DNA from: Escherichia coli
GTDB taxonomy: Bacteria > Pseudomonadota > Gammaproteobacteria > Enterobacterales > Enterobacteriaceae
Length of the DNA: 64,000 nucleotides
NCBI RefSeq assembly: GCF_003790525.1
Contig: NZ_CP033635.1
Reading direction: 5' to 3' (one strand)
Part shown: piece after piece, positions 1 through 64,000 of the stretch
How positions within the stretch are numbered: the stretch's first letter is position 1
Layout of the letters: every line of letters begins with the position of its first letter
Program-made: the position numbers and the translations under genes
Notes under the pieces: model-generated
What the model saw: the letters and a program-made list of their open reading frames with translations, nothing else
Told to the model about the DNA's origin: nothing
Databases searched by the model: none

Positions 1-118
1 CCGCGCGTTCCGATACCAGTTGATAGTTAATGATGAAAAAAAGACCAATAAATGACAGTGCTGCCAATAAAAATAAAATTATCAGCCTTATCTTTATCTT
101 TTCGTATAAACTCAGCAT
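1..118 (-). CDS. pdeI: c-di-GMP phosphodiesterase PdeI (YliE), first 39 codons only; gene runs off the left edge
   Basis: Reverse strand from ATG at 118-116 reads MLSLYEKIKIRLIILFLLAALSFIGLFFIINYQLVSER, recognised as the YliE/PdeI N-terminus. Its position after gsiD matches K-12 synteny. Too short for the ORF track. Confidence 0.75.
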   Translation of the reverse strand, partial: MLSLYEKIKIRLIILFLLAALSFIGLFFIINYQLVSERA

Positions 119-294
119 GTTAATACATTTAACAAAATAACTGTCTGAACGCTGTGCCGCTGCAAAATAGTCCCTTGCTGCGGCTTTTTAACCAAATTAC
201 CCGATTCTACAAAATCAGCAGAAAGTTACAACACTTGCTTAGGGCAATAATTTCCTGTGAGGTGATTACCCTTTCAAGCAATATTCAAACGTAA

Positions 295-1206
295 CTATCC
301 TTTAATTTTCGGATCCAGCGCATCGCGTAAACCATCGCCCAACAAATTGAACGCCAGTACGGTCAGAAAAATAGCCAGGGCCGGAAAAACAGCGACATGC
401 GGCGCGATAACCATATCCGCTCGTGCCTCATTGAGCATTGCTCCCCACTCTGGTGTCGGCGGCTGCGCACCGAGGCCGAGAAATGACAGGCTGGCGGCAG
501 AGATAATCGAGGTACCAATGCGCATGGTGAAAAACACCACGATAGAAGAGACGGTCCCAGGCAGGATATGACGCAATAAAATGGTCATATCGCTGGCACC
601 AATACTGCGTGCTGACTCGATAAAGGTTTGCTGTTTCAACACCAGCGTGTTGCCGCGCACCAGCCGGGCAAACGCGGGGATGGAAAAAATGGCGACTGCG
701 ATAATCACGTTAGCAATGCCGCTTCCCAACACCGCAACAACAGCGATCGCCAGTAAAATACCCGGGAAGGCAAACAGCACATCGCAAATACGCATGATCA
801 GCCGATCCCACCAGCCTTCATAATATCCAGCCAGCAAGCCCAGCAACGTCCCGATCGCCGCACCGATAAACACGGCAAACACGCCCGCCGCCAGCGAGAT
901 TTGCGCACCAACCAGGACACGGCTGAAAATGTCGCGCCCCAGTGAATCGACGCCAAACCAGTGCTGCAAAGAAGGTCCGTTATTCAGATTGTCATAATCA
1001 AAATAATTTTCGGCGTCATAGGGAGCGATCCAGCGTGCAAAAATGGCCACCACAATCAATAAAATAACGAATAATGCGGCGGTCATCGCCATATGCTGAC
1101 GGCGAAATCGTCGCCAGAATTCATACCACGGTGTACGCACCTGGTCAGGTTTGACCAGTGGCATGGCGTTTAACACCGCCTGACGTCGCCAGTTAAATAG
1201 TCGCAT
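295..1206 (-). CDS. gsiD: glutathione ABC transporter permease GsiD
   Basis: 303-aa ORF, polytopic ABC permease with an EAA-type loop ([21 protein letters not shown]). Fourth gene of the gsiABCD string. Confidence 0.95.
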
Positions 1207-1208
1207 CC

Positions 1209-2129
1209 TTACTTGTACCTGATAGCCGGGTTAATGGCGGCGTAAAGCACATCCACCACTAAGTTGATAAGAATAAATTCCAGCGAGAAAAGCAGAATTT
1301 CCGCCTGAATCACCGGGTAATCGCGCATTTCTACGGAGTCAACGAGTAAGCGTCCAAGTCCGGGCCAGTTGAAAACTTTCTCCACCACGATAGAACCACC
1401 GAGCAAAAAGCCAAACTGTAAGCCCATCATGGTCACTACCGGGATCATCGCGTTACGTAGCCCGTGTTTGAGGACAACCCAGGTTTCGCTCACCCCTTTC
1501 GCCCTCGCGGTACGCATATAATCTTCGCTTAAAACATCGACAAACGACGCGCGGGTAAAGCGCGCCATCACGGCTGCCACTGCCGCGCCGAGCGTCAGGG
1601 AGGGTAAAATGTAGTGCTGCCAACTGTCTGCTCCCACGGTAGGCAGCCAGCCCAGTTCAACGGAGAATACCTGAATTAAAAGCATCCCCAGAGCAAATGC
1701 CGGAAACGAGATCCCCGACACCGCAATGGTCATACTCAATCGATCCGGCCAACGGTTACGCCAGACGGCGGCGATAATTCCCGCCGCCATACCAAATATC
1801 ACCGCCCAGACCATACTGGTTATGGTCAGCCACAGCGTTGGCATAAAGCGGCTGGCAATCTCATCAGCAACCGGACGACGCGACACCATCGACAGGCCAA
1901 AATCTCCCTGCACAGCATTGCTGATATAGTGCCAGAACTGGTGATACAGCGGCTGATCCAACCCCAGCTGCTGACGCACCAGTTCTATAACCTGCGCATC
2001 AGCTTCGGGCCCGGCAATTAATCGCGCCGGATCGCCGGGCAGCATATGGACAAATAAAAACACCAGCACCGAGACGATAAACAGCGTCGGAATCAACCCC
2101 AGCAAGCGTTTGATAACGTAATTAAGCAT
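1209..2129 (-). CDS. gsiC: glutathione ABC transporter permease GsiC
   Basis: 306-aa ORF, ABC permease ([22 protein letters not shown] loop), 2 nt upstream of gsiD. Confidence 0.95.
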
Positions 2130-2146
2130 TCCACTCCCTGCGTTGC

Positions 2147-3685
2147 TTATTGCAAATCTGCGTCTTCAAAGCTGAAGCCGGTGTCTGGCATGATCCAAAA
2201 ACCGGTCAGGTTTTTACTGTGTGCCGACACCAGTTTTTCTACCACCAGCGGGATCCACGGCGACTCTTGCCAGATGATATCCTGCGCCGCCTTATATAAA
2301 CGGGTCTTTTCCGCCGGATCATTAGTTTTTAGTGCCTGAGCCAGGAAGTCATCCACCTGTTTATTGCTGTAAAACGCGGTATTAAACAGCGTTGGTGGCC
2401 AGTTTTGCGAGGCAAACAGCGGCGATAGTGCCCAGTCAGCTTCGCCGGTTGAAGCCGACCAGCCAGTGTAGAACATCCGCACGCCGCTCTCTTTTTGCCC
2501 TTTACCTTCGACTTCTGCCGCCCGCTGTCCGGCATCCATCGCAGTCACCTGGGCTTTAATCCCGACCTGCGCTAACTGCTGCTGGGTAAATTGCAGCACT
2601 TTCTGCGCGGTGCTGTGGTTATGTGACGACCACAGCGTGGTACTGAAACCGTTGGGATATCCCGCCTCTTTCAGTAATTCGCGCGCTTTCACTGGATCGT
2701 AAGGCCACGGTTTATAACTTTGCGCATAGGCGATACTCGGCGGTACCACACCAGTAGCTGGCGTTGCATAGCCCGCGAAGGCCACTTTCACCAGCGCCGG
2801 GCGGTTAATGGCGTAATTCAGCGCCTCACGGACCTTCGGGTTATCGAACGGCTTTTGCGTCACGTTCATACTGATATAACGCTGCATAATTGACGGACTG
2901 GCCATCAACTCGATATTTTTGTTTTTCTCCAGCAATGCGGCCTGCTCGTAAGGAATGGGGAAAGCAAACTGCGCTTCACCGGTTTGTAGCATTGCCGCGC
3001 GGGTGTTGTTATCCGCAACCGGACGCCAGGTTATGCTGTCCAGTTTGGGCAATCCTGGCTGCCAGTAACCCGCGAATTTTTTCACCTTCACAAAATCGGT
3101 CTGATTCCAGGTATCCAGTTCATACGGCCCGGTTCCCACCGGATGAAAACCAATATCCTTGCCATATTTTTCCAGCGCTGCCGGCGAAATCATCGCGGTC
3201 GCCGGATGGGCAAGAATATTAATAAACGCTGAGAACGGCTGTTTGAGGGTAATCTTTACCGTTGTTGGATCGATCGCTTCCGTTTTGGCAATATTCTTAT
3301 ACAGGTTGTAGCGTTTAAGATGATTCGCCGGATCGCTGGCCCGGTCCAGATTCGCTTTTACCGCCGCTGCGTTGAAGTCGGTTCCATCCTGGAATTTAAT
3401 TCCTTCCCGCAGTTTCACGGTGTAAGTAAGGCCGTCATCGGAAACGGTATAACTCTCCGCCAGCACGTTTTTCAGTTTCATCTCTTTATCCAGACCGAAC
3501 AGCCCCTGGTAAAACGATTTCGCTACGGCCTGAGATAACGTGTCATTCGCGTCATATGGATCGAGCGTGGTGAAGTTCGATCCTACCGCCACCACCACAT
3601 CTTTGGCAGCGAATGCACAAGATGCCATCAACGCTGTCGCAATGCCCAGCGCCACTAACCCACTACGGTGTACAGCTCTTGCCAT
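2147..3685 (-). CDS. gsiB: glutathione-binding periplasmic protein GsiB
   Basis: Family-5 substrate-binding protein. Start placed at ATG 3685, giving 512 aa beginning [26 protein letters not shown] (signal peptide). The 601-aa track ORF extends 89 codons into gsiA and is not credible. Confidence 0.93.
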
Positions 3686-3704
3686 TTTATTCTCCGCCTG
3701 AATG

Positions 3705-5576
3705 TTATCTACGCATGAATGCGTATTCTGATTGTGGTTGTGCGACGTAATGCCCCGGCCCGACGCATTGCAACGAGACGGCTGCAACCTCTTCGCCACG
3801 CAGATGAATATTGCTGGGAAGATCGTCCGACAGCAGTACACGCTGCGGTCGTTGTCGGGACGGTTCAGCGACCGGAACTGCCGCCAGTAATTTACGCGTA
3901 TAAGGATGCTGCGGGTTTTCGAAGACCGCGCGCCGTGGACCAATTTCAACAATTTGCCCGAGATACATCACCGCCACACGATGACTAATCCGCTCTACCA
4001 CGGCCATATCGTGGGAGATAAACAGATACGCAATGCCGAAATCACGCTGGAGATCGAGCAACAAGTTGATAATCTGCCCGCGAATAGAAACATCCAGCGC
4101 CGAGACGGCTTCGTCGGCAATGATCACTTTTGGATTCAATGCCAACGCGCGAGCAATGCAGATGCGCTGGCGCTGACCGCCGGAAAACTCATGCGGGTAA
4201 CGCCAGGCATGTTCAGGTAACAGGCCCACGCGCTCCAGCAACCACGCAACACGTGCAGCCGCTTCTTTACCTGGCAATAAACCGTGTACGCGCAGCGGTT
4301 CGATAATCGAATCACCGATGGTCTGACGTGGGTCCAGCGAAGCGTAAGGGTCCTGAAAAATAAACTGAATATCGCGGCGCAATGCCTGAAGTTTACCGGA
4401 TGACAAGGTATCGATTCGCTGACCGTTAAAGATAATTTCGCCGCCCTGCGATTCGACCAGGCGCAGCAACGCCCGCCCGGTAGTGGATTTACCGCTGCCA
4501 GACTCGCCCACCAGCGATAGCGTTTCACCAGGCCAGAGATCAAAACTGACTTTCTCAACGGCATGCACTTCCCGCGTTACGCGATTCAACAAACCGCTGC
4601 GCAAAGGGAAACGGGTGACCAGATTACGCACCCGTAAAACAGGTTCGCCATCCACCACCGTTTTCTGCTCGATGGGTGGCTCCTGTTTCGCTGGATGTTC
4701 AAGCGATATCAACGGGAAACGTCGGGGATAATCTAACCCTTTCATCGCACCAAGTTGCGGAACAGCAGCTAACAGCGCACGGGTATAAGGATGTTGCGGT
4801 GCATGAAAAATCTGTTCGACGCTACCCGTTTCCACCGCCTCGCCCTGATACATCACCAGAACCCGATCGGCAATCTCTGCCACCACGCCCATATCGTGAG
4901 TGATAAAGATAACGCCCATCGACATCTCTTTTTGCAATACTTTGATTAATTGCAGGATCTGCGCCTGAATAGTGACATCCAGCGCGGTGGTTGGCTCATC
5001 GGCAATCAGCACCGCCGGGCAGCATGACAGCGCCATCGCAATCATCACTCGCTGGCGCATCCCGCCAGAGAGTTGATGCGGATAACGTGAAAGAATGGTT
5101 TGTGCCTCCGGAATGCGTACCTGATCCAGCATCCGCTTCGCCTCGACCATCGCTTCTTCACGACTGGCGTTCTGATGCAGACGAATTGATTCGGCAATCT
5201 GTTCACCCACAGTAAATACCGGGTTCAGCGATGTCATCGGTTCCTGAAATATCATCGCCATATCCGCACCGCGCACATGGCGCATTTGTGCAGCGCTCTG
5301 CTCGCTAAGTTCAATCACTTCGCGACTGCGCCGCCGCAACAGCATTTTATCGCACTGTACTAAACCGCCCGCCTGTTCCAACAGACGCATCAATGCCAGC
5401 GCAGTCACTGACTTACCGGAGCCGGATTCGCCAACAATTGCCAGCGTCTCACCGCGTTGCAGGCTAAAAGAGAGATTGCGGACCGCAGCTATTTTCTGCT
5501 GGTCCTGCATAAAGGCAATATTCAGATTTTCAACCGCCAGCACATCACCGGCATCAAGTTCATCACTGTGTGGCAA
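3705..5576 (-). CDS. gsiA: glutathione ABC transporter ATP-binding protein GsiA (double ATPase)
   Basis: Two Walker A motifs (GESGSGKS twice) and two signature motifs. The TTG codon at 5576-5574 gives a 623-aa product starting (M)PHSDELDAG as in K-12. It overlaps the iaaA stop by 14 nt. Confidence 0.9.
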
Positions 5577-6528
5577 CGGTGTCCCCTTTTTCACGGTAGA
5601 TACCGGTGGTTGGCGTATCGCCTGCGTAGCCCCAGGCGCGATACATTCCTTCGGTGTTAAACGGTAGCGCGACGTTACCTTCATGGTCGATAGCGATTAA
5701 GCCACCGCTACCGCCAAGCGCAGGGAGTTTTTCCATTACTACCCGCTCGCAGGCTTCCGCGAGACTTAATCCGCCGTAATCCATTAACGCGGCGATGTCA
5801 TATGCCGCCAGCGCGCGGATGAAGACTTCGCCCGTGCCGGTACAAGAAACCGCCACACTGGCGTTATTGGCGTAGCATCCGGCACCCACTAAGGGACTAT
5901 CGCCAACTCGTCCGGGTAATTTATTGGTCATTCCGCCCGTGGACGTGGCTGCCGCCAGATTGCCGTCTAAATCCAACGCCACGGCCCCCACGGTGCCCAT
6001 TTTCTGTTTTTCATCCAGTGGCGCACCGCTATGGTCGAGGACTGTTGCCCCTTCCTCGCGCGCTGCCAGTAGTTGTTCATAACGCAAAGGCGTGGAGAAA
6101 ATCTCCGGTGAGACGCGCTCCATGCCATGAGCAAACGCAAAATTTTCTGCCCCTTCGCCAATCATCATCACATGCGGGCTTTGCTCCATCACCAGCCGGG
6201 CGGCAAGAACCGGATTACGCAGATGACTAACGCCCGCCACCGCACCGGCTTTCAGGGTGTTACCATCCATCACACAGGCGTCCAGTTCATGGGTTTCATC
6301 ACGCGTAAAGACAGCGCCAATTCCGGCGTTAAACAGTGGACACTCTTCCAGCAGACGCACCGCTTCCGTCACCACATCCAGCGCACTTTCGCCCGCTTCC
6401 AGCATTTTCTGCCCGGTTTCAACAATGGCAGACAGCGCCTCGATGTAGCGTAATTCCTGTTGCAGACTCATCTGCGCGCGGCTAATTGCACCTGCGCCGC
6501 CATGAATTGCAATGACTGCTTTGCCCAT
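5563..6528 (-). CDS. iaaA: isoaspartyl dipeptidase / asparaginase-family Ntn hydrolase IaaA
   Basis: 321-aa ORF with the autoprocessing region GTVGAVALD. First gene of the iaaA-gsiABCD string. Confidence 0.95.
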
Positions 6529-6731
6529 AGTATTCGTCCATTAAGGGTGGCTCGCCACTTTTGCTATAAATATCAGAATTTTTATGAATTACTCATTCAA
6601 TTTTTGAATATAGAAAGATGGATATGGCATGTAAAGGCAGGAGCCAGCGCTACGCCCGAGGTGGCATACAGTCTGTGGCGTTTTTCTGACATAATAGGCA
6701 AATTCGATTTTGCCTCCGCAGGAGTGTTTTC

Positions 6732-7967
6732 ATGGAATTTACCACCGGATTGATGTCGCTCGACACCGCGCTTAATGAGATGCTTTCTCGCGTTACCCCA
6801 CTGACCGCCCAGGAAACGCTGCCACTGGTTCAGTGTTTTGGTCGTATTCTGGCGAGCGATGTCGTTTCGCCACTGGATGTCCCGGGGTTTGATAACTCCG
6901 CTATGGACGGCTACGCGGTGCGTTTAGCCGATATTGCCTCCGGGCAACCGCTGCCCGTTGCCGGTAAATCCTTTGCCGGTCAGCCGTACCATGGTGAATG
7001 GCCTGCGGGTACCTGCATTCGTATTATGACCGGTGCGCCGGTGCCAGAAGGCTGCGAAGGGGTGGTGATGCAGGAGCAGACTGAACAAACGGACAATGGC
7101 GTGCGTTTTACTGCTGAAGTGCGTAGCGGGCAAAATATTCGCCGTCGCGGTGAAGATATCTCTGCAGGTGCGGTTGTTTTCCCGGCGGGGACTCGCCTGA
7201 CTACCGCTGAACTGCCAGTGATTGCTTCGCTAGGGATTGCCGAAGTTCCGGTGATTCGTAAAGTGCGTGTAGCGCTTTTTTCTACCGGTGATGAACTCCA
7301 GTTGCCCGGTCAGCCGCTGGGCGACGGCCAAATCTACGATACCAACCGTCTCGCCGTACACCTGATGTTAGAACAGTTGGGATGCGAGGTAATCAACTTA
7401 GGGATTATCCGCGACGATCCCCATGCCCTGCGCGCCGCATTTATTGAAGCCGACAGCCAGGCGGATGTGGTGATCAGTTCCGGCGGTGTTTCAGTGGGTG
7501 AAGCGGATTACACCAAAACCATTCTTGAAGAGCTGGGGGAGATCGCCTTCTGGAAGCTGGCGATTAAACCAGGTAAACCGTTCGCGTTCGGTAAACTCAG
7601 CAATAGCTGGTTCTGCGGCCTGCCGGGCAACCCGGTTTCAGCAACGCTGACCTTCTATCAACTGGTACAGCCTTTGCTGGCAAAACTAAGCGGCAATACC
7701 GCCAGCGGCCTGCCCGCGCGCCAGCGTGTGCGCACGGCATCGCCTCTGAAGAAATCGCCAGGACGCCTTGATTTCCAGCGCGGCGTGCTGCAACGCAACG
7801 CCGATGGCGAACTGGAAGTGACGACCACCGGACATCAGGGTTCACATATATTTAGCTCCTTTAGCCTCGGCAACTGCTTTATCGTGCTGGAACGCGATCG
7901 CGGCAATGTGGAAGTGGGCGAATGGGTGGAAGTAGAACCGTTTAACGCGTTGTTCGGAGGCCTGTAA
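6732..7967 (+). CDS. moeA: molybdopterin molybdenumtransferase MoeA
   Basis: 411-aa ORF recognised as MoeA. The stop overlaps the moeB ATG at 7967. Confidence 0.96.
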
Positions 7968-8716
7968 TGGCGGAACTCAGCGATCAGGAGATGCTGCGCT
8001 ACAACCGGCAAATCATTCTGCGCGGCTTTGATTTTGACGGCCAGGAGGCGCTGAAAGATTCTCGCGTGCTGGTAGTGGGCCTGGGCGGCCTCGGCTGTGC
8101 AGCCTCGCAGTATCTGGCAAGCGCCGGTGTCGGCAACCTGACGCTGCTCGACTTCGACACGGTTTCGCTCTCCAATCTGCAACGCCAGACGCTGCACAGT
8201 GATGCCACGGTCGGGCAACCGAAGGTGGAATCCGCCCGTGACGCCCTGACGCGGATCAACCCATATATCGCGATTACGCCAGTCAATGCGCTGCTTGATG
8301 ACGCTGAACTTGCTGCGATGATTGCAAAACACGATCTGGTGCTCGACTGTACGGATAACGTTGCAGTACGTAATCAACTGAACGCAGGCTGTTTTGCCGC
8401 GAAGGTGCCGCTGGTTTCCGGCGCGGCAATTCGTATGGAAGGGCAAATCACGGTCTTCACTTATCAGGACGGCGAACCGTGCTATCGCTGCCTTAGCCGT
8501 TTGTTTGGCGAGAACGCGTTAACCTGCGTAGAAGCAGGCGTGATGGCACCGTTAATCGGCGTAATTGGTTCGTTGCAGGCAATGGAAGCAATCAAACTGC
8601 TGGCAGGTTATGGCAAACCAGCCAGCGGGAAAATCGTGATGTACGATGCGATCACCTGTCAGTTTCGCGAAATGAAACTGATGCGCAATCCGGGGTGTGA
8701 GGTGTGCGGGCAGTAA
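7967..8716 (+). CDS. moeB: molybdopterin-synthase adenylyltransferase MoeB
   Basis: 249-aa ThiF/MoeB fold with a GLGGLGC nucleotide loop and CxxC pairs (CYRC, CEVC). Confidence 0.96.
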   Translation: MAELSDQEMLRYNRQIILRGFDFDGQEALKDSRVLVVGLGGLGCAASQYLASAGVGNLTLLDFDTVSLSNLQRQTLHSDATVGQPKVESARDALTRINPYIAITPVNALLDDAELAAMIAKHDLVLDCTDNVAVRNQLNAGCFAAKVPLVSGAAIRMEGQITVFTYQDGEPCYRCLSRLFGENALTCVEAGVMAPLIGVIGSLQAMEAIKLLAGYGKPASGKIVMYDAITCQFREMKLMRNPGCEVCGQ

Positions 8717-8791
8717 CTGCCACCTCCAGGCCAGATAAGACGCGGCACTCCGCCACGTCATCAGCAATTTATGAGGATGCAGAACGTCCGG

Positions 8792-9454
8792 TTAAATCGA
8801 CGTTCTGCCAAACGCACCCAGCCAGTCCTGTTCAAACTTCGCCACAGCGGCATCAACCGCCGGATAGCTAATCATCTGTTGTGCCACATCCAGTGGCAGA
8901 GTAATTGATTCACATCCTGCCAGTAAGCAGTCCAGCGCCTGACGCGGGGTTTTGAAACTCGCTGCCAGCACTTTCGCCTGCGGCGCATGCATTTTCAATA
9001 ACTGGTGTAAGTCGGTCACAGTCTGAATACCGCTACCGCCCTGAGCATCAATACGATTAACGTAAAGCGCAACATATTCTGCACCTGCCAGCGCCGACAT
9101 CAACCCTTGTGCCGCGCCATATACCGCGGTTCCCAGCGTCGGAATCCCTTCCGCTTTTAACATCTTAATCGCTGCCAGCCCCTCGGCGGTCACCGGAACT
9201 TTCACCACGATATCCGCAATAATAGAACGCAGCTTAAGCGCGTCATTCACCATCCCTTCGGCAGTGGTAGCCATTACCTGGGCAAACAGACGCCCCTGAC
9301 CGCCCATCGCTTCATGAAGTTGCGGAAGCACAACCTCCAGCGGTTTTTTACCCGCGGCGATAATGCTTGGGTTAGTGGTCACACCCGCTAGCGGAAAAAT
9401 ACGTGACAGCGCCTTCACCGCAACAACGTCTGAAGTATCCAGATACAGTTCCAT
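8792..9454 (-). CDS. fsaA: fructose-6-phosphate aldolase 1
   Basis: Start taken at [16 protein letters not shown] (220 aa), a transaldolase-like TIM barrel. The track ORF adds 24 unsupported N-terminal codons. Confidence 0.93.
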
Positions 9455-9584
9455 AACCATCCTCAAAATGTACTTTTTGTCTGAATGTAGACTATCACGG
9501 GAAAACTCTCTGAACAGTTGACACACATCAATCTAACTTTCATTCGAAAGTATTTTAATGTTTGAACGAAACAGAGAGGCAACT

Positions 9585-10484
9585 ATGATTTTCAATATTC
9601 AGCGCTACTCGACCCATGATGGCCCCGGTATCCGCACGGTCGTATTTCTTAAAGGCTGTTCGCTGGGCTGCCGCTGGTGTCAGAACCCGGAAAGCCGAGC
9701 CCGCACGCAGGATCTGTTGTATGACGCACGACTGTGTCTGGAAGGCTGCGAGCTGTGCGCTAAGGCCGCGCCGGACGTGATTGAGCGCTCGCTGAATGGT
9801 TTGCTTATTCATCGGGAAAAGTTAACCCCGGAGCATCTGACAGCGTTAACCGACTGCTGTCCGACACAGGCGTTAACCGTGTGTGGTGAAGTGAAAAGCG
9901 TTGAGGAGATCATGGCGACCGTTTTGCGCGATAAACCGTTTTACGATCGCAGCGGCGGCGGCTTAACACTTTCTGGCGGTGAACCCTTTATGCAGCCGGA
10001 AATGGCGACGGAGCTACTGCAAGCCAGCCACGAGGCCGGCATTCATACTGCGGTAGAAACCTGTCTGCATGTGCCGTGGAAATATATCTCCCCTTCTCTG
10101 CCCTATATCGATCTGTTTCTTGCCGATTTAAAACACGTCGCCGACGCGCCGTTTAAACAGTGGACCGACGGTAACGCCGCCAGGGTGCTGGATAATCTGA
10201 AAAAACTCGCTGCGGCGGGGAAAAAAATCATCATCCGCGTACCGCTGATTCAGGGCTTTAATGCCGACGAAACCGCTGTAAAAGCCATTACCGATTTTGC
10301 CGCCGACGAGCTGCACGTTGGCGAAATCCATTTCCTGCCCTACCACACGCTGGGCATCAACAAATATCACTTACTTAATCTGCCCTATGACGCCCCGGAA
10401 AAACCGCTTGATGCGCCAGAACTGCTCGACTTTGCCCAGCAGTATGCCTGCCAGAAAGGGTTAACCGCGACCTTACGAGGATAA
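9585..10484 (+). CDS. ybiY: glycyl-radical enzyme activase (radical SAM), YbiY
   Basis: Starts [36 protein letters not shown] (CxxxCxxC radical-SAM cluster plus ferredoxin-like Cys). 299 aa, directly upstream of ybiW. Confidence 0.92.
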
Positions 10485-10489
10485 CAACC

Positions 10490-12922
10490 ATGACCACACT
10501 GAAACTGGACACGCTCAGCGACCGCATTAAAGCGCACAAAAATGCGCTGGTGCATATTGTGAAACCACCAGTCTGTACCGAGCGCGCGCAGCACTATACC
10601 GAGATGTATCAACAACATCTCGATAAGCCGATCCCGGTACGTCGCGCGCTGGCACTGGCGCATCACCTGGCGAATCGCACCATCTGGATCAAGCACGATG
10701 AATTGATCATTGGCAACCAGGCAAGCGAAGTTCGCGCCGCGCCGATCTTCCCGGAATATACCGTCTCCTGGATCGAAAAAGAGATTGATGATCTGGCAGA
10801 TCGTCCCGGTGCTGGTTTTGCGGTGAGCGAAGAGAACAAACGCGTTCTGCATGAAGTGTGCCCGTGGTGGCGCGGTCAGACCGTACAGGATCGCTGCTAC
10901 GGCATGTTTACCGATGAGCAAAAAGGTCTGCTGGCGACCGGCATCATTAAAGCGGAGGGCAATATGACCTCCGGCGATGCGCACCTGGCGGTCAATTTCC
11001 CGCTACTGCTGGAAAAAGGTCTTGATGGTCTGCGTGAGAAAGTGGCGGAACGTCGCTCGCGCATCAATCTGACGGTACTGGAAGATCTGCACGGCGAGCA
11101 ATTCCTGAAAGCGATTGATATCGTGCTGGTGGCAGTCAGTGAACACATTGAACGTTTCGCTGCCCTGGCGCGTGAAATGGCCGCGACCGAAACCCGCGAA
11201 AGCCGTCGCGATGAACTGCTGACGATAGCAGAAAACTGCGATCTTATCGCCCACCAGCCGCCGCAGACTTTCTGGCAGGCGCTGCAACTGTGTTACTTCA
11301 TCCAGTTGATTTTGCAGATCGAATCTAACGGTCACTCAGTATCGTTTGGTCGTATGGACCAGTATCTCTACCCGTACTATCGCCGCGACGTTGAACTGAA
11401 CCAGACACTGGATCGTGAACACGCCATCGAGATGCTGCATAGCTGCTGGTTAAAATTGCTGGAAGTGAACAAGATCCGCTCCGGCTCACACTCAAAAGCC
11501 TCTGCGGGAAGTCCGCTGTATCAGAACGTCACCATTGGCGGGCAAAATCTGGTTGATGGTCAACCAATGGACGCGGTGAATCCACTCTCTTACGCGCTCC
11601 TCGAATCCTGCGGTCGCCTGCGTTCCACTCAGCCTAACCTCAGCGTGCGTTACCATGCAGGAATGAGCAACGATTTCCTCGACGCCTGCGTACAGGTGAT
11701 CCGTTGCGGCTTCGGGATGCCGGCGTTCAACAACGACGAAATCGTGATCCCGGAATTTATTAAACTCGGTATTGAACCGCAGGACGCTTACGACTATGCA
11801 GCGATTGGTTGTATCGAAACCGCCGTCGGTGGCAAATGGGGCTATCGCTGTACCGGCATGAGCTTTATCAACTTCGCCCGTGTGATGCTGGCGGCGCTGG
11901 AAGGCGGTCGTGATGCCACCAGCGGCAAAGTGTTCCTGCCACAAGAAAAAGCGTTGTCGGCAGGTAGCTTCAACAACTTCGATGAAGTGATGGACGCGTG
12001 GGATACGCAAATCCGTTACTACACGCGTAAATCAATCGAAATCGAATATGTCGTCGACACCATGCTGGAAGAGAACGTACACGATATTCTCTGCTCGGCG
12101 CTGGTGGATGACTGCATTGAGCGAGCGAAAAGTATCAAACAAGGCGGCGCGAAGTATGACTGGGTGTCTGGCTTGCAGGTCGGTATCGCCAACCTCGGCA
12201 ACAGCCTGGCGGCAGTGAAGAAACTGGTATTTGAACAGGGCGCGATTGGTCAGCAACAGCTGGCTGCCGCACTGGCGGATGACTTCGACGGCCTGACTCA
12301 CGAGCAGCTGCGTCAGCGGCTGATTAACGGTGCGCCTAAGTACGGCAACGACGATGATACTGTCGATACGCTGCTGGCTCGCGCTTATCAGACCTATATC
12401 GACGAACTGAAACAGTACCATAATCCGCGCTACGGTCGTGGTCCGGTTGGCGGCAACTATTACGCGGGTACGTCATCTATCTCCGCTAACGTACCTTTTG
12501 GCGCGCAGACGATGGCAACGCCGGACGGGCGTAAAGCCCACACCCCGCTGGCAGAAGGCGCAAGCCCGGCCTCCGGTACTGACCATCTTGGCCCTACCGC
12601 GGTCATTGGCTCGGTGGGTAAACTGCCTACGGCAGCGATTCTCGGCGGCGTGTTGCTCAACCAGAAACTGAATCCGGCAACGCTGGAGAACGAATCTGAC
12701 AAGCAGAAGCTGATGATCCTGCTGCGCACCTTCTTCGAGGTGCATAAAGGCTGGCATATTCAGTACAACATCGTTTCCCGCGAAACGCTGCTGGAGGCGA
12801 AAAAACATCCCGATCAGTATCGCGATCTGGTAGTGCGCGTCGCGGGCTATTCCGCCTTCTTCACCGCGCTCTCTCCAGACGCTCAGGACGATATCATCGC
12901 CCGTACTGAACATATGCTGTAA
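10490..12922 (+). CDS. ybiW: pyruvate formate-lyase-like glycyl radical enzyme YbiW
   Basis: 810-aa ORF. The C-terminal glycyl-radical motif VRVAGYSAFF is present. Confidence 0.95.
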   Translation: MTTLKLDTLSDRIKAHKNALVHIVKPPVCTERAQHYTEMYQQHLDKPIPVRRALALAHHLANRTIWIKHDELIIGNQASEVRAAPIFPEYTVSWIEKEIDDLADRPGAGFAVSEENKRVLHEVCPWWRGQTVQDRCYGMFTDEQKGLLATGIIKAEGNMTSGDAHLAVNFPLLLEKGLDGLREKVAERRSRINLTVLEDLHGEQFLKAIDIVLVAVSEHIERFAALAREMAATETRESRRDELLTIAENCDLIAHQPPQTFWQALQLCYFIQLILQIESNGHSVSFGRMDQYLYPYYRRDVELNQTLDREHAIEMLHSCWLKLLEVNKIRSGSHSKASAGSPLYQNVTIGGQNLVDGQPMDAVNPLSYALLESCGRLRSTQPNLSVRYHAGMSNDFLDACVQVIRCGFGMPAFNNDEIVIPEFIKLGIEPQDAYDYAAIGCIETAVGGKWGYRCTGMSFINFARVMLAALEGGRDATSGKVFLPQEKALSAGSFNNFDEVMDAWDTQIRYYTRKSIEIEYVVDTMLEENVHDILCSALVDDCIERAKSIKQGGAKYDWVSGLQVGIANLGNSLAAVKKLVFEQGAIGQQQLAAALADDFDGLTHEQLRQRLINGAPKYGNDDDTVDTLLARAYQTYIDELKQYHNPRYGRGPVGGNYYAGTSSISANVPFGAQTMATPDGRKAHTPLAEGASPASGTDHLGPTAVIGSVGKLPTAAILGGVLLNQKLNPATLENESDKQKLMILLRTFFEVHKGWHIQYNIVSRETLLEAKKHPDQYRDLVVRVAGYSAFFTALSPDAQDDIIARTEHML

Positions 12923-12929
12923 TCTCCTC

Positions 12930-12954
12930 AGCCCGGCGGCGGCGTCGCCGGGCT
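12930..12954 (+). terminator. GC-rich hairpin downstream of ybiW (no U-tract)
   Basis: AGCCCGGCG / CGCCGGGCT inverted repeat, 8 nt after the ybiW stop. No T-run follows, so termination is uncertain. Confidence 0.4.
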
Positions 12955-13067
12955 AAATCATTCACATCATCAATTTCAGCCTCGCTTTCATTCGAAATAT
13001 AATTTGTGCTCTGCGTCACATTGTTATTACACTGTTACGGTTTCATTTTCGAGCCAGGAGCACACCT

Positions 13068-13883
13068 ATGAGCGTAAAAGTTATCGTCACAGACATGGAC
13101 GGTACTTTTCTTAACGACGCCAAAACGTACAACCAACCACGTTTTATGGCGCAATATCAGGAACTGAAAAAGCGCGGCATTGAGTTCGTTGTCGCCAGCG
13201 GTAATCAGTATTACCAGCTTATTTCGTTCTTTCCTGAGCTAAAGGATGAGATCTCTTTTGTCGCAGAAAACGGCGCACTGGTTTACGAACATGGCAAGCA
13301 GTTGTTCCACGGCGAACTGACCCGACATGAATCGCGGATTGTTATTGGCGAGTTGCTAAAAGATAAGCAACTCAATTTTGTCGCCTGCGGTCTGCAAAGT
13401 GCATATGTCAGCGAAAATGCCCCCGAAGCATTCGTCGCACTGATGGCAAAACACTACCATCGCCTGAAACCTGTAAAAGATTATCAGGAGATTGACGACG
13501 TACTGTTCAAGTTTTCGCTCAACCTGCCGGATGAACAAATCCCGTTAGTGATCGACAAACTGCACATAGCGCTGGATGGCATTATGAAACCCGTCACCAG
13601 TGGTTTTGGCTTTATCGACCTGATTATTCCCGGTCTACATAAAGCAAACGGTATTTCGCGGTTACTGAAACGCTGGGATCTGTCACCGCAAAATGTGGTA
13701 GCGATTGGCGACAGCGGTAACGATGCGGAGATGCTGAAAATGGCGCGTTATTCCTTTGCGATGGGCAATGCTGCGGAAAACATTAAACAAATCGCCCGTT
13801 ATGCTACCGATGATAATAATCATGAAGGCGCGCTGAACGTGATTCAGGCTGTGCTGGATAACACATCCCCTTTTAACAGCTGA
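13068..13883 (+). CDS. ybiV: HAD-IIB sugar phosphatase YbiV (SupH)
   Basis: 271 aa with the N-terminal DMDGTF motif and a C-terminal GDSGND motif (Cof-type HAD). Confidence 0.94.
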
Positions 13884-13890
13884 CCTCTCT

Positions 13891-13920
13891 ACCGGAGCCA
13901 TGCGCTCCGGTTTTCCCTTC
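13891..13920 (+). terminator. rho-independent terminator after ybiV
   Basis: ACCGGAGC-catgc-GCTCCGGT stem-loop followed by TTTTCCCTTCTTTTT. Confidence 0.7.
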
Positions 13921-14034
13921 TTTTTACATCCTGTACATCACATCAAATCATTAAACTTGCATTAACTTATTTATAACTTATATTGTCACATGCAAATCAG
14001 TATAGTTTCGAATGAAAGTTAATGCGAGGTGGTT

Positions 14035-15300
14035 ATGGCTTCTACTTTTACCAGCGACACATTGCCTGCCGATCACAAAGCAGCTATCCGTCAGATGAAG
14101 CACGCGCTGCGGGCGCAGCTTGGCGACGTCCAGCAGATCTTTAATCAGCTAAGCGATGACATTGCCACGCGAGTGGCTGAAATCAACGCACTCAAAGCAC
14201 AGGGCGATGCAGTCTGGCCGGTGCTGTCTTATGCCGATATCAAAGCAGGTCATGTTACTGCAGAGCAACGCGAACAGATTAAACGTCGCGGTTGTGCGGT
14301 GATAAAAGGCCATTTCCCCCGCGAACAAGCGCTAGGCTGGGATCAGTCGATGCTGGACTATCTGGACCGCAACCGCTTTGATGAGGTCTACAAAGGCCCC
14401 GGCGATAATTTCTTCGGGACGCTCAGCGCTTCACGTCCCGAGATTTACCCCATCTACTGGTCGCAGGCGCAAATGCAGGCCCGCCAGAGTGAAGAAATGG
14501 CGAATGCGCAGTCGTTTCTCAATCGTCTGTGGACATTTGAAAGTGATGGAAAGCAATGGTTTAACCCGGATGTGAGCGTCATCTACCCTGACCGTATCCG
14601 CCGCCGTCCGCCCGGAACGGCCTCCAAAGGTCTCGGAGCGCATACCGACTCCGGGGCACTGGAACGCTGGCTGCTTCCAGCGTATCAGCGCGTTTTCGCC
14701 AACGTCTTTAATGGCAATCTGGCGCAATATGATCCCTGGCATGCGGCACATCGTACAGAAGTTGAAGAGTACACGGTGGACAACACCACCAAATGTTCCG
14801 TGTTTCGGACATTCCAGGGCTGGACAGCGCTCTCTGATATGCTGCCTGGTCAGGGACTGCTGCACGTCGTGCCCATTCCTGAAGCCATAGCGTACGTGCT
14901 GTTACGTCCGCTGCTTGATGATGTGCCGGAGGATGAACTGTGCGGCGTAGCGCCCGGAAGAGTGTTGCCGGTATCAGAGCAATGGCATCCACTGTTGATT
15001 GAGGCATTAACCAGCATTCCACAACTCGAAGCCGGAGACTCCGTCTGGTGGCACTGCGACGTCATCCATTCCGTTGCCCCCGTTGAAAATCAACAGGGCT
15101 GGGGCAACGTGATGTACATTCCTGCGGCACCGATGTGCGAGAAAAATCTTGCCTACGCGCACAAGGTGAAGGCCGCACTGGAAAAAGGCGCATCACCTGG
15201 CGACTTCCCGCGGGAAGATTATGAAGCAAACTGGGAAGGCCGCTTTACGCTGGAGGATCTGAACATTCACGGTAAGCGCGCACTGGGCATGGATGTTTGA
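14035..15300 (+). CDS. ybiU: DUF1479-family protein YbiU
   Basis: ATG at 14035 gives MASTFTSDTLPADHKAAIRQ (421 aa). The track ORF starts two codons earlier at a GTG. Confidence 0.92.
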   Translation: MASTFTSDTLPADHKAAIRQMKHALRAQLGDVQQIFNQLSDDIATRVAEINALKAQGDAVWPVLSYADIKAGHVTAEQREQIKRRGCAVIKGHFPREQALGWDQSMLDYLDRNRFDEVYKGPGDNFFGTLSASRPEIYPIYWSQAQMQARQSEEMANAQSFLNRLWTFESDGKQWFNPDVSVIYPDRIRRRPPGTASKGLGAHTDSGALERWLLPAYQRVFANVFNGNLAQYDPWHAAHRTEVEEYTVDNTTKCSVFRTFQGWTALSDMLPGQGLLHVVPIPEAIAYVLLRPLLDDVPEDELCGVAPGRVLPVSEQWHPLLIEALTSIPQLEAGDSVWWHCDVIHSVAPVENQQGWGNVMYIPAAPMCEKNLAYAHKVKAALEKGASPGDFPREDYEANWEGRFTLEDLNIHGKRALGMDV

Positions 15301-15382
15301 GAGTTAATGGAAGTGAATTGATGTGGGATTAAGAAAATCGATTCGACGTTACTCAGATTGCTGACAAATGCGCTTTGTTAAT

Positions 15383-15480
15383 GCCTGATGCGGCGTTAAC
15401 GCCTTATCCGGCCTACAAAGTCCTGCAGATTCAATATATTGCAGGTACTGCGTAGGCCTGATAAGCATAGCGCATCAGGC
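15383..15480. repeat. REP/BIME element (two inverted REP copies)
   Basis: GCCTGATGCGGCGTTAACGCCTTATCCGGCCTAC (15383-15416) and the inverted GTAGGCCTGATAAGCATAGCGCATCAGGC (15452-15480) flank a CCTGCA...TGCAGG palindrome. This is the canonical E. coli REP consensus. Confidence 0.9.
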
Positions 15481-15540
15481 AATCTTGCGTTTGTCATCAG
15501 CCGCCGTCACCCCGACAGTATCGGGCTGACGGATAATAAC

Positions 15541-17133
15541 TTACTCGATCCCTTTACTACGCAGATAATCTTCGTAATTACCGCTAAAGTCGATCACGCG
15601 TTCCGGGGTGATTTCCAGAATACGGGTCGCCAGGGAGCTTACGAACTCACGGTCGTGTGAAACAAAGATCAGCGTGCCCTGATACAGTTCCAGCGCCATG
15701 TTCAGCGACTCAATAGATTCCATATCCAGGTGGTTGGTCGGTTCGTCCATGATCAGAATGTTCGGCTTCTGCATCATTAACTTACCAAACAGCATCCGCC
15801 CTTTCTCCCCACCGGAAAGCACTTTCGCTGGCTTTTTGATATCGTCCTGGCTGAACAGCAAACGACCGAGAATGCTGCGTACCGCCTGCTCGTCATCGCC
15901 TTCCTGCTTCCACTGGCTCATCCATTCGAACACGGTCAGATCATTTTCGAACTCATATTCATGGTCCTGGGCGTAGTAACCAATGCGCGCGTTCTCAGAC
16001 CATTTTACGGTGCCGCTGTCCGGTTGCAGATCGCCCACCAGCGTTTTCAGCAGCGTTGATTTACCGACGCCGTTGGTACCCAGTACCGCCAGTTTTTCAC
16101 CGACTTCCAGCAGCAGGTTGAGATTTTTAAACAGTGGACCGTTATCAAACCCTTTGGTCAGACCTTCCACTTCCAGCGCGTTACGGAACAGTTTCTTATC
16201 CTGCTCAAAACGGATGAACGGGTTCTGACGGCTGGAAGCTTTCACCTCTTCCAGTTTGATTTTATCGATCTGGCGCGCACGCGAAGTTGCCTGGCGAGAT
16301 TTCGAGGCGTTGGCGCTAAAGCGGCTAACGAAAGATTGCAGCTCGGCAATCTGCGCTTTCTTCTTGGCATTATCAGCCAGCAGACGTTCACGCGCCTGGG
16401 TCGCCGCCGTCATGTACTCATCGTAGTTACCTGGATAAACGCGCAGCTCGCCGTAATCCAGATCCGCCATATGGGTACAAACCATGTTAAGGAAGTGACG
16501 GTCGTGCGAGATGATGATCATGGTGCTGTCACGCTCGTTCAGCACCTGTTCCAGCCAACGAATGGTGTCGATGTCGAGGTTGTTGGTCGGTTCGTCGAGC
16601 AGGAGAATGTCCGGATCAGCAAACAGCGCCTGCGCCAGCAGCACACGCAGCTTCCAGCCAGGAGCAACTTCACTCATCGGGCCGTAGTGCTGTTCCACTG
16701 GAATTCCCACGCCAAGCAACAGTTCACCGGCGCGAGCTTCCGCAGAGTAACCGTCCATTTCGCCGTATTTTACTTCCAGATCGGCCACTTTATAACCGTC
16801 TTCTTCGCTCATTTCCGGCAAAGCATAGATACGGTCGCGCTCCTGCTTCACTTCCCACAACTCTTTATGCCCCATGATCACCGTATCCAGCACGGTGAAC
16901 TCTTCAAAGGCAAACTGATCCTGACGCAATTTACCAATGCGCTCGTTGGGATCGAGGGAAACGTTACCCAGCGTCGGCTCTAAGTCGCCGCCGAGGATCT
17001 TCATAAAGGTGGATTTACCACTACCGTTCGCGCCAATCAGGCCGTAACGGTTGCCGCCGCCAAACTTGACGGAAATGTTTTCAAACAACGGCTTACTGCC
17101 GAACTGCATGGTGACGTTACTGGAAACTAACAC
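15541..17133 (-). CDS. ybiT: ABC-F family ATPase YbiT
   Basis: 530 aa with two ABC domains ([18 protein letters not shown]) and no membrane domain. Confidence 0.95.
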
Positions 17134-17351
17134 AGGCGTATCCTGAAAAGAGATATGACAAACCGCGTATTATGCCATAAGTCTGAAAGAAGATCCCGTC
17201 CCCCGCTTAAGGTCTACACTCTTCCCAAAGGCAAAAAATGTGATTTCGTACACATCTGATTTCACTGTGAGCTGGAATGAACTTATAATGCGCTTCCAAT
17301 ACTCTAATATTCTCAACCCAATGGCCTGCCAGGCACAAAATCTCGCTTAAC

Positions 17352-18272
17352 ATGAATATGAAATTGAAAACATTATTCGCAGCGGCCTTCGCTGTTGTCG
17401 GCTTTTGCAGTACCGCCTCTGCGGTAACTTATCCTCTGCCAACCGACGGGAGTCGCCTGGTTGGTCAGAATCAGGTGATCACCATTCCTGAAGGTAACAC
17501 TCAGCCGCTGGAGTATTTTGCCGCCGAGTACCAGATGGGGCTTTCCAATATGATGGAAGCGAACCCGGGTGTGGATACCTTCCTGCCGAAAGGCGGTACT
17601 GTACTGAACATTCCGCAGCAGCTGATCCTGCCGGATACCGTTCATGAAGGCATCGTCATTAACAGTGCAGAGATGCGTCTGTATTACTATCCGAAAGGGA
17701 CCAACACCGTTATCGTGCTGCCGATCGGCATTGGTCAGTTAGGCAAAGATACGCCTATCAACTGGACCACCAAAGTTGAGCGTAAGAAAGCAGGCCCGAC
17801 CTGGACGCCGACCGCCAAAATGCACGCAGAGTACCGCGCTGCGGGCGAACCGCTTCCGGCTGTCGTTCCGGCAGGTCCGGATAACCCGATGGGGCTGTAT
17901 GCACTCTACATCGGTCGCCTGTACGCTATCCATGGCACCAACGCCAACTTCGGTATCGGCCTGCGTGTAAGTCATGGTTGTGTGCGTCTGCGTAACGAAG
18001 ACATAAAATTCCTGTTCGAGAAAGTACCGGTCGGTACCCGCGTACAGTTTATTGATGAGCCGGTAAAAGCGACCACCGAGCCAGACGGCAGCCGTTATAT
18101 TGAAGTCCATAACCCGCTGTCTACCACCGAAGCCCAGTTTGAAGGTCAGGAAATTGTGCCAATTACCCTGACCAAGAGCGTGCAGACAGTAACTGGTCAG
18201 CCTGATGTGGATCAGGTCGTGCTGGATGAAGCGATCAAAAATCGTTCCGGGATGCCGGTTCGTCTGAATTAA
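17352..18272 (+). CDS. ldtB: L,D-transpeptidase LdtB (YbiS)
   Basis: 306 aa with a signal peptide and a YkuD domain carrying the catalytic SHGCVRL motif. Confidence 0.95.
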
Positions 18273-18290
18273 TCGTCAAAACGTAAAACA

Positions 18291-18318
18291 GAGGCGGACT
18301 CATCATCCGCCTTTTTTA
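18291..18318 (+). terminator. rho-independent terminator after ldtB
   Basis: GGCGGA-ctcatca-TCCGCC followed by TTTTTTATTT. Confidence 0.8.
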
Positions 18319-18330
18319 TTTGGCCAGACC

Positions 18331-19449
18331 CTAGTTGGCCGGGAGCATAACGAATAAAACGTATCCCACCAGCGCCGCCCACAACAGCATCGGTATCGAA
18401 TAAAGATGAAAACGCCACCAGATACGGCGATCGTTCGCCATCCGTAACGCAATCAAATTTGCCAGCGATCCGGGTAATAAACCAAAGCCCCCCACGTTTA
18501 CCGCCCATGCCAGCAGCAACGACGGCGGCACATAGTTCAGCAACAATATGGTACTCGGCACATTACTGATCACCTGCGATAAACCGATTGCCGTTAACCA
18601 TAATCCGGGTTCGGATAAATGGCTCACATTGCTCAACACGCCCTGCAAAGCTGGCAGTTGGGTCAGCAAATGGACGTCGATAAACATCGCCATAAATACC
18701 AGCAGCAGCGTCCAGTCCACACTCAACACCACGCGACGTGCCAGCAGCGCAAAGCCCGCCGCCACAATCACCAGTCCCCACAGCTCTTGTTTTAACTCCA
18801 GCGCCGTCAGAAAGACGATATACAGCCCCAGACAACTCCACACCAGCCGCGGTTTCCACTCCGGTGTTTGCACCCCCGTATGGTATTGGAGTGCCTTTCC
18901 AGGGAAACAACACCAGCACAACAGCAGGAGCGTCAGCATCATTGCGCCAGCCAGCGGTGCCATTTGGGCAATAAATCCGGCAAACGAAAGACCAGAACGT
19001 CCCCAGATAAGAATATTTTGCGGGTTGCCAATTGGCGTCAGTAGCGAACCCGCATTGACTGCCAGCGCCTCAAAAATAATCAGCCGATTAACCGGGATCT
19101 CACACAGTCTTTTTAGCGTGATAGTCAGCGGAACAACTATAAACAGCGCGACATCGTTGGTCAGAAAGGTAGAAAGCAGCGCCGCCGCCAGCACCATAAA
19201 CATCGCCAGCCGACGCTCCGTAGCAAAGCGGCGCACCATTTTGCGCCCCAGCACATCAAAATAACCGCTTAACTCCACACCTTTGGTCAGCAGCATCAGG
19301 CCGCTTAAGGTGATGATGGTGTGCCAGTCGATAGCAGCAGGCCAGGATTTCGGTGCAAAGGGCACGAAAAAGCTTAATCCGATACCAACAAGAATTAATA
19401 ACTGAAAAAAACGATCCCCTTGCAGCGTGCGTAAAAAAGGCAGGCTCAT
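18331..19449 (-). CDS. ybiR: ArsB/NhaD-superfamily anion permease YbiR
   Basis: 372-aa polytopic membrane ORF. Its start overlaps the mntR stop (mntR-ybiR operon arrangement). Confidence 0.92.
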
Positions 19450-19913
19450 TTGGCACCGTGTTTCTGGGTAAACAAACGAAAAGCGTCGAGCGTCTCTTCA
19501 CTGACATGGTGCTCCATGCCTTCCGCGTCGCGACGGGCGATTTCCGGACTGACGCCCAACACCAACAAGAAATTTTCGACTATCTGATGTCGCTCGCGGC
19601 TTTCCTGCGCCAGCTTCTCTCCTTCTGCCGTTAAAAACACGCCACGCCAGGGGATCATTTCAATCAGCCCCATGGTTGCCAGTCGCTTAAGCATTTTAGC
19701 CACCGTCGGTTGCGAAACTCCCAAACGAGCAGCCATGTCTACCTGACGAGCTTCCCCCACTTCCCTGATCAAGTCAGAAATCAGCTCAACGTAATCATCA
19801 ATAAGCTCGCGCCGATGCGCCTCTCTGACCTGGCGGAACCCTTCAACGTGCTCTTCCACGTTCACTAACTGCGTCACTTTTTTTGCTGTTGGCGTACCTG
19901 CGCGACGACTCAT
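19446..19913 (-). CDS. mntR: Mn(II)-responsive DtxR-family repressor MntR
   Basis: 155 aa with a winged-helix N-terminal domain ([14 protein letters not shown]) and a DtxR-type metal-binding domain. Confidence 0.95.
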
Positions 19914-20022
19914 TGTGCTTCCTCATTATGGTGACGCATACCTAGCGTTCTCATTTCGTGCGCACATTGTAAACCAGAGTTGCGAAGGTACAAAAAATTA
20001 ACGTTTTAGCAATAGCTATATA

Positions 20023-20040
20023 ATATAGCCTGTGCTATAT
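20023..20040. promoter_or_regulatory. MntR operator upstream of mntS
   Basis: Perfect palindrome ATATAGC-ctgt-GCTATAT, ~60 nt upstream of the mntS start. It matches the MntR box pattern (ATAGC-N4-GCTAT). Confidence 0.7.
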
Positions 20041-20098
20041 CTGTATGTAATGCAATCATCCCTCAAGGATCGACGGGATTAGCAAGTCAGGAGGTCTT

Positions 20099-20227
20099 AT
20101 GAATGAGTTCAAGAGGTGTATGCGCGTGTTTAGTCATTCTCCCTTTAAAGTACGGTTAATGCTGCTCTCTATGTTGTGCGATATGGTCAACAACAAACCG
20201 CAGCAAGATAAACCTTCCGATAAATAG
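20099..20227 (+). CDS. mntS: small protein MntS (within the RybA transcript)
   Basis: 42-codon ORF MNEFKRCMRVFSHSPFKVRLMLLSMLCDMVNNKPQQDKPSDK preceded by AGGAGG. Recognised as MntS. Below the ORF-track cutoff. Confidence 0.88.
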   Translation: MNEFKRCMRVFSHSPFKVRLMLLSMLCDMVNNKPQQDKPSDK

Positions 20228-20498
20228 CGGCGTCGCGGTACGCCGCTTCACTCCTGCTTTTATGCAGGCACAACGCGTTTTGGTCTGAAAAACCCCACTT
20301 TTTGTCGGATTTGCAATCCCCTTCGCGAAAGATTTGTTCGTCAGTAGTTGACCTGAACGGCGGCTCGCTCTATCTTCTTGCAGCCCTGCGTATATTGCGG
20401 CTCGCGGATGCGGACCCCTTTCCCCTCTTCACGCACTCTTGCAGGTATTGACCCTTGACGCCAGGGTAAGCACATGGCGTTTGTTACGATAGTGGCAT

Positions 20499-22082
20499 AT
20501 GAATTTAACCCTCAAAGACTCGCTTGTTACCCGTAGCCGGGTATTTAGCCCGTGGACTGCGTTCTACTTTTTACAGTCGCTATTAATTAACCTCGGCTTA
20601 GGTTATCCCTTCAGTTTGCTCTACACCGCTGCGTTTACGGCTATTTTGCTTTTGCTATGGCGAACATTGCCTCGCGTACAAAAAGTTCTGGTCGGTGTCA
20701 GTTCGCTGGTGGCGGCTTGTTATTTCCCTTTTGCTCAGGCCTACGGCGCGCCTAATTTCAATACATTGCTGGCATTGCACTCCACCAATATGGAAGAGTC
20801 GACCGAAATCCTGACGATTTTTCCGTGGTACAGCTACCTGGTCGGCTTATTTATTTTTGCGCTCGGCGTAATAGCAATCAGGCGAAAAAAAGAGAATGAA
20901 AAAGCGCGCTGGAATACCTTCGACAGCCTGTGTCTGGTATTCAGTGTGGCGACATTTTTTGTTGCTCCCGTGCAAAACCTGGCCTGGGGCGGCGTATTTA
21001 AACTGAAAGATACTGGCTATCCGGTATTTCGTTTTGCTAAGGATGTCATCGTCAATAATAACGAGGTGATCGAAGAGCAAGAACGGATGGCAAAACTTTC
21101 CGGAATGAAAGATACCTGGACGGTCACTGCCGTTAAGCCGAAGTATCAGACCTATGTGGTGGTGATCGGTGAAAGCGCGCGTCGCGATGCCCTCGGTGCC
21201 TTTGGCGGTCACTGGGACAATACCCCGTTTGCCAGCAGCGTTAACGGTTTGATATTTGCTGACTACATTGCCGCCAGTGGCTCCACGCAGAAATCGCTTG
21301 GCTTAACGCTCAATCGCGTTGTCGATGGCAAACCACAGTTTCAGGATAACTTTGTCACCCTGGCAAATCGCGCGGGCTTCCAGACCTGGTGGTTTTCCAA
21401 CCAGGGCCAAATCGGCGAATACGATACCGCCATCGCCAGCATCGCCAAACGTGCAGATGAAGTGTACTTCCTGAAAGAAGGTAATTTTGAAGCAGATAAA
21501 AACACGAAAGACGAAGCGTTACTGGATATGACCGCTCAAGTGCTGGCGCAAGAGCACTCGCAACCGCAGCTGATTGTTCTACATCTGATGGGCTCGCATC
21601 CGCAGGCCTGCGACAGGACACAAGGCAAATACGAAACCTTTGTGCAATCAAAAGAAACGTCGTGCTATCTCTATACCATGACGCAAACGGACGATTTACT
21701 GCGCAAACTGTACGATCAGTTACGCAACAGCGGCAGCAGCTTCTCGCTGGTTTACTTTTCTGACCACGGTCTGGCCTTTAAAGAGCGCGGCAAAGACGTG
21801 CAATACCTTGCCCATGATGATAAGTATCAGCAAAATTTCCAGGTGCCTTTTATGGTCATTTCCAGCGACGATAAAGCGCATCGGGTGATTAAAGCCCGCC
21901 GCTCAGCCAATGACTTCTTAGGTTTTTTCTCCCAGTGGACGGGAATTAAAGCGAAGGAAATTAACATCAAATACCCGTTTATATCTGAGAAGAAAGCCGG
22001 GCCGATATACATCACCAACTTCCAGTTACAGAAGGTAGATTACAACCATCTCGGAACCGATATTTTCGACCCGAAACCTTAA
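20499..22082 (+). CDS. opgE: phosphoethanolamine transferase OpgE (YbiP)
   Basis: 527 aa with an N-terminal multi-TM region and a sulfatase/EptA-like periplasmic domain. Confidence 0.92.
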   Translation: MNLTLKDSLVTRSRVFSPWTAFYFLQSLLINLGLGYPFSLLYTAAFTAILLLLWRTLPRVQKVLVGVSSLVAACYFPFAQAYGAPNFNTLLALHSTNMEESTEILTIFPWYSYLVGLFIFALGVIAIRRKKENEKARWNTFDSLCLVFSVATFFVAPVQNLAWGGVFKLKDTGYPVFRFAKDVIVNNNEVIEEQERMAKLSGMKDTWTVTAVKPKYQTYVVVIGESARRDALGAFGGHWDNTPFASSVNGLIFADYIAASGSTQKSLGLTLNRVVDGKPQFQDNFVTLANRAGFQTWWFSNQGQIGEYDTAIASIAKRADEVYFLKEGNFEADKNTKDEALLDMTAQVLAQEHSQPQLIVLHLMGSHPQACDRTQGKYETFVQSKETSCYLYTMTQTDDLLRKLYDQLRNSGSSFSLVYFSDHGLAFKERGKDVQYLAHDDKYQQNFQVPFMVISSDDKAHRVIKARRSANDFLGFFSQWTGIKAKEINIKYPFISEKKAGPIYITNFQLQKVDYNHLGTDIFDPKP

Positions 22083-22087
22083 AAACA

Positions 22088-22116
22088 AAAATCCGCCCCG
22101 AGAGGCGGATTTTTTA
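22088..22116. terminator. bidirectional terminator between opgE and ompX
   Basis: ATCCGCC-ccgaga-GGCGGAT flanked by an A-run on the left and a T-run on the right. Confidence 0.85.
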
Positions 22117-22130
22117 TATCACCGAAGTGA

Positions 22131-22646
22131 TTAGAAGCGGTAACCAACACCGGCAATCCAGGTGCCTACGTCAACGCTACGAATACGGCTCTGCTCGTAA
22201 GAGAAGTCCAGAGCAACGTTTTCCATCGGGTTGAACTGCAGACCAGCACCGTAGGAGAAACCGTAGTCGCTGGTGTCGTGTTTGTAGGTCGGGTATTCAG
22301 TGGTCTGGAATTTACCATAACCCACACCCACTACACCGTAGATGCTTGCCCAGTCGTTAATGCGGTAAGCCGGACCAGCAGTGATGCCGTAGTACTGGTT
22401 TTTGTTGTAGTCACCAGAGCTTGCAGTACGGCTTTTCTCGGTGTAAGTGAAAGAACCGATCACACCCAGCGGGCTGTTGTCTTCTTCATAGCGGTATTTC
22501 AGGTTGAAACCGCCCATTTTGTTCATTTGGCCCTGAGCGTCGCTCTGTGCGTAACCGCCAGTTACAGTAGAAGTCGCAGCTACGGAAGTACCTGCGGTGA
22601 AAGCCAGAACTGCGGCCAGTGCTGAAAGACATGCAATTTTTTTCAT
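22131..22646 (-). CDS. ompX: outer membrane protein X
   Basis: Start at MKKIACLSALAAVLAFTAGTSVA (171 aa). Eight-stranded Ail/Lom-family barrel ending GVGYRF. Confidence 0.96.
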   Translation of the reverse strand: MKKIACLSALAAVLAFTAGTSVAATSTVTGGYAQSDAQGQMNKMGGFNLKYRYEEDNSPLGVIGSFTYTEKSRTASSGDYNKNQYYGITAGPAYRINDWASIYGVVGVGYGKFQTTEYPTYKHDTSDYGFSYGAGLQFNPMENVALDFSYEQSRIRSVDVGTWIAGVGYRF

Positions 22647-22998
22647 AACCACCTCAAATGTGATTCAAATAAGTCCTAAGTTTTAAATATATCAAAAATT
22701 AATGGGAAACTCTTCGCGATTTATGATGTCTAACGGGCCATTTCATGTAACAGAACGTTTCCATACACCGCTATCCATCTAAATTTAAATCACTTTTTCA
22801 GAGAACTGCGTAAGTATTACGCATGTTTTCCCTGTCATTCATCCAGATTATTCCTAATCACCAGACTAATGATTCCATCAATCCTGGCGCATTTTAGTCA
22901 AAACGGGGGAAAATTTTTTCAACAAATGCTCAACCAGCATTGGGTATATCCAGTACACTCCACGCTTTACTTAGGTTTAGATATTTGTGGGAGAAAGG

Positions 22999-23886
22999 AT
23001 GCCTGGTTCATTACGTAAAATGCCGGTCTGGTTACCAATAGTCATATTGCTCGTTGCCATGGCGTCTATTCAGGGTGGAGCCTCGTTAGCTAAGTCACTT
23101 TTTCCTCTGGTGGGCGCACCGGGGGTCACTGCGCTGCGTCTGGCATTAGGCACGCTGATCCTCATCGCGTTCTTTAAGCCATGGCGACTGCGCTTTGCCA
23201 AAGAGCAGCGGTTACTGCTGTTGTTTTACGGCGTTTCGCTGGGGGGGATGAATTATCTTTTTTATCTTTCTATTCAGACGGTACCGCTGGGTATTGCGGT
23301 GGCGCTGGAGTTCACCGGACCACTGGCGGTGGCGCTGTTCTCTTCTCGTCGCCCGGTAGATTTCGTCTGGGTTGTTCTGGCGGTTCTTGGTCTGTGGTTC
23401 CTGCTACCGCTGGGGCAAGACGTTTCCCATGTCGATTTAACCGGCTGTGCGCTGGCTCTGGGGGCCGGGGCTTGTTGGGCTATTTACATTTTAAGTGGGC
23501 AACGCGCAGGAGCGGAACATGGCCCTGCGACGGTGGCAATTGGTTCGTTGATTGCAGCGTTAATTTTCGTGCCAATTGGAGTGCTTCAGGCTGGTGAAGC
23601 ACTCTGGCACTGGTCGGTTATTCCATTGGGTCTGGCGGTCGCTATTCTCTCGACCGCTCTGCCTTATTCGCTGGAAATGATTGCCCTCACCCGTTTGCCA
23701 ACACGCACATTTGGTACGCTAATGAGCATGGAACCTGCGCTGGCTGCCGTTTCCGGGATGATTTTCCTCGGAGAAACACTGACACCCATACAGCTGCTGG
23801 CGCTCGGCGCTATCATCGCCGCTTCAATGGGTTCTACGCTGACAGTACGCAAAGAGAGCAAAATAAAAGAATTAGACATAAATTAA
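22999..23886 (+). CDS. rhtA: threonine/homoserine exporter RhtA (DMT/EamA)
   Basis: ATG at 22999 gives MPGSLRKMPVWLPIVILLVAMASIQ (295 aa), a ten-TM EamA-type protein. Confidence 0.93.
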   Translation: MPGSLRKMPVWLPIVILLVAMASIQGGASLAKSLFPLVGAPGVTALRLALGTLILIAFFKPWRLRFAKEQRLLLLFYGVSLGGMNYLFYLSIQTVPLGIAVALEFTGPLAVALFSSRRPVDFVWVVLAVLGLWFLLPLGQDVSHVDLTGCALALGAGACWAIYILSGQRAGAEHGPATVAIGSLIAALIFVPIGVLQAGEALWHWSVIPLGLAVAILSTALPYSLEMIALTRLPTRTFGTLMSMEPALAAVSGMIFLGETLTPIQLLALGAIIAASMGSTLTVRKESKIKELDIN

Positions 23887-23895
23887 ATTTACATT

Positions 23896-23930
23896 TCTGC
23901 ATGGTTATGCATAACCATGCAGATTTTCTC
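23896..23930 (+). terminator. terminator after rhtA (28-bp perfect palindrome)
   Basis: TCTGCATGGTTATGCATAACCATGCAGA followed by TTTTCTC. Confidence 0.8.
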
Positions 23931-24011
23931 GCTACTTTTCCTCTACACCGTCTTTATATATCGAATTATGCAAAAGCATATTTATTCCGAAAATTCCTGG
24001 CGAGCAAATAA

Positions 24012-24689
<678 letters not shown>

Positions 24690-24919
24690 ATCCATCGCTG
24701 ATGGTGCAGAACTTTAGTACCCGATAAAAGCGGCTTCCTGACAGGAGGCCGTTTTGTTTTGCAGCCCACCTCAACGCACTTATTTAGTGCATCCATCTGC
24801 TATCTCCAGCTGATTAAGTAAATTTTTTGTATCCATATCATCACACAATCGTTACATAAAGATTGTTTTTTCATCAGGTTTTACGCTAAATAATCACTGT
24901 GTTGAGTGCACAATTTTAG

Positions 24920-24950
24920 CGCACCAGTTTGGTGCCCCAGAATGGTGCAT
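24920..24950 (+). promoter_or_regulatory. NtrC binding sites of glnHp2
   Basis: GCACCAGTTTGGTGC and the overlapping CCCAGAATGGTGCA match the TGCACC-N5-GGTGCA NtrC consensus. They lie ~90 bp upstream of the sigma54 element. Confidence 0.7.
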
Positions 24951-25022
24951 CTTCAGGGTATTGCCCTATAAATCGTGCATCACGTTTTTACCGCATCTCG
25001 ATAAATCAATGAGTTGCAAAAC

Positions 25023-25039
25023 TGGCACGATTTTTTCAT
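25023..25039 (+). promoter_or_regulatory. sigma54 promoter glnHp2
   Basis: TGGCACGATTTTTTCAT carries the -24 GG and a -12-like element, ~55 nt upstream of the glnH ATG. Confidence 0.75.
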
Positions 25040-25077
25040 ATATGTGAATGTCACGCAGGGGATCGTCCCGTGGATAG

Positions 25078-25839
<762 letters not shown>

Positions 25840-25876
25840 TAACGCTACGCCTGTAAGGCGCACTGGCAGTTCCCTC

Positions 25877-25890
25877 TCCCCTCTGGGGAG
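25877..25890 (+). repeat. island direct repeat, left copy (attL core)
   Basis: TCCCCTCTGGGGAG, identical to 52665-52678. Confidence 0.8.
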
Positions 25891-26018
25891 GATCTATTGA
25901 TATCAACTGATTTCAACAGAGCTAACCCCTCCCCCTTTAACCCCCTTTGAAATAAGATATCATCAGAAATTCCTTTTCTCTGGGGGTCAATCATATTCCA
26001 TGAACATCAAGATGATTT

Positions 26019-26039
26019 TGGGGGCTATTCTGGGGGCTA
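26019..26039 (+). repeat. tandem TGGGGGCTA repeats (putative integrase arm-type sites), left end
   Basis: TGGGGGCTA at 26019-26027 and 26031-26039, plus the variant TGGGGGTCA at 25981-25989. The same 9-mer pair recurs at the right end. Confidence 0.6.
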
Positions 26040-26056
26040 CATTTCAGGGGTAACTC

Positions 26057-27250
26057 ATGCCACTTACTGTTCGACAAATTGAGTCGGCTAAACCTGCTGA
26101 CAAGGATTACAAACTTTCTGACGGTCAGGGCCTTTATCTTCTTGTCAAAAAATCCGGTGCCCGTTACTGGAATCTGAAGTACCGGTTTGCCGGTAAGGAA
26201 AAGAAACTGGTGATTGGTGTCTATCCTGACATATCACTGGCTCAGGCTCGTCAGAAGCGGGATGAAGCACGTAAACTTCTGGCTGAAGGTAAAGATCCGT
26301 CGTATGAAAAACAGGCGCGAAAACTTGCCATCAGGGAAAGTATGGCCTGCACATTTCGCACCATTGCAGAGGAGCTGCTTACTCATATGGCACGTCGATG
26401 GACAACAGGTTACCAGGCAGACCAGCGTGCAAGACTTGAAAATCATGTTTTCCCTGCTCTTGGAAACCGTCCTGTGACCGGGATCCGCCCCATGGAAATA
26501 CTGAACGTCCTGAGGACTATAGAAGAACAGGGAAAACTTGAAGCACTGCGTAAAACACGCCAGCTCTGTGCGCAGGTTTTTGATTATGCCATAGCAACAG
26601 GGCGTGCAACCGTTAATCCGGCATCGACACTCAGCGGGGTACTGCTTCCTCCTGAAAAACAACAGCGCAGGACGCTTTCTGAAGAACAGATAGGAGCTTT
26701 CATGTATCAGATAACGGCTTCCGGAAATCTGATGTCGCTGGCAACGCGGATGCTGGTTCTGACCGCTGTTCGCACCGGAGAACTGCGACTGGCAACCTGG
26801 GACGAAATTAATTTCACGGAGGCCCTGTGGGTTATTCCGAAAGAAAGAATGAAAATGCGACGACCGCACGTTGTGCCGCTTTCACGGCAGGTACTGGCGT
26901 TACTGGAGGAGATAAAAACACGCACTGAATCGCGTAATTCCGCCTTTATTATTCCTGGTGCATTCAGAAAAGATCTCCCGCGAAACCGCAAGTGTATCAA
27001 TGAATTCCTTGAGCAGTCAGGCTGGCATGCCCTGACAACAGCCCACGGATTTCGTCATACCTTCAGCACCATTCTCCATGACCATGATTTCAGCTCAGCC
27101 TGGATTGAACTCCAGCTTGCTCATGTTGATAAAAACGTCATGCGTGGCACTTATAACCATGCGCAATATCTGGATGGACGTCGTGAAATGATGCAGTGGT
27201 ACGCTGATTACATTGATTCACTTATGGAGAAAAACGTAAAAACGAAATAA
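26057..27250 (+). CDS. P4-type tyrosine integrase
   Basis: 397 aa with a DUF4102-type N-terminus (MPLTVRQIESAKPADKDYKLSDGQGLYLLVKKSGARYWNLKYRF). The C-terminal catalytic region carries HGFRHTF ... LAH ... Y. Confidence 0.93.
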   Translation: MPLTVRQIESAKPADKDYKLSDGQGLYLLVKKSGARYWNLKYRFAGKEKKLVIGVYPDISLAQARQKRDEARKLLAEGKDPSYEKQARKLAIRESMACTFRTIAEELLTHMARRWTTGYQADQRARLENHVFPALGNRPVTGIRPMEILNVLRTIEEQGKLEALRKTRQLCAQVFDYAIATGRATVNPASTLSGVLLPPEKQQRRTLSEEQIGAFMYQITASGNLMSLATRMLVLTAVRTGELRLATWDEINFTEALWVIPKERMKMRRPHVVPLSRQVLALLEEIKTRTESRNSAFIIPGAFRKDLPRNRKCINEFLEQSGWHALTTAHGFRHTFSTILHDHDFSSAWIELQLAHVDKNVMRGTYNHAQYLDGRREMMQWYADYIDSLMEKNVKTK

Positions 27251-27258
27251 GCCATCAC

Positions 27259-27285
27259 CCCCACCAACCACAGCGGTTGGTGGGG
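27259..27285 (+). terminator. hairpin after the integrase gene
   Basis: CCCCACCAACC-acagc-GGTTGGTGGGG, 8 nt after the stop. The T-run begins only ~20 nt later. Confidence 0.5.
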
Positions 27286-27616
27286 AGTTAACTACCATTT
27301 GTATTTTTTGATTTCTGCCTTCAGGCGACATACTCAATATCATCTGATGAGCGAAGATACCCCACCCAAAATGATGGTAGCTTCACATCGTCATTTTCAT
27401 ATAGCAGCACACTGCTGTTCTGACCTCGTAGTCACATTTCTACAGCATCATTACCAGTCAGGCTGATTGCTCCTCATTGAAAGAATGAATCCATGACTAA
27501 CACAAAAATAGCTCTGGCCGGCTGTTACCGGTGTGAGAAGAAACTTGATACAAACTGCCGTGGGCTTTATTCTTGGAGAACTATAAGTTTTTCCAGATTT
27601 ACAACAGATTCAGCAT

Positions 27617-28672
27617 ATGAACAGATTACGCTTTGAAGTGAAGAATAATCAGGGCTGCTTCATTTTCCCGGAAACCTGGTATGAATCACTACTGGAGAAG
27701 TTTAACGAACTGCTTGACTCCTTTGACGAGGATGAGATCAGCGACAGGTCTTATATCAATGCCCTGAAGCGTATCACACAACAGGAACCGGATTTTATTG
27801 ATGCGTATGCATACATGGCATATGCCTTTCTGGAGCAGGAGACACCGCGAAAAGCGCTGAATATTGCACTCAAAGGACTGGCGGCAGGTAACCGACTGAT
27901 ACCTGAAGGTTTCACCGGTGAAATCAGCTGGTTACATCCGGAAAACAGGCCCTTTCTGAATGCCCTTTACGCCGCCATCCTCGCGAATGTGCACCTGCAG
28001 CATCATCAGAATGCTGTCATGCTCATTGATAAAATTCTGGCTTACAATCCTTCAGATAATCCGGGAGCACGCTGGTTACTGGGACCGGAACTGTTGCGTT
28101 CTGGTGACCATGAACGGGCTCTCTGTGTTCTCCGGCAGTATGCAGATGAATTTTCGCCTTACTGGTATGAGCTTGGTCTTCTGCATTTTATTAATGGAGA
28201 GCCGGTGAAGGCAGCGACAGCTTTCCGGCGCGGCTTTGCAGAAAATACTTATATCGCGGAGATTCTATGCGGAAATCTGTACCCCTTCCCGCTTGCCCTT
28301 TGGCATGATTATTCATCTGAGCCGGATACAGCCAGACAGTATTATGAAACATTCTGCCCGTTATGGGGAAAATATCCCGAGGCATTGTTATTTGTTAACT
28401 GGCTCTACAACCAGTCTGGCGTACTGAGCGAACGGGCTGAATTCATGAAGTGTGCTGAAATGCTGTTAAGGGCAGATGATCAGGAAATGAATGAAAGCAT
28501 TTTTCAGCAGCGGGAGCTCTTACGGGAAAGAATTGATGATCGTCTTTCTGAGGAAATCGTTCAGAAATTACGGACATTGAACGGGGAGGAGATCTGGCCC
28601 TGGATGTTACCGTTTTCCGGAGAACTGATCCCCGCAGACATTTGCTTTCAGAACAGTCTGAAATATCAGTAA
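27617..28672 (+). CDS. TPR-like helical-repeat protein, function unknown
   Basis: 351-aa ORF with no TM segment or signal peptide. It has repeated helix-pair segments with TPR-like spacing (e.g. NAVMLIDKILAYNPSDNPGARWLLGPELLRSGDHERAL). The family was not identified. Confidence 0.55.
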   Translation: MNRLRFEVKNNQGCFIFPETWYESLLEKFNELLDSFDEDEISDRSYINALKRITQQEPDFIDAYAYMAYAFLEQETPRKALNIALKGLAAGNRLIPEGFTGEISWLHPENRPFLNALYAAILANVHLQHHQNAVMLIDKILAYNPSDNPGARWLLGPELLRSGDHERALCVLRQYADEFSPYWYELGLLHFINGEPVKAATAFRRGFAENTYIAEILCGNLYPFPLALWHDYSSEPDTARQYYETFCPLWGKYPEALLFVNWLYNQSGVLSERAEFMKCAEMLLRADDQEMNESIFQQRELLRERIDDRLSEEIVQKLRTLNGEEIWPWMLPFSGELIPADICFQNSLKYQ

Positions 28673-28773
28673 TATCTGCACCAGGATGCCATTCCGGGGT
28701 CAGTAAGGATCTTCCCCCTGACCTGGACAAATGTAATGAAACTCAGCTAAGCCCCAGAAGAGCAGGCATATAG

Positions 28774-29154
28774 TCAACCGAGGTCGCTGCAATAAACCAT
28801 CGCGCTTTGATTCCCCCGATGAAGAGGTGACTGGCAGCGACTTCCTGAGCGACGACTTGTCTTTCCATCAATAGCGACTACCTGAGAAGATAAAACAGGA
28901 AGGACTTCTGAACCCCATCGCCGGAACGCAGCTTCAAACTGCTCAGGGACAATCAGCCCAAAAAGACGGGCGAATGTATCATGGGAAGGTATGCCATTTT
29001 TTAGAGGTAAAAAACTGGCGGAGCCACTCAATGCGTTGCCTGCCCAGAGCTCAATTTCCTGAAAATTATCCGCACCGACCAGCACACCACAAACGGCAAT
29101 GGTCAATGTATCAACCAGAGTGTGCCTGACTTGTCCAGGGCTGACAGGGATCAT
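28774..29154 (-). pseudogene. ISAs1-family (H-repeat) transposase, N-terminal fragment
   Basis: VRHTLVDTLTIAVCGVLVGADNFQEIELWAGN...GIPSHDTFARLF...VVAIDGKTSRRS matches the N-terminal associated domain of ISAs1/YhhI-type transposases. The DDE domain is missing. Confidence 0.75.
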
Positions 29155-29281
29155 GTATTGAGATGAATATATCGGTAACCGGCGGTATATGAGACATAAT
29201 ATATCCCTTTGATAAAAAAGGTTATGTTGACATATTTATCCTGCATGTCACGTATCATTATTTTTCATGCGATTGCCCTGC

Positions 29282-29400
29282 GGTTACCACCGCTCACAGT
29301 TAGTAAAGGACTGGGCGGAAGTGGTCAATATAAGGTTGCATTACCTTCCTCCTTATAGTCCGAATCTGAATCCGATTGAACGGATGTGGAAAAATGCTGC
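29282..29400 (+). pseudogene. IS630-family transposase, C-terminal fragment
   Basis: Frame reads ...QLVKDWAEVVNIRLHYLPPYSPNLNPIERMWKNAA*. This is the conserved LPPYSP-LNPIE motif around the catalytic E of IS630/Tc1 transposases. Confidence 0.75.
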
Positions 29401-29716
29401 TTAATAGTATTGATGTTCATCTTTATGCCTCTAAAAGAAAGCATAAGATCACAACAGGCTCAGCAGGTCAATCACTCTATTTTTGTTCAAAAAACGTTCA
29501 TGATCTTGCCCTACCCAATTTTGTGGGTAAGGATATGCGATGAAATTCTCCTTGCAGTTTAATACAACCTTTCCATATTAAGCGGCAGTATTACCTGCCA
29601 GTCAGGATAATTTTACACCTAATGTTAGTTAAAATTTGTGCAACTTGAAACAATAATACTACAGTATCCACTATCGTCAGCACACCTCAAATACTATTTT
29701 TTATGAAACGTTTATT

Positions 29717-30373
29717 TTATAAATCATTATCAATCAAACTCAGGAATGTATCTCTGGCATAATTACCAACGATGTTGGTTGTTATCGCATCAAGACTACC
29801 ACCAACGATTCCTCCTACAACAGGAACAAACTTTGACATATTAATAACACCAGTAGCACCTGTTTTTGTAAGCAGTCTGAAACCGACTGCCTTATTTATC
29901 TTTACAATAATATCTTTACTAATACATCTAATTGCATTTGTTGTCAACTTTTGTCCTATCTGAATTCCTGCTTCCTTCAAAATATCTTTCGCAGCATTAC
30001 CTACAAGACAGGTATAAACAATAGTTCTGACTTTATCATCACGAATATCCTGGCCACACATGATCGCAATAGATGCAACCATCCTGACCTGAATGAAAAG
30101 GACACTTGAAATATTGGTCGGTATAGTTACTGGTAATGTAATAATTCCTCCAAGACCAGTAAGAAAACCTGATGTGGCTGACTTGGTATTTTGCCATCGA
30201 ATAAGGCTATTTATCTGTTCTTTTAAACTACTACCCGTTTTCAGATAACTTTCCGCAAGACTATGTGCCGTATCAATTCCTGGGATACCAATACCATCGA
30301 TGGATTTTTCATAAGCGTAATCCAGAAATTTTATGATTTTTGATGGCGTGAGAATATTTTCATTATCAGTCAT
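29717..30373 (-). CDS. EcsC-family protein
   Basis: ATG at 30373 (MTDNENIL...). It shows EcsC-like features: SLIRWQNTKSATSGFLTGLGGIITLPVTIPTNISSVLFIQVRMVASIA and a Gly-rich C-terminal segment VPVVGGIVGGSLDA. AT-rich. Confidence 0.65.
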   Translation of the reverse strand: MTDNENILTPSKIIKFLDYAYEKSIDGIGIPGIDTAHSLAESYLKTGSSLKEQINSLIRWQNTKSATSGFLTGLGGIITLPVTIPTNISSVLFIQVRMVASIAIMCGQDIRDDKVRTIVYTCLVGNAAKDILKEAGIQIGQKLTTNAIRCISKDIIVKINKAVGFRLLTKTGATGVINMSKFVPVVGGIVGGSLDAITTNIVGNYARDTFLSLIDNDL

Positions 30374-30464
30374 ACAACAAAACACCTAAAAATTTCACGA
30401 TCACTTTCTAAAAACTATCTCCGACAGATATCGGAACACCAGTATTATCACCAATTAAATAATA

Positions 30465-30656
30465 TTATTTTTTGAGAAACAATTGTATTGCTCTGGCAAA
30501 AAGATTTTCTGTAATTGTAGCCTTACGTTTATAAATAACTTTCTCTCCACACACAGGACATTCATAAAATCCTGCTGTACAATTCATATGAATAATAGTT
30601 TTACTCCATTGACAATTTGTACAGATAAATGTAATGGGTGGACAGGGAAAAATCAT
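30465..30656 (-). CDS. small zinc-ribbon protein (63 aa)
   Basis: From ATG 30656: MIFPCPPITFICTNCQWSKTIIHMNCTAGFYECPVCGEKV..., with two CxxC knuckles. The track ORF begins 10 codons earlier at a GTG. It lies 91 nt upstream of the EcsC gene. Confidence 0.5.
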   Translation of the reverse strand: MIFPCPPITFICTNCQWSKTIIHMNCTAGFYECPVCGEKVIYKRKATITENLFARAIQLFLKK

Positions 30657-30746
30657 TGGCTCACACTCTCGATATATAAATAACACTTACAGGGACATGT
30701 AAATATTTTCGATTTATCCCTATAAAAATAACTTCACCTCCAGTAA

Positions 30747-31100
30747 TCAATTCAGTTCTGTAAGACGATCGATTATTTTACGTAGTTCATCTGCAGAATC
30801 ACATGTATCCAGTGAAATTTTTATTCTAAAATTCTTTAACCAATTAGCAGCCTCCTGATCTTCACGCCATAAACGCTCCCCGCTCCAATCCCCCCTAAAA
30901 CATAGAGCAGCAATAGCCAATCCTCTGCATGCTGGCCGATTATGCTCAGATGTATTATTTTGGTTATAAAAATCGTTAATTCTTTCTACCGGAGATGATT
31001 TTATTTTATCCCACACATTGAAATTAGCTTTTTTCATCGTTTCAGCAGCAGCATTAGAAGCAAGCTTACCGAATCCCATTATAGCATCCCAAAATCCCAT
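30747..31100 (-). CDS. hypothetical protein (117 aa)
   Basis: ORF preceded by AAGGTGA. No recognisable family. AT-rich, and on the same strand as its neighbours. Confidence 0.5.
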   Translation of the reverse strand: MGFWDAIMGFGKLASNAAAETMKKANFNVWDKIKSSPVERINDFYNQNNTSEHNRPACRGLAIAALCFRGDWSGERLWREDQEAANWLKNFRIKISLDTCDSADELRKIIDRLTELN

Positions 31101-31136
31101 ATATCACCTTATGCTATATAATATCTAAATGAGTAT

Positions 31137-31226
31137 CTAATCTTTTAGAACCACTATTTGGACAATGGTTTTACGCCACTTACATCTGGTACAAATGAAT
31201 GTAACCGGGGGCTGAGGAAGTGCCAT
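31137..31226 (-). pseudogene. truncated paralog of the zinc-ribbon ORF (29 codons)
   Basis: MALPQPPVTFICTRCKWRKTIVQIVVLKD* aligns with the first ~23 codons of the 30465-30656 product (MIFPCPPITFICTNCQWSKTIIH). The second CxxC knuckle is absent. Confidence 0.4.
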
Positions 31227-31312
31227 GAAGGTACGTGTCTGTTGTATTAAACTATCAAATCAGACCACACGCTGCGATTTTGAATTTAACAACGTGTAGT
31301 CAGATATTACAT

Positions 31313-32062
31313 TCAGAAGCTGTATGTAGCACCTAACGTAAATTCGTTACTTCTGACATCAACAGAGGATTTATATGTATCCTGCCCGTCTTCATACGTC
31401 AGGGTTGAATCACCTGCATCAAGATAGCGATAAGCAAGGTCAAGACTGAAATCCGGGGTGACCTCATATTTCACGCCAACACCAAGGCTCCATGCGAAAT
31501 TGTTATCATATCCCGAGTAATGTAATGAAGAAGCATCACTTACTTCACCTGATTTATTCCAGGAGGTATCGGTGTATGTTGCCTTATGATGTACCCGCGC
31601 ATAACCCAGTCCGGCTGATACCCACGGAGTGAAAGCACTGCTGTTTCTGAAATCATAATACGTGTTCACCATCAGGGTATTCACGCTGAGCCTGTTTTGT
31701 GTGTCTTCCTTCCAACCATTATCTCCAGACGGGGACTCCCATGTATCCAGTGGATAGCGGGAATTCGCAGAGCCGCGACCATAGAATTCAACTTCCGTGC
31801 GTACAGGGACATTGTAGTGCTGATAAAAGTCGTATCCCACCGCAAGGCCAGCACCAAAAACCGTATCGCTCTTGTCACCGCCTTTATACTTATAAACATC
31901 ATCCCCAAAGTCCTGACTAAAGCGCTGATTATCCTGAGTGATAACAGATGCACCAGCCTTACCCGTGATATAGAAACCGGTTTTATCCGCATCTGCCAGC
32001 GTCAGCGTTGAAAACGTACCGGTAAGCGCAGCTACCGCAGTGAGTGCCAGTAACTTTTTCAC
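31313..32062 (-). CDS. outer-membrane beta-barrel protein (OmpA-like/Opa-type, possibly Tia/Hek-like)
   Basis: 249 aa with a signal peptide MKKLLALTAVAALTGTFSTLTLA. It has alternating amphipathic strands, aromatic girdles and a C-terminal ...TLGATYSF. Confidence 0.7.
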   Translation of the reverse strand: MKKLLALTAVAALTGTFSTLTLADADKTGFYITGKAGASVITQDNQRFSQDFGDDVYKYKGGDKSDTVFGAGLAVGYDFYQHYNVPVRTEVEFYGRGSANSRYPLDTWESPSGDNGWKEDTQNRLSVNTLMVNTYYDFRNSSAFTPWVSAGLGYARVHHKATYTDTSWNKSGEVSDASSLHYSGYDNNFAWSLGVGVKYEVTPDFSLDLAYRYLDAGDSTLTYEDGQDTYKSSVDVRSNEFTLGATYSF

Positions 32063-32377
32063 AATCCACCTCTCCTGATGTTTCCTTCAGACATATGAAT
32101 TTGTCCAATTTTAAGACGGATTTCTCATTGGTAAAATGAATTGTACAGATCGTATCGATCGACAAAGTCGATCGTTAAGCAGAAAAAAGATTTATCGTCA
32201 GCGAAGATTTGTTTATGGAAATGACTGAAAAAACGGGTTAAAAAACAGACTGTTCTGTCCATGTGAAACGGGAAGTGACGGGATAAGACGTTATGTGAGG
32301 ATTGTTACGGGAAATGCTGTTTTACGTTGTTAAAATGTAACTCCGCAATGAAACTATCCCCTGTGGAGGTCCTGTAA

Positions 32378-32731
32378 ATGAACAAAGCACTCTCTTCCAT
32401 TCTGCTCATCTTCGGTATCTGTGCATCATCACTGGCCGCTGAAAAAAACAGAACCGTCAGTTTTCCACGATGTGAAGTACAGGAAGCATCAGCTGTTGCA
32501 GCCAGCGTCAAACGGGACTATCTCCAGAAACAGGTATTTCAGTGGAAAGATGATCAGGAAATTCTCGGTCAGCAGCGTCCCGTTGTCTGGGTGAATCTTC
32601 GTGAGCCGGTAAATAAAGGTGATAATGTCATCACAGTGCATCTCACTGCCCGTGGAAAGAAAGCAGATATTCAGTATCGTGTGCGCGTTGACTGTAAGAA
32701 CGGAAGTGCTACCTGGCAACGCCAGGGATGA
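32378..32731 (+). CDS. YebF-family secreted protein (island paralog)
   Basis: 117 aa with a signal peptide. [39 protein letters not shown]...[21 protein letters not shown] parallels YebF ([22 protein letters not shown]...ADIHYQVSVDCKAG). Confidence 0.7.
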   Translation: [117 protein letters not shown]

Positions 32732-32777
32732 ACGGGTGAAGTTGAATACAGAGCCCGAACGAACGGGCTCTCCATAC

Positions 32778-33350
32778 TCATCGTATATAACTGAATGCGG
32801 TGATGACGTGTTTCACCCCCGCCACGCGACTGGCGATATCAGCAGCAGCCTGTCCTTCCTTCTCTGTAACTCTCCCCATAAGAAAGACTTCACCATTCTC
32901 CGTCAGTACCTTTACATCTGACAGTTTCACCCTGCTGCTCTTCAGTAACTGTGCCCGGATTTTTGTGGTCAGCCACGCATCAGTAGCTGTTTTATCAGCC
33001 CGAAGTGGTTTTCCCGTCCTTATTTCATTCCATACCTGCACAGTCCCCTCAACACCATCTGCAATCTGACGGGCTTTTTCACCTGCACTACGGTCTGGTG
33101 CCTGCCCTGTCAGCAGTACAGTGCCCTGGTATGCTGTGACGATGATTCGCGCATCCCCCCTGAGTTGTGAGTCCTTCGACAGCGCACGGCTGACCCTTGC
33201 TTCCAGAATTTCATCATCAATCTGCGTTCCCGCACTTCGGGGGTCCACTGACACTTTAGTACCCACAGCAGCCGTACCGACCAGCGCAGCGGCAACACAA
33301 CCCTGTAACAGCAACAGAGTCGAAAGAAAAGGCAGAAACCAGCGTTGCAT
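32778..33350 (-). CDS. dual-BON-domain lipoprotein, DolP(YraP)/OsmY-like
   Basis: ATG 33350 is preceded by GGAGG. Lipobox LLLQGC. Two BON-type segments (...IIVTAYQGTVLLTGQAP... and ...VKVLTENGEVFLMGRVT...). Confidence 0.75.
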   Translation of the reverse strand: MQRWFLPFLSTLLLLQGCVAAALVGTAAVGTKVSVDPRSAGTQIDDEILEARVSRALSKDSQLRGDARIIVTAYQGTVLLTGQAPDRSAGEKARQIADGVEGTVQVWNEIRTGKPLRADKTATDAWLTTKIRAQLLKSSRVKLSDVKVLTENGEVFLMGRVTEKEGQAAADIASRVAGVKHVITAFSYIR

Positions 33351-33673
33351 GGCAGAATCCTCCACGGTCTGATATCCGGAATTTCGCAGTATGACGGCAG
33401 GAATCAGCCATCACAGATACCACAAGCTTCAGAGAGTAACGAAAACGTTAAAGGAAACGGAAGTGCCTGAATGTAAAGAACGGGGAACCACACAGGGTAT
33501 GGACAAACATAATAACAATAACAGGATGAAAATATTGAATAAAAAATAAAAACCGAGACATCATCATTTGCAGTAATAGCCACCTCCTTACCGAAAAGTG
33601 TGAGTTGCCGGACATTTTTTAAACGCATGATAAGGTCTGATGATACAGTCACCCTGCAACCAGGAGGTACATC

Positions 33674-33967
33674 ATGCGTATACGTGTTTTTGGTTACCGG
33701 CACTGCCCTTCAGTCCATCGCATCATGCATCACGCAACGCGAATCCCCGATGAAATGGAACCGGATGTTGTGTTTATTGATGTCGCGAAGCACAGTGTGA
33801 CGCTGCGGGATATGGCTGACCGTGCAGGCTGCCCGGTGGATAACTTCCCGTGTGTGTTTGTTGATGATGTCTATCTGGAGCCCCTCCACCAGAACCGGGC
33901 AAACCGCACTTTACATACTGCTGAATATTTATTACCGGATATGGACAATCGCTTTCATTCGGGATAA
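33674..33967 (+). CDS. hypothetical protein, weak glutaredoxin-like pattern
   Basis: 97 aa, GGAGG 7 nt upstream. IRVFGYRHCPSV...FPCVFVDDVYL resembles the beta-alpha-beta start and the VPxIFI strand of Grx/NrdH, but with a single Cys. The assignment is tentative. Confidence 0.4.
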   Translation: MRIRVFGYRHCPSVHRIMHHATRIPDEMEPDVVFIDVAKHSVTLRDMADRAGCPVDNFPCVFVDDVYLEPLHQNRANRTLHTAEYLLPDMDNRFHSG

Positions 33968-34091
33968 AAAATACTGCGCGTTCCTGGTTTATTTTGCGTT
34001 GCTGTCATGACGTGTTTGCCTTCATTGCCGGGATCGCGCACTTTTTGTTATAACTCCCCGGAGGACACTGTCTGTAATCAGATGGAAACCT

Positions 34092-34526
34092 TTATCTCAG
34101 TGATGTCCTGGTTAATACAGAATACTGCCCCGGACCAAGTAACATAATGGCAATCCCCCCCATGAAATACAGCATTTCATTTTCAAGCCCCCACGCCCCT
34201 ACTTCAGTCAGTGTGAAAAACTTCCCTGTTCCGACCAGAAGCGTGGCAACAATCAGTGTCAGCGCATAAATCAGAGCAGCAGGTCTGGTAAATATCCCAA
34301 GAATGATAAGTACCGGAGCCACGATTTCACCAATATACACACCATAGGCAATAAATCCTGGCAAACCAGCATCCTGCAACATTGATATAATCCAGTTGAC
34401 ACCGTGCTCTATTTTGGCCACACCATGGAACAGCATCAATATACCAAATGTCAGTCTCAGCAACAGAAGACCTGTATCCGGGTAGTCTGTCAGTCTGGTA
34501 AAGAACATATTTATTCTTGCTGGCAT
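34092..34526 (-). CDS. DoxX-family inner-membrane protein
   Basis: 144 aa with four TM segments. GLLLLRLTFGILMLFHGVAK is typical of DoxX/YphA. An alternative start at MFFTRL (34508) is possible. Confidence 0.75.
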   Translation of the reverse strand: MPARINMFFTRLTDYPDTGLLLLRLTFGILMLFHGVAKIEHGVNWIISMLQDAGLPGFIAYGVYIGEIVAPVLIILGIFTRPAALIYALTLIVATLLVGTGKFFTLTEVGAWGLENEMLYFMGGIAIMLLGPGQYSVLTRTSLR

Positions 34527-35039
34527 AAAAAACCTCGTTAAACGATAACAGATAATGAAGAAACTATTATCGTTGAGTCGACACCATCAATTGACCAGAT
34601 ATTTCTGACATTCATAATCAAAAAATTTGACAAAACTGTAAACGTTCGCTTTTTATACCAACACAGAATCCACTCAGTCACACAACCTGTATGCGTCATT
34701 TCCTGCTGTTATTTAAAAAATTTCTCACGTAACAGACATTTCAAAAAAACACTAAAAAATACCAGAACAATTAAGATAATATTACGATCAAATAAGTAAA
34801 AGTCTTTTGTCTGTTATTTTTATTTTCTGTGATTACTGTCATTCTTTCACCACTTTAATTAACATCGCATAATAATCCGGGAGGTGGATAAGATATGAAA
34901 ATTAACTATCCTTTACTGGCGCTGGCGTTGAATTATTACCTGTAGAGCTCACTCCGGATGAGCAGAAAGAACCGATGGTGGCTCTTACTCCACTTTTATC
35001 CACTCCTTCACACAGCACTGTCAGTGCAGGTGCCTGAAA

Positions 35040-35310
35040 GATCTCGTTCCGTCACGGTAAAATGACGCTGGAAAATTCTTCACCAGAACTGCTCACTGTG
35101 TTAATTCGTGAACTGACCTGGGGGGAATGCGTGGTACCCTGCTGTACGGACTAATCGGAACCTGTCGGTTGAACGGTATCGATCCGGAAGCGTATCTGCG
35201 CCATATCCTGAACGTTCTACCGGAATGGCCTTCCTGCATGGTTGATGAACTCCTGCCATGGAATATGGTGCTCCCATTGGGGTAAGCGTCAATACGGCGT
35301 TCGCTTAACT
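35040..35310 (+). mobile_element. IS66-family remnant (TnpC C-terminus plus terminal repeat)
   Basis: Reads ...LIGTCRLNGIDPEAYLRHILNVLPEWPSCMVDELLPWNMVLPLG*, followed by GTAAGCGTC...CGCTTAA-like end sequence. Upstream frames are broken. Confidence 0.7.
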
Positions 35311-35410
35311 TAACACTTACTTTCAAAGCCTGATATCTGTCCTACGCTTTTCCTCAATACCACATCGCCAGCAGGAAACAACCTAATGCCTGTGTTGGGG
35401 TCTGAATTAC

Positions 35411-35470
35411 TAATGATAATCATTTGCATTGTGTATAGCTTATGCTATAAAACATAGCCGTTGCTATGTT
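35411..35470 (+). promoter_or_regulatory. sitA control region: Fur box plus two MntR boxes
   Basis: TAATGATAATCATTTGCAT (35411-35429) is Fur-box-like. TATAGC-ttat-GCTATA (35434-35449) and AACATAGC-cgtt-GCTATGTT (35451-35470) are perfect MntR-type palindromes. Confidence 0.75.
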
Positions 35471-35503
35471 TGTTCTAATTTTACTCACTATAGGTACTGA
35501 ATT

Positions 35504-36418
35504 ATGCACTCAATAAAAAAAGTAACCATGCTCCTGGGGTGCCTCGCCCTCACCTGCTCGATAGCATTTCAGGCGAGTGCAACTGAAAAATTCAAGGTCA
35601 TTACAACATTTACCATCATCGCAGATATGGCCAAAAACGTGGCTGGAGATGCTGCAGAAGTCTCATCCATAACCAGGCCCGGTGCAGAAATTCATGAGTA
35701 TCAGCCTACCCCTGGCGATATTAAACGTGCGCAGGGGGCACAACTGATTCTCGCCAACGGTATGAATCTGGAATTGTGGTTCCAGCGCTTTTACCAGCAT
35801 CTCAGTGGGGTTCCAGAAGTGATTGTCTCTTCGGGTGTGACGCCAGTAGGGATCACCGAAGGCCCCTACGAGGGAAAACCTAACCCTCATGCCTGGATGT
35901 CGCCAGATAATGCTTTGATTTACGTCGATAATATTCGTGATGCGTTGATAAAATACGATCCGGCAAATGCAAAAACATACCAACGTAATGCCGATACTTA
36001 TAAAGCCAAGATTACCCAAACCCTTGCCCCCCTGCGTAAGCAGATTGCTGAACTCCCTGAGAATAAAAGATGGATGGTCACCAGTGAAGGGGCTTTTTCT
36101 TATCTCGCACGCGATTTGGGGCTAAAAGAGCTTTATCTGTGGCCGATAAATGCCGATCAACAAGGAACACCCCAGCAGGTACGTAAAGTGGTTGATATAG
36201 TGAAGAAAAATAATATCCCAGCGGTATTTAGTGAGAGTACGGTTTCCGATAAACCAGCGCGTCAGGTTGCGCGTGAAACCGGCGCACACTACGGCGGTGT
36301 GCTCTATGTCGATTCCCTGAGCACAGAAAACGGCCCGGTACCTACGTATATCGACCTTCTGAAGGTTACTACCAGTACGCTGGTGCAGGGAATTAAAGCC
36401 GGGAAAAGGGAGAAGTAA
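35504..36418 (+). CDS. sitA: Mn/Fe ABC transporter substrate-binding protein SitA (YfeA family)
   Basis: 304 aa with a signal peptide. KFKVITTFTIIADMAKNVAGD...PGAEIHEYQPTP...NPHAWMSP...TSEGAFSYLA is the cluster A-I metal SBP signature, recognised as SitA. Confidence 0.88.
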   Translation: MHSIKKVTMLLGCLALTCSIAFQASATEKFKVITTFTIIADMAKNVAGDAAEVSSITRPGAEIHEYQPTPGDIKRAQGAQLILANGMNLELWFQRFYQHLSGVPEVIVSSGVTPVGITEGPYEGKPNPHAWMSPDNALIYVDNIRDALIKYDPANAKTYQRNADTYKAKITQTLAPLRKQIAELPENKRWMVTSEGAFSYLARDLGLKELYLWPINADQQGTPQQVRKVVDIVKKNNIPAVFSESTVSDKPARQVARETGAHYGGVLYVDSLSTENGPVPTYIDLLKVTTSTLVQGIKAGKREK

Positions 36419-36555
36419 TGATGCAATCTGCGGGTATTGTCGTTAATGGCGTTACTGTCACCTGGCGAAACGGGCAGAAAGCACTGCGCGATGCATCCTT
36501 CACAGTACCAGGCGGATCTATTGCCGCTCTGCTTGGGGTAAACGGTTCCGGTGAA
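36418..36555 (+). pseudogene. sitB: sitB, 5' fragment (truncated at about codon 46)
   Basis: TAATG overlap with sitA. MMQSAGIVVNGVTVTWRNGQKALRDASFTVPGGSIAALLGVNGSG matches SitB up to the Walker A GxxGxG, then diverges. sitC and sitD are absent. Confidence 0.8.
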
Positions 36556-36756
36556 ATCGTCTTGACACGTTTCTGGGCTCGTCATCAGCGGTTGTTGCGA
36601 ATGATCGCCGCCCTGCGATGGTTGATTTATTTTATTGCGCCCCGGCGTCTGCCTTGCCAGGTACCGGAGGCGGGCTCTGAAGGACTGAGTAGGGTGAGCG
36701 CGTCAGGCCGCGAAGTACTGACACGGGAGTTTGTGGCAGGCAGTGAAGTCCTGACC

Positions 36757-37300
36757 AGGGTAAGGGAGGCGCTGACGTGCAGGTCCTGACTGTCAGCCAG
36801 GCGCATGGTGACTGACTTTCTCAATAACCCGCTGTCAGGCGCTCAACGCCCGACAGCAGGCCATGGCCCGGTGTGCAAAGACCTGACGGCAGGTGTTGTG
36901 TCACCCGGAGAAGGTAAATCCCTCAAGAGGCAGCAGCTCAGCCAGTCGGTCCTCAGGCCACTCCGGCAGGCGCGTCAGTACGTCCGTCAGCCAGGCATGT
37001 GGCTCCAGACCATTACGCTTTGCTGTTTCCAGAAGACTCATTATCTGTGCCGCGCGTTTGCCGGCCATCAGCGAGCCTGCGAATAACCATGCCTTTCGCC
37101 CCAGCGTGACCGGGCGGATGGCTCGTTCGCAGATATTGTTGTCCGGTGGCACAGAGCCATCATCCAGAAAACGGCACAGCTCATCAGGTCGTTTCAGGAT
37201 ATAGCTGATAGCCTTATGCAATGGACTGTCTGGCGGACCGCCTGCTCCTGCTCTTGACGGTTTTTTGCCTTGTATATCAGGTTATAGACGAGAAGATTGT
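36757..37300 (-). mobile_element. IS66-family remnant (TnpC C-terminal part and end)
   Basis: Reverse frame reads ...KAISYILKRPDELCRFLDDGSVPPDNNICERAIRPVTLGRKAWLFAGS...LLPLEGFTFSG*. A GTAAGGGAGGCG-type terminus sits at ~36757. Boundaries are approximate. Confidence 0.65.
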
Positions 37301-37694
37301 CGTCTTCGTGGTTTCCGTCAGGAAAAGAGAATGCTCAAAAGTGTATAGTAAGGCGGTCAAACGCATTCGCTGAAATAAGATGTGTCACTTCAGCTTTGCG
37401 TTAACACGACTATTTTTCATCACTCAAGCGGTAGTCCCGGTGACTCACACGTATACGAGTCACCGCTTCAGATTTGAGTATCCGAATTTAAATCAGGGAC
37501 ACAATGGAAGAAGCGAACACTTTCGCATCCTCTTCCTGCAATTCGCAGACTGTCACTCTGCGTCCAGTTCCCTCTTTCCTCAGCAGGTACCAACGCCAGG
37601 CTCCCGACAAAGGTTGACCTGAAACGACCAAATACACAGGAAACAAAATACTGTCAGACAGAACGAGGCGTGCTATACATCACGCCTCAATGCT

Positions 37695-37952
37695 TCAGTG
37701 GCTGATTTTTTTCAGCTGTTCTTCACTCAATCCCGTGATTTTCATGATGGTCTGAAGCCCCATTCCTTCAGCCAACATATTACGCGCCGTTTCCAGTTTG
37801 CCTTCCAGTTGTCCTTCGAGTCGCCCTTCGGCACGGCCTTCCATTCTGCCTTCCATTCTGCCTTCTAGCTTACCGCGCTCCATACCCTGGGCAATACCGC
37901 GCTCAAATCCCTTGACTTCCCCTTCCTGCTTCAGTTGTTCAGCCAGTGTCAT
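37695..37952 (-). CDS. possible in-frame internal ORF (85 aa, RpnS-like C-terminal small protein)
   Basis: Internal ATG at 37952-37950 is preceded by GAGGG with a 7-nt spacer. It would give MTLAEQLKQEGEVKGFERG...SEEQLKKISH. Inferred by analogy only. Confidence 0.35.
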   Translation of the reverse strand: MTLAEQLKQEGEVKGFERGIAQGMERGKLEGRMEGRMEGRAEGRLEGQLEGKLETARNMLAEGMGLQTIMKITGLSEEQLKKISH

Positions 37953-38684
37953 TATGTTGCCCTCATGCTGTGGCAGCCGCTCCGCCAGCGTCTGCAAAAA
38001 CCTTACCGTCACATGTTCACTGCCGTTCAGCAGATAGTGGAACAGAGCCTTCGCCAGCTCTTCATTCAGTGAAGTCTGTATCAGCTGAACCAGCCTGTCC
38101 ATCTGCAGCATGATGTCGCGGCTGCGGCTGTGTTTCATCAGCAGCGTCAGTGCCCCCATTCGGCGGTGTTGCATTATCTCATCGTCATCCAGTACCGTCA
38201 CGTCCACCAGGTGGAACGGTCTGGTGTAGATTTTAGCAGCAAGTTCCGGATTTCTGAAACACTCCAGCCAGTTCATGCTGTACGGGTACGGGCTCCGCTC
38301 ACCGTGGTAGAATAACAGCGGGATCACCAGCGGCAGCTCATGGTGCTGTTCAAAGTGACGCTGCATCGCCGCCACCGCATATCTGAGCATCCTGAACGCC
38401 ATAAACGCGTTTTCCGTACTCTGGTGTTCCGCGAGGCAATAAATATACCCCTCCTCACCGCTGACGGTCTTCATGCTGAACAGCGCATCGCACGCATACT
38501 GTTTCAGATCCTGGTCCACAAAGGTACAGGGCTCCAGCCGCAGCGTCGACAGATCACACAACTGCCGGTATTCCGCCGGAAGATGCAGTTCAACAAAATC
38601 ACGGGCCACCTCTGCTGAGGCCATAAACGCCCTGAAGGCGGCATCATGCGGCGTGGGCGTATTTTTCTCTTTCCTGCTGCTCAC
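37695..38684 (-). CDS. Rpn-family (YhgA-like) PD-(D/E)XK recombination-promoting nuclease
   Basis: 329 aa. The N-terminus TPHDAAFRAFMASAEVARDFVELHLP and the ...DALFSMK...IYCLAEHQS nuclease core are typical of RpnA-E. The C-terminus carries an EG-rich repeat region. Confidence 0.85.
   Translation of the reverse strand: MSSRKEKNTPTPHDAAFRAFMASAEVARDFVELHLPAEYRQLCDLSTLRLEPCTFVDQDLKQYACDALFSMKTVSGEEGYIYCLAEHQSTENAFMAFRMLRYAVAAMQRHFEQHHELPLVIPLLFYHGERSPYPYSMNWLECFRNPELAAKIYTRPFHLVDVTVLDDDEIMQHRRMGALTLLMKHSRSRDIMLQMDRLVQLIQTSLNEELAKALFHYLLNGSEHVTVRFLQTLAERLPQHEGNIMTLAEQLKQEGEVKGFERGIAQGMERGKLEGRMEGRMEGRAEGRLEGQLEGKLETARNMLAEGMGLQTIMKITGLSEEQLKKISH
37800..37871 (-). repeat. six tandem 12-nt coding repeats in the rpn 3' region
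   Basis: Units NCCTTCNNNNNN: GCCTTCCAGTTG, TCCTTCGAGTCG, CCCTTCGGCACG, GCCTTCCATTCT, GCCTTCCATTCT, GCCTTCTAGCTT. They encode (K/R/Q)(L/M/A)EG tetrapeptide repeats. Confidence 0.85.
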
Positions 38685-38918
38685 TGTTTATCTCTTCTGA
38701 ACCAGGTAACATTAACAGAACATGTTTCAGGATATCCGCGCAGTGCGGAACATTACGGCTCACCACTGTGACGGCGGATCATCGCCACCCAGTATCCGAC
38801 AGACCCCTTACTTTGTTCGTAAACATCCTTCCTGCCCCCCTGAATCTCCAGACAACCAATATCACTTAAATAAGTGATAGTCTTAATACTAGTTTTTAGA
38901 CTAGTCATTGGAGAACAG

Positions 38919-39284
38919 ATGATTGATGTCTTAGGGCCGGAGAAACGCAGACGGCGTACCACACAGGAAAAGATCGCAATTGTTCAGCAGAGTTTTGAAC
39001 CGGGAATGACGGTCTCCCTTGTAGCCCGGCAACACGGTGTGGCAGCCAGCCAGCTATTTCTCTGGCGCAAGCAATACCAGGAGGGAAGTCTTACTGCTGT
39101 GGCCGCAGGAGAACAGGTCGTTCCTGCCTCTGAACTTGCTGCTGCCATGAAGCAGATTAAAGAACTCCAGCGCCTGCTCGGCAAAAAAACGATGGAAAAT
39201 GAACTCCTCAAAGAAGCCGTTGAATATGGACGGGCAAAAAAGTGGATAGCGCACGCGCCCTTATTGCCCGGGGATGGGGAGTAA
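38919..39284 (+). CDS. insC: IS2 transposase OrfA (InsC)
   Basis: [41 protein letters not shown]..., 121 aa. The slippery AAAAAAG is at 39236-39242. Confidence 0.93.
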
Positions 39285-40147
39285 GCTTAGTCAGCCGTTG
39301 TCTCCGGGTGTCGCGTGCGCAGTTGCACGTCATTCTCAGACGAACCGATGACTGGATGGATGGCCGCCGCAGTCGTCACACTGATGATACGGATGTGCTT
39401 CTCCGTATACACCATGTTATCGGAGAGCTGCCCACGTATGGTTATCGTCGGGTATGGGCGCTGCTTCGCAGACAGGCAGAACTTGATGGTATGCCTGCGA
39501 TCAATGCCAAACGTGTTTACCGGATCATGCGCCAGAATGCGCTGTTGCTTGAGCGAAAACCTGCTGTACCGCCATCGAAACGGGCACATACAGGCAGAGT
39601 GGCTGTGAAAGAAAGTAATCAGCGATGGTGCTCTGACGGGTTCGAGTTCCGCTGTGATAACGGAGAAAAACTGCGAGTCACGTTCGCGCTGGACTGCTGT
39701 GACCGTGAGGCACTGCACTGGGCGGTCACTACGGGCGGCTTCAACAGTGAAACAGTACAGGACGTCATGCCAGGAGCGGTGGAACGCCGCTTCGGCAACG
39801 ATCTTCCGGCGTCTCCAGTAGAGTGGCTGACGGATAATGGTTCATGCTACCGGGCTAATGAAACACGGCAGTTTGCCCGGATGTTGGGGCTTGAACCGAA
39901 GAGCACGGCGGTGCGGAGTCCGGAGAGTAACGGCATAGCAGAGAGCTTCGTGAAAACGATAAAGCGTGACTACATCAGTATCATGCCTAAACCAGACGGG
40001 TTAACGGCAGCAAAGAACCTTGCAGAGGCGTTCGAGCATTATAACGAATGGCATCCGCATAGTGCACTGGGTTATCGCTCGCCACGGGAATATCTGCGGC
40101 AGCAGGCCAGTAATGGGTTAAGTGATAACAGGTGTCTGGAAATATAG
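39242..40147 (+). CDS. insD: IS2 transposase OrfB (InsD; made as an OrfAB fusion by -1 frameshift)
   Basis: 301-aa ORF with a DDE integrase-core domain (…WCSDGFEF…TDNGSCY…NGIAESF…). Confidence 0.93.
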
Positions 40148-40158
40148 GGGCAAATCCA

Positions 40159-40293
40159 CCTGAATCTGAGGCAGCACCTGGCACGGCTGGGACGGAAGTC
40201 GCTGTCGTTTTCAAAATCGGTGGAGCTGCATGACAAAGTCATCAGGCATTATCTGAACATAAAACACTATCAATAAGTTGGAGTCATTACCGT
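40159..40293 (+). mobile_element. IS1 remnant (last ~135 bp including the terminal inverted repeat)
   Basis: CCTGAATCTGAGGCAGCACCTGGCACGGCTGGGACGGAAGTCGCTGTCG...CATAAAACACTATCAATAAGTTGGAGTCATTACC is the 3' end of IS1. It abuts the IS2 right end directly. Confidence 0.88.
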
Positions 40294-40485
40294 GTTCCCG
40301 ACAGACGACTCGGTGAAAAAAGTGGTGTGGCTGGCAATCCAGTCTGCGTCCCAGAAATGGACGATGCCGTTGAAGGACTGGCGAATGGCAATGAGCCGCT
40401 TTATTATCGAGTTCGGTGACCGCCTGGACGGTCACTTCTGAGAAAAGGCATTTACACAGAATCCTAAACAGGCTCATGTACAGCG
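40294..40485 (+). mobile_element. IS256-family remnant (transposase C-terminus plus end)
   Basis: Reads VFPTDDSVKKVVWLAIQSASQKWTMPLKDWRMAMSRFIIEFGDRLDGHF* (stop at 40439-40441), the conserved mutator-type transposase tail. It starts immediately after the IS1 end. Confidence 0.75.
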
Positions 40486-41211
40486 CTGTACCGGGCAATG
40501 GGTAATACCGGTCACAACCGGTAACCCCAGAGACAATGCAACTGTTTTTAACGCAATATACTGGCCGGATGTATCACCCCGGGCAGCCTGAAAACACCTT
40601 TCCACCCGGCATTGTCCGTCAGCACTTATCACCCGCCATGTCTGTTGCAATAAATCCACCCGTTGCGAACATTCTTCATCAACCGTGGCACTGACCCGTG
40701 GATGGCAAATGCTCGTCTGGCTGAGCAGCAACAGGCATCGCATTGTTGCTCCTCCATGTTGTTCCCGCAACCAGCGTAATACCACCGGTGGTGCTGGACT
40801 GGCCGTGTGATTACGTTCAGTAATACGCTCGTGCACCTGTCGGTAAAAGGAAGTACAGAATGCATGAATCTGTTGTCCGTTGATGTTTCCTTCTGCCGAA
40901 TGGAGTGTGAAGTGGACGGCCAGCAGACGCGGCCAGTGATCCACCGCCTGCTGAATAAAACGCCGGATTTCCACCGGCTCTGAAAGTACGGTTTCGGTTA
41001 TTTGCACGATTTGATCCCCTTGAATGTTGCTGAACCGGTGTCGGTACGCAGGAAAGCACGCCGAGACCGGTACGATGCCTGTTACAGCGAAGAACGAGGA
41101 ATGACAGACGGGGGCAGCAGGTCGCCAGCACCAGGGACAGGGCTGATTTCCACAATACCAACGCTGGTATTTTGCACATTGCCAGCGTACCGGCATTACA
41201 ACACGTTTCAT
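40474..41211 (-). CDS. inovirus-Gp2-like (YagK/YfjJ family) protein, paralog 1
   Basis: The segment ...EIRRFIQQAVDHWPRLLAVHFTLHSAEG...FYRQVHERI... is YfjJ/YagK-like. The ATG at 41211 forms an ATGA overlap with the alpA stop. The Cys/Trp-rich first ~60 codons and the C-terminus next to the IS256 remnant make both ends uncertain. Confidence 0.55.
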   Translation of the reverse strand: MKRVVMPVRWQCAKYQRWYCGNQPCPWCWRPAAPVCHSSFFAVTGIVPVSACFPAYRHRFSNIQGDQIVQITETVLSEPVEIRRFIQQAVDHWPRLLAVHFTLHSAEGNINGQQIHAFCTSFYRQVHERITERNHTASPAPPVVLRWLREQHGGATMRCLLLLSQTSICHPRVSATVDEECSQRVDLLQQTWRVISADGQCRVERCFQAARGDTSGQYIALKTVALSLGLPVVTGITHCPVQRCT

Positions 41212-41444
41212 GCTGCTGCCCCTCGTGATGCCTCGATTCGTTGCTGCATCCACTGCTCCACTTCACTTTTGTACCAGCGGCTGCTGCGCCCCAGTTTGAT
41301 GGGTTTAGGGAAATGGCCTTCACTGATCAGCTTGTAAAACCATTTGTCGGTCATACCAGTGAAGCTGGTGATGTAGTTCATGTCGATCAGGGGATCGTCG
41401 GCACGCAGCAATACGCTGTCGTGACCTGTCATTGAGGTCAACAT
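41208..41444 (-). CDS. alpA: AlpA-family transcriptional regulator / excisionase-like
   Basis: 78 aa. ITSFTGMTDKWFYKLISEGHFPKPIKLGRSSRWYKSEVEQWM is the AlpA/phage_AlpA helix-turn-helix signature. The start could be an internal Met. Confidence 0.85.
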   Translation of the reverse strand: MLTSMTGHDSVLLRADDPLIDMNYITSFTGMTDKWFYKLISEGHFPKPIKLGRSSRWYKSEVEQWMQQRIEASRGAAA

Positions 41445-41512
41445 GGTCAGAATGTCCTCTGTGAGATTTATGAATGTTGGGCAAATGCGGGTGAATCTGC
41501 TGAGCTGAGCTT

Positions 41513-42115
41513 TCAGAGCTGGCCTGCTACGGGATACCAGGGATTACCGGCGAGGTAACGGGCTTCCGGATCGCGCACACCACGACGATCGCGGGCGAAA
41601 TCACTGAACGCCCATATCAGCTCTTTGAGTCTCTCTTCGCAGTCCGGTGAACAACTGTCCAGCACCACATCCCGGGTTATCTGTTTCTGGTACGGTGCCG
41701 CTTCACCCGGTGAGGCGAAGCCCAGCACGTTGCTCCAGGCATCCAGAATCAGCCGATCCAGTTCAGGGCCGTCGAAATACTCCTGCCTGACGCACAGCAC
41801 CACGTGGTATTCCGGCTTTTCAGGATGACGTGTCAGGAGCCAGCAGAGGTCACGTCCGGGGGTTGCATTCATCAGGTCACTGACGGTTTCAATAAAGGCC
41901 ATACCGAACCAGGTCCTGCGGCTGCTGAAGGTATTATCGGGTTCCCACGGCAGACGAAGCAGGATACGTCGTATCCGGGAGCCGGACTGCTCACGCAGCG
42001 CACGGTCAAGAACGCCAATAACTTTGTTCTGATACGAGGGCCAGAAGGGTGCCATGCTGTCGTCGAAATAAGAGAAAGTATTCACAGGATATGCTCCGTT
42101 ATGCGCAGCCCACAA
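41513..42115 (-). CDS. inovirus-Gp2-like (YagK/YfjJ family) protein, paralog 2
   Basis: 200 aa. ...RRILLRLPWEPD...YHVVLCVRQEYF... follows the same pattern as paralogs 1 and 3. Confidence 0.6.
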   Translation of the reverse strand: MWAAHNGAYPVNTFSYFDDSMAPFWPSYQNKVIGVLDRALREQSGSRIRRILLRLPWEPDNTFSSRRTWFGMAFIETVSDLMNATPGRDLCWLLTRHPEKPEYHVVLCVRQEYFDGPELDRLILDAWSNVLGFASPGEAAPYQKQITRDVVLDSCSPDCEERLKELIWAFSDFARDRRGVRDPEARYLAGNPWYPVAGQL

Positions 42116-42417
42116 CGCGTCCTGCCCGGGGATGGATGGGCTGACGGGTTACAGGCTGCGGATGAGGTTGATGGAACAGGTGAAGAACCGACGCTGAGCG
42201 GGAATATCAGGGAAGAACATTCAGGGTGAATGAACTCCGTTGACTTCGGTTCACATCATTAAGCAGGGCGGTAAGGTTTTACCGACAGATTGTTTCCGGG
42301 TGCGGAAGCAGATACCGCTGCTGACTTCATGACGGGTTATCAGAATACGGGATAAGGGCATTGGCTGACTCTCTTACCGTGGCATAAGTTCAGGTACCGG
42401 ATACCGTTTTACCGACC

Positions 42418-43149
42418 TCACCTGCCATCCAGCAAACGCCCCGGCCCACGGCTGCAACCATAATTACGCTGACCGGAACCATTATGCTGCTTCGTTTTAT
42501 TTTTCACGAGATAACTGGCTCTGTTCCTGGCTTTCTGCATCGCTGCCACATCACCACGCTTGATCCAGAGAACAGCGGCTTCACCCGGCTTTTTTTCTGA
42601 AGCCTTCCTGGTATCAGAACATCCACCCGACAAAGGCGTGTCATCGGAAGAAGGGCGAGCATCAGACGATGCTGGTTTACGAAAAGGCTTCCACCTGGAA
42701 AAATGGACCAGGCCATCGCCTTGCCAGGGCTCAAGATGCAGAGCGCTGCACCATGCCTCCTGGATCATCGCCGCCAGCGAAGACGGTTCGCTGAAATCCC
42801 CGAGCGAGCACCAGGTATCTTTGTTGAGCAGCAATATCACGTGATAATGTTTCCTGTTTTCTTCCTCTCCGAACTCCCGGCACCAGAAATAACGCAGGCT
42901 GGTTGCATGCACACGCTGACTGGCACGTCGCTTATGCTGCTGGTAAGCCTGGATTTTGGCTTTCAGGGATTCGAAAAAACGAGAAATCACCGCTGAATCC
43001 GGATCGGGATCCATGATGGTGACAGGCATATACTCAGGGAAACGTAAATCCACCCGGATTAACGAGACGGCACGGTGCTGCGACAGGGCACTGTCGAGAA
43101 GGCTGTCAAAACGGGATAACCAGTAAGCATTGTGTATTGGTTGATTCAT
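42418..43149 (-). CDS. inovirus-Gp2-like (YagK/YfjJ family) protein, paralog 3
   Basis: 243 aa. ...VSLIRVDLRFPEY...RYFWCREFGEEENRKHYHVILLLNKD... is the family core. Confidence 0.7.
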   Translation of the reverse strand: MNQPIHNAYWLSRFDSLLDSALSQHRAVSLIRVDLRFPEYMPVTIMDPDPDSAVISRFFESLKAKIQAYQQHKRRASQRVHATSLRYFWCREFGEEENRKHYHVILLLNKDTWCSLGDFSEPSSLAAMIQEAWCSALHLEPWQGDGLVHFSRWKPFRKPASSDARPSSDDTPLSGGCSDTRKASEKKPGEAAVLWIKRGDVAAMQKARNRASYLVKNKTKQHNGSGQRNYGCSRGPGRLLDGR

Positions 43150-44722
43150 GATGAGAGATCTCCGTTGATTTGGATTGACTTCACATCATTAATCACCGCG
43201 GTAAAACTTTACGGCATCATGTCATTAAGCAATGCTACAACTCTCTGATTAAGAGTGATTGAAACGGAACAAACCATCCCGGAACGAAAAGATAATCCTG
43301 CACACAGCAGCAAAACACGCAACAACAGCATGAATGGATTTAAAAACGACATGGACGACGAGAAAAGCCTGAAGGGAAAAGGATCCACAGAACATTCGAA
43401 CAAAACACCAGAAACGCAACCAGAACGCTTCCTGGCAATGCAAATCAACAACAACACCAAAACCTACAGCTTAATCACACAACTCAATCACGAATGCGAA
43501 TGACACGTTTAAAACCTGTTTACAGATAACGTCGTAACAAGATCATCCCCATCAGAATCGATTTTCTTATCTTGAGTATGTTACTTTTCAACATACCTAA
43601 ACGATTAACCACCGATAACGTAAATCTCATCTGAATCAAAACACCAAAACCAATCATCACGTTTTCGACAGAAGAAAAACACCACATCATGACAAAAAGA
43701 ATGACCTTACACGGAAAAGAAAAACGTCAGGAATCGTTAATGCATACCTCAATCTGATTGTTATCAAAACATCCAGAAAGTCGTTTAACAGAATCGTCGT
43801 AAGCACATCGAAAAGAACGTCAGATCACCTCAGGAAAGTTCGGGTTGATTTAGCGTAAAGATACTTTTCTCAGCTTAACGTCGAAACACAAACCAAAAAC
43901 CACAAACAACCAAAGCTCAGGAAAGGTTAAACGTCACATCAGTAAAATCGAATAGCAGATTGATTGCTTAAACAGGAAGGATTGTTTTACAGCAGCATTA
44001 AACTGATTTAGTTAACGTAAAATCAGAACTGACAGGTTTACTAACTTGGATGTGTATCAGTTCAAAAATGTGTACAGCAATGCGTAATGAAACACATTTA
44101 AAGGAGATTAATGGGAAAAGTGTGTAAATGCGTAAACATGCACTAATGAATCACTGAAGGAATACATACAAAACGACTTAATGAAAACATAAAAGGACCT
44201 AATGGAAAAGGTGTATATAATACCATATCCGACATTCTCAACATCTTAAGACATCCATGCAGACTGAATGTTGGTTTCAGTTTTTCACGGTAAGCATGAA
44301 TCTTTTCTGTTCAAAAGCAGAGCAGATTTACTCTGGAATTATTTTTCTTACTCCGTATTCTGTACAGCAAAAACTTGTGCTAACTTTACAGCAAACCATC
44401 ATAATCAGCGTCTGTAGTCCCATCGCTTTACCCCATGAAAGTGAATCCATATGATGCGAGAGAGATAAGTCATCGTATCCGGTAAACACTGCTAACCATA
44501 ACATAAGATCATTCAGTCAGTTTTATCTCTGAACTGACGATTATGGCATGCTCATTTATATGGCTCACAGAGGAGTGTTATTATCTGTAAGCTTTAATCA
44601 TCAAATCACATGACCATACCAAACTGGCGCTATATCAGCTCATTTGACACCCCTTCCCTTTAGATTTCTTTATGTGTTTTTTGTCGATAATTAAAATGTA
44701 ATATGAATTTAATATTTTTACA

Positions 44723-45946
44723 TCATAAACACCATTTAAAACCATTATCCTGAACATCATACAACAATATATTTTTACTAAAGCATGAATTGTATATTTC
44801 TATTAATTCAGGAAAATTATCAGGATTCACCTTTAAATTCACCTGAATGTTACGCCTAATTTCACCCAGCAGTTTTTCATGCGTGAATTTTATTATTTCT
44901 TTATCATAATCTATAAATTCACACATGTTTTTTATGAATTCAAACCCTTTTCCTGTATACAGTTTGATGAATGCCACAAGAGCAAACATTTCAAGATGCA
45001 GCCATAATGCCACGTGAGTTTTTCGCAAAGTATAAAAAATTGAATTCACCTCTTTTTTACTTATTGCTCTTTTGTACTGTGAGTGTGCCAGATTCAGTAG
45101 TGGCAATTCTCTCTCGATAAATGAAAGTGAAAAAGGCGGGTAAATTGATGTCGGAAATATTTTAGGTCTTATGATATTTTCTATTTCCACCATAAATCTA
45201 TCCATAGAAAGAAAATCATTTTCTTTTTTTATTCTGGTATAGAGACCGCCTTTATTTCTTACTGCGACTTTTTTTCGTGCTACCCCCCCCAACACTTCCT
45301 CTAATTGTTTATTTATCTTCGTATCATTAAATACAACCATTCTTCTTATCATCCTGGGAAGGATGATAATATCAGAGCTTGAATCACTTGAACGGTAATT
45401 ATTATTGATCCATGCAACTTCAAGTTGAAGTATCGGAACATTAAATTCTCTGGGGTTAATAACTCTCTGATATTGTTTTTTGTATGCGTTTTTATTAAGA
45501 TATTCTCTGCTGTAGAGAAACTTATAGCAATATAATCTGACAATATCCTTTATGTAAGATTTAAATGAGTCACCTGTAACAGATATATTTTTTCTGCTCA
45601 GTAACTCCTGTGTATTGAGCCATTCCCGTGACCGGAGTACTCCCTTATGAAGACTTTTTCTTACTTGCATTGAACTGCGCAATTGATGTAATATTTTTGC
45701 GTCCTCAACAATTCTCTTTCCCGTTTGATTTCTTGCAGCATCTATTACTCTGTCAAATATCTCCCGGTCCAGACTTTTGTCATATTTACTGATTATACGA
45801 CAAATATTCCTGACCCGACGGTTCTCTTTATTTCGTTTCCATAACTGATAATGATCATCACATAACCTCAGGGCATTTGCCTCATCAAATTCTGAAACAG
45901 GATTGCTGCATTTTTTATTCCGACAGATACCTTTGTTTTTAGCCAT
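44723..45946 (-). CDS. orphan 407-aa protein with an N-terminal CCCH-type zinc-finger-like motif; function unknown
   Basis: Long uninterrupted ORF in a markedly AT-rich segment. The N-terminus is GICRNKKCSNPVSEFDEANALRLCDDHY (C-x4-C-x15-C-x2-H). The rest is Lys/Ile/Asn-rich and predicted helical. I recognise no family. Confidence 0.6.
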   Translation of the reverse strand: MAKNKGICRNKKCSNPVSEFDEANALRLCDDHYQLWKRNKENRRVRNICRIISKYDKSLDREIFDRVIDAARNQTGKRIVEDAKILHQLRSSMQVRKSLHKGVLRSREWLNTQELLSRKNISVTGDSFKSYIKDIVRLYCYKFLYSREYLNKNAYKKQYQRVINPREFNVPILQLEVAWINNNYRSSDSSSDIIILPRMIRRMVVFNDTKINKQLEEVLGGVARKKVAVRNKGGLYTRIKKENDFLSMDRFMVEIENIIRPKIFPTSIYPPFSLSFIERELPLLNLAHSQYKRAISKKEVNSIFYTLRKTHVALWLHLEMFALVAFIKLYTGKGFEFIKNMCEFIDYDKEIIKFTHEKLLGEIRRNIQVNLKVNPDNFPELIEIYNSCFSKNILLYDVQDNGFKWCL

Positions 45947-46046
45947 ACTCTTCTTCCCGTCAATGGAAAATTTTTCACGTCCATATTACCTGACTGAGAG
46001 ACCGGATTAATGTGATCCGGTTCAGTGAAATCAACAGGATACCGGT

Positions 46047-46931
46047 ATGTCATTCAGCCATTCTTCCCTTTCCGCACACGTAAAATCACATCTGACCTTT
46101 CTTCCTGAAGAAATACGCCAGAAAATCCTTGAATATCTTCACAGCGTCATTCAGTACGAACCCGTGATTGGCATTATGGGTAAATCCGGTGCCGGAAAAA
46201 GCAGCCTGTGCAATGCCATTTTTCAGTCCCGTGTCTGCGCCACGCATCCACTGAACGGCTGCACCCGTCAGGCTCATCGTCTTACCTTTCAGCCTGGTGA
46301 ACGCAGAATGACGCTCGTCGATCTGCCCGGCACTGGCGAAACACCACAGCATGATCAGGAATACCGGGCACTTTACCGTCAGTTACTGCCCGAACTGGAT
46401 CTGATTATCTGGATCCTGCGTGCTGATGAACGTGCGTATGCTGCCGACATCGCCATGCATCAGTTTTTACTGAATGAAGGTGCCGATCCCTCGCGTTTTC
46501 TGTTTGTTCTCAGCCATGCTGATCGCATCCACCCGGCTGAAGAATGGAACAGCCAGAGCAACACGCCATCCCGTCAGCAGGAACTCTCACTGGCAACAGT
46601 AACAGCCCGGGTGGCAACCCTGTTCCCTTCATCATTTCCGGTACTCCCCATAGCTGCCCCTGCAGGCTGGAATCTTCCGGCATTTGTGTCACTGATGATC
46701 CACGCCCTGCCACCACAGGCAACCAGCACGGTTTATTCGCATATCCGGAATGAAAAGCGCACTGCGCAGGATCAGCAACACGCACAGCAGGCTTTTGGTG
46801 ACGCCATCGGCCAGAGCTTTGACGCGGCCATTGCCCGGTTCAGCTTTCCGGCCTGGATGCTGCAGCTTCTGCGTAAAGCCCGTGATCGCATTATCCGCCT
46901 GCTGGTCACACTGTGGGATCGCCTGTTCTGA
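46047..46931 (+). CDS. YeeP/YfjP/YkfA-type GTPase (50S ribosome-binding GTPase family), intact
   Basis: 294 aa with a P-loop GIMGKSGAGKSSLCNAIF and a DLPG switch. This is the typical first gene of the CP4-type conserved module. Confidence 0.85.
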   Translation: MSFSHSSLSAHVKSHLTFLPEEIRQKILEYLHSVIQYEPVIGIMGKSGAGKSSLCNAIFQSRVCATHPLNGCTRQAHRLTFQPGERRMTLVDLPGTGETPQHDQEYRALYRQLLPELDLIIWILRADERAYAADIAMHQFLLNEGADPSRFLFVLSHADRIHPAEEWNSQSNTPSRQQELSLATVTARVATLFPSSFPVLPIAAPAGWNLPAFVSLMIHALPPQATSTVYSHIRNEKRTAQDQQHAQQAFGDAIGQSFDAAIARFSFPAWMLQLLRKARDRIIRLLVTLWDRLF

Positions 46932-47116
46932 ATTTCCCCGCTTTTTGACCGGCACAGACGATGACCAGGGAACGCATTTCCGGCGGCTTTACCACAATGC
47001 TGAAGGGCTTTTGGTAAACCTCATTCATTTCATCCATCAGGCAGCGTCTTCTCCGGGAGATGCGGCTTTTTCATTGATTACGTCAGTCAGTCTTAACCAC
47101 TGATAAGGAGCAAAGT

Positions 47117-47935
47117 ATGCGATTAGCCAGTCGTTTTGGTTATGCGAACCAGATACGCCGTGACCGTCCGCTGACACATGAAGAGCTGATGCACCATGTG
47201 CCCGGGATTTTCGGGGAGGATAAGCACACCTCCCGGAGCCGGAACTATACATACATCCCCACCATCACCGTGCTGGAAAGCCTGCAACGGGAAGGCTTTC
47301 AGCCGTTCTTTGCCTGCCAGACCCGCGTGCGTGACCCGGGACGCCGGGGATACACAAAGCACATGCTGCGTCTGCGCCGTGACGGGGAGATAAACGGACA
47401 GCATGTCCCTGAAATCATCCTGCTCAACTCCCATGACGGCACCTCCAGCTACCAGATGCTGCCGGGTTACTTCCGGTTCGTGTGTCAGAACGGATGTGTC
47501 TGTGGTCAGTCTCTCGGAGAGGTGCGTGTCCCGCACCGGGGAGACGTGGTGGACAGGGTCATTGAAGGGGCTTACGAGGTGGTGGGCGTGTTTGACCGGA
47601 TAGAGGAAAAGCGTGATGCCATGCAGTCACTGATTTTACCACCACCGGCTCGTCAGGCGCTGGCACAGGCCGCCCTGACTTACCGTTATGGTGACGAACA
47701 TCAGCCCGTCACCACCGCCGACATTCTGACACCACGACGCCGGGAGGATTACGGTCAGGACCTGTGGAGTGCTTATCAGACCATCCAGGAGAATATGCTG
47801 AAAGGCGGGATTTCCGGTCGCAGTGCAAAAGGAAAACGTATCCATACCCGGGCCATTCACAGCATTGATACCGATATAAAACTCAACCGCGCATTGTGGG
47901 TGATGGCAGAAACGCTGCTGGAGAGCATGCGCTGA
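47117..47935 (+). CDS. DUF932-family protein (YfjQ/YafZ-like)
   Basis: 272 aa. MRLASRFGYANQIRRDRPLTHEELMHHVPGIFGEDKH...LLNSHDGTSSYQ matches YfjQ/YafZ. Confidence 0.85.
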   Translation: MRLASRFGYANQIRRDRPLTHEELMHHVPGIFGEDKHTSRSRNYTYIPTITVLESLQREGFQPFFACQTRVRDPGRRGYTKHMLRLRRDGEINGQHVPEIILLNSHDGTSSYQMLPGYFRFVCQNGCVCGQSLGEVRVPHRGDVVDRVIEGAYEVVGVFDRIEEKRDAMQSLILPPPARQALAQAALTYRYGDEHQPVTTADILTPRRREDYGQDLWSAYQTIQENMLKGGISGRSAKGKRIHTRAIHSIDTDIKLNRALWVMAETLLESMR

Positions 47936-48016
47936 TGCCGTTTCCCTGAGTGAGGGAATCATTCAGCTTTCGTTCCTGAAAAACACACATTTATTTGTTA
48001 TTTAAGGAGTTATCTC

Positions 48017-48457
48017 ATGAAAACCGTTTCTCAGAATACCCCCACAATTTATTCAGCTACAACACCAGAGAATAATCCGCCTCAGTTGGTTGCCAGCCTC
48101 GTCCCTGATGAACAGCGCATCAGCTTCTGGCCGCAGCATTTTGGCCTCATTCCACAGTGGGTGACCCTGGAGCCCCGTGTCTTCGGCTGGATGGACCGTC
48201 TGTGCGAAGACTACTGCGGTGGTATCTGGAATCTGTACACCCTGAACAACGGCGGCGCATTTATGGCCCCCGAACCGGATGATGATGATGACGAAACATG
48301 GGTACTGTTCAATGCCATGAACGGTAACCGCGCTGAAATGAGCCCGGAAGCCGCCGGCATTGCTGCCTGTCTGATGACGTACAGTCATCATGCCTGTCGT
48401 ACGGAGTGTTATGCCATGACGGTTCATTATTACCGTCTGCGGGATTACGCCCTGTAG
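48017..48457 (+). CDS. antirestriction protein, KlcA/ArdB family (YfjX-like)
   Basis: 146 aa. ISFWPQHFGLIPQWVTLEPRVFGWMDRLCEDYCGGIWNLYTLNNGGAFMAP matches YfjX. Confidence 0.85.
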   Translation: MKTVSQNTPTIYSATTPENNPPQLVASLVPDEQRISFWPQHFGLIPQWVTLEPRVFGWMDRLCEDYCGGIWNLYTLNNGGAFMAPEPDDDDDETWVLFNAMNGNRAEMSPEAAGIAACLMTYSHHACRTECYAMTVHYYRLRDYAL

Positions 48458-48511
48458 CATCCGGAATGCAGCGCCATTATGCGCATCATTGACTGAAAGG
48501 GGGCCGGAACA

Positions 48512-48988
48512 ATGCAACAGATTTCCTTTCTGCCCGGAGAAATGACAACCAGAGAGCGCAGCCTCATTCAGCGGGCCCTGAAAGCCCTGGACCGCCATCT
48601 TCATGAACCCGGCGTGGCCTTCACCTCCACCCGTGCGGCACGGGAATGGCTGATTCTGAACATGGCGGGACTGGAGCGGGAAGAGTTCCGGGTGCTGTAC
48701 CTGAACAACCAGAATCAGCTGATTGCCGGTGAAACCCTCTTCACCGGCACCATCAACCGCACGGAAGTCCATCCCCGGGAGGTGGTTAAACGCGCCCTGT
48801 ACCACAATGCCGCTGCCGTGGTGCTGGCACACAATCATCCGTCCGGTGAAGTCACACCCGGTAAGGCAGACCGGCTTATCACTGAACGTCTGGTACAGGC
48901 ACTGGCCCTGGTGGATATCCGGGTGCCGGACCATCTGATAATCGGTGGCAGCCGGGTGTTCTCCTTTGCCGAACACGGTCTGCTTTAA
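48512..48988 (+). CDS. RadC-like JAB-domain protein (YfjY/YeeS-like)
   Basis: 158 aa with the JAMM motif HNHPSGEVTPGKADRLIT. Confidence 0.88.
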   Translation: MQQISFLPGEMTTRERSLIQRALKALDRHLHEPGVAFTSTRAAREWLILNMAGLEREEFRVLYLNNQNQLIAGETLFTGTINRTEVHPREVVKRALYHNAAAVVLAHNHPSGEVTPGKADRLITERLVQALALVDIRVPDHLIIGGSRVFSFAEHGLL

Positions 48989-49077
48989 TCCGTCACCGTC
49001 ACAACCACCTTCATATTGTCACTTCAGTTTCTCTTTCTCAGCTGTTTCTCACTTTCACATTCAGGAGGACTGTTCTC

Positions 49078-49299
49078 ATGAAAATCGTCACCCGTGGTGA
49101 AGCCATGCGCGTTCACCGTCAGTATCCGTCATCCCGTCTTTTTCCGTTCTGCACCGGTAAGTACCGCTGGCACGGCGGCACTGAGGCGTATACCGGTCGT
49201 GAAGTGCAGGATATCCCCGGCGTACTGGCCGTGTTTGCCGAACGCCGCAAGGACAGTTTTGGCCCGTATGTCCGGCTGATGAGCGTCACCCTGAACTGA
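49078..49299 (+). CDS. DUF987-family protein (YpjJ/YeeT-like)
   Basis: 73 aa. MKIVTRGEAMRVHRQYPSSRLFPFCTGKYRWHG... matches YpjJ/YeeT. Confidence 0.85.
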   Translation: MKIVTRGEAMRVHRQYPSSRLFPFCTGKYRWHGGTEAYTGREVQDIPGVLAVFAERRKDSFGPYVRLMSVTLN

Positions 49300-49315
49300 G
49301 TCAGTGGAGATGCTG

Positions 49316-49960
49316 ATGAGCAGCATTATCACCACCACCGTGTATACGCTGAATGAACTTTCCGCCACAGCACGGGAAAAAGCCCGCGGCTGGTACCGTC
49401 AGCATCATGCTGACAGCCGCTGGTATGAAAACGTGTATGAGGACTTCAGGGCGGTCTGTGAGATTGTCGGGATTGTCCTCCGCCAGCGTGTTATCCGGCT
49501 CAGCAGCGGCAGGTTTATGGAAGAGCCGTGCATCTGGTTCAGCGGATTCTGCAGCCAGGGGGACGGAGCCTGTTTTGAAGGGCGCTGGCACTGGCAGCCG
49601 GCAACAGCCAGGCGAGTCCGGGAATATGCCCCGCAGGACCGTGAGCTTCATCGTATCACGGATGCCCTGCAGGCGGTGCAGAAGCATAACTTCCGGCAGT
49701 TACAGGCTGAAATCCGTCACCGGGGACGCTACTGCCATCCGTACAGCATGGATATCACCGTCACCCGGGACAGCCCGACCGGACAGGCAATGACAGCCGG
49801 CGCGGAAACCGTTGTCTGTGACGCCCTGCGGGACCTGGCCTTCTGGTTATACAGTCAACTGGAAAACGAGTACGACTGGCTGACCTCAGATGACGCCGTG
49901 GATGAGGCGCTTCTCATCAACGGATACACCTTCACCGAAGCCGGTCTGCGCGCCGGCTGA
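49316..49960 (+). CDS. conserved island protein of unknown function (214 aa)
   Basis: ATG 49316 is preceded by GGAG (alternative starts at 49304/49310). The ORF lies between the DUF987 and cbeA-like genes. I recall homologs being annotated loosely as antitoxin-associated, but I cannot assign a family. Confidence 0.55.
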   Translation: MSSIITTTVYTLNELSATAREKARGWYRQHHADSRWYENVYEDFRAVCEIVGIVLRQRVIRLSSGRFMEEPCIWFSGFCSQGDGACFEGRWHWQPATARRVREYAPQDRELHRITDALQAVQKHNFRQLQAEIRHRGRYCHPYSMDITVTRDSPTGQAMTAGAETVVCDALRDLAFWLYSQLENEYDWLTSDDAVDEALLINGYTFTEAGLRAG

Positions 49961-50010
49961 CCCGTCATTGTTAAAACCATTCTTAACCGATTATCAGTGA
50001 GGACTTTATC

Positions 50011-50388
50011 ATGTCAGACACACTCACCGGGACAACGCATCCCGACGACAACAGCGACCGCCCCTGGTGGGGGCTGCCCTGCACCGTGACGCCCTGTTTC
50101 GGTGCCCGTCTGGTGCAGGAGGGTAACCGCCTGCATTACCTTGCAGACCGCGCCGGCATCAGAGGCCGGTTCAGCGACGCAGATGCGTACCACCCGGACC
50201 AGGCCTTTCCGCTGCTGATGAAACAGCTGGAACTCATGCTCACCAGTGGTGAACTCAGTCCCCGCCATCAGCATACCGTCACACTGTATGCGAAAGGGCT
50301 GACCTGCGAAGCCGACACCCTCGGCAGTTGTGGTTACGTGTATATCGCCATTTATCCGACACCGGCAACACCCGGAACCACCGCATAA
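50011..50388 (+). CDS. type IV antitoxin, CbeA/YeeU/YfjZ family
   Basis: 125 aa. [55 protein letters not shown] is the family hallmark. Confidence 0.88.
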
Positions 50389-50434
50389 CCCCGGACAGCA
50401 CTTCTTTATCACCACCTGTTACAGAGTACTTAAG

Positions 50435-50809
50435 ATGAAAACATTCCCCGACACACATGTACGGGCAACATCGCGCTGCCCGTCTCCGGTTGAAATCTGG
50501 CAGACACTGCTCACCCGGTTGCTGGACCAGCACTACGGCCTCACGCTGAATGACACACCGTTCGCCGATGAACGTGTGATTGAACAGCATATTGAGGCAG
50601 GTATTTCACTGTGTGATGCGGTGAACTTTCTCGTGGAAAAATACGCACTGGTGCGTACCGACCAGCCGGGATTCAGTGCCTGCACCCGCTCTCAGTTAAT
50701 CAACAGCATTGATATCCTCCGGGCCCGCCGGGCAACCGGCCTGATGACCCGCAGCCACTACCGAATGGTGAGCAACATCACCCTGGGTAAACACTGTGAG
50801 GTGAAATGA
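50435..50809 (+). CDS. type IV toxin, CbtA/YeeV/YpjF family
   Basis: Start at [43 protein letters not shown] (124 aa). The track ORF adds 35 unsupported codons. Confidence 0.88.
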
Positions 50810-51297
50810 TGAAACTGTCCCTGACGCTGGAAGCAGACAGCGTTAACGTCCGGGCACTGAACATGGGGCGCATTGTCGCTGACGTCGATGGTGTTAATCT
50901 CGCTGAACTGATTAACGTGGTCTGCGATAACGGCTGTTCCCTTCGTGTTGTTGATGAATCTGACCGGACCTCAGCAGACTGCATGCCACCATTTACTGCC
51001 CTTACCGGCATACGCTGCAGTACCGCACATATCACGGAACAGGACAATGCCTGGCTGTACTCGCTGTCGCATCAGACGAATGACAACGGCGAATCAGAAT
51101 GGATTCATTTTACAGGCAGCGGATATCTGTTACGTACTGATGCGTGGTCGTACCCGGCTCTGCGGCTTAAACGCCTGGGGCTGTCAAAAACCTTCCGCCG
51201 TCTGGTTGTCACACTTATCCGGCGTTATGGCGTCAGTCTCATTCATCTGGATGCCGGCGCTGAATGTCTGCCGGGTTTACCCACTTTCGACTGGTAA
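50806..51297 (+). CDS. DUF5983-family protein (YeeW-like)
   Basis: 163 aa. ATGA overlap with the cbtA-like stop. The gene position and sequence are YeeW-like. Confidence 0.7.
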
Positions 51298-51316
51298 CCG
51301 GGACAAAAGACACCGT

Positions 51317-51514
51317 ATGAAATCATTAACCACAGAAACGGCACCGGATATTCTGATTGCGTGGCTGCAGGACAATATCGACTGCGGCTCCGGCATTATC
51401 TTCGACAACGATGAGGATAAAACGGATTCGGCAGCACTGCTGCCCTGTATCGAACAGGCCAGAGCGGATATCCGCACCCTGCGCCACCTGCAGCTTCAGC
51501 ACCAGAACCGGTGA
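51317..51514 (+). CDS. DUF957-family small protein
   Basis: 65 aa from ATG 51317: MKSLTTETAPDILIAWLQDNIDCGSGIIFDNDEDKTDSAALLPCIEQARADIRTLR. Only this tail of track ORF 50945-51514 is credible. Confidence 0.65.
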   Translation: MKSLTTETAPDILIAWLQDNIDCGSGIIFDNDEDKTDSAALLPCIEQARADIRTLRHLQLQHQNR

Positions 51515-51609
51515 GTCTCACTCATCATCTCACTCACCACGATTCATTCCCCTGACGCCAGTCCGAATACGGCTGGCGTTTTCATTTATAAACCACAAGG
51601 AAAAATGTA

Positions 51610-52458
51610 ATGTCTGATATCACAATCCCTTATCCGGAAGCGGTCAACGGACATACGGACGTTATCTGCTCCACAGATATCCGGCACGTTGTGACGGTAC
51701 GGAATGAAGCACTGCAACAAACCGAAAGGGTTATCCGGCAACTGGCAGAAATCTCAGCAATGACAGAAAGCATAGGCGGTAAAACGGCGCGGGACTGGGC
51801 CGTGAAACAGGATTTTCGCTGTGGCTGCTGGCTGATGGAAAAACCGGAAACCGCAATGAAAGCCATCACCCGGAACCTTGACCGTGAAATCTGGCGTGAC
51901 CTGATGCAACGCTCCGGGATGCTGAGTCTGATGGATGCACAGGCGCGTGATGAATGGTACCGTTCACAGGAGGACGATAATTTCCCGGAAATCAGCGAAG
52001 CGAATATCCTGAGCACGTCTGAACAACTGCACCGTAACAGGGATGAAATGGCTGAACGGGGCGTCATCAACCTCTTCAGGGGACTGAGCCGGACGCAAAA
52101 CAGCGGGTCACCCTGTAAATTCGGCAGCAAGATTATCCTCAACAACCTGGTGAAATGGGACTGGTGGGGATTTGGTCTGAACCATGGCCCGCAGGCCGGG
52201 CGGCTTGCCGACCTGGAAAGAATGTTGTATCTGTTCAGTGGTAAACCCATACCCGATTACAGGGACAATATCCTCATTCGTCTGGATGAGCACATCCGGT
52301 CCGTTCAGGGTGAAGCGTGTTATGAAGATGAGATGTTCAGCATCAGATACTTCAGGAAAGGCTCTGCGCATATCACGTTTAAACACCCGGAACTGGTGGA
52401 GAAGCTGAATGCTGTTCTGGCGAAACATTATTCGGTAAAGTTCCATTCTTCTGTATAA
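51610..52458 (+). CDS. DUF4942-family protein (terminal gene of CP4-type islands)
   Basis: 282 aa. It is the last ORF before the right junction, and it resembles the DUF4942 proteins that end such islands. Confidence 0.65.
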   Translation: MSDITIPYPEAVNGHTDVICSTDIRHVVTVRNEALQQTERVIRQLAEISAMTESIGGKTARDWAVKQDFRCGCWLMEKPETAMKAITRNLDREIWRDLMQRSGMLSLMDAQARDEWYRSQEDDNFPEISEANILSTSEQLHRNRDEMAERGVINLFRGLSRTQNSGSPCKFGSKIILNNLVKWDWWGFGLNHGPQAGRLADLERMLYLFSGKPIPDYRDNILIRLDEHIRSVQGEACYEDEMFSIRYFRKGSAHITFKHPELVEKLNAVLAKHYSVKFHSSV

Positions 52459-52583
52459 ACTTACAGATCACGGGTATTGTGTCTCGTCCTGAACAGGGCC
52501 GACAGGTATACTGCATTCGCTGAGCCATTACAGATAATGCCTCAACTGAGTTCAATCTACCTCCATGTACAACAACAATACGA

Positions 52584-52604
52584 TGGGGGCTACATTGGGG
52601 GCTA
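52584..52604 (+). repeat. tandem TGGGGGCTA repeats (putative arm-type sites), right end
   Basis: TGGGGGCTA at 52584-52592 and 52596-52604, in the same orientation as the left-end pair. Confidence 0.6.
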
Positions 52605-52664
52605 TACTTTCAAGTAAAACTGATATAACCAAGATTAAACAATAAGATAGAGAATTTTCACCAT

Positions 52665-52678
52665 TCCCCTCTGGGGAG
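52665..52678 (+). repeat. island direct repeat, right copy (attR core)
   Basis: TCCCCTCTGGGGAG, identical to 25877-25890. It continues into AGGATTAGGGTGAGGGGCG, the native spacer palindrome. Confidence 0.8.
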
Positions 52679-52765
52679 AGGATTAGGGTGAGGGGCGCAA
52701 ACCCGCTCCGGGGCCATTAATTACCCTGAATTTGATTATTTACACCACGGTAACAGGAACAACAT

Positions 52766-53425
52766 ATGCAGTTTGACTGGAGTGCCATCTGGCCAGCCAT
52801 TCCGCTTCTGATTGAAGGTGCCAAAATGACCCTGTGGATCTCGGTCCTCGGTCTGGCTGGCGGCCTGGTGATCGGATTGCTGGCAGGTTTTGCACGCACC
52901 TTCGGTGGTTGGATAGCCAACCACGTCGCGCTGGTCTTTATTGAAGTGATCCGCGGCACACCTATCGTCGTCCAGGTGATGTTTATCTATTTCGCCCTGC
53001 CGATGGCGTTTAACGACTTACGCATCGACCCGTTTACTGCGGCGGTGGTCACCATCATGATCAACTCTGGCGCGTACATTGCGGAAATCACGCGTGGTGC
53101 GGTGCTGTCTATTCACAAAGGTTTTCGTGAAGCAGGACTGGCGCTCGGTCTTTCACGTTGGGAAACCATTCGCTACGTCATTTTACCGCTGGCACTGCGT
53201 CGTATGCTGCCGCCGCTGGGTAACCAGTGGATCATCAGCATTAAAGACACCTCGCTGTTTATTGTTATCGGTGTGGCGGAACTGACCCGTCAGGGGCAAG
53301 AAATTATTGCCGGTAACTTCCGCGCCCTTGAGATCTGGAGCGCCGTGGCGGTGTTCTATCTGATTATTACCCTGGTGCTGAGCTTTATTCTGCGTCGTCT
53401 GGAAAGAAGGATGAAAATCCTGTGA
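52766..53425 (+). CDS. glnP: glutamine ABC transporter permease GlnP
   Basis: 219-aa permease with an EAA loop ([21 protein letters not shown]). Confidence 0.96.
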
Positions 53426-54144
53426 TTGAATTTAAAAACGTCTCCAAGCATTTTGGTCCAACCCAGGTGCTGCACAATATCGATTTGAACATTGCTCAGG
53501 GCGAAGTCGTGGTGATTATCGGGCCGTCCGGTTCCGGTAAATCGACCCTGCTGCGCTGCATCAACAAACTGGAAGAAATCACTTCCGGCGATCTGATTGT
53601 CGATGGCCTGAAGGTTAACGATCCGAAAGTTGACGAGCGCCTGATTCGCCAGGAAGCAGGTATGGTGTTCCAGCAGTTTTACCTCTTCCCGCATCTGACG
53701 GCGCTGGAAAACGTCATGTTTGGTCCGCTACGCGTGCGTGGCGCGAACAAAGAAGAGGCGGAAAAACTGGCGCGTGAGCTGCTGGCGAAAGTCGGTCTGG
53801 CAGAACGTGCACATCACTACCCTTCCGAACTTTCTGGTGGTCAACAGCAGCGTGTGGCGATCGCACGCGCGCTGGCGGTGAAGCCGAAAATGATGCTGTT
53901 TGATGAACCGACTTCCGCTCTTGACCCGGAACTGCGCCATGAAGTGCTGAAGGTTATGCAGGATCTGGCTGAAGAAGGGATGACGATGGTGATCGTGACA
54001 CACGAAATCGGTTTTGCCGAGAAAGTAGCTTCGCGCCTGATCTTTATCGACAAAGGCCGGATTGCGGAAGATGGCGATCCGCAGGTGTTGATCAAGAACC
54101 CACCGAGCCAGCGCTTGCAGGAATTTTTGCAGCACGTCTCTTAA
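53422..54144 (+). CDS. glnQ: glutamine ABC transporter ATP-binding protein GlnQ
   Basis: 240 aa with Walker [10 protein letters not shown] and signature LSGGQQQR. 4-nt overlap with glnP. Confidence 0.96.
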
Positions 54145-54260
54145 CTTCTCAGCCTCCCTTTCCCCCGAAAGGGAGGCACACCAGATTCCTCTCATTTAAA
54201 ATCGCCCCTCCTCCAGCATCTATACTTATCTTTTTGCTCTGTTTTCTCACTGGAGGAGTC

Positions 54261-56486
54261 ATGCGGTGGATCCTGTTCATCCTCTTCTGCCTGCTGGGCG
54301 CACCTGCCCACGCGGTATCCATACCCGGCGTTACAACCACAACGACAACGGACTCAACGACTGAACCGGCCCCGGAACCGGATATCGAACAAAAAAAAGC
54401 GGCCTATGGCGCACTGGCGGATGTGCTGGATAATGACACCTCGCGTAAAGAGTTGATCGACCAGTTGCGCACCGTCGCCGCGACGCCCCCGGCAGAACCC
54501 GTACCGAAGATCGTGCCGCCGACGCTGGTTGAAGAGCAAACCGTGCTGCAAAAGGTCACCGAAGTCAGCCGCCATTATGGTGAAGCCCTTTCCGCCCGCT
54601 TCGGGCAACTTTATCGCAATATCACCGGCTCCCCGCATAAGCCGTTTAATCCACAAACCTTCAGCAATGCGTTGACCCATTTTTCAATGTTAGCGGTATT
54701 AGTGTTTGTTTTTTACTGGCTGATTCGCCTGTGCGCACTTCCGCTGTATCGCAAAATGGGCCAGTGGGCGCGGCAAAAAAATCGTGAGCGCAGTAACTGG
54801 TTGCAGCTTCCGGCGATGATTATCGGGGCGTTTATTATCGACCTGCTGTTACTGGCACTGACATTGTTTGTCGGCCAGGTATTAAGCGACAACCTGAATG
54901 CGGGCAGTCGCACCATCGCTTTCCAACAAAGTTTGTTTCTCAACGCCTTTGCCCTGATTGAATTTTTCAAAGCCGTACTACGCCTGATTTTTTGCCCAAA
55001 CGTGGCTGAACTGCGCCCGTTCACGATTCATGACGAGACCGCCCGTTACTGGAGCCGTCGCCTGAGCTGGTTAAGCAGCCTGATTGGCTATGGCCTGATT
55101 GTGGCCGTGCCGATTATCTCTAATCAGGTGAATGTACAGATAGGTGCGCTGGCGAACGTCATCATTATGCTGTGCATGACGGTCTGGGCGCTGTACCTGA
55201 TCTTTCGTAATAAAAAAGAGATTACCCAGCATTTGCTCAACTTCGCGGAGCATTCGCTGGCCTTTTTCAGCCTGTTTATCCGCGCCTTTGCGCTGGTGTG
55301 GCACTGGCTGGCAAGCGCCTATTTTATCGTGCTGTTTTTCTTTTCGTTGTTCGATCCGGGCAACAGCCTGAAATTTATGATGGGTGCAACGGTGCGCAGC
55401 CTGGCGATTATTGGTATCGCAGCATTTGTTTCCGGTATGTTTTCCCGCTGGCTGGCGAAAACCATCACCCTCTCGCCACATACTCAGCGTAACTATCCGG
55501 AGCTGCAAAAACGGTTGAATGGCTGGCTGTCGGCGGCGCTGAAAACGGCGCGTATTCTGACAGTCTGCGTGGCGGTAATGCTGCTGTTGAGCGCATGGGG
55601 ATTGTTCGATTTCTGGAACTGGCTGCAAAACGGCGCGGGGCAGAAAACCGTAGATATCCTGATCCGTATCGCACTCATTCTTTTCTTCTCGGCGGTTGGC
55701 TGGACAGTGCTCGCCAGTTTGATCGAAAACCGGCTGGCTTCGGATATTCATGGCCGCCCGCTACCCAGCGCCCGTACGCGTACCCTGCTGACGCTGTTTC
55801 GTAACGCGCTGGCGGTGATTATCAGTACCATCACCATCATGATTGTGTTGTCGGAAATCGGCGTTAATATCGCGCCATTGCTGGCAGGTGCCGGGGCATT
55901 AGGTCTGGCTATCTCGTTTGGTTCGCAAACGCTGGTGAAAGATATTATCACCGGGGTATTTATTCAGTTTGAAAACGGCATGAACACTGGAGATTTGGTG
56001 ACTATCGGGCCGTTGACCGGCACTGTGGAACGGATGTCGATTCGCTCCGTGGGCGTGCGTCAGGATACCGGGGCGTATCACATCATTCCGTGGTCTTCGA
56101 TAACTACCTTTGCTAACTTCGTCCGCGGCATTGGTTCGGTGGTGGCAAATTACGATGTTGATCGCCATGAAGATGCTGATAAAGCCAATCAGGCACTGAA
56201 AGATGCGGTAGCGGAATTAATGGAAAACGAAGAAATTCGCGGGCTGATTATTGGTGAACCGAATTTTGCCGGGATTGTCGGCTTAAGCAATACCGCGTTT
56301 ACACTGCGTGTTTCGTTCACCACGCTGCCACTCAAACAGTGGACGGTCCGCTTTGCCCTCGACAGCCAGGTGAAAAAACATTTCGACCTGGCGGGCGTTC
56401 GCGCGCCAGTGCAGACTTATCAGGTGCTGCCTGCTCCGGGCGCGACCCCGGCTGAACCGTTGCCGCCGGGGGAACCAACGCTTTAA
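54261..56486 (+). CDS. ybiO: MscS-family mechanosensitive channel YbiO
   Basis: ATG 54261 gives [18 protein letters not shown] (741 aa), multi-TM with a C-terminal MscS domain. Confidence 0.93.
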
Positions 56487-57409
56487 CGCTGGCGATTGAC
56501 AAAACGGCGGCGCTGCTCGTCGTTCATAAAGGTCCAGGCTATAAAGCGGCTCTGCTTTTGCCCCTGGGCCATCTCTTTTTTGACCACTTTCACCGCGCCC
56601 ACTTCCGTCAGAGCACGATACAACGGCGGTAAGTTTTCGCCACGAGATACCAGCGAGGTAAACCACATCACCTGCTTCGCGAAGCCTTTGCTCTCTTCAA
56701 TCATCTTTTTAATAAAAGCGACTTCACCGCCTTCACACCACAACTCCTGTTGCTGACCACCAAAATTCAGTGCATCGTCTTTGTTTAGCCCCAGGTTACG
56801 GCGTTTACGTTCACTACCTGCCCGTGCCGCAGCGGCGGAATCGTGGAATGGCGGGTTACACAAGGTCGCGTCGTATTGCTCGTTTTTATGGATGATGCCG
56901 TTAAAAATCGCCCCACTCTCTTTTTGCCGACGCAGACGAATGGCGCGGTTAAGCCCCGGATTAGCACTGATGATCGCCTGCGCACTGCTTAACGCCTGGC
57001 TGCTGGTTTCACTACCAGTAAAACGCCAGCCATATTCATGTACGCCAATCAGCGGATAAATACAGTTCGCACCAACGCCGATATCCAGAATGCTGGCATT
57101 AGCTAGAATTGATCCTGTTGCTTCTGCCAGTAAATCGGCAAGGTGATGAATATAATCCGCCCGGCCCGGTACTGGTGGGCAGAGAAAACCGTCGGGGATA
57201 TCCCAGTTCGCTACGGCGTAAAAATGGGCCAGCAACGCCTTATTGAGCGCCTTCACCGCCAGCGGATTGGCAAAGTCTACGCTTTGCTCCCCGGCGGGTG
57301 TAAGCGTGAGGAATTGCCTGAGTTCAGGATTGACCTGACAAAGCGTGGCGAGATCGTAGCGGCTGTGATGACGGTTGCGCGGATGCAACCCCGGTTTCTG
57401 GGCGGACAT
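56483..57409 (-). CDS. rlmF: 23S rRNA m6A1618 methyltransferase RlmF (YbiN)
   Basis: Start at [19 protein letters not shown] (308 aa) with the NPPF catalytic motif (CNPPFH). Convergent 4-nt overlap with the ybiO stop. Confidence 0.93.
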
Positions 57410-57684
57410 AGCATTCTCCTTTAAGCAGCGGCGTAAGATACCCGCATAACGCGACAGGGTAAATATCTGGCTGCGTTTATCATTTCTATAAACCTTCACA
57501 TGGCTATGTTTTATGGCAATTCATCATAAAAATCAGCATTATGCATATCATTGATTTGTCTTGTTTTGTAAAAATATATCGTTCAAAAAACAAGCACATC
57601 TCTGTCAATTTTTTGCGTCATTTTCATCGCCCAGGCGACCTACACTTATCAGGCACTACCCGTTGTATTTATGAGGATGTCATT

Positions 57685-57945
57685 ATGAAAAAGTGCCTCA
57701 CACTACTGATTGCCACCGTCCTGAGCGGAATCTCTCTCACGGCTTATGCCGCGCAACCGATGAGTAACCTGGACAGCGGTCAGCTACGGCCCGCCGGTAC
57801 CGTTTCGGCAACTGGCGCATCAAACCTAAGCGATCTGGAGGATAAACTGGCAGAAAAAGCGCGCGAACAAGGCGCGAAAGGTTATGTCATTAATTCCGCA
57901 GGCGGAAATGACCAGATGTTCGGTACTGCAATCATCTACAAATAA
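57685..57945 (+). CDS. mcbA: YhcN/DUF1471-family periplasmic protein McbA (YbiM)
   Basis: ATG 57685 gives MKKCLTLLIATVLSGISLTAYA (86 aa), ending GTAIIYK. Confidence 0.9.
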   Translation: MKKCLTLLIATVLSGISLTAYAAQPMSNLDSGQLRPAGTVSATGASNLSDLEDKLAEKAREQGAKGYVINSAGGNDQMFGTAIIYK

Positions 57946-58080
57946 CCCCACCAACGTAACTGCATTCGCCTCTGGATGCAGTTTTCGTCCGATTTGTAAG
58001 CAAAAAACATCAAATATGAACGCAATGTAAATAAATGTATTTCTTTTTCGCGCAATGGGTGATAGAAAATCGCGCCAAGT

Positions 58081-58107
58081 GATAATGCTTATCAAAATTA
58101 TTATCAC
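58081..58107 (+). promoter_or_regulatory. Fur box upstream of fiu
   Basis: GATAATGCTTATCAAAATTATTATCAC resembles the GATAATGATAATCATTATC consensus, ~100 nt upstream of the fiu start. Confidence 0.7.
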
Positions 58108-58209
58108 TTGCACGAACGCTATCACGAGATTAACAATGGCATCGCATCCGCAGAGATGCTTTCTCGTGGCAGTGAAAATTTCAACATATAAGAAAAAGTC
58201 ACCTGCAAA

Positions 58210-60492
58210 ATGGAAAACAATCGCAATTTCCCTGCCAGACAATTTCATTCGCTCACGTTCTTTGCCGGTCTTTGTATTGGCATCACGCCTGTGGCTCAGG
58301 CTCTCGCCGCCGAAGGGCAAATTAACGCGGATGACACGCTGGTTGTCGAAGCATCAACGCCTTCGCTTTATGCGCCACAACAATCTGCCGATCCGAAATT
58401 CTCGCGTCCGGTAGCGGATACTACCCGCACGATGACGGTGATTTCTGAACAAGTGATTAAAGATCAGGGTGCAACCAACCTTACCGACGCGCTCAAAAAC
58501 GTCCCCGGCGTGGGTGCGTTTTTTGCGGGTGAGAACGGTAACTCCACCACTGGCGACGCCATTTATATGCGTGGTGCCGATACCTCTAACAGTATTTATA
58601 TTGATGGCATTCGCGATATCGGCAGCGTCTCGCGCGACACCTTCAATACCGAGCAGGTCGAAGTGATTAAAGGGCCGTCCGGCACCGACTACGGGCGCAG
58701 CGCACCGACGGGCTCGATCAATATGATCAGCAAGCAGCCGCGCAATGATTCGGGCATTGACGCCTCCGCGAGTATTGGCAGCGCCTGGTTCCGCCGCGGC
58801 ACGCTGGACGTCAATCAGGTCATTGGTGATACCACCGCGGTGCGCCTGAATGTAATGGGCGAAAAAACGCACGATGCCGGACGCGACAAAGTCAAAAATG
58901 AGCGTTACGGCGTCGCCCCTTCTGTCGCTTTTGGCCTTGGTACAGCGAATCGTTTGTATCTTAATTATCTGCATGTCACCCAGCACAACACGCCAGACGG
59001 TGGCATTCCGACTATCGGTTTACCGGGCTATTCTGCCCCATCTGCGGGAACAGCGGCCCTGAATCATTCCGGAAAAGTTGATACGCATAACTTTTACGGC
59101 ACGGATTCCGATTACGACGATTCGACCACCGACACCGCTACCATGCGTTTTGAGCACGACATCAACGATAACACCACCATTCGCAATACTACCCGTTGGT
59201 CGCGCGTGAAGCAGGATTACCTGATGACGGCGATTATGGGTGGGGCGTCGAATATTACCCAGCCCACCAGCGATGTGAATAGCTGGACGTGGTCACGCAC
59301 GGCGAATACCAAAGATGTGAGTAACAAAATTCTCACCAACCAGACCAACCTGACCTCGACGTTCTATACCGGCGCTATCGGTCATGATGTCAGTACCGGC
59401 GTGGAATTTACCCGTGAAACGCAGACTAACTATGGCGTTAATCCGGTGACGTTACCGGCGGTAAATATTTATCATCCTGACAGCAGCATTCATCCCGGCG
59501 GCCTGACGCGCAACGGCGCAAACGCCAATGGTCAGACGGATACCTTCGCAATTTACGCCTTCGATACGCTGCAAATCACCCGTGATTTTGAGCTGAACGG
59601 CGGGATCCGTCTGGATAATTATCATACTGAATATGACAGTGCCACCGCCTGCGGCGGCAGCGGACGCGGTGCCATCACCTGCCCAGCTGGTGTGGCAAAA
59701 GGTTCTCCGGTCACCACCGTCGACACCGCCAGGTCGGGCAATCTGGTGAACTGGAAAGCCGGGGCGCTGTATCACCTGACGGAAAACGGCAATGTCTATA
59801 TTAACTATGCCGTTTCCCAGCAGCCTCCGGGCGGCAACAACTTCGCCCTTGCGCAGTCTGGCAGCGGTAACAGTGCCAACCGCACCGATTTTAAACCGCA
59901 AAAAGCCAACACCAGCGAGATTGGCACCAAATGGCAGGTTCTGGATAAACGCCTGTTGCTCACCGCCGCGCTGTTCCGTACTGATATCGAAAATGAAGTT
60001 GAGCAAAATGATGACGGAACTTACTCGCAATACGGTAAGAAACGCGTCGAAGGCTATGAGATATCCGGGGCCGGGAATATCACCCCCGCGTGGCAGGTGA
60101 TTGGCGGCTATACCCAGCAAAAAGCAACCATCAAAAACGGCAAAGATGTTGCCCAAGATGGTTCCTCATCGCTGCCCTATACGCCGGAGCACGCCTTTAC
60201 CTTATGGAGCCAATATCAGGCAACCGATGATATTTCCGTTGGTGCGGGCGCACGGTATATCGGCAGTATGCATAAAGGTTCTGACGGCGCGGTGGGAACG
60301 CCAGCGTTTACCGAAGGTTATTGGGTCGCCGACGCTAAACTGGGGTATCGGGTTAATCGCAATCTCGACTTCCAGCTAAACGTCTACAACCTGTTTGATA
60401 CCGATTACGTCGCCTCAATCAACAAGAGCGGCTACCGTTATCACCCGGGCGAGCCAAGAACCTTCTTGCTCACGGCCAATATGCATTTCTGA
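58210..60492 (+). CDS. fiu: TonB-dependent catecholate siderophore receptor Fiu
   Basis: 760 aa with a signal peptide, a TonB box/plug region and a C-terminal ...LLTANMHF. Confidence 0.95.
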
Positions 60493-60533
60493 TTCAGATG
60501 TGGGGCGCAGGCCCCACTTTTTGGAGAACTTGT

Positions 60534-61211
60534 ATGATGTACCACATTCCCGGCGTGCTATCGCCACAGGACGTCGCCCGGTTTCGCGAACAACTGGAAC
60601 AAGCCGAATGGGTGGATGGACGCGTCACCACCGGCGCACAAGGTGCGCAAGTTAAGAACAATCAACAGGTAGACACCCGCAGCACGTTATACGCCGCCCT
60701 GCAAAATGAGGTGCTGAACGCGGTTAATCAACATGCTTTATTCTTTGCCGCGGCCTTGCCGCGTACCCTTTCCACGCCGCTGTTTAATCGCTATCAGAAC
60801 AATGAAACCTATGGTTTCCATGTGGATGGCGCAGTACGCAGCCATCCACAAAACGGCTGGATGCGCACTGACCTTTCTGCCACGCTGTTTTTAAGCGATC
60901 CAGAAAGCTACGACGGCGGCGAACTGGTCGTTAATGACACCTTCGGGCAACATCGGGTAAAACTCCCGGCAGGCGATCTGGTGTTGTATCCCTCCAGCAG
61001 CCTGCATTGCGTGACACCCGTAACCCGCGGCGTGCGAGTGGCATCATTTATGTGGATCCAGTCGATGATCCGCGATGATAAAAAGCGCGCCATGCTGTTT
61101 GAACTGGACAACAATATTCAGTCGCTGAAAAGCCACTACGGCGAAAGTGAAGAGATCCTGTCGCTGCTCAATCTTTATCATAATCTGCTGCGGGAATGGT
61201 CGGAGATCTGA
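60534..61211 (+). CDS. ybiX: PKHD-type Fe(II)/2-oxoglutarate hydroxylase YbiX
   Basis: Start [17 protein letters not shown] (225 aa) with HVDG...H iron ligands. Confidence 0.92.
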
Positions 61212-61284
61212 CGCTTGAACTGCCCGAGTTCGTCCCTATATTAGCTACACTTAACTGTACAAGCATTGATATGGGGAGGACGAT

Positions 61285-61551
61285 ATGGCATCCGGTTGGG
61301 CTAACGATGACGCCGTCAACGAACAGATCAACAGTACAATTGAAGATGCGATTGCTCGTGCCCGGGGTGAAATTCCGCGTGGCGAGAGCCTGTATGAATG
61401 TGAAGAGTGCGGCGCCCCCATCCCGCAGGCCCGTCGGGAAGCCATTCCTGGCGTGCGCTTATGCATTCATTGTCAGCAGGATAAAGATTTACAAAAATCA
61501 GCTTATACAGGATATAATCGCAGAGGTTCGAAAGACAGCCAGTTACGTTAA
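61285..61551 (+). CDS. ybiI: DksA/TraR-family C4 zinc-finger protein YbiI
   Basis: 88 aa with CEECGAPIPQARREAIPGVRLCIHC. Confidence 0.92.
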   Translation: MASGWANDDAVNEQINSTIEDAIARARGEIPRGESLYECEECGAPIPQARREAIPGVRLCIHCQQDKDLQKSAYTGYNRRGSKDSQLR

Positions 61552-61815
61552 CTACAACTGGCGGGATGTATAGCGAGTATAATTTGTGTTTTGCGTGGCA
61601 TTCCGTGCCTTTAACGCTGTCGTGACTGCCACGCTGCATAAAACAAGTCCATAAGTTCAACAAATAAATGGATTATCAGTATGTTAGATATCAATCAATT
61701 TATTTGAACAAGGCGGTCAATTCTCTTCGATTTTATCTCTCGTAAAAAAACGTGATACTCATCACATCGACGAAACAACGTCACTTATACAAAAATCACC
61801 TGCGAGAGATTAATT

Positions 61816-62076
61816 ATGAAAACTATCAATACTGTTGTTGCTGCTATGGCTCTTTCAACTCTGTCATTTGGCGTGTTCGCGGCGGAACCGGTAACGACAT
61901 CCCAGGCACAGAACATGAATAAAATCGGCGTGGTTTCTGCCGATGGCGCATCCACCCTCGATGCCCTGGAAGCGAAACTGGCTGAGAAAGCCGCGGCGGC
62001 CGGTGCCAGTGGATACAGCATCACTTCTGCCACCAACAACAATAAATTAAGCGGTACTGCGGTAATTTATAAGTAA
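61816..62076 (+). CDS. ybiJ: YhcN/DUF1471-family periplasmic protein YbiJ
   Basis: 86 aa with a signal peptide, ending GTAVIYK. Paralog of mcbA. Confidence 0.92.
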   Translation: MKTINTVVAAMALSTLSFGVFAAEPVTTSQAQNMNKIGVVSADGASTLDALEAKLAEKAAAAGASGYSITSATNNNKLSGTAVIYK

Positions 62077-62187
62077 TTCGTATGCTAGATCAGGCGTTTA
62101 CGCTACATTCAGCACAAGTATTTCCCTGTCTGTTTGCCGACAGACGCATATGCTCTAACCCTCATTGATCCTATGTTACCCTTGTTT

Positions 62188-62214
62188 GCCCGTCCGCCAC
62201 TGGACGGGCTTTTT

Positions 62215-62216
<2 letters not shown>
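62188..62216 (+). terminator. rho-independent terminator downstream of ybiJ
   Basis: GCCCGTCC-gccact-GGACGGGC followed by TTTTTTT. The T-run overlaps the ybiC stop codon on the other strand. Confidence 0.8.
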
Positions 62217-63434
<1,218 letters not shown>

Positions 63435-63440
63435 AAAGAA

Positions 63441-64000
<560 letters not shown>

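Follow-up and report, generated by a model that had tools for sequence, protein, structure and literature searches.

A strand-asymmetric non-coding tract conserved beside the cargo slot of a common Escherichia coli island family

Layout of the island and extent of the tract

The 64-kb window, which is the whole stretch of Escherichia coli DNA that we analysed, carries a tRNA-associated island in which a backbone tract of ~1.2 kb (43150–44345) lies between two divergently arranged gene modules. The leftward module consists of a Gp2-like Rep gene, a 190-aa gene and AlpA, and to the right of the tract come a cargo slot and then the GTPase, DUF932, antirestriction, RadC and CbeA/CbtA genes. We read the island as an integrative element of the CP4/PAI type; it encodes HUH Rep-like and AlpA-like proteins, an integrase and an antirestriction/RadC/CbtA module. 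A frameshifted gene of the ProQ/FinO family also lies near the tract, within the island. The genes and segments around the tract are as follows.

42418–43149, minus strand: 243-aa ‘inovirus Gp2 family’ gene, HUH Rep-like, whose start codon abuts the tract
43150–43336, no strand assigned: segment I, Gp2-proximal, matched by blastn (query 1–187) in all E. coli variants, including the 55989 type
43337–43625, plus strand: segment II, the most A/C-rich and G-poor segment (A 0.40, C 0.25, G 0.15, T 0.20)
43626–44345, no strand assigned: segment III, backbone non-coding DNA, 67–90% identical in all E. coli variants, ending at the cargo junction GGAATTATTTTT
44346–44722, minus strand: segment IV, flanking the 407-aa cargo gene on its 3′ side, part of the variable cassette 44346–45970
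44723–45946, minus strand: orphan 407-aa cargo gene, GC about 33%
46047–46931, plus strand: YfjP/YeeP-like GTPase gene (Pfam MMR_HSR1, reference annotation), which opens the rightward backbone module

The initial annotation had drawn the non-coding region as 43150–44722. Its first part, 43150–44345, is conserved backbone, but the remainder (44346–44722) is part of the cargo cassette and in other islands is exchanged along with the 407-aa gene. Against islands with other cargo, homology stops at 44344–44360 and resumes at 45970, while islands with the same cargo align straight through. At its far end the tract meets a cargo-exchange hotspot, of which it forms the left junction; both junctions are sharp and lie at 44345 and 45970. 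Direct repeats around the cassette (TGGAAWWWTTTTTC) were set aside, being found only with the 407-aa cargo, and the only sequence common to both junctions, ATTTTT(C), is too short to be interpreted. The 407-aa protein itself matched neither Pfam nor PADLOC.

The tract is compositionally extreme, and the description of its plus strand as A/C-rich and G-poor holds: 43250–43949 is A 0.417, C 0.237, G 0.154 and T 0.191. The interval 43250–43950 has the strongest A+C versus G+T asymmetry of the 64 kb at the 300-, 700- and 1200-nt scales, and skew plots place both the top 300-nt GC skew (−0.416) and the top AT skew (+0.512) of the window within the tract. The dominant asymmetry is A over T, with strong C>G skew confined to about 43376–43700, and overall GC is 0.37 as against 0.50 for the whole window. 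Read on the minus strand, in the sense direction of the Rep gene, the tract is T-rich and C-poor (G>C, T>A). Fourfold-degenerate sites in the neighbouring genes are not consistently skewed, and we therefore rejected an island-wide mutational bias acting on single-stranded DNA as the source of the tract’s skew.

Coding potential, conserved blocks and repeats

The tract contains no convincing open reading frame, as first noted. The longest reach 82–83 aa from GTG or TTG starts, none is conserved on either strand, and the 82-aa frame has no Pfam match. A 57-aa ORF annotated by PGAP at 43330–43503 has its frame broken by indels in diverged homologs, and four nucleotide differences between the window and homolog L002, read from the alignment, produce three amino-acid changes in it. 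Because no ORF is conserved, we rejected the idea that either strand encodes a small protein, including a type I toxin. More generally, ORFs differ among homologs, and the tract has neither the conserved frame nor the similarity to known proteins that would mark a gene or pseudogene. Searches with tblastn gave no signal in the tract for a decayed copy of the 270-aa, 322-aa or 176-aa genes that flank or interrupt the equivalent gap elsewhere, and there were no matches to the tract among 50,697 phage records.

The adjoining 243-aa protein matches Pfam YagK_YfjJ_C (1.9e-37) and REP_ORF2-G2P (2.3e-7) and carries an HUH motif (HYHVILLL) and a tyrosine motif (YLVK). Among 19 homologs with identities as low as 43%, neither the tyrosine nor the lysine varies, and the two histidines hardly do. 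Its only K-12 relatives are YagK and YfjJ, at about 29–30% identity; K-12 yagJ, of the same length, was ruled out as an ortholog by tblastn, and the K-12 CP4-6 and CP4-57 regions gave no match to the tract. A search of genome contigs with a single protein returned only two matches, in mis-binned E. coli-like contigs.

Conservation within the tract is concentrated in a block next to the Rep gene and in three internal blocks, which are significantly more conserved than the remaining tract. These blocks, together with two sets of short repeats, are listed here.

43150–43218, minus strand: near-invariant control block (91% of columns invariant; P = 4.5e-11 relative to the background of the tract)
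43399–43430, plus strand: conserved block 1, holding AACACCAGAAA at 43404–43414
43443–43492, plus strand: conserved block 2, holding AACACCAAAAC at 43453–43463
43599–43661, plus strand: conserved block 3 (84% invariant columns, P = 3.5e-7), holding AACACCAAAAC at 43640–43650
43528–43935, plus strand: five AACGTC copies, starting at 43528, 43723, 43816, 43877 and 43930, neither significant family-wise nor conserved
44040–44230, plus strand: degenerate short-repeat array of TAATGRRAA-like units in the window

The control block comprises a Shine-Dalgarno GGAG (43160–43163), GATTAATGATGTGAA (43180–43194) and the imperfect palindrome GGTAAAACTTTACGG (43200–43214, 5+5). A second copy of the block lies at 42232–42282, upstream of the 190-aa gene. 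The core of the block is also conserved ahead of Gp2 homologs in five other genera (Enterobacter, Serratia, Rouxiella, Brenneria and Providencia), and a sigma-70 consensus was not found in 43150–43218. DNA folding of 43150–43270 on the Gp2-sense strand was unremarkable (z = −0.29), and no known nick motif was recognised in the block. Further in, the 11-mer AACACCARAAM occurs in three same-strand copies that are its sole exact matches in the 64 kb, and in both clades most homologs have two or three of these copies at unchanged positions.

The short motifs that had first drawn attention fared less well. All five AACGTC copies lie exactly where reported, on the plus strand, and against a local expectation of 0.53 they give a single-motif P of about 2e-4; measured against the top-scoring 6-mer in every shuffle, however, the family-wise P is 0.12. 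The hexamer is absent from five diverged homologous tracts, with three copies in close homologs, and was rejected as a binding motif on both counts. A degenerate 28-nt repeat scored 25 in alignment versus a mean of 25.7 in dinucleotide shuffles of the same 700 nt (P = 0.6) and was likewise rejected, and the best self-alignment within 43250–43950 reached P = 0.08. For these two motifs, base composition alone essentially accounts for the enrichment. They are not functional sites; protein binding is better sought in the control block beside the Rep gene, in the conserved, A/C-rich blocks 1–3 and in the array at 44040–44230.

The distal array is itself variable. Among homologs it spans 145 to 248 nt with variable copy number and is built of 13- and 24-nt units (AAAATACTTAGTA) whose sequence differs between clades, and in the window it retains only one 18-nt pair at 83% identity. 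A TATAAT hexamer (44216–44221; TATAGT in homologs) follows it without a −35 element. A link between the TAATG units and the promoter-proximal motif TTAATGATGTGAA was rejected, as the two lie in opposite orientation, with no enrichment in the window and no conservation in homolog arrays.

Occurrence and divergence among islands

Conservation among related islands, on which the initial annotation had made its case depend, was found: the tract occupies the same position in 1877 of 5426 complete E. coli genomes (35%), in every case with the 243-aa Rep-like gene on one side and, on the other, a variable cargo slot backed by the GTPase, DUF932, antirestriction, RadC and CbtA module. At least 80% of its 1.2 kb is present in 1346 genomes. 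A genome can have up to eight copies, the complete E. coli genomes together have ~3300, and synteny with variable cargo holds at twelve E. coli loci and across genera. The only perfect tract matches labelled O157:H7 were 86-24 and ATCC 43888; Sakai and EDL933 were absent among the 60 best records listed. All homologs, at 76–87% identity and in both clades, keep the composition (A 0.40–0.42, G 0.14–0.17). The same position in 35% of genomes and a composition kept across ~24% divergence therefore justify treating the tract as a real feature of the backbone.

Four blocks apart, the tract evolves at about the synonymous rate: its identity between clades is 0.76–0.87, close to the 0.72–0.78 at fourfold-degenerate sites of the GTPase gene. 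Frame-breaking indels are tolerated within it, as are an expanded (CATCAC)n microsatellite, an inserted IS2 and a gene cassette of 1154 nt, which replaces segment II in 55989-type islands and brings a 176-aa plus-strand ORF (cassette variants L007, L011, L017 and L018). Gp2 allele clades and tract clades occur in all four combinations.

Outside E. coli, the islands of Enterobacter and Serratia have non-coding gaps of 1.4–1.7 kb at the equivalent place, skewed in the same direction without sequence homology. A shorter (0.4–1.1 kb), unskewed gap takes this place in Rouxiella, Brenneria and Morganellaceae, so that neither length nor skew is essential to the element class; in relatives from Providencia and Morganellaceae it measures only ~400–450 nt. 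A plus-strand gene of 176 or 270 aa sits at the Gp2 end in 55989-type E. coli, Enterobacter and Serratia islands, and in those islands plus-strand transcription enters the region.

Candidate functions of the tract

We tentatively favour a reading in which the tract is the control and spacer region of the integrative element, an AT-rich untranslated buffer that is probably silenced by H-NS and Rho and that doubles as a homology arm of the cargo hotspot; we hold this as a possible account, well short of an established one. The first ~70–190 nt would be the promoter, operator and ribosome-binding region of the Rep-like gene, a control module that would be reused before the next gene and kept across genera, and the remaining ~1 kb would act through bulk properties and not exact sequence. 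The AT-rich DNA would be of the kind coated by H-NS, and a plus-strand transcript of the untranslated tract, predicted to be nearly unstructured and locally richer in C than in G, would for that reason be a good Rho substrate. These features might keep both modules and the cargo insulated and transcriptionally silent while the island is integrated, and the ~1 kb of conserved homology could allow cargo cassettes to be swapped by recombination.

H-NS targets AT-rich, horizontally acquired DNA, and Rho terminates C-rich, unstructured, untranslated RNA; we infer the involvement of both from composition only. The tract has the AT content, well above average in acquired DNA, that characterises H-NS-silenced regions, and related islands carry H-NS-family or Hha-like proteins of their own. 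Like AT-rich island intergenic regions silenced by H-NS and Rho, it is untranslated, lies between divergent operons at GC 0.37 against 0.50, and is in part unstructured with C over G. It differs from them in its unusual length (1.2 kb) and in its strong A>T skew on one strand, which duplex-binding H-NS does not need. Nucleoid-protein silencing, suggested from the start, fits the AT-richness but leaves the strand asymmetry unexplained, and the A>T asymmetry is in fact explained by neither H-NS nor Rho. Bent DNA through phased A-tracts was rejected, since A/T tracts in the tract show no 10–11 bp periodicity (family-wise P = 0.34 to 0.85).

As for Rho, a rut site is at least ~80 nt of untranslated, weakly structured RNA with C over G, and plus-strand 43376–43700, with a GC skew of −0.36 to −0.42, is of this kind. 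It resembles Rho-dependent terminators in being C-rich, G-poor, unstructured and untranslated, although a rut site extends ~80–100 nt and only part of the 1.2-kb tract qualifies. Folding of the plus strand across 43300–43750 yields only −12 to −17 kcal/mol per 150 nt, and its z-scores stay close to 0. A C/G ratio of at least 1.5 is reached in 35% of the tract’s 78-nt windows versus 19% window-wide (opposite strand, 12%), but other places in the window score as high and the tract is not the most rut-like. No conserved plus-strand sigma-70 promoter feeding the tract was found, and promoter-like sites within it are not in excess (7 against 11 expected). Moreover, the conservation of the three internal blocks and the recurring 11-mer exceeds what a purely bulk-property spacer needs.

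It is unlikely that everything beyond the proximal control block is instead functionless, a decaying filler whose skew is a historical or mutational residue and which persists because islands are young, recombine frequently and hitch-hike with selected cargo. Divergence at about the synonymous rate, the tolerance of indels, microsatellite, IS and cassette insertions, motifs at chance level, no detected structure and the shorter, unskewed gap in other genera would all agree with filler. Yet bacterial genomes delete useless DNA, and ~1.2 kb has been kept at similar length in two 24%-diverged clades and in 1346 genomes, with its unusual composition maintained in both clades, its three internal blocks significantly more conserved than the rest, and independent long gaps of the same skew direction in Enterobacter and Serratia. 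That the tract is transcribed as a long non-coding RNA or untranslated leader is a little less likely still; in its favour, strand asymmetry matters for RNA and not for duplex DNA. The leader would be a U/G-rich, C-poor minus-strand 5′ region of the operon of Gp2, the 190-aa gene and AlpA: G>C with T>A is the signature expected of a sense, non-template strand, and C-poor RNA would, we infer, escape Rho over 1.2 kb. The near-invariant block that immediately precedes the Gp2 start and recurs ahead of the following gene instead suggests a promoter near the gene and not 1.2 kb away. Alternatively, an A/C-rich, unstructured plus-strand RNA could be a protein-binding or sponge platform, for instance through its AACACCARAAM sites; the conserved, single-strand-oriented 11-mer in three copies, the plus-strand transcription entering the region in 55989-type E. 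coli, Enterobacter and Serratia, and the nearby frameshifted ProQ/FinO-family gene speak for a transcript. The structured RNA or leader once proposed drew support from neither folding nor Rfam: cmscan of 40000–48000 at E ≤ 1 gave only a chance miRNA match outside the tract, 150-nt windows across the backbone tract on both strands had z-scores of −1.9 to +1.5, not below shuffles, and a known RNA family or structured RNA was accordingly rejected. No conserved promoter or terminator was found, terminator-like hairpins are weak and unconserved, and evolution runs at about the neutral rate; the tract may still give rise to an unstructured transcript.

That the tract is a replication or transfer origin of the adjacent HUH Rep-like protein, with nick and binding sites in the proximal palindrome, the AACACCARAAM copies or the distal array and an AT-rich unwinding or enhancer region, is improbable. 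On this view the circle formed by excision of the island would replicate by the rolling-circle mode, or be mobilised, from the tract, with the T-rich, C-poor strand repeatedly exposed as single-stranded DNA. Origins usually adjoin rep genes, as in RCR plasmids, Ff phages and the SaPI/PICI ori, and here the abutting gene encodes an HUH motif and catalytic tyrosine with a REP_ORF2-G2P match, and across genera the tyrosine does not vary and the histidines scarcely do. The variable-copy array, the 11-mer conserved in three same-strand copies and the T-rich, C-poor Rep-sense strand, as in replicons with an ssDNA phase, point the same way; and while we found no paper on the tract itself, one preprint covers the element class and describes HUH rolling-circle initiators in it (PMC12458937). 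Against an origin, there is no hairpin or structure signal (in RNA on both strands of the tract, or in DNA on the Gp2-sense strand of the proximal block); inspection of the sequence and alignment, not a formal scan, revealed no Ff-, phiX- or geminivirus-like nick motif, conserved DnaA box or GATC cluster; the skew is not consistent at the neighbours’ fourfold sites; and Providencia and Morganellaceae relatives manage with ~400–450 nt. The proposed iteron-like sites for Gp2-like proteins gain nothing from AACGTC or the 28-nt repeat, and are weakened by the free recombination of Gp2 alleles and tract types, unlike cognate Rep–iteron pairs. Although, as in plasmid oriV and SaPI/PICI ori, an AT-rich non-coding tract with a variable short-repeat array adjoins an initiator-like gene, iterons are at least three direct repeats of ~17–22 bp, above chance, at regular, roughly helical spacing, in an array that is conserved and co-varies with its initiator. 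The tract’s repeats, which lie ~900–1100 nt away from the gene, are degenerate in the window, irregularly spaced and clade-variable. Neither DnaA boxes nor a 13-mer-like unwinding element were seen, and the neighbour, whose alleles do not co-vary with the tract, belongs to the HUH endonucleases and not to the iteron-binding Reps or helicases. The Ff intergenic region, with its gpII origin and A+T-rich enhancer, offers a parallel in pairing an ‘inovirus Gp2 family’ HUH initiator with a long non-coding tract, and as in ssDNA phages the initiator-sense strand is T-rich; the Ff region, however, is about 0.5 kb and dominated by large hairpins, whereas the tract’s hairpins do not exceed shuffled controls, no gpII-like nick sequence was seen and phage structural genes are absent.

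Beyond the silenced-spacer reading that we favour, we consider it very improbable that the tract is a functional element set by composition and not sequence in a very common HUH-Rep/AlpA island family. In one version it would be a strand-specific initiation zone for rolling-circle replication or transfer, with the T-rich, C-poor strand as the single-stranded DNA and AACACCARAAM as recognition points; in another, it would be a 1-kb Rho-controlled switch for the antirestriction/RadC/toxin–antitoxin module and the cargo once the island has been excised or has entered a new host. Roughly one complete E. coli genome in three has islands of this type, often more than one, and their cargo includes virulence and resistance functions and probably defence. 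No other conserved non-coding piece of the backbone is as large as the tract, which directly borders the cargo-exchange slot, and its nature, whether silencer or insulator, origin or transcript, would tell how these islands stay quiet and swap cargo.

Setting and coding content of the tract

The gene layout around the non-coding tract is the backbone of CP4/PAI-type integrative elements, of which SRL PAI is an example (PMC6980539). A 2025 preprint (PMC12458937) depicts this class as prophage-like: its elements carry an integrase and an AlpA-like excisionase, together with HUH rolling-circle initiators and a RadC/ArdB/CbtA ‘moron’ module; the tract is absent from the text of both papers. The closely related pheV-associated island of E. 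coli HCM-24C-3 is 99.7% identical to the window region and annotated beside tRNA-Phe. ARAGORN found 0 tRNA genes in the window (1-64000), so the attachment end of the island lies outside it, unless window and reference diverge there.

Genes around the tract
Leftward, minus strand: YagK/YfjJ-domain gene; AlpA-family gene; 190-aa hypothetical gene; 243-aa ‘inovirus Gp2 family’ gene
42418-43149, minus strand: the 243-aa gene (Gp2 gene), directly before the tract
44723-45946, minus strand: orphan 407-aa gene, after the tract
Past the 407-aa gene, plus strand: YfjP/YeeP-like GTPase, DUF932, antirestriction protein, RadC, DUF987, CbeA/CbtA, DUF5983, DUF4942

As the initial annotation held, the tract contains no credible gene: its longest ORFs (82-83 aa) start with GTG or TTG, no ORF on either strand is common to the homologs, and the frame of a 57-aa PGAP ORF (43330-43503) is destroyed in diverged homologs by a 12-nt deletion and substitutions. 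The A/C-rich, G-poor character of its plus strand is likewise real and exceptional. The composition of 43250-43949 is A 0.417, C 0.237, G 0.154 and T 0.191, and at the 300-, 700- and 1200-nt scales no other windows of the 64 kb equal those starting at 43201-43401 in A+C versus G+T asymmetry; the most extreme 300-nt values of GC skew (-0.416) and AT skew (+0.512) fall there too. Because 4-fold sites of neighbouring genes showed no consistent skew, this asymmetry is local to the tract.

The short motifs first read in the tract did not survive comparison with shuffled sequence. All five reported AACGTC copies were confirmed, against 0.53 expected locally (P ~2e-4 for that single word), but the family-wise P was 0.12 once each shuffle was represented by its best 6-mer, and five diverged homologs carry no copies. 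A proposed 28-nt degenerate repeat gave an alignment score of 25, against a mean of 25.7 for the best self-alignment once the same 700 nt were shuffled (P = 0.6). With both at chance level, and with gene absence, length and skew upheld, the tract stands and the specific motif claims behind it are without support.

Anatomy, cargo slot and distribution

The interval divides as follows when set against twelve E. coli loci and two E. coli-like contigs.

Segments of 43150-44722
43150-43336, Segment I: in every variant; first 69 nt 91% invariant
43337-43625, Segment II: most A/C-rich piece; swapped for a 1154-nt cassette in a common variant
43626-44345, Segment III: 67-90% identity kept in all variants; terminates at invariant GGAATTATTTTT
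44346-44722, Segment IV: outside the backbone

Islands with other cargo lose homology at 44344-44360 and regain it at 45970 (76 nt short of the GTPase start), whereas islands sharing the 407-aa gene align without interruption through Segment IV. Segment IV thus varies with the cargo, so the interval initially taken as one tract holds as backbone over 43150-44345, its far end being the left cargo-slot junction, and not over 44346-44722, where homology to other-cargo islands stops. The slot (44346-45970) is a cargo-exchange hotspot with sharp junctions that have ATTTTT(C) in common, and at least four alternative cassettes occupy it across other E. coli islands.

Cassette types in the slot
407-aa orphan gene
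376-aa and 84-aa pair
262-285-aa (plus strand) with 316-328-aa (minus strand) pair, in two junction variants

No slot cassette had a Pfam or PADLOC match, making them candidates for unknown defence or accessory functions. The 1154-nt cassette variant (strain 55989 and others) encodes a 176-aa plus-strand ORF in place of window 43337-43625 (L017:4670-5200, L018:4670-5200 and L011:3671-4201 in the compared islands). This ORF also had no Pfam or PADLOC match; its C-terminal half looks like a candidate Myb/SANT-type helix-turn-helix domain.

Conservation in related islands was found on a wide scale. The tract matched 1877 of 5426 complete E. coli genomes, with at least 80% of 1.2 kb in 1346, at 3300 places in total (maximum 8 per genome; 3 on plasmids); carriers include O157:H7 strain 86-24 and ST131. 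Only 4 Escherichia plasmids in PLSDB carry it, and no match was found in 50,697 phage records. It is absent from the K-12 CP4-6 and CP4-57 regions, where only relatives of the Rep-like protein occur (~29-30% identity).

Synteny extends to Enterobacter, Serratia, Rouxiella, Brenneria, Providencia and Morganellaceae, which share a Gp2 gene then AlpA, divergent from the GTPase, DUF932 and antirestriction module; a 319-330-aa gene stands first in that module in several of them. The non-coding stretch in between measures roughly 0.4-1.7 kb. In Enterobacter and Serratia the 1.4-1.7-kb gaps (L020:2217-3902, L022:1343-2765) are gene-free, AT-rich and, like the E. coli tract, poor in G on this strand (G 0.12-0.17, GC skew down to -0.37). 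No homology to that tract was detectable in them, so a long skewed spacer may have originated, or been kept, independently there. Gaps in Rouxiella, Brenneria and Morganellaceae are shorter and without skew. The long skewed spacer is therefore recurrent, not obligatory for the class.

The Gp2 protein and the proximal, putative control block

The 243-aa protein carries three HUH-endonuclease motifs (RVDLR, HYHVILLL, YLVK), with the Tyr and Lys invariant and the two His nearly so across 19 homologs (down to 43% identity), and also matches REP_ORF2-G2P. A Ser/Pro-rich insertion of ~45 aa is missing from the 189-195-aa homologs of other genera. Amino-acid identity among E. coli alleles (0.84-0.97) is equal to or below 4-fold-site identity, which suggests relaxed or diversifying selection.

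The ~55 nt leading up to the Gp2 start contain, in order, an imperfect palindrome GGTAA-N4-TTACG, TTAATGATGTGAA and TCAACGGAG.

Repeats near gene starts
43157-43212 and 42232-42282: ~55-nt module (imperfect GGTAA-N4-TTACS inverted repeat, TTAATGATGTGAA, TCAACGGAG), before the Gp2 gene and the 190-aa gene
46001-46021: perfect inverted repeat with 7-bp arms, ACCGGAT-TAATGTG-ATCCGGT, conserved in all E. coli homologs; the GTPase start codon follows 25 nt downstream

Gp2 homologs of five other genera (Enterobacter, Serratia, Rouxiella, Brenneria and Providencia) also have the module core 5′ of the gene. A promoter, operator and RBS unit would be the simplest reading of the module, though it departs from the sigma-70 consensus. 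The loop and arm of the 46001-46021 repeat are similar to the GATTAATGATGTGAA motif of this control block.

Divergence and possible functions

The tract falls into two clades ~24% apart (identity 0.76-0.83), close to GTPase 4-fold-site identity for the same pairs (0.72-0.78) and more diverged than Gp2 4-fold sites (0.87-0.97). Many indels are not multiples of three, one genome has (CATCAC)8.8 expanded at L004:5394-5446 (equivalent to window ~43540), indicating that the tract tolerates slippage, and another has IS2 inserted. Together with the cassette, these observations argue that sequence-level constraint is weak overall, as would suit decaying filler. We consider that reading rather doubtful; all homologs keep the tract’s length and composition (A 0.40-0.42, G 0.14-0.17), and four blocks (43150-43218, 43399-43430, 43443-43492 and 43599-43661) are significantly more conserved than the rest. 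Each of the three internal blocks holds one AACACCARAAM on the plus strand, and the 64 kb has no further exact match; two or three positions are kept in most homologs of both clades, although this motif was defined post hoc from the same data and is not significant by count alone. The plus strand of 43300-43750 is nearly unstructured on folding. A long unstructured non-coding RNA or leader seems unlikely: Rfam gave no match, folding z-scores on neither strand went beyond shuffles, promoter-like sites were not in excess (7 versus 11 expected), and terminator-like hairpins were weak and without conservation. An origin for the HUH protein, suggested by the adjacent Rep-like gene, is less likely still; the proximal block folded as DNA gave no hairpin signal, and all four combinations of Gp2 allele and tract clade occur, so gene and tract recombine freely.

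As the best-supported reading, we tentatively infer that 43150-44345 is an intergenic part of the island backbone that combines control and spacer roles. The first ~70-190 nt would control the Rep-like gene, and the remaining ~1 kb would act through bulk properties. H-NS prefers AT-rich DNA and could bind here; related islands encode their own H-NS or Hha paralogues, and no helical phasing of A-tracts was found in the tract. As an untranslated template whose plus-strand RNA is unstructured and locally C>G, the tract might also promote Rho termination, and cargo cassettes could exchange by using it as a conserved homology arm. Strong rut-like character is confined to about 43376-43700, the dominant skew, A>T, is not accounted for by a control and spacer region, and the three internal blocks, being conserved, point to something more specific than a bulk-property spacer.

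No description of the tract was found in the searched literature. It is real, widespread and extreme in composition, a non-coding part of the backbone in a known class of E. coli islands, and its significance would rise above modest were an origin or Rho-controlled switch shown by experiment.

Follow-up and report, generated by a model that had tools for sequence, protein, structure and literature searches.

An AT-rich orphan gene in an exchangeable cassette of CP4-type islands of Escherichia coli belongs to a zinc-finger family of apparent HNH nuclease ancestry

The locus studied here raises the question of what a long, AT-rich gene without a recognizable relative does inside a genomic island whose other genes are familiar. 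The 64,000-nucleotide stretch of E. coli DNA that we analyzed (the window) has the backbone of the CP4-57-, CP4-44- and CP4-6-type islands, namely, the YfjP/YeeP/YkfA GTPase, YafZ/DUF932, KlcA-type antirestriction, RadC-like, CbtA/CbeA, AlpA and YagK/YfjJ genes, and the gene lies inside it. On the K-12 maps, other genes are presumably found upstream of the GTPase gene, rnlAB in CP4-57 and flu in CP4-44. An earlier note had regarded the gene as cargo inserted into a conserved backbone position and had guessed, from context, at a role in defense or anti-defense. The locus is organized as follows, with positions given within the window.

41208..41444, minus strand: AlpA-family regulator gene (tblastn synteny; Pfam Phage_AlpA on the neighbors of homologues)
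42418..43149, minus strand: YagK/YfjJ gene ('inovirus Gp2 family', Rep-like; Pfam YagK_YfjJ_C, E 1.9e-37; REP_ORF2-G2P, E 2.3e-7)
43150..44345: non-coding tract of the conserved backbone, separating the Gp2-like gene from the cassette
44346..45970: exchangeable cassette delimited by blastn breakpoints (1.6 kb, comprising a leader of ~23 nt, the ORF and 377 bp of 3′ flank)
44723..45946, minus strand: 407-aa ORF (cassette type A) with an ATG start, a longer upstream start being impossible
45947..46046: divergent control region of 100 bp between the 407-aa ORF and the GTPase gene, with putative promoter function
46047..46931, plus strand: YeeP/YfjP-type GTPase gene (Pfam MMR_HSR1, E 1.4e-14; annotation of homologous loci; synteny across genera)

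The 407-aa ORF is a real, conserved gene under constraint. It is uninterrupted and differs in composition from the flanking genes, as the earlier note had seen: its GC content is 33.5% compared with 54.1% for the GTPase gene, and over positions 44500 to 46000 the values are 0.30 to 0.37 as opposed to 0.50 to 0.60 in the flanking genes. The purine-rich stretch GGGAAGAAGAG is located 2 nt 5′ of its ATG. The 99.8%-identical record NZ_AP038236.1 has a CDS annotated at the ORF, and copies that are nearly identical, such as WP_042039149.1 in this record, are listed by RefSeq as 'hypothetical protein'. The exact protein occurs on 174 contigs, and the type A gene was found in 974 of 5426 complete E. 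coli genomes. At least 80% of the gene length was matched in 967 of the 974 carrier genomes. The dN/dS ratio relative to the UTI89 allele is 0.30, with values of 0.10 to 0.31 for neighboring genes. The encoded protein is strongly basic (pI 9.7, net charge +28). Its family has no K-12 name and no Pfam family, and we found no literature on it; searches by protein accession, by the names of the GTPase and YfjJ, and for work on leading regions and genomic islands returned nothing about the 407-aa gene.

The arrangement of the gene was also as described. The ORF diverges from the GTPase gene across a spacer of exactly 100 bp (45947-46046) and is followed by 1573 bp (43150-44722) devoid of ORFs longer than 83 aa. 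The latter region is non-coding, because its indels relative to the UTI89 counterpart are not multiples of three. Most of it belongs to the backbone: the tract at 43150..44345, which is T/G-rich on the ORF-sense strand, is 78 to 83% identical in all E. coli cassette variants, with blocks of 91 to 95% identity at ~43400-43650. No Rfam family matched within 42000-47000, and no meaningful repeats were detected in the tract or the cassette. In Salmonella a tract of equal size also follows the gene, and it shares no nucleotide similarity with that of E. coli.

The 407-aa gene is the first leftward-transcribed gene from a conserved divergent control region. This region separates the AlpA and Gp2-like (Rep-like) module from the operon that begins with the GTPase gene and continues with DUF932, antirestriction, RadC and CbeA-CbtA genes. 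It contains two conspicuous elements.

45981-45990, both strands: conserved decamer CCATATTACC / GGTAATATGG, -10-like on both strands
46002-46020: palindrome CCGGAT-n7-ATCCGG, within the 100-bp control region

The sequence GGTAATAT is identical in the control regions of E. coli, Klebsiella and Citrobacter, and at the position equivalent to the palindrome Citrobacter has a different one, CCTGGC-n7-GCCAGG. A simple consensus scan for promoters and terminators called no promoter in the control region and found nothing above background. From the GTPase start to position 45971 (~96 bp), the DNA is near-identical in islands of types A, B and D. As the control region is the same across cassette types, no co-variation of operator and regulator is visible.

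A survey of the equivalent slot in related islands, which the earlier note had suggested, revealed at least four cassette types with identical breakpoints in E. coli. In blastn comparisons of the window with loci L011, L012, L016, L017 and L018, similarity was lost at 44344-44357 and regained at 45970/71, the right-hand breakpoint being seen also in alignment A7; the exchanged segment starts ~12 nt downstream of the -10-like element that is common to the variants. The flanks of the slot are common to five other E. coli island variants, with 78 to 89% identity. At least four different cassettes (A, B, C and D), all of them AT-rich, occupy the slot. Remote homology links cassettes A, B and C, and alleles are ~20% identical between flanks that are 88 to 89% identical, which suggests diversifying or balancing selection. 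The type C cassette protein has no zinc finger. Type D cassettes contain no member of the family, indicating that the protein is dispensable for island maintenance; the type D protein and the partner protein of type C belong to a family unrelated to A, B and C. We considered the type D protein as a hidden member of the 407-aa protein's family and rejected this idea (hhalign probability 0.1%). Among complete E. coli genomes, 974 carry cassette A, 463 cassette B and 742 cassette C, counts that may overlap.

Beyond E. coli, the family is small, unnamed and restricted to Enterobacterales, with no more than 43 clusters at 50% identity among 1.84 billion proteins. Searching species-representative genomes with patterns including YNSCFS yielded only 3 loci, tblastn found no homologue among plasmids or phages, and word-index searches from alignments recovered the distant clade poorly. 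Family members hold the same slot in Klebsiella, Citrobacter, Salmonella and Atlantibacter, where the gene is divergent from the GTPase gene and upstream of AlpA and Gp2-like genes; in Klebsiella and Citrobacter only ~320 bp separate it from AlpA. In distant relatives from Providencia, the gene and AlpA overlap by 8 nt, which amounts to translational coupling. The AlpA gene is never more than 2 genes away from the family member. In every host the family has a GC content of 30 to 37%, so that low GC is no mark of a recent insertion, and the AT-richness that had been read as a sign of inserted cargo loses that meaning. The cargo proposal itself held in part: the backbone position is a sharply bounded, variable slot with at least four cassettes, but the occupants are homologous rather than arbitrary. 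The homology of A, B and C and the presence of the family in the slot across genera argue for a hypervariable backbone gene and not for random cargo.

The 407-aa protein consists of an N-terminal CCCH zinc finger, a predicted central beta-beta-alpha core that apparently derives from an H-N-N HNH nuclease, and a C-terminal helical YNSxFS domain, encoded as follows.

45851..45925, minus strand (codons 8-32): CCCH zinc-finger motif C8-x4-C13-x15-C29-x2-H32
45290..45430, minus strand (codons 173-219): putative degenerate HNH (beta-beta-alpha) core, LEVAW179 ... D192IIILP ... IR201RMV
44777..44794, minus strand (codons 385-390): YNSCFS family signature in the C-terminal helical domain

Conservation was assessed on 28 family members, which are 15 to 37% identical to the window protein outside its E. 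coli type. The zinc-finger motif, noticed initially as a C-x4-C-x15-C-x2-H pattern, is conserved far above chance: C8 and C29 never vary in this set, C13 and H32 show a conservation of at least 90%, all four ligands are invariant in a 10-sequence alignment of the clade, and the motif is kept in every family clade that has an N-terminus. Between types A and B, the N-terminal zinc finger is the best-conserved stretch. It is modeled with a pLDDT of 82 to 91 across residues 1 to 40, and we predict a treble-clef-like module that binds zinc and nucleic acid, a prediction to which the net charge of the protein lends support. In the C-terminal signature, all 28 sequences have Y385, and conservation reaches at least 90% for N386 and F389. 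Down to 15 to 20% identity, W109, L138-Y139, P197, P282, R293, E319 and Y385 are retained together with the full-length architecture.

Remote homology suggests that the family descended from HNH nucleases. An alignment of the window clade (A1) with a motif-intact clade (A3) extended over the full length (hhalign probability 99.84%, E 3.5e-30, 365 columns). The latter clade has the motif LExCHxYPNSxGGxNxxxNxIIAPxxINR, in which the H, N and N are invariant. W179, D192 and R201 of the window protein align to these residues, which correspond to the catalytic, structural and metal-ligand positions; at position 179, other members of the window clade have W, F, Y or K, and the catalytic residues are lost in both the E. 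coli A and B clades. As W179, D192 and R201 replace H, N and N, the protein is predicted to be nuclease-dead. In PHROGs, 9 of 13 members of the motif-intact clade matched phrog_1271 (best E 8e-8), and phrog_8660 was matched with an E value of 8.8e-7, both being phage HNH endonuclease families. At the motif, distant relatives scored 13 to 17 bits with Pfam HNH_4 and HNH_5, below the cut-offs of 22 and 27.5 bits. A fragment of the SpCas9 HNH domain, in an approximate sequence, aligned without gaps to the distant clade with H, N and N in register, which we take as a lead only. The statement that the protein has no obvious nuclease signature is therefore correct for the window sequence by itself and does not extend to its family, which probably derives from HNH nucleases. 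Relative to H-N-N HNH endonucleases (HNH_4, PF13395, Cas9-like; HNH_5, PF14279; phrog_8660; phrog_1271), of which the distant clade has the intact motif and the window protein is its full-length homologue, the latter differs by W179/D192/R201, by the absence of a match to any HNH model, and by ~190 additional C-terminal residues.

Direct searches with the window protein were negative. It had no family match in Pfam, HNH included, its best hit being sub-threshold noise (Tex_central_region, E 0.072); the sole HNH family found in PHROGs was phrog_5351 (E 0.65, residues 22-57); with NCBIfam, rSAM_yydG scored 18 bits for a cut-off of 300; and PDB sequences gave no match for the protein or for the A2 and A3 profiles. 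An AlphaFold2 model (pLDDT 78.7) shows strands at 175-179 and 193-197 and a helix at 198-219, with pLDDT values of 81 to 92 there. Fold searches with it returned no HNH structure and no structural relative, including for the ~190-residue C-terminal helical domain; an earlier model from the 10-sequence alignment (pLDDT 61) was left out of the fold search. We also came across the label 'Reverse transcriptase' on one UniRef100 entry, homologue P0016, and rejected it, since the other named cluster members are called 'hypothetical protein'. An RVT family is absent from the 25 most frequent of the 31 Pfam families matched by the 28 members, P0016 among them.

How might such a protein act? We tentatively favor a regulator or specificity factor that binds nucleic acid without catalysis and serves the AlpA/Rep-like module of the island. 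Presumably incapable of cutting DNA, the 407-aa protein would set the state or the specificity of this life-cycle module; its conserved zinc finger and its basic N-terminal two-thirds would contact nucleic acid, and the remainder, which diverges fast, would make contacts that differ between alleles, such as those with a factor from the host, a phage or a plasmid. That the zinc finger is the best-conserved part between alleles is what one would expect if the alleles shared a nucleic-acid target but differed in the surfaces that face their partners. This interpretation is weakened by the absence of operator co-variation, by islands of type D that lack the family, by the type C protein that lacks the zinc finger, and by an HNH ancestry traced only through remote homology. 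A sharply bounded polymorphic slot is, moreover, also typical of a defense hotspot. On that reading, which we regard as somewhat unlikely, the slot would be a hotspot of diversity, and its protein would act alone as an effector against phages or plasmids, or else as a decoy or inhibitor that shields the island on entry through contact with nucleic acid or with a protein of the phage or the host. Identical breakpoints, four or more AT-rich cassettes, the unrelated family represented by the type C partner and type D, and the selection suggested by alleles that diverge between similar flanks would all suit such a role, as would the antirestriction, RadC and CbtA/CbeA genes of the adjoining operon and the fact that HNH ancestry is common among defense nucleases. 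Defense hotspots such as those of P4-type satellites likewise lie in mobile elements beside antirestriction and toxin-antitoxin genes and combine fixed breakpoints with several unrelated, AT-rich one- or two-gene cassettes; in contrast, three of the four cassette types here and the occupants in other genera form one family, without a match to a defense model. That one family holds the slot across genera and sits in the AlpA operon in Providencia is unexpected for opportunistic cargo. No model of PADLOC-DB v2.0.0 (2023) matched the window protein, types B, C and D, the type C partner, P0016, P0030 or P0049, that is, any of the slot or other-genus proteins scanned, and the 407-aa protein has no recognizable second effector domain. 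With the sole recognizable enzymatic module inactivated as well, the original guess of defense or anti-defense gained no positive evidence.

The proximity of the gene to AlpA and YagK/YfjJ (REP_ORF2-G2P) genes, at most 2 genes away in all cases, could instead reflect an accessory role in replication or transfer, which we consider unlikely. The protein would recognize an ori or oriT in the adjoining non-coding DNA and work with the Gp2-like protein and AlpA, the HNH-intact relatives nicking and the dead versions binding or bending DNA. The coupling of an HNH-intact homologue to AlpA in Providencia and the long conserved tract 3′ of the gene in E. coli, with its same-size counterpart in Salmonella, are in keeping with this role, and we take the rightward operon (antirestriction, DUF932, RadC) to resemble plasmid leading-region gene sets. 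However, the tract is backbone, and the protein next to it is replaced by versions that are unrelated or share only 20% identity, so that target and protein do not co-vary; the tract has no iterons or notable repeats, and the gene-to-AlpA distance in Klebsiella and Citrobacter is short. We know of no HNH-type relaxase or replication initiator. The loss of the catalytic motif, the islands of type D without the gene, and an AT-richness that probably entails silencing might even suggest a functionless, decaying remnant of an HNH gene, kept by linkage to the island alone. This is highly improbable given the dN/dS ratio, the uninterrupted frame in the window, the near-complete gene in nearly all carriers, and the many non-catalytic residues (W109 to Y385) retained with the full-length architecture at low identity.

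Returning to a regulatory function, the family could conceivably be a hypervariable master switch of CP4-type islands, which we regard as a long shot. A zinc-finger/dead-HNH protein would restrain the AlpA/Rep-like module by means of a conserved head that binds nucleic acid, and alleles A, B and C would each have a releasing protein of their own, from a phage, a plasmid or the host, in the manner of Stl in SaPIs, which would explain the cassette polymorphism. The SaPI Stl and lambdoid cI cassettes, taken here as functional analogies, likewise place one hypervariable gene in a sharp-bordered cassette at the divergence point of two operons. The 407-aa protein differs from them in having neither an HTH domain nor homology, and in that the shared promoter region is invariant to the allele.

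Few accessory elements in E. coli and related bacteria are as widespread as the CP4-type islands, whose genes include virulence, resistance and toxin-antitoxin functions. Adding up the carriers of A, B and C, with possible overlap, the family described here reaches roughly one third of the complete E. coli genomes. What was an orphan ORF is now a defined target: a protein with a zinc finger and an apparently inactivated HNH core, encoded in a cassette with fixed borders and with motif-intact relatives in AlpA operons. The gene may represent a regulator of islands of a new type or else a new locus of conflict, in defense or anti-defense, and its product would be an example of a nuclease scaffold put to non-catalytic use. 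If the master-switch proposal were true, it would provide the first handle on the induction and movement of these common 'cryptic prophage' islands.

The 407-aa ORF and the features around it lie in the window as follows.

39242-40147, IS3-family transposase ORF (301 aa), directly upstream of the AlpA/YagK-YfjJ module
42418..43149, minus strand, YagK/YfjJ "inovirus Gp2 family" gene, the next gene beyond the 407-aa ORF
44723..45946, minus strand, 407-aa ORF with an ATG start
46047..46931, plus strand, GTPase gene of the YeeP/YfjP type (MMR_HSR1, E = 1.4e-14)

An ORF scan showed that no upstream extension of the 407-aa ORF is possible, and a Shine-Dalgarno-like purine-rich stretch is found just 5′ of it. 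The GC content falls to 0.30 to 0.37 over 44500-46000, compared with 0.50 to 0.60 on either flank (33.5% for the ORF against 54.1% for the adjoining GTPase gene). The two genes diverge from a spacer of exactly 100 bp. On the other side, the 1573 bp separating the ORF from the Gp2-like gene contain no ORF longer than 83 aa and differ from their UTI89 counterpart by indels whose lengths are not multiples of three. The protein carries the motif C8-x4-C13-x15-C29-x2-H32. The ORF itself, its low GC content, the 100-bp divergence, the ORF-poor tract and the CCCH motif had all been described in the earlier note and are borne out here. The GTPase gives a weak PADLOC match over residues 183-286 (E = 1.2e-6) to LeoBC, a dynamin-like component of a candidate defense system. 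In a near-identical strain, the left part of the island holds IS1 and IS256 remnants and the resistance genes sul2, aph(3'')-Ib and aph(6)-Id; together with the IS3-family ORF in the window, this indicates that the left arm of the island is mosaic.

The 3-kb region is 99.8% identical to that of E. coli strain HCM-24C-3, whose annotation lists the ORF as hypothetical protein WP_042039149.1 within a CP4-type island, i.e., with AlpA, YagK/YfjJ, GTPase, DUF932, antirestriction, RadC, DUF987, CbeA/CbtA, DUF5983, DUF957 and DUF4942 genes. Of 5426 complete E. coli genomes, 974 contain the ORF, and in 967 of these carriers, UTI89 among them, the match covers at least 80% of its length. The exact protein is recorded on 174 contigs, always named "hypothetical" or "uncharacterized". 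Relative to the UTI89 allele (90.4% nucleotide and 85.3% amino acid identity), dN/dS is 0.30 for the ORF, 0.31 for the Gp2-like gene, 0.21 for the GTPase gene and 0.10 for the DUF932 gene. From the carrier counts, protein records and dN/dS, the ORF is therefore a protein-coding gene under purifying selection.

The protein has no significant match in Pfam, NCBIfam, PHROGs, PADLOC or PDB sequences, and a literature search by protein and accessions found no mention of it. Homologues are very few: a word-index search of 5.8 billion proteins returned 16 matches, and an exhaustive profile search of 1.84 billion representatives yielded 43 clusters at 50% identity. The named hosts are E. coli, Salmonella enterica, Klebsiella and Citrobacter species, Atlantibacter, Providencia and one unclassified Enterobacteriaceae strain; tblastn detected no family homologue in plasmids or phages. 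One further homologue-bearing assembly is labeled Chryseobacterium sp. 18061, but its neighborhood is of the Enterobacteriaceae type and, in match coordinates and tblastn scores, its locus closely resembles that of Enterobacteriaceae bacterium RIT691; contamination or mislabeling is likely. The Klebsiella michiganensis homologue P0016 (locus L002, 10001-11257) bears the name "Reverse transcriptase", which comes from one UniRef100 entry and looks erroneous, as no RT domain is detectable and the other named cluster members are called "hypothetical protein".

Conservation was assessed on 28 members; apart from those of its own E. coli type, they share 15 to 37% identity with the window protein. 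Of the zinc-finger ligands, C8 and C29 never vary, and C13 and H32 are conserved in at least 90% of the sequences; W109, L138-Y139, L175, P197, P282, L286, R293, E319 and Y385-N386-x-x-F389 are also conserved. The window protein has a net charge of +28 (pI 9.7), with the excess wholly within residues 1-310. The Salmonella Typhimurium homologue (locus L020, 8001-9398) has two tandem N-terminal CCCH fingers, the first resembling that of the type B cassette described below and the second that of the window protein, which suggests recombination between alleles.

Evidence for an HNH ancestry of the family comes from a set of 13 distantly related sequences, among them those of Providencia rettgeri and P. 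stuartii, which form a clade of their own and possess a second Cys-rich finger and the invariant motif LExCHxYPNSxGGxNxxxNxIIAPxxINR. Matches to phrog_1271 (HNH endonuclease) were returned for nine of the 13, the best at E = 8e-8, and one matches phrog_8660, also an HNH endonuclease, over residues 31-201 (E = 8.8e-7). Pfam HNH_4 and HNH_5 are recurrent, sub-threshold best matches precisely at the motif. As a lead only, an SpCas9 HNH fragment aligned without gaps, with H/N/N in register (E = 0.022). The window and distant clades are homologous over their full length (hhalign probability 99.84%, E = 3.5e-30). In this alignment, the H/N/N positions correspond to W179, D192 and R201 of the window protein, and to W/F/Y/K, D and R across its clade. 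An AlphaFold2 model built from 17 sequences (pLDDT 78.7, pTM 0.66) places strands at 175-179 and 193-197 and a helix at 198-219, a predicted beta-beta-alpha arrangement at the motif site. Homology thus marks the window protein as a zinc-finger protein on an HNH scaffold, predicted to be no longer able to catalyze cleavage. H-N-N type HNH endonucleases are its nearest defined relatives, but it departs from their catalytic criteria and should be described as an inactivated HNH derivative rather than an HNH endonuclease.

For many E. coli GTPase loci, the match to the window begins only at 45970/71. In each of five such loci that were examined, the similarity to the window (78 to 89%) is lost between 44344-44357 and 45970/71, and this slot holds one of at least four cassettes, all AT-rich.

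Cassette types in the E. coli slot
Type A: 407-aa gene; 974 genomes
Type B: 376-aa gene, same strand as type A; 463 genomes
Type C: 316-aa homologue and convergent 262-aa gene; 742 genomes, 498 full-length
Type D: unrelated 344/345-aa gene, opposite strand; 74 genomes

The type B protein has the zinc finger and a C-terminal YNSFF motif in common with the family, and hhalign identifies it as a remote homologue (97% over the N-terminal 130 residues); the family profile also matches its relatives P0040, P0045, P0046 and P0048, in three cases almost from end to end. The type C 316-aa protein is homologous to the family core but lacks the zinc finger (hhalign 95%). The type D protein is distantly related to the type C partner, and they form a second, uncharacterized slot family of 262 to 345 aa, found in three comparison loci.

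L017, 2736-3524, plus strand
L012, 4835-5869, plus strand
L016, 3396-4433, plus strand

The 262-aa member matches the two longer ones by BLASTP at E = 2e-4 to 3e-5, and the latter are 60% identical to each other. This family, without Pfam or PADLOC match, is placed alone (type D) or convergent to the zinc-finger-less homologue (type C).

In K. michiganensis, Citrobacter, Salmonella Typhimurium and Atlantibacter, homologues of 23 to 35% identity occupy the same island position, divergent from the GTPase gene across a spacer of about 93 to 100 bp. AlpA and YagK/YfjJ-type genes then follow on the same strand; beyond the GTPase gene come those for DUF932, antirestriction and RadC proteins. The motif-intact Providencia homologue overlaps the AlpA stop codon by 8 nt and faces an operon ending in antirestriction and DUF932 genes. 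The GC content of the homologues is 30 to 37% everywhere, against 53 to 54% for the adjoining GTPase genes, making low GC a family trait rather than a sign of recent insertion. The earlier note had read the gene as cargo in a conserved backbone position; the slot exists and its borders are sharp, but its occupant is not arbitrary cargo. As one family fills it in several genera, and as alleles of that family make up three of the four E. coli cassettes, this is a hypervariable backbone gene.

About 96 bp, from the GTPase start to 45971, are common to types A, B and D. They include the decamer GGTAATATGG (45981-45990), identical in E. coli, Klebsiella and Citrobacter, which gives a -10-like hexamer on both strands. 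The exchanged segment thus starts about 12 nt downstream of this common element, a putative promoter component, although a simple promoter scan called no promoter in the control region. The common stretch also contains the palindrome CCGGAT-n7-ATCCGG (46002-46020), which precedes the GTPase start by 27 to 45 nt. The corresponding alignment position in Citrobacter is taken by another palindrome, CCTGGC-n7-GCCAGG, and the difference looks compensatory. Between the cassette and the Gp2-like gene, the 1.2-kb tract 43150-44345 is non-coding backbone, 78 to 83% conserved in all E. coli island variants with blocks of 91 to 95% around 43400-43650. Its base composition is strongly strand asymmetric (37% T and 16% C on the ORF-sense strand), and it has no Rfam match; a long 5′ UTR, an origin, an oriT or an RNA are candidate roles. 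Salmonella has a tract of the same size (1.6 kb) in the same place (L020, 9399-10996) without nucleotide similarity to that of E. coli.

The reading we favor, tentatively, is that the AlpA/Rep-like module is controlled, or given its specificity, by this protein, which would act as a nucleic-acid-binding factor without catalytic activity. Binding would rest on the conserved zinc finger and the basic N-terminal two-thirds, and the fast-diverging remainder of the protein would make allele-specific contacts. The location of the gene at a divergent control region, its coupling to AlpA and the conservation of the finger between alleles argue for such a regulator, as does the retention of the whole architecture under purifying selection despite the apparent loss of catalysis. 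However, type D islands manage without the family, and the shared control region leaves no co-variation between the putative regulator and operator. In functional terms, the nearest parallels come from phage-related islands, in their master repressors and immunity cassettes (SaPI Stl, lambdoid cI), a likeness limited to position and variability.

A defense or anti-defense cassette, as guessed in the earlier note, appears less likely: sharp-bordered polymorphic slots are typical of conflict loci, but the guess has gained no positive support, none of the slot proteins scanned matched a PADLOC model, and the sole enzymatic module is an inactivated one. It is unlikely that the protein is an ori or oriT accessory factor working with the Gp2-like protein, since changes in the protein are not mirrored in the tract, of which Klebsiella and Citrobacter have only a short version. 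That the gene is a functionless remnant is contradicted by both dN/dS and conservation and is very improbable. What makes the finding moderately interesting is that the family is common in E. coli, lies at the control point of islands that are poorly understood as a class, and now offers a well-defined target for experiment.
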